Of a stretch of 24,387 nucleotides of DNA, positions 1-24,387 are shown one piece after another. The notes below the pieces were generated by a model. The model saw only the letters and a program-made list of their open reading frames with translations. It ran no database searches and was not told where the DNA came from. The stretch is from the IMG/VR virus record IMGVR_UViG_3300017648_000016, positions 1-24,387 of that record; one strand, given 5' to 3'. Position 1 is the stretch's first letter. Every line of letters begins with the position of its first letter. The position numbers were made by a program, and so were the translations under genes. The stretch comes from a virus. Its lineage: Duplodnaviria > Caudoviricetes.

Positions 1-3000
1 AGGAAGACGCATCTCACCTTTCGGAACTTTTGTATAAGGATCTCCGAAGCGGAATCGCTCAGGCATCCAGTCTGGCATCGTGTTCATCAATGGGTTGAAG
101 TCTTCAACCATGTGGTTAAACGATGGAATGAAACGACGGAAGATCTCACCATATCCTCCACCAAGCCCACCGGTATTCATATCCCAGAATCCACGAACTG
201 GAGAATCAATTTTGCCTGCATCTTCTAACTTTGTTCTAGCTTCTCCCGGGAACATAGCGAAAGCACCGTAGCCGTAGATACCCATTAAGAATCGGCTGGC
301 ATAGGCCATCTCGCCAACAAAGTCATCTCCACCGCTTAAGCCTTTTAGTTCTGCTCGTGCTTCAGGATTTTCTAAAACCTGCGAGCCGAATGAAGCGGCT
401 GTGTTGTAGATAGACTCAGGTGTAGCAAATCCTTTTTCTCTCGGACGAGAACCGATCGCCTGAGCTCTGGCCACTATACCTTTGTTGACTTCTTCAATGC
501 TGTAAGTAGGGTCAGCTTTGTTGATAATCTGATTAGCGATTTTAGGCAAGAATTCTCCGCTAGCAGCACGAAGTCGAAGTTCGTCTCGGAAGGAAATGCC
601 GTCGGTTGTAACATAACCCCCACCGAATCCTCCGCCTCCAGATCCACTACCAGAACCTCCGCCTGATCCAGAACCAGATTCTCCGTCTCCATCCTCTCCG
701 CCCCCTTCAGGGTCATAGGCAATTCCTGCACGAATATTCCCTGCAGTTGCGGAAGATGCAGCATCTAAGTAAGAGCTGGCAGACATAACTCCACTGAACT
801 GCTGATAGCTACCCGTCGCTGCATCCGTCATTACGCCATCTTTTACGTTTAATGACAATACCCGCTGTGATGGAGTTGGAGCATTCAACGAAGTCCAGTC
901 TACCGGTTCAATCGATCCTTCTTTAAATCGGATCAAGTGGTTATCATTATTGCCTTTGGCTTTCTCGAATTGTTCTATATTACGAGCTTCGATTAGAGCT
1001 CGAACATCAACGAAGTTGGAGTTCAGACGGTCTGCGTGCATTTCTCTCTTTGGCTTAATTAGCTCACCAATTGTCGGGTTAAGAATCGCACCCCATGGCG
1101 TCTGCTCTGTAAACATCGGAGCAGTCATTGGATATGGACGATCCTCTGCGTGCTTCTCTTCTAACCAATATGGATTCATTAAATACCGTACTGGAGACAA
1201 TGGATCCGTTGGTGTTGGAAGCCAAGATCGAGACCACTTCTCCCAGACACTATCGTACAACGCTTTGTCTTTCCATTCGCTGGTTGCTCGTCTTAGGAAG
1301 TTTGGCTGATAGTAAGATACTTCAGATCCACGGAATTCCTGGATACCACCGAAGCTCCACCAACGACCTTTACGCATTTCTTGATATCCGTTCTGATACC
1401 AATCTTCACGCTCTTCACGACTATGATAATCATCGCCGGTCCAATAACTGTAGAACGGATTGATTTCCTTTTCCGTCTTCAGGTAATCAGTTAGGCCGGT
1501 AGCGTCAGTTATGCTACGCATCCCAAGATCCATGTTCGCGATACCTTGAGCAAACGCACCTTTAAGTGTCGTACCTCCGGTGAGCACCCCAGTCATATCA
1601 CTCATGTAATCGAAGTATGTCAGCCCAGCTACTAAAGGCAAGCCTCGTTTGAATACCATGGACTTTGTGAGATCCCCGATACTTCCAGAGGAACGTGTAG
1701 AGAAGCTAAGCCCAATTTTGCCTAATGCATCTGACAGACGAATTAGAGCAAAGTAAGGAACAAGTGTAGCTGACGTTACATCTTCTAGATTGTTACGGCC
1801 GGCATAGAATTGTTTGCCGAAAGCTTTTAATTTCTCTGTGTCGTTCAGATTCTTAATGGCCTCAAGAGGACTAATCATTTTCCTCATAGTCATCCATTCG
1901 TTCTGATTGTAGGCTGTTACGATGTCTGTTTGATCCTGGAATGTCGAATAGGAATTCTCGAAGACGTTTGATTTCTCTTTTGACATGTTCTCCAGATTCT
2001 CTCGAAACTGCTTGAAGAACGTCGCATTCATTTGCGTATTATCCTCCGGCTCCATGAATGCATTGAGCACGCGGTCAGCATCTTCTATTAAAGCTTCCGT
2101 ATCCTTTTTCCTTGTGAGTCGAGAGTGAACACCACCAGTTTGCTGGAACGCTGCCCAGTCTGCTAGCCTTCTTGTTTCACGTTTGGTTGCTCCGGTTAAG
2201 CCTGCAGCTTCAATGAGATCATTCACTGCATCAAAGTTGTACATCTCTTTGCTTGGAGCAGAATCAACTGCATGGCGCATGAATGCTTCTTTCCCGATCT
2301 CCATTCGTAAGGTATCGAAGAATCCTGCAGTCTCTGTGCCACCGAAGAAATTACCTCGATTGTTTTTAATCGAAATCATATCCCGGGTTCGCTTCGGTTG
2401 CTTATTGTATTTGAACAACAAGGATACCAAGTCTTGGTTGAGATGATGTGAAGCATCCCGAAGGCTACCGTTGTCTGAAACAAGTAGCTCACGAAGCATA
2501 TCTTCATCATTCATTGATAGCAGACGGAACATCTGTCTTGTTTCACCGCTGGACTGTGCCATAAGTTTATTAACAGCCTCAGAGTTAAGCTCATACGTAT
2601 TCTTGCTATAGAAGTGATTCAACTGTTTCACTTGGTTGATAATGTTATGAACATCCTGCGTTGCTTCTTCAGACAATTCATCTGCAGCACGATAAGCTGC
2701 TAAGTTCCGCTTGGTTGTATCTGCATTGTTAAGGAATTCATTAATAACATTTCGACTCCACTCTGGATCTTGAAACTTATTAATCTTCGAGCGGAAATCA
2801 TCTAGGAGCGTAGGCGTGCCTTCTTGTCCTACATCCAATGCTCGCAAGATTTTATTTTCCTGCACACGATAGTCTGAGTTGCCGGCCATTTGATTAATTA
2901 ATCTTGGCTGCGTTCCGTATCGAGAAATAAGATACGTATCATCTAAGGCTTTCTCGTGACGAAGGCCGTCTGTGGTAATCTCATAGGACCTGTTGTAGAT

Positions 3001-4239
3001 TCGTAGATAATCAGAGTCTGGAGTTAGTGCATTCTTGTTGACCTTGTTTGTCAGCCTTGCAAGAACAGGGTCGGCCAAGGATCCCGACGCAGGTGTGTAA
3101 TTAAAGGTTGGGCCTTTTGCCCTCTGAGTGAAGTCACGAAGCTTTAGGATTTTACCTGGCATTGTACCAGCAAGCCAATCAAGTGCTTTATCTGTAATGC
3201 CCGATGCTTCAGTCAGAGAATAGAAATTCCCTTCTCCATCTTTTCTCAGAACAGAGTCAACGAATAGACGGCCAAATTTATCTGCCGCTTCATCGCCTTT
3301 TCTCTGACGAATTCGCTCCATCATATCTCGATAGAATTCAGGAGCATCCTTGATAACATCTCTACCTTTTCCTTCTGCATCTATCACATGGTCAACAATC
3401 TTGTTGTCACGGAATTTGTCCGGATTGCCAAGGATATCATTTACCGTGATCTGATGATCACCAAGGACTTTGTTTAGGAAGTTCTGTTTAGACGTTGGTT
3501 TATCCAGGGATCCATAGACTCTCTCCATTTCTGTCGGATCGAGTGCGAAGCCAAGAGCGTCTTCATTCATCTTCTGATGATCCTGCATAAACTTGGAGTA
3601 GCCTTCTTTATCACCCATTCGTTTCTGAATGAACTCCAGCATTTCGTCAATCTGATTTCGGCTTAGGCTCTCATCAAGCTTTAAGTCTTGAATTGTTTTC
3701 TCTACCGCATTCGCATCATCTATTCCTCTGCCCGCATCGAAAGCAAATCGTTCAATCTGACGGCCAAGGGTCGGATTGTCTGGAGCAAACTTTCGAACGA
3801 ATTCTTGGGCTGTTGGGTATCTGACATGCTGTGTCTCAAATCTTTCTCGTGCAATCTTTTCCTGCTCACGGAGTAATCGTAAATAGTTCTCCTGAAGACC
3901 ACCGGTTAGATTTTGCGAGTGGTCTTTTCTCATGAGCATCGGCCCTTCTTTGGCATACTGCTTCGCTCTGTTCAGTGCGCTGTCCGGAGAACCGACTAGA
4001 GAATTATACATCTGCTTAACATCTGTAGTTGTCAGCTGTTTTAAATTTCTAGAACCTATTTCGTTTTGTGCATCACGCAAAACTCTCTCAGAAATCCGTG
4101 CTCCTTCGGATAAAAACTTACGTCCGCCGCCTCTATAAAATAAGGCTGCGCCGACCCCGACAGTCAGTGCAGCCTTACCAAGCGACGCCATATGGTCGAG
4201 AGAGCTTTGCTGAGCATTATCTCTTAATTCATCCGCCAT
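1..4239 (-). CDS. Giant tape-measure-like tail protein (3' partial, >1413 aa)
   Basis: I read this frame by hand and found no stop from the ATG at 4239 (RBS AGGTGA just upstream) to position 1. It begins MADELRDNAQQSSLDHMASLGKAALTVGVGAALFYRGGG and reaches ...WMPERFRFGDPYTKVPKGEMRLP at the window edge. It lies directly after the tail chaperone genes, the usual tape measure position. It is absent from the ORF track because its stop is outside the window. Confidence 0.8.
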   Translation of the reverse strand, partial: MADELRDNAQQSSLDHMASLGKAALTVGVGAALFYRGGGRKFLSEGARISERVLRDAQNEIGSRNLKQLTTTDVKQMYNSLVGSPDSALNRAKQYAKEGPMLMRKDHSQNLTGGLQENYLRLLREQEKIARERFETQHVRYPTAQEFVRKFAPDNPTLGRQIERFAFDAGRGIDDANAVEKTIQDLKLDESLSRNQIDEMLEFIQKRMGDKEGYSKFMQDHQKMNEDALGFALDPTEMERVYGSLDKPTSKQNFLNKVLGDHQITVNDILGNPDKFRDNKIVDHVIDAEGKGRDVIKDAPEFYRDMMERIRQRKGDEAADKFGRLFVDSVLRKDGEGNFYSLTEASGITDKALDWLAGTMPGKILKLRDFTQRAKGPTFNYTPASGSLADPVLARLTNKVNKNALTPDSDYLRIYNRSYEITTDGLRHEKALDDTYLISRYGTQPRLINQMAGNSDYRVQENKILRALDVGQEGTPTLLDDFRSKINKFQDPEWSRNVINEFLNNADTTKRNLAAYRAADELSEEATQDVHNIINQVKQLNHFYSKNTYELNSEAVNKLMAQSSGETRQMFRLLSMNDEDMLRELLVSDNGSLRDASHHLNQDLVSLLFKYNKQPKRTRDMISIKNNRGNFFGGTETAGFFDTLRMEIGKEAFMRHAVDSAPSKEMYNFDAVNDLIEAAGLTGATKRETRRLADWAAFQQTGGVHSRLTRKKDTEALIEDADRVLNAFMEPEDNTQMNATFFKQFRENLENMSKEKSNVFENSYSTFQDQTDIVTAYNQNEWMTMRKMISPLEAIKNLNDTEKLKAFGKQFYAGRNNLEDVTSATLVPYFALIRLSDALGKIGLSFSTRSSGSIGDLTKSMVFKRGLPLVAGLTYFDYMSDMTGVLTGGTTLKGAFAQGIANMDLGMRSITDATGLTDYLKTEKEINPFYSYWTGDDYHSREEREDWYQNGYQEMRKGRWWSFGGIQEFRGSEVSYYQPNFLRRATSEWKDKALYDSVWEKWSRSWLPTPTDPLSPVRYLMNPYWLEEKHAEDRPYPMTAPMFTEQTPWGAILNPTIGELIKPKREMHADRLNSNFVDVRALIEARNIEQFEKAKGNNDNHLIRFKEGSIEPVDWTSLNAPTPSQRVLSLNVKDGVMTDAATGSYQQFSGVMSASSYLDAASSATAGNIRAGIAYDPEGGGEDGDGESGSGSGGGSGSGSGGGGFGGGYVTTDGISFRDELRLRAASGEFLPKIANQIINKADPTYSIEEVNKGIVARAQAIGSRPREKGFATPESIYNTAASFGSQVLENPEARAELKGLSGGDDFVGEMAYASRFLMGIYGYGAFAMFPGEARTKLEDAGKIDSPVRGFWDMNTGGLGGGYGEIFRRFIPSFNHMVEDFNPLMNTMPDWMPERFRFGDPYTKVPKGEMRLP

Positions 4240-4256
4240 TCGCGTCACCTACTTTT

Positions 4257-5081
4257 TTAGAATCCTGGTCTTAAAGCAGGAGATGTTACATCCACAGAAT
4301 CAGCCATACCTTCCATGCCCTCATTCATAATTGTGTCGCCTTCCCAGTTAATCTCTGGGAACTTAGCTTTTAACTCTCTTAATTTCTCAGGAGTTAACTT
4401 CTCTTTGGCGCCACCACGCATGTTGGTTTGCTTCGGCTGTTCTTGCTGCGGAACTCCAATCTCCTCTGTTTGAACCTCATTTGTTTGCTGGTTGCCTTGC
4501 GCTTCATAATAAGACTCTTGAGCATTCGTATCATAGAACTGCAATCCTCGTAAGTTATGAAGCTTCCATTCTGCTCTCGACAAGTATTTGGTTGTTTTCT
4601 CAATTCCCCAGCTTTCAATTTCTTCGATGTCGAACTGAGGAAATGCTTCATTGATAATGCATGTGATCTGATTATCCAAGTCAAACATTTCTTGTCGATA
4701 GTAGTCTAATATATTCTTCCTAGAATCGATGGTATCAAGGAAGGAGTTTTTCAAAATAGCCCTGGCTAATACAGTCGGAACTCCTGCATCACATTCTTCG
4801 AAATCAAAATTCTCTGGCCAAAGTGTGCATACCTGACAGATCAACTCTTCTTTGGCCATGTCGTCAAACCGATCATCTGTTAAGATCTTTTTGTATTCGG
4901 ATCTACCTAATGAACGATAGAAAAAGATTTGATTATCCATTTGATGCATAAAGACGTTACGGTGCTCATCCTGCAATGAGATGAACAATTCCGTAGCGTC
5001 TTGTACACTGAGGTCTTGATGTGAAGAGTCAGGAGTTACCTCTGGTTGATGTTGCTCTTCCGAGGTATTGCGAATCTTCAT
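4257..5081 (-). CDS. Tail assembly chaperone-like protein 2 (long form, GT-like)
   Basis: 274 aa with RBS GAGGTG. It lies immediately before the tape measure gene. Its N-terminal half aligns by eye with 5096..5515 (FFYRSLGRSEYKKI vs FIWRKLKRKEYVEI; TLWP vs VLFP; DAGVPTVLARAILKNSFL vs NAGLATSISDEVIAKSGF). Confidence 0.65.
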   Translation of the reverse strand: MKIRNTSEEQHQPEVTPDSSHQDLSVQDATELFISLQDEHRNVFMHQMDNQIFFYRSLGRSEYKKILTDDRFDDMAKEELICQVCTLWPENFDFEECDAGVPTVLARAILKNSFLDTIDSRKNILDYYRQEMFDLDNQITCIINEAFPQFDIEEIESWGIEKTTKYLSRAEWKLHNLRGLQFYDTNAQESYYEAQGNQQTNEVQTEEIGVPQQEQPKQTNMRGGAKEKLTPEKLRELKAKFPEINWEGDTIMNEGMEGMADSVDVTSPALRPGF

Positions 5082-5095
5082 ATAATCACCTCATC

Positions 5096-5515
5096 TTATA
5101 GTTCTTCAGTAGCCGATACATCGAATCCTGATTTAGCAATAACTTCATCAGAGATAGAAGTTGCTAAGCCTGCATTTTCCTCGATACGACTTTCGATATC
5201 AGTAGGGAATAAAACAACAAGCTTTGTGATTCGTTCCTGGCGCTTGTAGATACGGCTGCCTAGAACTTCTTCTTCCGCTTCTTCTACTTCTGCGTTAGAC
5301 ATAATCTCAACATATTCTTTACGCTTTAATTTTCTCCAGATGAATGCTTCGCCGCCAACAGTTGTTTTGAAGATCTTGCCCCATTGCTTTTTCCATTGTT
5401 GGATCTGCTTATCATCAAGAGTTACATTCTCCGCTTTATTTGTAGCTTTAGGTGCAGCGGCTTTTGTTGAAGTTTCCTTCACCTCTGCAGCTTTGTTTTC
5501 AACTGGTTCTTTCAT
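5096..5515 (-). CDS. Tail assembly chaperone (G-like)
   Basis: 139 aa with RBS GGAGGT. The QIQQWKKQWGKIF...FIWRKLKRKEY pattern is typical of myophage tail chaperones. It lies between the tube genes and the tape measure gene. Confidence 0.7.
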   Translation of the reverse strand: MKEPVENKAAEVKETSTKAAAPKATNKAENVTLDDKQIQQWKKQWGKIFKTTVGGEAFIWRKLKRKEYVEIMSNAEVEEAEEEVLGSRIYKRQERITKLVVLFPTDIESRIEENAGLATSISDEVIAKSGFDVSATEEL

Positions 5516-5603
5516 ATCTATTTACCTCCCAATTTGTCTTCGATAATGTATTACTGTAATGGCTAAGCCATATTCACTTTTGACTGTTACGAATTGTAAT
5601 GTT
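5516..5603 (-). promoter_or_regulatory. AT-rich intergenic region with dyad motifs, possible internal promoter/operator
   Basis: An 88-bp gap in an otherwise tightly packed operon. It contains the dyads ATTACTGTAAT (5550-5560), ATGGCTAAGCCAT (5559-5571) and TTAC-N5-GTAA (5587-5599). I found no clean sigma-A -35/-10 pair. Confidence 0.3.
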
Positions 5604-6215
5604 TTATTCGACTGTGCGAATATCCCTCGCAATGAATGAATAAGTCTCTGCAATAGGATTGCCGGTTGTGTCGACTTGCAGTGAGCAGCTGCCAATCATG
5701 ACTCCCTCTAGCACAACATGCTTAGAGCCTCCCATACTGTTCTCCTCCCCAAACATCACATCGATATCAAAGGTTGTATTCCATAGTGGAGAACTACTTG
5801 GCTTCACTTGCTCAGCAGGCGTTTCCACTTCATCCGCTGTTCCTTCGGCCGGAGCATTTACATCCTGCTGATTTGTTGCAGCAACCACATCTTGTTTAAT
5901 CATGTCGAGCAGATTAAATAGATATCCTGGTGTTGTAAAGTTGATGGAGAACTGCCCCTGAACTATTCGATTACCAACTGCAATCTCGTCATAAACGAAC
6001 GAGTTATAACCAAATAGCGGGAGATTGTTTTGAGCGACTGTGTATTGAATCGCAATGATCTCATCAACATAGTAGTCAGAGAAATAGATCTCCGCATCCA
6101 GGGAGGAGAAGTAACGCTTAGGCTGATCAATATTGAATGTGCCCGCGTCTGCTTTTGTCCCCTTCGTTCCATATTGATAGTTAACATAGGCAGGACGGTT
6201 TCCGATTCCGTACAT
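5604..6215 (-). CDS. Tail tube-like protein, paralog 3 (possible tube initiator / baseplate-proximal ring)
   Basis: 203 aa. YFSSLDAEIYF...IQYTV...PLFGYNS...GNRIVQGQFSINF...FDIDVMF...TYSFIARDI is colinear with the motifs of 8969..9598. Confidence 0.7.
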   Translation of the reverse strand: MYGIGNRPAYVNYQYGTKGTKADAGTFNIDQPKRYFSSLDAEIYFSDYYVDEIIAIQYTVAQNNLPLFGYNSFVYDEIAVGNRIVQGQFSINFTTPGYLFNLLDMIKQDVVAATNQQDVNAPAEGTADEVETPAEQVKPSSSPLWNTTFDIDVMFGEENSMGGSKHVVLEGVMIGSCSLQVDTTGNPIAETYSFIARDIRTVE

Positions 6216-8135
6216 TTACTTCACCTCAATTCCTAGTTTCCAGCTGGAGAGTATTGTGTCGATCTTGAATGTATTAAGGAACAAGAATCCTGAACGTGAG
6301 TAATTGCTCTTATCAATCGCGCTCACAATGAAGTAATCCGCATTCTCCAACTTAACCATTCCTGTATCCTTGATGTTGTAATAGCTTGTGGCCATCTGCT
6401 GATCCCCAACAGAAAAACTGTCCACTTGAATGATGTATTCAAAGAATCGCTCTGGGAACGTAAGGACGCCGGCCTTTCGGTCAAGCACAGCATTGCCTCC
6501 GAAGAATCGTTCATTCACAGTAAAGCTAGAATACTTATCTTGTAGAATGAGATTGGCAATCGAGTTGAACATTCTCGTATCCTTGCTCAAGCTGAGCTTA
6601 GCTATTAAAGCTTTATAGAGATTGTTTGGAGAAATGTCTGCTACTGTAGAGAGCTGATCGATTTCTTCTCTTAATAGCTTTGGTGCGTTATCAAACTGCT
6701 GTGACACAAAACCAACCAGTCGCTCTTGATAAGCACGAATGCTAGCTAACCTACTCGACACGCCATAGTTGTACATCTCTTCATAATTGCTTGAAATAAG
6801 TCGCATCGAAGTGAGAGGGTTATGTTCTTCATCTTCAACCCAGATAAAATATGACTTCTCTGGATACAAGCCATCTTTGATTTGATTCAAACTCATTGTG
6901 GAATCCGTAATCAAGAATCGCTTTGAATAGTTTGGATAGAACACAAACCCATCTTCTTTAACGGATAGGTATAACGGCTTGTCGAGCCTTCTGAGCATCT
7001 CATATTCTTGGATGTAGATTTCGATATCACTCTCTACAAAACTAGCTTCAGGAGCGCTCACGATTTCATAGAACGGTTTTCTATAGGACTCTACTGAAAG
7101 ACGTTCCTTGTCTTCCTCCGTTAGGTCGGTCTGATTGTTGAATAGTAAGAATCGTCTCTCAGACACTTCTTCTGTCTTGTCGATCGCCTCTTTGATAGAG
7201 TTCCACATTGATGCTTTGATAGCACTGTCTGGGCAGAAGACATCAAAGCAGCTGACTAAGTTATTGCCTGCATATAATTCCAATCGATGAGGATGATCAA
7301 TGCGAAGCGATACCATGTGAGCTTTGTTGCTATCCGTACTGATACTGTGAGTAAACAAATACTTATCGTTATCTGCTTCATACACCAGAACCCGTGTCAC
7401 TTCCGGACCTACCTGAACGAACTCTTGCGGAGCGGTTGTTAGTTTCGTGAAGGAAATAGCATGCTCATTGTTTAGCTGCTTTCGCTCATTAAGGATTCTT
7501 TCCGCATGAAACAAGAAGTCATATGAAGCTATTAATAACTCTTTATCTTCCTTCGGCACTTCTAGGTACACACGTTGAGCTGCTGCATATACACTGCAGG
7601 ATTCGTCTTCTTCCAAGTGCCCTTGTATACCGGATAAGATTAAGTCATGCTTCTCTCCGTATTGAGCGATGTTGTGTTTGACTTGAGCCAATAGCTCTTC
7701 TCGTGTTTCATCTATGATAGAGAACTGAACTACTGCAGATGTCTCTGCTTCATTCCGTGTGTAGAAGATGTATTTACCGGGATCGATTTTTAATCGCGTT
7801 CTCGGGCCTTCCAGTTCTATCTCTTGTTTAGAAGAAGGATCTTCTGATTTTTGATAACACAAGATAGTGTGGCCGTCCTTAAACGTATTGCAATACAGCT
7901 CCACATCTTGACCGTCCATAGAAACAATAGATATCGAATAGGGATTGGCCTCGGCCTTTGATACGACCTTTTGCATGTATCCTTGTTTATAAATAATGCT
8001 TGGATCCATCTCGTCCCGAATCACATATCGATAGTCATCTTCTTGTATATCAATGTTTAGTGAGCCCTCTTCGATTGCACCTCGTCTCAGAACGACCCCG
8101 TCTTTATTAAAGATTTCAAATATCATTCCTGGCAT
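6216..8135 (-). CDS. Large hypothetical virion protein (~639 aa) with beta-rich, FN3/Ig-like segments
   Basis: Long ORF. The ATG at 8135 has the better RBS (GGGAGTG) than the track start at 8150. The segment ISIVSMDGQDVEL...LKIDPGKYIFYTRN...SAVVQFSI resembles a degenerate FN3 domain. Function unknown. Confidence 0.6.
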   Translation of the reverse strand: MPGMIFEIFNKDGVVLRRGAIEEGSLNIDIQEDDYRYVIRDEMDPSIIYKQGYMQKVVSKAEANPYSISIVSMDGQDVELYCNTFKDGHTILCYQKSEDPSSKQEIELEGPRTRLKIDPGKYIFYTRNEAETSAVVQFSIIDETREELLAQVKHNIAQYGEKHDLILSGIQGHLEEDESCSVYAAAQRVYLEVPKEDKELLIASYDFLFHAERILNERKQLNNEHAISFTKLTTAPQEFVQVGPEVTRVLVYEADNDKYLFTHSISTDSNKAHMVSLRIDHPHRLELYAGNNLVSCFDVFCPDSAIKASMWNSIKEAIDKTEEVSERRFLLFNNQTDLTEEDKERLSVESYRKPFYEIVSAPEASFVESDIEIYIQEYEMLRRLDKPLYLSVKEDGFVFYPNYSKRFLITDSTMSLNQIKDGLYPEKSYFIWVEDEEHNPLTSMRLISSNYEEMYNYGVSSRLASIRAYQERLVGFVSQQFDNAPKLLREEIDQLSTVADISPNNLYKALIAKLSLSKDTRMFNSIANLILQDKYSSFTVNERFFGGNAVLDRKAGVLTFPERFFEYIIQVDSFSVGDQQMATSYYNIKDTGMVKLENADYFIVSAIDKSNYSRSGFLFLNTFKIDTILSSWKLGIEVK

Positions 8136-8163
8136 TGTTATCACTCCCATCTATTTGAATGAT

Positions 8164-8871
8164 TTAGGAAGTAAGTCTTGCTGAATTGTCTGTAGCTGAA
8201 GACCCTCCCACATTAACTGTCATACTGTTGTTGCCTGATTGCACACTAACTTGCGGACCTTGCTCTGCAGTTCCTTCAGAAGGAATTGGGTTCGATGCAG
8301 GAGAAGCTGTACGAACACCAGACATAACTTGGTCAGCATAAGTTCTTGCTAAGCCTTCGCTGCTAGATCCTGTGCCGTCGTTTAGATATTCAATATCCGT
8401 TGCAACGAACTGATACGTATTCTCTGTATAGATATCATTAACAGACATTGTCTGTCCTTCATTAATAATCCGAACACCGTAGAGTGCAAGTCTTGCTGTT
8501 TCGCCATATTCATTGGCAAAGCTTACTGTGATATTAAATGGAGGCATCTCATCCATTAGGAAATGATACTTCTCTAATCCGGAAGTTTTAGATGCTGTTT
8601 CCATTAGCTCGTAAGCGAAGTGTTTATTAAATACAGCAAATATAAGTGAGCCTGCAATTGTACGAGGCCCAAACACATAATCTTTCGCATTCGCATTGCC
8701 AACAGAACGGACAGGAAACTTATCCATATGAATCGAATAGGTCAGCGTTTGTAATGAACCTATTACACGATTAAACTTTGTTCCATCTGGAAATACTGAA
8801 TCTATTGAGACAACCATGTCACATCCAGAGAAGCTGATGTTTTGACCGGTGTATTTACTTGCCATGCTCAT
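8164..8871 (-). CDS. Tail tube-like protein, paralog 2, with low-complexity C-terminal extension
   Basis: Shares FSGCD, IGSLQxxTYS, GxRxIAG, DExPPF and SFANEYG motifs with 8969..9598. The ATG at 8871 is better spaced from the GGAG RBS than the GTG at 8880. Confidence 0.75.
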   Translation of the reverse strand: MSMASKYTGQNISFSGCDMVVSIDSVFPDGTKFNRVIGSLQTLTYSIHMDKFPVRSVGNANAKDYVFGPRTIAGSLIFAVFNKHFAYELMETASKTSGLEKYHFLMDEMPPFNITVSFANEYGETARLALYGVRIINEGQTMSVNDIYTENTYQFVATDIEYLNDGTGSSSEGLARTYADQVMSGVRTASPASNPIPSEGTAEQGPQVSVQSGNNSMTVNVGGSSATDNSARLTS

Positions 8872-8895
8872 ATTTATCACGCTCCGTTCATGACC

Positions 8896-8940
8896 TAATA
8901 AAAAAAGGAGAAAGGCTCTGAACCCTTCTCCTTTTTATTA
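8896..8940 (-). terminator. Rho-independent terminator after the major tail tube gene (potentially bidirectional)
   Basis: Minus strand reads TAATAAAAAGGAGAAGGG-TTCAGAG-CCTTTCTCCTTTTTTTATTA. This is a long stem followed by a U-tract, with A/T tracts on both sides. Confidence 0.85.
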
Positions 8941-8968
8941 CCTGACGTACAAGCTATATCAACGAATC

Positions 8969-9598
8969 TTATTCTTTGTCGCCAACAGAACCATCTTCGT
9001 TGATTTGCTTCATGTAGTCTACTTTTCTAGCAACGAAAGTACAAGCTTTCTCAGTAGTGACAGAGTCAATAGAGAATCCAGTTCCTTCGTTTAGAATTTC
9101 AACTCCATAGATTACTAGAACAGCCTTTTGGCCATATTCGTTAGCGAATGAGATCGTTACATCGAATGGAGGTAGTTCGTCAGCGTATTGTGCTTCACCT
9201 TCTTGAAGGATTGCGTTAGCTGCTTGAATACCTTGGCCGGAAACTGCACCAGTCATCAGCTGATCCCATTCATTGATTGTCATAGGATCTGTTGCAGTGT
9301 TTTGAGAACCATTAGAAGCACCGATACGGTTTACAGTTCCATTCTGAGCTTTTAATGCTGTGATTAAAGCATCACGGTCAAACACTGTGAATACCATAGT
9401 ACCAGCGATACCACGTTTACCTCTGGAGAAGCTTCGTGGTTCAGCTGAGCCCATTGTATAGACTGGAGCTTTCTCACGGCTAACAGAATAAGTGATAGCT
9501 TGTAAGGAACCAATTACTTGAGAACCGAACGTCGCTACAATATCACAACCAGAGAAAGTGGTATAAGTCTTTGTATATTCAGACGCAGAAGTTGCCAT
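8969..9598 (-). CDS. Major tail tube protein
   Basis: 209 aa directly after the sheath gene, with strong RBS AAAGGAGTG. The pattern IGSLQAITYSVSREKAPVYTMGS...RGKRGIAGTMVF is tube-like. It is followed by a terminator. Confidence 0.85.
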   Translation of the reverse strand: MATSASEYTKTYTTFSGCDIVATFGSQVIGSLQAITYSVSREKAPVYTMGSAEPRSFSRGKRGIAGTMVFTVFDRDALITALKAQNGTVNRIGASNGSQNTATDPMTINEWDQLMTGAVSGQGIQAANAILQEGEAQYADELPPFDVTISFANEYGQKAVLVIYGVEILNEGTGFSIDSVTTEKACTFVARKVDYMKQINEDGSVGDKE

Positions 9599-9625
9599 GT
9601 CTTGTCACTCCTTTTTATGTTATCA

Positions 9626-9644
9626 GAGGGGGAAGCTCCCCCTC
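9626..9644 (-). promoter_or_regulatory. GC-rich hairpin without U-tract between sheath and tube genes
   Basis: GAGGGGGA-GCT-TCCCCCTC forms a perfect 8-bp stem shortly upstream of the tube RBS. Confidence 0.55.
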
Positions 9645-9655
9645 ATGAGGCTCTA

Positions 9656-12550
9656 TTAAAGCTCGTCCTTAACAGAGATACGGTTACGCACTTCGCGAAT
9701 CTCGTAGATCGGAACGATCTTGTAATCAATGTCGATATAGCTGAACTTCATGACACGAGGGTCAATCACCATATTGAATTGATAGTCTTCGATCAGTACG
9801 TCCTTGATCTTGTCAAGGTTAGACTTAACAGCTGTTTGCATAGAGTTGCGGTTAGCAGCGTGGTTCTGCTTACCAATGAACGGTTCAACCGCTTCACGAA
9901 TTAACTCTTCAACTGCTCCGATCACTCTTGTTACAGAGAGTCTGCGGAATGGAGATTCTGCAGGAGCTTGAGTGATACCATCCGTTACAACCAATCCTCT
10001 TGTGTAGGACTGACGGATTGTGATGATACCCTTCTGAGTTAAGCGAGTTAACTGGAAGTTCGTTAATTCAAACATTGTTGAATCAAGTTCGATCGGTTGG
10101 CTAGTAGATGACTGATCAAGTGGAAGTCTAGAAACCATTCCGGCATAACCAGCAGCACCGTTAGATACGTAGCGATAACCGTCTGACATATTCAAGTAGT
10201 ATTGTGAGAACACTACTGAAATGTTCTTACCGATTGGGTACGGCATGTTGTTGCGGTCTAGCATGTTTCGACCTTGTGCATTCTTCGCATAGAGATCTAA
10301 CTCAAGGTTGAGAATCTCTTCAACGCGATTTGCTAAGCTGTTCAAGCTTAGGTCAGACATACGGTTAAGACCGATAACCCCGTGAGTAGGAGCTGTCTTC
10401 AATGAAGTGTAAGTAGCGTGCTGTGCTAACTGACGAGCGAAGTTATCGTTCGTTTTGTAAGGAACGTACTTTGTGTAATCGTAAGAAGCCTTGCGGTCTT
10501 CTAACAACACTGTTTCTACTCCAAACGCAGATGCTGCAGCTTCAGACACATATTCATCTTTCATCTCATAACCAGTAGTAGTTAGAGAGAAATCGAATTG
10601 AGCTCTTAAGCTCTCATGGTTGTTTAGGTATTCAACAAACTCTTCAACTGTAGTTCCATCTAGCAATGCAGAGGAAATAACAATTGGGTTTGCCTCGAAG
10701 TGATTGTATTGAGCGTAAACAGTTGTTTGCTCAACATTCTCACCAAGCATAGACTCGATGTCACCGATTGGTGAAACATGAGCATCAGTACCACCCAAGA
10801 ATTTAAGAGCATACACGCGTCCGTTGTTCTCAGCAAGAACATAGTTCTTACCATGGAACTGTAATGGAGATCCATCAGTAGGAGCAGTGAACTCTAGCTT
10901 CTCGAATACTGTGCCGTCTGGAGTATCTACGCCTTGGAACATCACGTTGTCAACTAGAATAAGTTGTCCGATCTGACGTGAGTTGTTTAATACTTCATAG
11001 CGGTTTTCATTGAAGCGTTTAAGGATACCCTTACCATCTTCGTTGAAGGTCATTGCCAACGTTCCGTTTGGTACGTTTACGTTTAGCAACTCTTCCTCAG
11101 TTGCATTAGGAACAACTCGGAAAACAACGTCATCGTAGATTTCATCTACTGGAGCTTCAAGAGCACCATCTACGATTGCATTCACTTTGAAGCTGAAAGC
11201 TTTTGGAGTGAAGTTCGTAGCCGGATCGATCTTCGGAGTTGCCTTGATTAATCCGTTTAGAATGTCTACTGATACAGGAGTTCCAACCAAGAAGTCTTTT
11301 GGACGAGGAAGTTTTCCTGTGATTTGTGTGTCTGCATTAGCAGCTGTTAAAACACGATATCTTGTGTTTAGGTTTTCAAGCATAGAGTAGATTCCATCAC
11401 CTAAAGCCAAGACGCGGTTTGCATCACTTACTGGAGTTTCCTTAACTTTAGGAGTTAACTCTGCACCAGTTGTTGCATCAACACGACGCTCTGCTCTAGC
11501 AGTAATAGCGAATCCAGATCCAAGACGTTGGTAGATATCGAATTTAGAAATGTTTACTTCTTCGTAATCTACTTTGTCTTTTGCAAATGCACGATCAGCA
11601 ACGCCTAGAGTTTCAAGGAAATCGAAATCTTGGAATGTGAAGATTTCAACTGTACGCAAGATGTCGCGTAGCTCTTCCATGTTCTCAGCAAAGATTGGCA
11701 GCGGCTGGCTAACATCTGTGTTAAGAACTAAGCGTTTGAATACAACTTCACTGAAGGATTCAAATGGTTTATCTGCATCAGAAGTTACAAGCTTGTAATC
11801 AATCTCTGTTGCTGTTGGGCAAAGGCTGCGATCACGACCAATGAAGTAAACACCAGGATGCATAGCACCAATTGGTAGATTCATAGCTTCAATGGATGTG
11901 TTTGTTACATCAGCACCGTTTTCATCTACGATTGTTAATCGTAATACGTTGTTGTATGCATGCTCATTTACGATACGAAGTAGATCAGTCAGCATAGAAT
12001 CCTTTGTTAAACCATAGTCAAGGTTTAAACGGATTTCTGTTACAAGAACTGAATTTTCGCTTTCTACAAGACCTTGCATCTTTTCAACGATTGTTGCTCT
12101 GTCAGCAGGTTTGTAAAGGCGGATACGTTCATCTCCAGTAGTGTCGTCATATACCATGAAGAAGTCTTTTGCTTCATTCGTTGGATATACGCCGGATACG
12201 TGAAGTTGAAGGTTGGTATCTAATGCAAGGTTGAATTTCTTTTCAACTTGTTTACCAGAGATACGAACACCATAGATTGTACGGCTTCCTCTTTGATAAG
12301 CATCTTCAATACCGGAAACAAGAGTTGCTTCTTGTTTAGTCTTGGCATCATAAGCTTTTCCAAAAACATATCGACCATGCTCTGGGCTATAGATCTCAAC
12401 AGGAACTCCCACTGGACCATTGAAAGCAGTACCGATTACAAGCACAGAGTCAGTAGTTCCAAACAAGCTGGAATCATAACCATAGCTGTAGTCAGACTCT
12501 ACTTCAGTCAAAGCGCCTGGTAGAAATGTTTGGCTATCGATTAATGACAT
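9656..12550 (-). CDS. Contractile tail sheath protein (964 aa)
   Basis: N-terminal LPG...LVIGTAFNGPVGVPV motif. C-terminal sheath domain AAGYAGMVSRL...LTQKGI...VTDGIT...RRLSVTRV...EPFIGK...IVPIYEIREV. It lies directly upstream of the tube gene. Confidence 0.92.
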   Translation of the reverse strand: MSLIDSQTFLPGALTEVESDYSYGYDSSLFGTTDSVLVIGTAFNGPVGVPVEIYSPEHGRYVFGKAYDAKTKQEATLVSGIEDAYQRGSRTIYGVRISGKQVEKKFNLALDTNLQLHVSGVYPTNEAKDFFMVYDDTTGDERIRLYKPADRATIVEKMQGLVESENSVLVTEIRLNLDYGLTKDSMLTDLLRIVNEHAYNNVLRLTIVDENGADVTNTSIEAMNLPIGAMHPGVYFIGRDRSLCPTATEIDYKLVTSDADKPFESFSEVVFKRLVLNTDVSQPLPIFAENMEELRDILRTVEIFTFQDFDFLETLGVADRAFAKDKVDYEEVNISKFDIYQRLGSGFAITARAERRVDATTGAELTPKVKETPVSDANRVLALGDGIYSMLENLNTRYRVLTAANADTQITGKLPRPKDFLVGTPVSVDILNGLIKATPKIDPATNFTPKAFSFKVNAIVDGALEAPVDEIYDDVVFRVVPNATEEELLNVNVPNGTLAMTFNEDGKGILKRFNENRYEVLNNSRQIGQLILVDNVMFQGVDTPDGTVFEKLEFTAPTDGSPLQFHGKNYVLAENNGRVYALKFLGGTDAHVSPIGDIESMLGENVEQTTVYAQYNHFEANPIVISSALLDGTTVEEFVEYLNNHESLRAQFDFSLTTTGYEMKDEYVSEAAASAFGVETVLLEDRKASYDYTKYVPYKTNDNFARQLAQHATYTSLKTAPTHGVIGLNRMSDLSLNSLANRVEEILNLELDLYAKNAQGRNMLDRNNMPYPIGKNISVVFSQYYLNMSDGYRYVSNGAAGYAGMVSRLPLDQSSTSQPIELDSTMFELTNFQLTRLTQKGIITIRQSYTRGLVVTDGITQAPAESPFRRLSVTRVIGAVEELIREAVEPFIGKQNHAANRNSMQTAVKSNLDKIKDVLIEDYQFNMVIDPRVMKFSYIDIDYKIVPIYEIREVRNRISVKDEL

Positions 12551-12576
12551 AGGTTTTGCCTCCTCTTCCTAAATGG

Positions 12577-13245
12577 CTAGTCGTTAATTTGTATATCTTT
12601 AATTTCGCTATCAAATACCACTGTGAGCCTTTCGACTTCAACGTAGTATTGGAGGTTTCGGACTGACATCGTCTGCCTATATATATCGAAATTCTCATCT
12701 GTGAGGTGCTTTTCAAAAAGTAGCTCTGCTACTCCGTTCTTTTTGAAGTAATGAGCATACGATAAAATCAGGTCTTCAAAAGTATTCATTACCTCGTCCG
12801 CTTCGCTATATTCACTCGCGATAATATTGAATTGAACATAACATTTGAATTTCTGTCCGTAGACCCTACCCTGACGACCGTCTGCATCCTTCGCAACATC
12901 TTCAGCTATTAAACTCTCTCTTTCCCTTGGCTTCAGCTCACCCTTGGGAGTACGAGAGATAACCTTGTATGTGATAAACGGATGATCAATCTTTTCATTC
13001 GGATCAACGAGTACGCGCTTGCCTTCGTCTGGAATGAATTCGACCTTTTGCTTTTTAAGTGCCATGCTAACGATCTTAGAGACCATCTTAATGAAGTCTT
13101 GTAAGTTAGCACTCTTGTTGGCCTTAAACGGAGGCGGCGCCTTCTTACGCTCCTCTGACAGACTTGCAGCTTCTGTGTCGGACATCACACCCGACGAATT
13201 ATCTGTGCTTGCCTGCAGCAACAGTTCTAAATCTGTTGAGTTCAT
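12577..13245 (-). CDS. Putative tail terminator / tail completion protein
   Basis: Lies just upstream of the sheath gene. The pattern HPFITYKVIS...VQFNIIASEYSEADEVMNTFEDLI...LQYYVEVE fits the lambda gpU / T4 gp15-like fold. Start moved to the ATG at 13245 (RBS GGAGGG). Confidence 0.6.
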   Translation of the reverse strand: MNSTDLELLLQASTDNSSGVMSDTEAASLSEERKKAPPPFKANKSANLQDFIKMVSKIVSMALKKQKVEFIPDEGKRVLVDPNEKIDHPFITYKVISRTPKGELKPRERESLIAEDVAKDADGRQGRVYGQKFKCYVQFNIIASEYSEADEVMNTFEDLILSYAHYFKKNGVAELLFEKHLTDENFDIYRQTMSVRNLQYYVEVERLTVVFDSEIKDIQIND

Positions 13246-13246
13246 A

Positions 13247-14284
13247 CTATCCCTCCACAACAACAGAGAATCTCTCTGTAGAATTTACTGGCCATATATC
13301 GATATCACATAGAACCACTCCCGCTCCAGGAACGTCTTTGACGAATCGAATATTCTTGATTTGATAGGATCGTAGAATCCAATTCACCATCGGATCGAAG
13401 TAATCTATCAAAGCCTTTTCGATTCTGAGCTTCTGGTAAGCAGTCATGTTTCGTCCTTTGAATCGAGACAGATCCAGATTACGACGGACATACTTTGCAA
13501 TCCGGTCAATCATGACAATTTTCTCTGGCTCTACTTTGCTATTAAAATTCAATAGGTTTTCTACAGTTACGCCGGATAAGTAATTGTCTTTGAAGTACAC
13601 CATTTCGTGCTCTCCAATATCGACAGCATCGATATCGAATATGACTGGTCCTAGATTGCCTGTGACTGGATACAATCCAAGATCGGTTACACATAGAATG
13701 CTGGCTAGCACCACATTGGCAAACTGATAGTTTTCTAGGTTGTTAGAAACAAAGCACAAGTTCTTGCCATTCATGTTGGCGGTCATGCCATTCTTAAACT
13801 GTGTAACGATGGTCTTCATCTCTTCCAGGTAAGCATCCATATCTTCGTACAGCGAAGCATGATTGTCTGTCACGACAAACGTTGACCGGTTATAGGATGA
13901 CAGCTTCTCTAGGAAGTGGTGATAGTAACCAACCTTCTTGTTGTTACGTGTTGCATCGAAGAATGCATCACCAAGATAGAGACTGGCCGGCGCCACATAA
14001 GCAAAGTCATAATGTCTCAATACATTGGCGATCTCGATATAGTCGTATGTATTTTTGACATTAATCAAGAAAATGTGTGGCACGCCAAAACTCTTTGCAA
14101 TCTTAAAAGCTTCTGTTAGTTCGGATTCACCGTAAGCAGCAGTTACTGCCTCGATCGTCGTATAGTAAACAATCTTATTAACTGCCTGGTTGGTAGCTCC
14201 CCTTCCCATTAGGAGAAGGGTCTGATTCATGTCTACCGTCTTAATAACTTCAGTCAGACTTTGGTTTGTCATTACATCAATCAT
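13247..14284 (-). CDS. Small, divergent tail sheath paralog (345 aa)
   Basis: N-terminal LLLMGRGATN...AYGESELTEAF...GVPHIFLINV and C-terminal IDRIAKYVRR...FKGRN...RIEKALIDYF...IDIWPVNSTERF both parallel the termini of the 964-aa sheath. Confidence 0.65.
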   Translation of the reverse strand: MIDVMTNQSLTEVIKTVDMNQTLLLMGRGATNQAVNKIVYYTTIEAVTAAYGESELTEAFKIAKSFGVPHIFLINVKNTYDYIEIANVLRHYDFAYVAPASLYLGDAFFDATRNNKKVGYYHHFLEKLSSYNRSTFVVTDNHASLYEDMDAYLEEMKTIVTQFKNGMTANMNGKNLCFVSNNLENYQFANVVLASILCVTDLGLYPVTGNLGPVIFDIDAVDIGEHEMVYFKDNYLSGVTVENLLNFNSKVEPEKIVMIDRIAKYVRRNLDLSRFKGRNMTAYQKLRIEKALIDYFDPMVNWILRSYQIKNIRFVKDVPGAGVVLCDIDIWPVNSTERFSVVVEG

Positions 14285-14734
14285 TTAGCTACCTCCCTTG
14301 ACGATCCGGTTGAAGTTCTTCATAAACGCTGTACTATGAACTTTCTTGATATTGCAAAAGGCTTTGTAGTAAACCATCTCTTTGTTGGTTGTCTTTTTCC
14401 TTTCTAATCGATGGACCATAAATGCGTCATCACCGTCCACTATGATGTTGTCTTCAAAGACGGGATACTTTGCATCGATATAGAATATTGTCATTGTTGC
14501 TGATTCACTGACTCCGGATATTCTGAATGATCCGGAAGAATCAGAGGAAGCTCCCCGCATCTTTTTGATTTTGATCTTTCTCCCTGTCCCTAAGCATTTA
14601 GGACAGAGAGGATCAGCTTGCTTTGTTGTGAAGTCGATGCAAGTACACTTCACCTTGAAGTCTTGCTGAACAATAAAAAAATCATAGGAGAACTTCTCAA
14701 TGATTCGCTTGATACCATTATTGAACTCTCTCAT
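14285..14734 (-). CDS. Head closure / neck protein with zinc-ribbon insert
   Basis: 149 aa in the head-tail joining position. It contains CTC...CPKCLGTG followed by a beta-rich, SPP1 gp16-like region. It has an ATGA overlap with the upstream gene. Confidence 0.6.
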   Translation of the reverse strand: MREFNNGIKRIIEKFSYDFFIVQQDFKVKCTCIDFTTKQADPLCPKCLGTGRKIKIKKMRGASSDSSGSFRISGVSESATMTIFYIDAKYPVFEDNIIVDGDDAFMVHRLERKKTTNKEMVYYKAFCNIKKVHSTAFMKNFNRIVKGGS

Positions 14735-15411
14735 GATCTACCCACATCCCTTGAGAATCCCATTCCTGAGAAGGTCGTTCCATAAGGATGGCCAGGTACA
14801 TAACGGCCAACTTTCCGTAATCCATATGGAGATCCTGGTGTGCTTCTCGCACCTCTAACTGCAGATGCAGGAGCTACGCGTCCTTCGAATCCATTACCTC
14901 TCATATGCTCCACCCACTTATCTACTTCTGTCTTTAGAACATCGAGCAGATCTTTGATGGCAGGGAATGTTGAGGAGTTTTCGAAACTGATATCACCGAG
15001 TGTTCCTTTTGTTCCGCCTTCTGCAGATCTTTCCACGTAGAACTTCATCAAGCTATCATAAGCAGCTTTATGCTTCACGTATTGAAAGACCTCGAAAGGC
15101 ACGTTGTCATCCGTATAAGATTCTTTCTTTACATACTCTGCAAACAGAGATGCTTCCCGAATATAGTAAAGCGTCTTTTCGTCAGGGATATCATAGCTAT
15201 CCACTAGCGAATGAACAGCTTCTAAGGAGCAATAGGACGGAGTCAACCTTGTTGTTGTTTTTATCCGGAGGTCGTCGATCGTCTTGTTTTTATTAAGAGC
15301 TTTGACTTTCTTAATTCGAATCTCGTAAACCGAATTGTCTTTCACTCCATTCTTCGGAGTGATTTCAATAAAGTTATCAAAGACTTTAAATGTGTGCTCG
15401 ACTCTTTCCAT
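14731..15411 (-). CDS. Head-tail adaptor (SPP1 gp15/HK97 gp6-like) with N-terminal half Ig-like domain
   Basis: The helical region YCSLEAV...YIREAS...QYVKHKAAY...KGTLGDISFE is typical of adaptors. It has a strong RBS (AAGGAGG) and a TAATG overlap with the upstream gene. Confidence 0.6.
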   Translation of the reverse strand: MERVEHTFKVFDNFIEITPKNGVKDNSVYEIRIKKVKALNKNKTIDDLRIKTTTRLTPSYCSLEAVHSLVDSYDIPDEKTLYYIREASLFAEYVKKESYTDDNVPFEVFQYVKHKAAYDSLMKFYVERSAEGGTKGTLGDISFENSSTFPAIKDLLDVLKTEVDKWVEHMRGNGFEGRVAPASAVRGARSTPGSPYGLRKVGRYVPGHPYGTTFSGMGFSRDVGRS

Positions 15412-16199
15412 TAGATCGACCTCCTTATGACGACAATCTCCTGAATAGAATCCACGTCGATGTCTTCATCTAATTCTATGAGAAAGCTATTAGGAGTCTC
15501 TCCATTAGCGGGAGCGCTAACCACAATCAGCTCTTCTTCATAAATAGGCCCATCATCTTCTCCATCTTCATCATAGATTGGACCAGGAACACTGTTTTCC
15601 TCACTGACGATAAATGTGACAACGTCACTCCAAGGACCGTATTGGCCATCCCTCTGAACCCGAACCCGCACATAGTATTGACCCACCGGTAAACCAGATA
15701 ACGTGATGCTATCTCTGTCTTGAACCTCAGTTCTTCTGACGACATTATAGAAGGCATTCTCCGTTGCAATTTCCAGATAATATGAACGAACCAGATTCTC
15801 TGATGTGATAGCCTGAGCTTCTTTCCAGGAGATCACTAGCTCAGTAATCTCTTCGAAATCAGCAGGACTTGTCACTTCAGCCACAGAGGTAATCTCACTA
15901 GGGAAGACTACATTTCTCTGTAAAGAATCTGGTAGTTCGTCATCAACTATGGAAGTTATACCTTTTTGGACTTTGATTAGGTATTCAGTATTTGGAATAG
16001 GCCAGTCTACTAATTCTAGTTCAACGACATTTCGGTTAACGTTGAATCGAAAATCAACGAGATCGGATGTCGCCTTCTCAACTAGAACTAGCGAGTCCAG
16101 TGTGACCGTGTCTTCGTTTACATCAAGAGAGAATTCCAGTGTTACTTTTTTCTCTAGCAAACTTGTAGAGATACTAAGCACATTGAACTCTTGATACAT
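15411..16199 (-). CDS. Virion protein with bacterial Ig-like and fibronectin type III domains
   Basis: FN3 signature ISW...YYLEIA...ITLSGLPVGQYYVRVRV...GPWSD. The N-terminal ~100 aa are Big_5-like. The ATG at 16199 is better spaced from RBS AAAGGGG than the GTG at 16208. Confidence 0.8.
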   Translation of the reverse strand: MYQEFNVLSISTSLLEKKVTLEFSLDVNEDTVTLDSLVLVEKATSDLVDFRFNVNRNVVELELVDWPIPNTEYLIKVQKGITSIVDDELPDSLQRNVVFPSEITSVAEVTSPADFEEITELVISWKEAQAITSENLVRSYYLEIATENAFYNVVRRTEVQDRDSITLSGLPVGQYYVRVRVQRDGQYGPWSDVVTFIVSEENSVPGPIYDEDGEDDGPIYEEELIVVSAPANGETPNSFLIELDEDIDVDSIQEIVVIRRSI

Positions 16200-16228
16200 C
16201 CTGAACACGCCCCTTTGACTGACAGGTA

Positions 16229-16732
16229 TTATTCTTCAGAAGCTTCTTCTTTTTTAGCAGAAGCTTTTTTGTTAGCAGCTTTTTTAGCAGGAGCTTTCTT
16301 TTCAGAAGCTTCCGCTTTTTCAGCTTCAGCAGCAGCTTTAGCTTCCTCCTCAGCTTTAGCTTTTGCCTCCGCTTCTGCCTTAGCTTTTGCTTCGGCTTCT
16401 TCTTTAGCTTTCGCCTCTGCTTCAGCCTTTGCCTTTGCATCAGCTTCTTCTTTGGCTTTCGCCTCTGCCTCCGCTTTTGCTTTAGCCTCTTCAGCTTTCT
16501 TTATATTGTCAGCATCGACGGAAGCTTTGACCTTACCTGCTGCAGCCTCAAGATCAAGTGATCCTGAAGCAAGCAGGAGCCGGCCAGAGCGCACAGCTCG
16601 TTTAATGTTGGTAGTATTCATACCAGCTAGAACATGACGCTCTGGATTAGCAATGGTTAAGTGGATACGAGTCAATTCGTCGTAAAATCCTACTTCCCCC
16701 GGTGCTAGTCGAATTTTCCCTAGAACCTTCAT
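16229..16732 (-). CDS. Hypothetical protein with small N-terminal domain and Glu/Ala/Lys repeat tail
   Basis: 167 aa with RBS AAAGGAGAGGG, directly downstream of the major capsid gene. Confidence 0.75.
   Translation of the reverse strand: MKVLGKIRLAPGEVGFYDELTRIHLTIANPERHVLAGMNTTNIKRAVRSGRLLLASGSLDLEAAAGKVKASVDADNIKKAEEAKAKAEAEAKAKEEADAKAKAEAEAKAKEEAEAKAKAEAEAKAKAEEEAKAAAEAEKAEASEKKAPAKKAANKKASAKKEEASEE
16322..16489 (-). repeat. Seven imperfect 24-bp coding repeats (EAKAK[A/E]EA)
   Basis: The translation reads EAKAKAEA EAKAKEEA DAKAKAEA EAKAKEEA EAKAKAEA EAKAKAEE EAKAAAEA. The DNA copies differ at synonymous sites. Confidence 0.85.
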
Positions 16733-16766
16733 GCTACCCTCTCCTTTTTATTGGTTAAGCTATTAA

Positions 16767-17996
16767 TTAGTTATTTGTGTTAATGTTGATAACTGGCGCT
16801 TGTGGGAAAGTTGGTGCAACAGCAATGTTACGAGCAACTGTGATTCCGCGGCCGTTGTTAAGTACGCCAACACCATAACGTTCTTTAACTTTCAATAAGC
16901 GAAGGTCGCGCTCTGGATCTGTCCAGTTGTCCATTCCCAATCCTTCTTTTTGTACGATAACCCCAACTTCGTTGCGGTCGATGCAGTACATATCGAAACG
17001 CTTGTTGATCTTGTCGAAGTGTACGAATGGTGAGAAGTTGATTGTTAATGGAACTGGTAGACGGTTTTGAACTTGCTCAGGACGCATGATCAATTTTTGT
17101 CCGTCTGCTGTAGAAGATAGTCCGGCAAAACCAGGAGTACCTTGTACAGAACCCCAAGGGTTTACGTTACCTCCACCGAAAGCACCGAATGTTAATCCGT
17201 TACCGATCATGGAGTTACGAGCGAATACAACCCAAGTAAGTGGGTGCATGATTACGTCTGAAGGAACGAAGCCGTTACCCATTAGACCCAATACCATATC
17301 TAAGAAGTCTTCAATAGATAGAGTATCGTTAAATGTGCCGTCTTCTGCGCGGCCAGTTGTACCTGCTTCAGGCATTTGCTCACGAAGGTTGTTATCGAAA
17401 ATGATATGGCCGTGATCAGAGAATGTATTGAAGATCCACTCTTCTTTGTAACGAGCCATTGCTTTACCCATTTTACGTACGTTGATTCCTAGGATATCCC
17501 AGCTTGAATCAGAGATGGCTTCTTCAGTGATTGACACTTTCAAACCAATTTTCTTCACACGTACTTCAAGAGCACTATTCTCGATAGTGTTGAAGTCTAC
17601 ATAGTCTTCATTGTAGCGGCCGCCCTCGGCAACTTCAGAAGCTACTAGCTCTCCAACAACAGGGATTACATAAACAGTGGAAGCTCCGCCTTCAACATGA
17701 ACAGTGTTCATGAAGCGAGTTCCTAAGTATTCTGGTTCAGCTGCTTCACGTAATTGACCTTCGATTACACGAGGAATCAATTTAGCAGTATCAGTTGTTG
17801 TTAATGTTTCTTGAATAGATGCGCGACCTTTTGAATAGTCACCGTACAGGTTACGAGTCATAGACTCCATTAGATCAAACGTTTCCGGTTTAACCTTTGG
17901 AGCTTCTTTGCGCTCACCTTTGTTAAAAGCCTCTTGTTGTTCTAGAGAGACTTTACGAAGACCATTGATATGTTCTAGCGTTTCATATAAGTTCAT
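16767..17996 (-). CDS. Major capsid protein (HK97 fold)
   Basis: Motifs LIPRVIE, VAEG, KKIGLKVSITEEAISDS-(spine helix), MHP and KERYGVGV. The likely start is the ATG at 17996 after RBS GAGGAGG; the track start at 18014 overlaps that RBS. Confidence 0.92.
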   Translation of the reverse strand: MNLYETLEHINGLRKVSLEQQEAFNKGERKEAPKVKPETFDLMESMTRNLYGDYSKGRASIQETLTTTDTAKLIPRVIEGQLREAAEPEYLGTRFMNTVHVEGGASTVYVIPVVGELVASEVAEGGRYNEDYVDFNTIENSALEVRVKKIGLKVSITEEAISDSSWDILGINVRKMGKAMARYKEEWIFNTFSDHGHIIFDNNLREQMPEAGTTGRAEDGTFNDTLSIEDFLDMVLGLMGNGFVPSDVIMHPLTWVVFARNSMIGNGLTFGAFGGGNVNPWGSVQGTPGFAGLSSTADGQKLIMRPEQVQNRLPVPLTINFSPFVHFDKINKRFDMYCIDRNEVGVIVQKEGLGMDNWTDPERDLRLLKVKERYGVGVLNNGRGITVARNIAVAPTFPQAPVININTNN

Positions 17997-18044
17997 TAGA
18001 GTTTGCCTCCTCATGCGGATGATTGATTAGTTTGAATATGGAAT

Positions 18045-18075
18045 GGAGCGGGAAGCGATGTGCTCCCCTGTCTCC
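18045..18075 (-). promoter_or_regulatory. Imperfect GC-rich hairpin without U-tract upstream of the major capsid gene
   Basis: Minus strand reads GGAGACAGGGGAGC-ACATC-GCTTCCCGCTCC, immediately after the stop of the 552-aa gene. Confidence 0.5.
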
Positions 18076-18078
18076 GAA

Positions 18079-19737
18079 TTATTTTGTTAATAGCACTTTG
18101 ACAGAACCTACTACGCCGTCCCAATCTAAGAATGTTGGAACACCAGCAAGTCCACGCTTGTCGAATGAAAGCTTAACTTCGATTGAAGTAGCTGTTCCGA
18201 ATGCTGCTTCCATTTTTGCTTTGTCAGCAACAGCAAGAACTACGATGCCTTGTAGTTGGTCAACGTATTTAACTTTCAATGCGCCATCAAGTAATAGAGC
18301 ATCTTGAACAACTGTTACTGGCTCAGCAGAAATAGTTGCACCTGCAAATGAGATTTGTAGGTTTTCAACATCTACTTCGATTGTGCGGAAGTACATGTCA
18401 ACGTACTCTTTACCTTCACCAGCTTTGTTGACATGGCCAACAGTTACTGGATCGTAATGACGAGAAGCTACGTTCTTACCATCAGTTAAGCCAGGAATTC
18501 CTAGGTTTTCATACTGATGTTCGAAGTTCATGCGTTGATCATAGTTGCCTAAGCGACCTGTTGATGCAAGCATGTGAAGGTCAGAATTCTTGTAAGCTTT
18601 GTCGTATGGGTATCCAGGATACTCACCGTTTGAACGGTATGGAGAGTTGCTGATTGCATCTTCACCACGACGTCCGTTTTGTGACCATACAGCTGGGTTG
18701 AATTCATTGAACTTCAAGCGATCTTCTAAAGCCCATGTAGCCCACTTAGCTGCGCCTTCTGGAAGCAAGCTAGTGTTTACTGCATAAACTTGTCCAAGCA
18801 CTTGTTGACGTTCTTGCTCATACTCAGCAACAGACATTGTTGCAACTTCTTCTTCGAAAGATAAAGGAGAAACTACGAAGCGTCCGTTTTCATCTGATTT
18901 AACAAGAGCGCCTGGGAACAATCCGCCGTAAGCAGAACCCCAAGGATTTTGTTCAGCTTTGTTTTTGTAAGTGAACCATGGTAGTTCAACTAAAGCATCT
19001 GTTAATACTGGGCCTGGCATCATGCCGTTGTAAGCATCGTCGTCACGAGTGTACTCGTTACGTTGCATGATCCCGATTGGTACGTTACCAGGACGAACAT
19101 GATCAGCAATAACGCCTTCAGCTGTTACGACCTTACCTGTTTCAGGATCTACTTTGAACTCGCCTAGCTGAGCAATTGGGCCAGAGAATACAACTGAAGT
19201 TTCGCCAGTAGTTTCATCAGTTACAGTGCGTGAAAAAGGACGGTAAGCTTTCGCATTGTAAGCTTGATCAAAACCTGCTAATGGAGCCCACTCTTTGCCA
19301 ACACCAGCAACGGCTTGACCTTGAGCTTCAGTTCCTACGATATCAGTTGGTTGTCCGTTAAGGACTGGGTATTTATCAGCAGCATCACGCACTTTAACAG
19401 GAACACCGCCGTTAGCGATTGTTAATGTGTTGTGTTGCTTTTTCATATCGAAGTCAACTAGATCCATGAATGGGTCTACCGCAACGATACGGCCTTTAGG
19501 GATTACGATTTGGTTGAATCCGTAAGCGAATCCGTATCGGAACAAGACTGGGAGTCTGTAGTCGAATTGATATTTAATATTAGGCACGTCATGAGCGCTC
19601 GTGTTGAGCTTGTTGTTCGTGCGGTTGATTCGGTCTTCACCGCCGCGGTAGCCTGGTAAGTCTGCTTGAAAGATCTCACCTCTAGCTCCTGGCTGAAGTT
19701 TTTCTTGTCCAGTAAAGCTGTTTGGATGTAAAGCCAT
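18079..19737 (-). CDS. Putative capsid decoration/cement-like head protein (552 aa)
   Basis: Lies between the protease/scaffold and capsid genes, the lambda gpD position. IPKGRIVA, PIGI and LFPGALVKSDENGRFV...QVLGQV recall beta-tulip cement proteins. Codon choice resembles that of the capsid gene. Confidence 0.55.
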   Translation of the reverse strand: MALHPNSFTGQEKLQPGARGEIFQADLPGYRGGEDRINRTNNKLNTSAHDVPNIKYQFDYRLPVLFRYGFAYGFNQIVIPKGRIVAVDPFMDLVDFDMKKQHNTLTIANGGVPVKVRDAADKYPVLNGQPTDIVGTEAQGQAVAGVGKEWAPLAGFDQAYNAKAYRPFSRTVTDETTGETSVVFSGPIAQLGEFKVDPETGKVVTAEGVIADHVRPGNVPIGIMQRNEYTRDDDAYNGMMPGPVLTDALVELPWFTYKNKAEQNPWGSAYGGLFPGALVKSDENGRFVVSPLSFEEEVATMSVAEYEQERQQVLGQVYAVNTSLLPEGAAKWATWALEDRLKFNEFNPAVWSQNGRRGEDAISNSPYRSNGEYPGYPYDKAYKNSDLHMLASTGRLGNYDQRMNFEHQYENLGIPGLTDGKNVASRHYDPVTVGHVNKAGEGKEYVDMYFRTIEVDVENLQISFAGATISAEPVTVVQDALLLDGALKVKYVDQLQGIVVLAVADKAKMEAAFGTATSIEVKLSFDKRGLAGVPTFLDWDGVVGSVKVLLTK

Positions 19738-19751
19738 CTGTTATTCACTCC

Positions 19752-20387
19752 TTATTTGTTTGAGAATTTTCCTGCGATTCCGCTAAACAAACTTTCAAGT
19801 CCTTCTTCTAAATCAATATTACTTGCCTTTTTGTCTTTCTTAACAGTTGGCTCTGTACTTTCTGTAATAGTTGGATTAGTTACAGGCTTGATAGTAGCAA
19901 CATTGATCGAATCGCCAAGCTCTTCTTTCAAGTCGCGAATAGCATCGATTAAGGAATCCTGAGTTCTTTCTTGGATTTTTTCCACTGCCATTTCTGGCTT
20001 ACCAGCAAGTTTGCGAAGCATTGAATAGTTCTCAACAAGAGCTTGCTTAGTTGCAGAGTTCTGTTCAATACTTTTCGACTCTAAACTTTCTCTAAGCGAC
20101 TTCTCTTGTTTTAGTTCGCCCTCGATATCTTTTAATTTATCTTGAGCTGCCTTAAGGCTATCCTGAGCTTCCTTAAGCTTGTCTTCCAGTTCCTGCTTTT
20201 CTTCTTGATGTTTTAACTCAACTTCAGACTCATCAGGCTTTGCATCTTTCAAAGTTTGCACTTCTTCTTGTGCTGCCTTCAATTCATCCTTCGTTGTTTT
20301 TAACTCGTCTTGAGCTTCTTGCAATTGAGTCTCAAGGCTTTGCTTGTCATCTTGAAGTTGTTTAACTTCGGCTTCTGTAAGATTCAC
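19752..20387 (-). CDS. Nested in-frame scaffolding protein (211 aa) from an internal GTG start
   Basis: RBS AAAGGGGTG (20394-20402) lies 6 nt before an in-frame GTG at 20387, exactly where the coiled coil begins. Confidence 0.6.
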   Translation of the reverse strand: MNLTEAEVKQLQDDKQSLETQLQEAQDELKTTKDELKAAQEEVQTLKDAKPDESEVELKHQEEKQELEDKLKEAQDSLKAAQDKLKDIEGELKQEKSLRESLESKSIEQNSATKQALVENYSMLRKLAGKPEMAVEKIQERTQDSLIDAIRDLKEELGDSINVATIKPVTNPTITESTEPTVKKDKKASNIDLEEGLESLFSGIAGKFSNK

Positions 20388-21050
20388 AGTAGACACCCCT
20401 TTATGAATTTGTAGATTTTCCGTGATCTGGGTCTTTTGAGTAGTAGGTTTATAGATTCGTATATTCTTAGCGTAAACATCTGAAGGGACAATTACGTAAG
20501 ACAACTCTTTACCTTCCATCTCATAGATATCCCAGTAGCAAACTTCATTGCCGTAGATCTGTCCTCGCTCATGTTCGCAAGGTCCAGCCTCTGCAATATT
20601 GTGGCCACATATAGAGCATCGAACGTCATGTCCTATGATTCCAATGGAAGTCGTTTGTAGACGACCATCTTCAATCTGCTCCATACCATCTTTATCAGGA
20701 ACGTTAGCTGTAAACACCAAAGCTCCTGTGCCGGATCTAGTCTTGATGTCTGTATAATGCACAGCCTTGATACGACCAATGATCTTTCCGTCTTTCTCAT
20801 TGTGATGCATGATTAGCGGCTTCTCATACGGACGAGTCCAAGACTTCTCACTAGATTTCAAAGCAGACTCCATATATCTTGTAAAGTTCCGTGTCGCTCC
20901 AACATGAATCCCTTCAATGTCTACCATGAGCGAGTTAGGAGATATAGGATCTTCAGTTGCTAAGCCCTCTTGAAAATTCTTGGTGTCTGTGTAGTTATAC
21001 TCGACATCGAACTTGTCATATCCGAAATACTCTCTGATCATAATGCTCAT
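19752..21050 (-). CDS. Prohead maturation protease fused to C-terminal coiled-coil scaffold
   Basis: HK97/herpes-type protease motifs PLIMHH...IIGRI, TSIG and ELSYVIVPSD. The C-terminal half is a heptad-rich acidic coiled coil. It lies directly after the portal gene. Confidence 0.88.
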   Translation of the reverse strand: MSIMIREYFGYDKFDVEYNYTDTKNFQEGLATEDPISPNSLMVDIEGIHVGATRNFTRYMESALKSSEKSWTRPYEKPLIMHHNEKDGKIIGRIKAVHYTDIKTRSGTGALVFTANVPDKDGMEQIEDGRLQTTSIGIIGHDVRCSICGHNIAEAGPCEHERGQIYGNEVCYWDIYEMEGKELSYVIVPSDVYAKNIRIYKPTTQKTQITENLQIHKGVSTVNLTEAEVKQLQDDKQSLETQLQEAQDELKTTKDELKAAQEEVQTLKDAKPDESEVELKHQEEKQELEDKLKEAQDSLKAAQDKLKDIEGELKQEKSLRESLESKSIEQNSATKQALVENYSMLRKLAGKPEMAVEKIQERTQDSLIDAIRDLKEELGDSINVATIKPVTNPTITESTEPTVKKDKKASNIDLEEGLESLFSGIAGKFSNK

Positions 21051-23161
21051 TTGTTATCACCTGCCTTTAACTTAACTTCACAGTCACAGAATGGATGATA
21101 GGCGGGAATGTCTTCCCAATGGAATCGATTTGTATCGATCACACTTGGATGGTCATTCTCGTCATGACTTCCTTTGAAGTCTACATAGACCTTGTCAATC
21201 CCAACCTGCGAACAAGCTTTGATATATGAGTACCAATAAGCTTTCGGCACTATATATTCCAGCAAGTAGCGGAGGCGATATTCCAGTGATTCAAATACAG
21301 CGTCTGGATCATCAGATTTATTGACTCTGCTCTTGATGTCTTTTAATAGTTTAGTAACAGTCTTCTTCGATTCATCTTCGAGAGATGTTAAATCTATCTT
21401 TCTCAAACCTTGCAAGTCTTGTCTCACTTTGGCATCTTTCATAGCCTTGCGAATTCCGTCTTGCGAAGATAGAGCGATGTAATCGGAGATTTGTTTTACT
21501 AAACTATCTCTGGAAACTGGCATAACAATATCCATGTCTTCGCCGTTCCTAACAATATCATTACGCAACTCTTGGTACTTTTTATATATCGTAGAATAAG
21601 TTTTTTTATGATTTTCCTTATCCTTACGCTTATTGTCTAGCATCGTCGGTGCTTCGCCTGCTGCTTCTCGGATCTTTACGGATGTTGTTCCGTGTTGATT
21701 CGTTGGTCGATTTCGGTTTGTTACATCGCCATTAGGAGCAGCGCTTTGCTCTTTTCCGTTACCCGCTATACCAGAGCCATCGCCTGTATCGTTGTTAGTT
21801 GGGCTATTAGAACTTGATTGGTCTCGAACTTTCATGAGCTCAAGCGATCCTTTTGTTTTCTCTCTGATTTGAGAGATCGCATTCTTGTTCTCGATTGCAT
21901 TTGCATAGAGACGTTTCTCGTCCACCTTTTCTTTCTTGCCCAGTTTGCGACGAGTCTCTTCGAGTGTAGCCACATTCGATTGGAACTTGAGCATCTCATG
22001 GTTTTCCACTTTGACTTTCGTATCCAATGAAGTCTCTTCAAATTCATACGTCACAATGTCATTCTCATTGAGAATTGGGTTGAACCCACCTTCTAACAGA
22101 AGCTCATTGATTACATAGTTTTCGATGAAGATAGATAGCGTACGCTGAATATACTTAACAGTATCGTGGGCCTGAGCTTCCATGCTATCTGCGTCTTGCT
22201 TAGATCCGCCACGACCCATTTGAGATTCGCTCACACCAAGCGCAGTGAACACACGCTTCTCGAAGTATGTTAGATATCCTGAAGCATCTAAGGCATGTCC
22301 TTCTGCACCAATGGCTTTGATCTGTGTACGTTCATTCGTAATGATCATGCCATCCATGGCTACCTTTTCAACTTCGTTTCGTGCATCCTGGATCTCTTTA
22401 TCGGTTGCTTGAAATCCTTGTTCAGGAAGACCAATCATCCATTGATAGATTGGAATAGCAAAGCGATAGATAAGGGAGATGATGTTGCCTTCAATTTTTC
22501 TTAATAGCTTTACATCTTCCAAGGCTGCTACGATACGAGGTGTACCGAATGCATTGTTCGGCTCTTTGTCCAGATAGAAATGAACGATATCAACCGGAGC
22601 ATAGTCCTTCTCTTTTCCGTTCACGATCTGTTGGTACTTAAGCACTTTGCCATTGTCATCCCGCTTGATTCTCACGGTCGCTGGATCAATGCGGAAATAT
22701 CCACCTACTGGTTTTGATGCATAAACGCCTCGGGCTTTGATGCCAGGCATAATGTTGTCTACACGGGACTTTACCAAGAACGCATTCGAATACTTTACAA
22801 GATCGTCTGCAATCTCTTGAAACGTGATATCAATAGGCGTTTGCGTTGCAAAGCTCATCACTCGGAAACGCTTCTTGATATACTCGGCCGCCGCTTCGTT
22901 TTCACTTTTGATAGAGTATCCTGCTTTATATATTAAGTAGCTGTATTTCATTAACGCCTGCTTAATATAGGAGTCGGATCCCGAAGCTACCTTGATTTCT
23001 TCTAAATCATATTCTGGGTAAGAGAACTCCTCCCGGTGCATCCCTTGTCTTGCAATAAGACCTACTGCTTTGATAACAAAGTTTCGTAGACTCTTATCAT
23101 TGATGGGAGCATTCTTAGGCGCTTCGTTTAATTCCTTGTTTCGCCAAAATCGGAGATTCAT
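21047..23161 (-). CDS. Portal protein with C-terminal MuF/SPP1 gp7-like domain
   Basis: Portal motifs RIDPATVRIKRDDNG, DIVHF...FGTPRI, ALGVS and TLEETRRKLG. The C-terminus ends IPAYHPFCDC. The ATG at 23161 follows RBS GGCGGTG. Confidence 0.88.
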   Translation of the reverse strand: MNLRFWRNKELNEAPKNAPINDKSLRNFVIKAVGLIARQGMHREEFSYPEYDLEEIKVASGSDSYIKQALMKYSYLIYKAGYSIKSENEAAAEYIKKRFRVMSFATQTPIDITFQEIADDLVKYSNAFLVKSRVDNIMPGIKARGVYASKPVGGYFRIDPATVRIKRDDNGKVLKYQQIVNGKEKDYAPVDIVHFYLDKEPNNAFGTPRIVAALEDVKLLRKIEGNIISLIYRFAIPIYQWMIGLPEQGFQATDKEIQDARNEVEKVAMDGMIITNERTQIKAIGAEGHALDASGYLTYFEKRVFTALGVSESQMGRGGSKQDADSMEAQAHDTVKYIQRTLSIFIENYVINELLLEGGFNPILNENDIVTYEFEETSLDTKVKVENHEMLKFQSNVATLEETRRKLGKKEKVDEKRLYANAIENKNAISQIREKTKGSLELMKVRDQSSSNSPTNNDTGDGSGIAGNGKEQSAAPNGDVTNRNRPTNQHGTTSVKIREAAGEAPTMLDNKRKDKENHKKTYSTIYKKYQELRNDIVRNGEDMDIVMPVSRDSLVKQISDYIALSSQDGIRKAMKDAKVRQDLQGLRKIDLTSLEDESKKTVTKLLKDIKSRVNKSDDPDAVFESLEYRLRYLLEYIVPKAYWYSYIKACSQVGIDKVYVDFKGSHDENDHPSVIDTNRFHWEDIPAYHPFCDCEVKLKAGDNK

Positions 23162-23190
23162 AGCATCACCGCCCATCTATAGTTGTTTGA

Positions 23191-24387
23191 TTAAAAGCGA
23201 ACAGCTCCAATGAAGTGTCCGTCTACATAGGTTTTGTACTTACCGCTGCCGAAGTCTTTTTGAGAAATACCGCCTACTCCAGAGGAGTTATCGATCATGA
23301 GATTGCCGCCGATGTAAAGGGCAACGTGAGCGACTCTGTTGCTCTGGCCATTAGGCAAGGTGATGTTATGTCCATGACTTCCAGATGGATCGAAGAACAT
23401 TAAGTCACCTGGTTGCATTTGACTTCGATCAGTGAAGAAGTGACCTTTTTTATTTGTCACTTGCTGAGCTGTTGTCCATCCTATATCGCCTTTGCCGGCA
23501 TCAAGGAATATCCGTCTAGTGAAGCTAGAACAGTCTCCGTATTTCTTGAGTTCCATATCTGAACCACGAAGCTCCATGCTATAGACAACTGGATTCGATG
23601 TTCCCACACCTCTGGTCTGTACCCACTTCTGAGCAAGCTCAACAACCTTAGCGTTGTCGCCAGTCGGAACAACAGTAGAAGTGGATGGCGCACTGTTTGC
23701 ATAGGAGTTGCCATTTGGATTTCTCCCAGCCGTTTTGTATCGCTCCAACCGTTCCTTCTCTTTTTTCGAAGCTTCCTTACGATTCTTAGAGATTCGTTCC
23801 TCTCGCTCTTTCTTTACTTTCTCAGCAAGCTCTTCTTCTTCGCGAACGCCTTTGTAGATGTCAACGCCTTCTTTGTTTAGCTTGGCTTTTCCCTTTGCTT
23901 CTTTCACGAATGTCTGAAGCACTTCATCTACTAATATTACTGAGCTATTTAAGTATTTATAGAAGTTGTACATATTTTGTTGATACTTTTGATCGTATTG
24001 AAGACGATTGCCTCTCAACATATCATTGCTGTTCGTGTCCAGATAGTTCTTGCTAGAGTTATAATTCTCTTCGTAATAACGTCTTCTCAGCTCGTGAGAG
24101 ATTTTGTTAGACCGAAGATGGTAGATTGTTTGGTCGATGTTATAGATCTTCTGGAAGAACTTCGACATTTGTCTGCGTCTAATTTGACTCCGAACAATCT
24201 CGTCACCCACATGCTTTAAATCATCTGGCAGTAGATCAGCAGGAACGCTGTATCTATAGAACAAGTCTTTGTATGTTGGGAATCCACCCGCTTCCGCTAT
24301 GTACAATAGCTCTCGCATATACTTCTCAATAACCAGTCGTAGCTTATTGATGAAATCTTTGTAGATCTCAGTCTTGTCGACGGAGAA
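23191..24387 (-). CDS. Protein with helical N-terminal region and C-terminal NlpC/P60 peptidase domain (5' partial)
   Basis: GDCSSF (catalytic Cys), QPGDLMFF and HVALYIG (catalytic His). The frame stays open upstream of 24318 to the window edge (FSVDKTEIYKDFINKLRLVIEKYM...), so the true start is probably outside the window. Confidence 0.88.
   Translation of the reverse strand, partial: FSVDKTEIYKDFINKLRLVIEKYMRELLYIAEAGGFPTYKDLFYRYSVPADLLPDDLKHVGDEIVRSQIRRRQMSKFFQKIYNIDQTIYHLRSNKISHELRRRYYEENYNSSKNYLDTNSNDMLRGNRLQYDQKYQQNMYNFYKYLNSSVILVDEVLQTFVKEAKGKAKLNKEGVDIYKGVREEEELAEKVKKEREERISKNRKEASKKEKERLERYKTAGRNPNGNSYANSAPSTSTVVPTGDNAKVVELAQKWVQTRGVGTSNPVVYSMELRGSDMELKKYGDCSSFTRRIFLDAGKGDIGWTTAQQVTNKKGHFFTDRSQMQPGDLMFFDPSGSHGHNITLPNGQSNRVAHVALYIGGNLMIDNSSGVGGISQKDFGSGKYKTYVDGHFIGAVRF

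Follow-up and report, generated by a model that had tools for sequence, protein, structure and literature searches.

We identified two adjacent phage genes whose products each carry part of one Ig-like domain, and we propose that the two parts rebuild a single β-sandwich in trans, clipping a Big_5-FN3 arm onto a predicted neck adaptor ring. We put the probability of this reading at roughly 0.78. Profile alignments and the structure model of a naturally fused relative show that the halves complement each other exactly and without overlap, together making up a domain that fused relatives carry in one piece. Every readable locus retains both halves, no recoding signal is conserved, and complementation in trans is well, though indirectly, supported by these sequence comparisons.

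The window, by which we mean the whole 24,387-base IMG/VR record, bears on its minus strand the genes for the portal, prohead protease, major capsid protein, arm and adaptor proteins, neck proteins, and sheath and probable tube genes; together these form a structural operon like that of myophage 0305phi8-36. A comparison with 50,697 phage records showed relatives of the major capsid protein in Moorella phage MTATph1 (52% identity), in Bacillus phages 0305phi8-36, KLEB27-3, WH1, and Edson (38 to 39%, with 38% for 0305phi8-36), and in Acinetobacter phage ME3 (27%). Contigs of 235 to 238 kb in Bacillus atrophaeus and B. spizizenii assemblies encode proteins 73 to 84% identical to both the arm and the adaptor gene products, suggesting that the host is likely a Bacillus. 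A close jumbo-phage relative (P0006, P0038) is present in several isolate assemblies of these two species and may be a plasmid-like prophage or reflect a carrier state. Elsewhere in the operon, a gene for an NlpC/P60 (CHAP-like) peptidoglycan hydrolase (23191-24318, minus strand) lies immediately upstream of the portal gene, and the 964-aa tail sheath (9656-12550, minus strand) has a long central region outside its PHROG matches. A shorter gene (13247-14284, minus strand) occupies the place where 0305phi8-36 and MTATph1 have an annotated sheath paralog, and two tube-like paralogs are found at 8164-9598. The features of the two genes under study are as follows.

15411..16208, minus strand: arm protein gene; 265 aa from a GTG start, or 262 aa from the ATG at 16199, the start of most homologs
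15900..16193, minus strand: intact Big_5 Ig-like domain (PF13205), arm residues ~6-103, with strands taken from the model of a fused relative
15606..15896, minus strand: FN3-like domain (PF00041), arm residues ~105-201
15537..15605, minus strand: acidic, Pro-rich linker, arm residues ~202-224, of variable length among relatives
15414..15536, minus strand: first half of the split Ig-like domain, arm residues 225-265 (41 aa), three predicted strands
15420..15426, minus strand: Shine-Dalgarno sequence AAGGAGG, overlapping the codons of a conserved Arg-Arg that ends the third strand
15409..15413, minus strand: TAATG stop/start overlap (TAA 15413-15411, ATG 15411-15409), a position that lies in a hairpin turn when the domain is intact
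14731..15411, minus strand: adaptor gene, 226 aa; residues 184-226 are modeled with low confidence
15232..15411, minus strand: second half of the split Ig-like domain, adaptor residues 1-60, four predicted strands
14860..15240, minus strand: predicted head-to-tail adaptor core, residues 58-184, a helical bundle plus β-hairpin according to the model and fold search

The arm protein thus consists of a Big_5 domain, an FN3-like domain, an acidic linker, and the three strands that open a second Big_5-like domain. Pfam model PF13205 scores 27.4 bits, above its curated cutoff of 23.6; PF00041 scores 24.7 bits, just below its cutoff of 25 (E value of 2.7e-5), and FN3 chains top the Foldseek matches to the model of a fused relative. 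The linker is modeled at a pLDDT of <50 in a fused relative (P0113, residues 202-210) and exceeds 150 residues in the arm protein of one locus (L016). Directly upstream of the arm gene, positions 16229-16732 (minus strand) encode a 167-aa protein whose N-terminal domain is conserved and whose long tail is an Ala/Lys/Glu repeat; in L001 and L016 the arm gene likewise follows a gene for a similar protein.

The AlphaFold2 model of the downstream protein has four N-terminal strands (pLDDT of 81 to 84 when modeled alone), a helical bundle, and a β-hairpin. When adaptor residues 58-184 were compared with 48161 chains by VIA-align, ranks 1 to 25 were all phage neck, connector, or tail entries, with Z scores of 7.0 to 8.9, modest values for a helical bundle; they include the phage 812 neck, T4 gp13/gp14, the Mu neck subunit, and HK97 gp6. 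The helical core and β-hairpin are shared with HK97 gp6, the Mu neck subunit, T4 gp13, and the phage 812 adaptor. Other searches were less informative: Foldseek with the adaptor model gave weak matches only, none at an E value of ≤0.001, Pfam and PHROGs offered no useful family, and none of the top 60 of 80 hits from a profile search of PDB sequences was a phage neck protein. The gene lies between those for the major capsid protein and for the tail terminator and sheath. Together, fold and gene order support the adaptor identity proposed in the initial annotation and point to a head-to-tail adaptor of the HK97 gp6/SPP1 gp15 type. The C-terminal part of the adaptor is also matched by 15 stretches of P0084 (E value of 4e-45), a protein of 7571 aa that we left out of all analyses. 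Some adaptors of 312 to 359 aa have a different N-terminal domain before the half-domain (P0171, P0179, P0152, P0167, P0215).

Could the split be an artifact of sequencing or assembly? Fused homologs do exist, and our comparison rests on contigs, but we consider an error that breaks a single gene practically negligible. Contigs from four runs in four studies show no indel across positions 15000-15800; contigs rather than raw reads were compared, and X5 and X6 are possibly the source of the record. X7 differs by 10 substitutions, X8 spans the junction with one contig, and an identical adaptor protein is encoded on three contigs; no RNA holder of the sequence was listed. Among 34 homologs of the upstream protein, the 33 that were aligned (one partial sequence was excluded) all end at the same column as the window protein. 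Three locus scans yielded 48 loci, from which we dropped a spurious one (L029), one that was cut off (L030), one on a frameshifted contig (L049), and one with an aberrant end (L057). In all 44 readable loci, the window's own record included, the cut falls at one common column and the remaining half is encoded downstream; since the scans used patterns from split proteins, 44/44 is not the split rate of the family. A single-sequence locus search with the arm protein returned nothing, whereas the alignment search did find loci. The independent homologs refute an error, and the proposal that the split evolved is upheld.

The original case for an evolved fission had pointed to the TAATG overlap and the strong ribosome-binding site. 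On their own these have no weight, because touching or overlapping genes are common in the operon (the gap is ≤0 at 6 of 17 gene junctions); it is the homologs that carry the case. The AAGGAGG motif sits 8 nt from the adaptor start, and the conserved Arg-Arg end of the arm protein may partly reflect this overlapping Shine-Dalgarno sequence. Basic residues also end the third strand in several close fused relatives. Since Arg-Arg codons can spell a Shine-Dalgarno sequence, we speculate that the turn after the third strand may be an easy place to cut.

All parts occur in one chain in cultured Bacillus phages. Proteins of vB_BceM_WH1 (gp106), Edson, and vB_BauM_KLEB27-3 (gp21) have the order Big_5-(FN3 or linker)-Big_5-adaptor at the same gene position; unlike in the window, a single gene encodes them and the domain is intact, and they are annotated as “structural protein” or “hypothetical.” Using the adaptor as a query against 1.84 billion representatives, we obtained 156 matches, the best 150 of which were examined. 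Among the matches listed, 41 of 146 new proteins are 390 to 600 aa long; by eye, 38 of these 41 keep a second Ig-like domain, and the other 3 have a linker instead. Of 10 fused clusters that we checked, 7 contain several members. No longer (fused) adaptor homologs had turned up in a word-index search, which we attribute to limited sensitivity, because the full profile search recovered at least 41 proteins of 390 to 600 aa.

To represent the intact domain, we took the second Ig-like domain from each of 21 relatives in which the genes are naturally fused and built a 104-position HMM solely from these; the window's halves were not joined for the comparison. Arm residues 225-263 align to HMM positions 3-41 (28.0 bits) and adaptor residues 2-60 to positions 46-104 (56.2 bits), without overlap. 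None of 1,000 shuffled sequences per half reached the real score, the best being 7.6 for the arm half and 12.4 for the adaptor half. Each half alone matched no Pfam family at an E value of ≤1. The same HMM also matches the intact first domain of the arm protein (residues 18-95, positions 16-91), which bears out the resemblance that had first drawn attention to the locus. Fused protein P0113 was modeled by AlphaFold2 with a mean pLDDT of 88.8, and of 93 to 97 over the second Ig-like domain, from an alignment that held split proteins as separate rows. Its strands span residues 220-222, 233-237, and 247-255, followed by 258-269, 272-277, 287-297, and 303-312; in the alignment, the cut of the window proteins falls in the turn between the third and fourth strands (255-258). 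In four fused proteins that score above the Big_5 (PF13205) cutoff as whole proteins, the best stretch is the second domain (P0095, 228-294; P0116, 242-314; P0175, 228-325; P0199, 217-322). The Big_5 match is weak in fused P0113 and P0127, and 3 of 20 fused proteins scanned gave no Big_5 match. The fused-only profile and the model of P0113 thus show both the Ig-like identity and the complementarity claimed at the outset.

The pattern extends to other split proteins. All 26 arm halves and 25 adaptor halves tested align to the fused-only HMM, the arm halves ending at positions 34-41 (26/26) and the adaptor halves starting at positions 45-55 (25/25). Columns that are ≥75% hydrophobic in the fused domains stay hydrophobic in the split ones (11/11 in arm halves, 14/15 in adaptor halves), compared with 0/27 and 4/44 of the other columns, a count biased toward agreement because the sequences were aligned to the fused HMM. 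Each of four large records (206 to 241 kb) contains one arm half and one adaptor half; other matches are the intact first domain or weak. Extra cargo proteins bearing an arm half were also sought in these four records, which yielded just two weak internal matches (E values of 0.002 to 0.004); one of these was inspected and rejected because of its position in the middle of an ORF.

We propose that the arm and adaptor would be translated separately, each from its own start and in coupled amounts, and that the three C-terminal strands of the arm would pack against the four N-terminal strands of the adaptor. Up to 12 Big_5-FN3 arms might then hang on the outside of the neck adaptor ring. In the usual s-type Ig topology, each chain would contribute strands to both sheets; the joint would therefore comprise the whole hydrophobic core and be close to obligate. 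What the arm does is the weakest step, and we see about even odds that it binds surfaces or anchors neck fibers.

An unlikely alternative is that the halves have separate roles, with the adaptor strands pairing with neighboring adaptors or another neck protein while the arm terminus binds elsewhere or is a tolerated relic. Because the adaptor strands were modeled alone at a pLDDT of 81 to 84, the adaptor half may be partly stable or self-paired in the ring, where 12 copies would have a high local concentration, and the arm halves of distant loci diverge (17 to 73% identity). Against this, arm halves keep all 11 core hydrophobic columns and end alike in 26 of 26 cases, the cut is shifted jointly in both 0305phi8-36 genes, and fused and split forms are close sisters, so the halves must stay compatible. 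We consider it still more improbable that the two halves complement each other only transiently, the arm acting as an assembly chaperone or placeholder and not as a lasting part of the virion. The neck decoration proteins of phage 812 are proposed as possible chaperones in the part of that report dealing with them (PMC12886913), and the available virion proteomics come from a phage with a different cut site; however, mass spectrometry is noted to have placed gp127 of 0305phi8-36 in the virion, and fused relatives carry arm and adaptor in one covalent chain. We retain lasting complementation in trans as the preferred reading.

The initial annotation had offered −1 recoding at the TAATG, yielding a fusion protein, as its alternative. 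The 44 loci represent 33 distinct junctions, with gaps of −4 (1 junction), −1 (18), 0 (3), +1 (2), +2 (4), +3 (2), +4 (2), and 311 nt (1). Although −1 is the commonest relative frame (24/33) and natural fusions exist, the frame is 0 in 5 and +1 in 4 of the junctions; a slippery heptamer of the form X XXY YYZ was found near the stop in none of the 33, and 23 have at least five of six matches to AGGAGG. In MTATph1, which is cut after the same strand, the genes are separated by 15 nt with an in-frame TAG followed by TAA. An unrelated 101-aa ORF is inserted between the half-domain genes of L016 (L016:4173-4478), where both halves are kept, and the 0305phi8-36 genes are far apart (see below). A heptamer and a conserved −1 frame, as in programmed −1 frameshifting of the tail-chaperone G/GT type, are thus absent from these junctions. 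As a mechanism of the family, −1 recoding is unsupported, and we regard frameshifting or readthrough at the TAATG as highly improbable, although an individual phage might still recode at a low level.

Phage 0305phi8-36 belongs to the same lineage and has the same parts, a Big_5-FN3-half protein and a half-adaptor, but is cut two strands later. By BLAST, the C terminus of gp127 (L006:662-1657) aligns to fused P0209 from residue 328 to ~403 and gp135 (L006:12921-13787) from residue 404 onward; because the two alignments abut, the 0305phi8-36 cut lies ahead of the final two strands. A distance of 11.3 kb, with seven genes that include curly-fiber candidates, separates the two genes, and gp135 has an extra N-terminal domain, apparently common to P0186, P0206, P0169, P0197, P0166, and P0195. 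GenBank record EF583821 notes gp127 and gp135 as virion proteins by mass spectrometry; this phage is only distantly related to that of the window and has its domain cut elsewhere. Hardies et al. (2007; PMC2147016) describe orfs 126 to 134 as an indel module with curly-fiber candidates and place a junction inside orf135; their passages around orf135 make no mention of a split domain. Eleven more adaptors start, by eye, with only the last two strands. The HMM of close relatives detected neither the 0305phi8-36 nor the ME3 halves, the former being resolved later through BLAST to P0209. Acinetobacter phage ME3 gp24-gp26 (L009:10663-12703) is possibly a distant version with a small gene between the parts and a third cut; ME3 gp26 had no match to the adaptor HMM, and a gp24/gp26 split is not supported by the HMMs.

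To place these genes among known systems, we compared them with other composite domains. In lactococcal phage Tuc2009, a 25-residue β-hairpin of BppU completes a sheet of the BppA C-terminal domain; the resulting titin-like composite domain, shown by crystallography, hangs an accessory module on the virion, according to the part of the report that treats this joint (PMC4742702). Like BppU-BppA, the arm and adaptor would form one β-sandwich from two virion proteins, an association predicted here from sequence. Because of BppU-BppA, a two-chain sandwich on a virion is already a known principle, which limits the surprise. The Tuc2009 joint, in contrast, is in the baseplate and involves one donated hairpin, whereas here the site is the neck adaptor and three plus four strands form a Big_5-like domain; intact fused relatives and two cut sites are found here and not for BppU-BppA, and we saw no sequence relationship between the systems. 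The two cases also differ in that the split here is near-even.

In the donor-strand complementation of chaperone-usher pili, another chain supplies what an incomplete Ig-like fold lacks. There, one strand is donated, the subunits polymerize, and a chaperone is needed; here, the domain is split near its middle (three plus four strands), and the halves are encoded by different genes, once per genome in four of four records. The phage 812 adaptor is a dodecamer that has an outer β-sandwich domain and is surrounded by unresolved whisker density; as described in the sections on the adaptor, that sandwich lies within the adaptor chain itself and is not shared with a second protein (PMC12886913). A literature search conducted largely outside subscription journals found no paper on this split. 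For a jumbo-phage lineage that is structurally unstudied, our reading proposes a function for two genes labeled “hypothetical” and a way in which appendages would attach to the neck.

To follow how the split and fused states arose, we inferred a quick tree from 137 adaptor domains (16 of 153 were dropped as fragments or because of odd starts). A label for the first cut requires 16 changes on this tree; starred branches force at least nine of them, and a sister relationship to split proteins has 97 to 100% support for several fused ones. A single clade for 43 split rows was rejected (p-AU of 7e-5) in a set of 62 rows that was chosen after the tree had been seen and comprises 56 of the 74 rows of the window's clade plus 6 fused outgroup rows. 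The alignment is short, proteins were labeled split or fused according to their predicted length, the tree does not fix the direction of change, and at least one “split” row (P0202, on an 892-bp contig) looks like a fragment. Thus, switching between the split and fused states has likely happened repeatedly, as judged from this tree, and the count is soft. “Fission,” the term used when the split was first noted, is on the whole the likely direction, although repeated re-fusion is also compatible with the tree.

The locus offers a clean natural example of a domain whose core is cut but which selection still maintains. Because fused and split states alternate on the tree and two cut sites occur, one can test here how gene fission gives rise to an obligate interface, and cultured phages are available for the fused state and for each of the two split states. 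More tentatively, and as something that we would bet against, the split Big_5 domain may be a reversible, evolvable neck-adaptor clip across the jumbo-myophage lineage, with two cut loops and many switches between one gene and two. A freed arm might be added after DNA packaging, modules such as the curly-fiber genes of 0305phi8-36 might be inserted, and the pair might be a natural high-affinity split-domain tag; a self-assembling pair of 41 and 60 residues, if true, could be useful for protein coupling or phage display.

Among the proteins that depart from both states, P0210 is an adaptor that begins with a whole Ig-like domain and is sister to fused P0209; it possibly reflects a third cut, before the domain, although it is known from a single contig and is possibly a fragment. 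In fused arm-adaptor proteins P0144, P0191, and P0198, a plain linker replaces the second Ig-like domain. Since some fused relatives make do with a plain linker, the split domain likely serves as a mere coupling.
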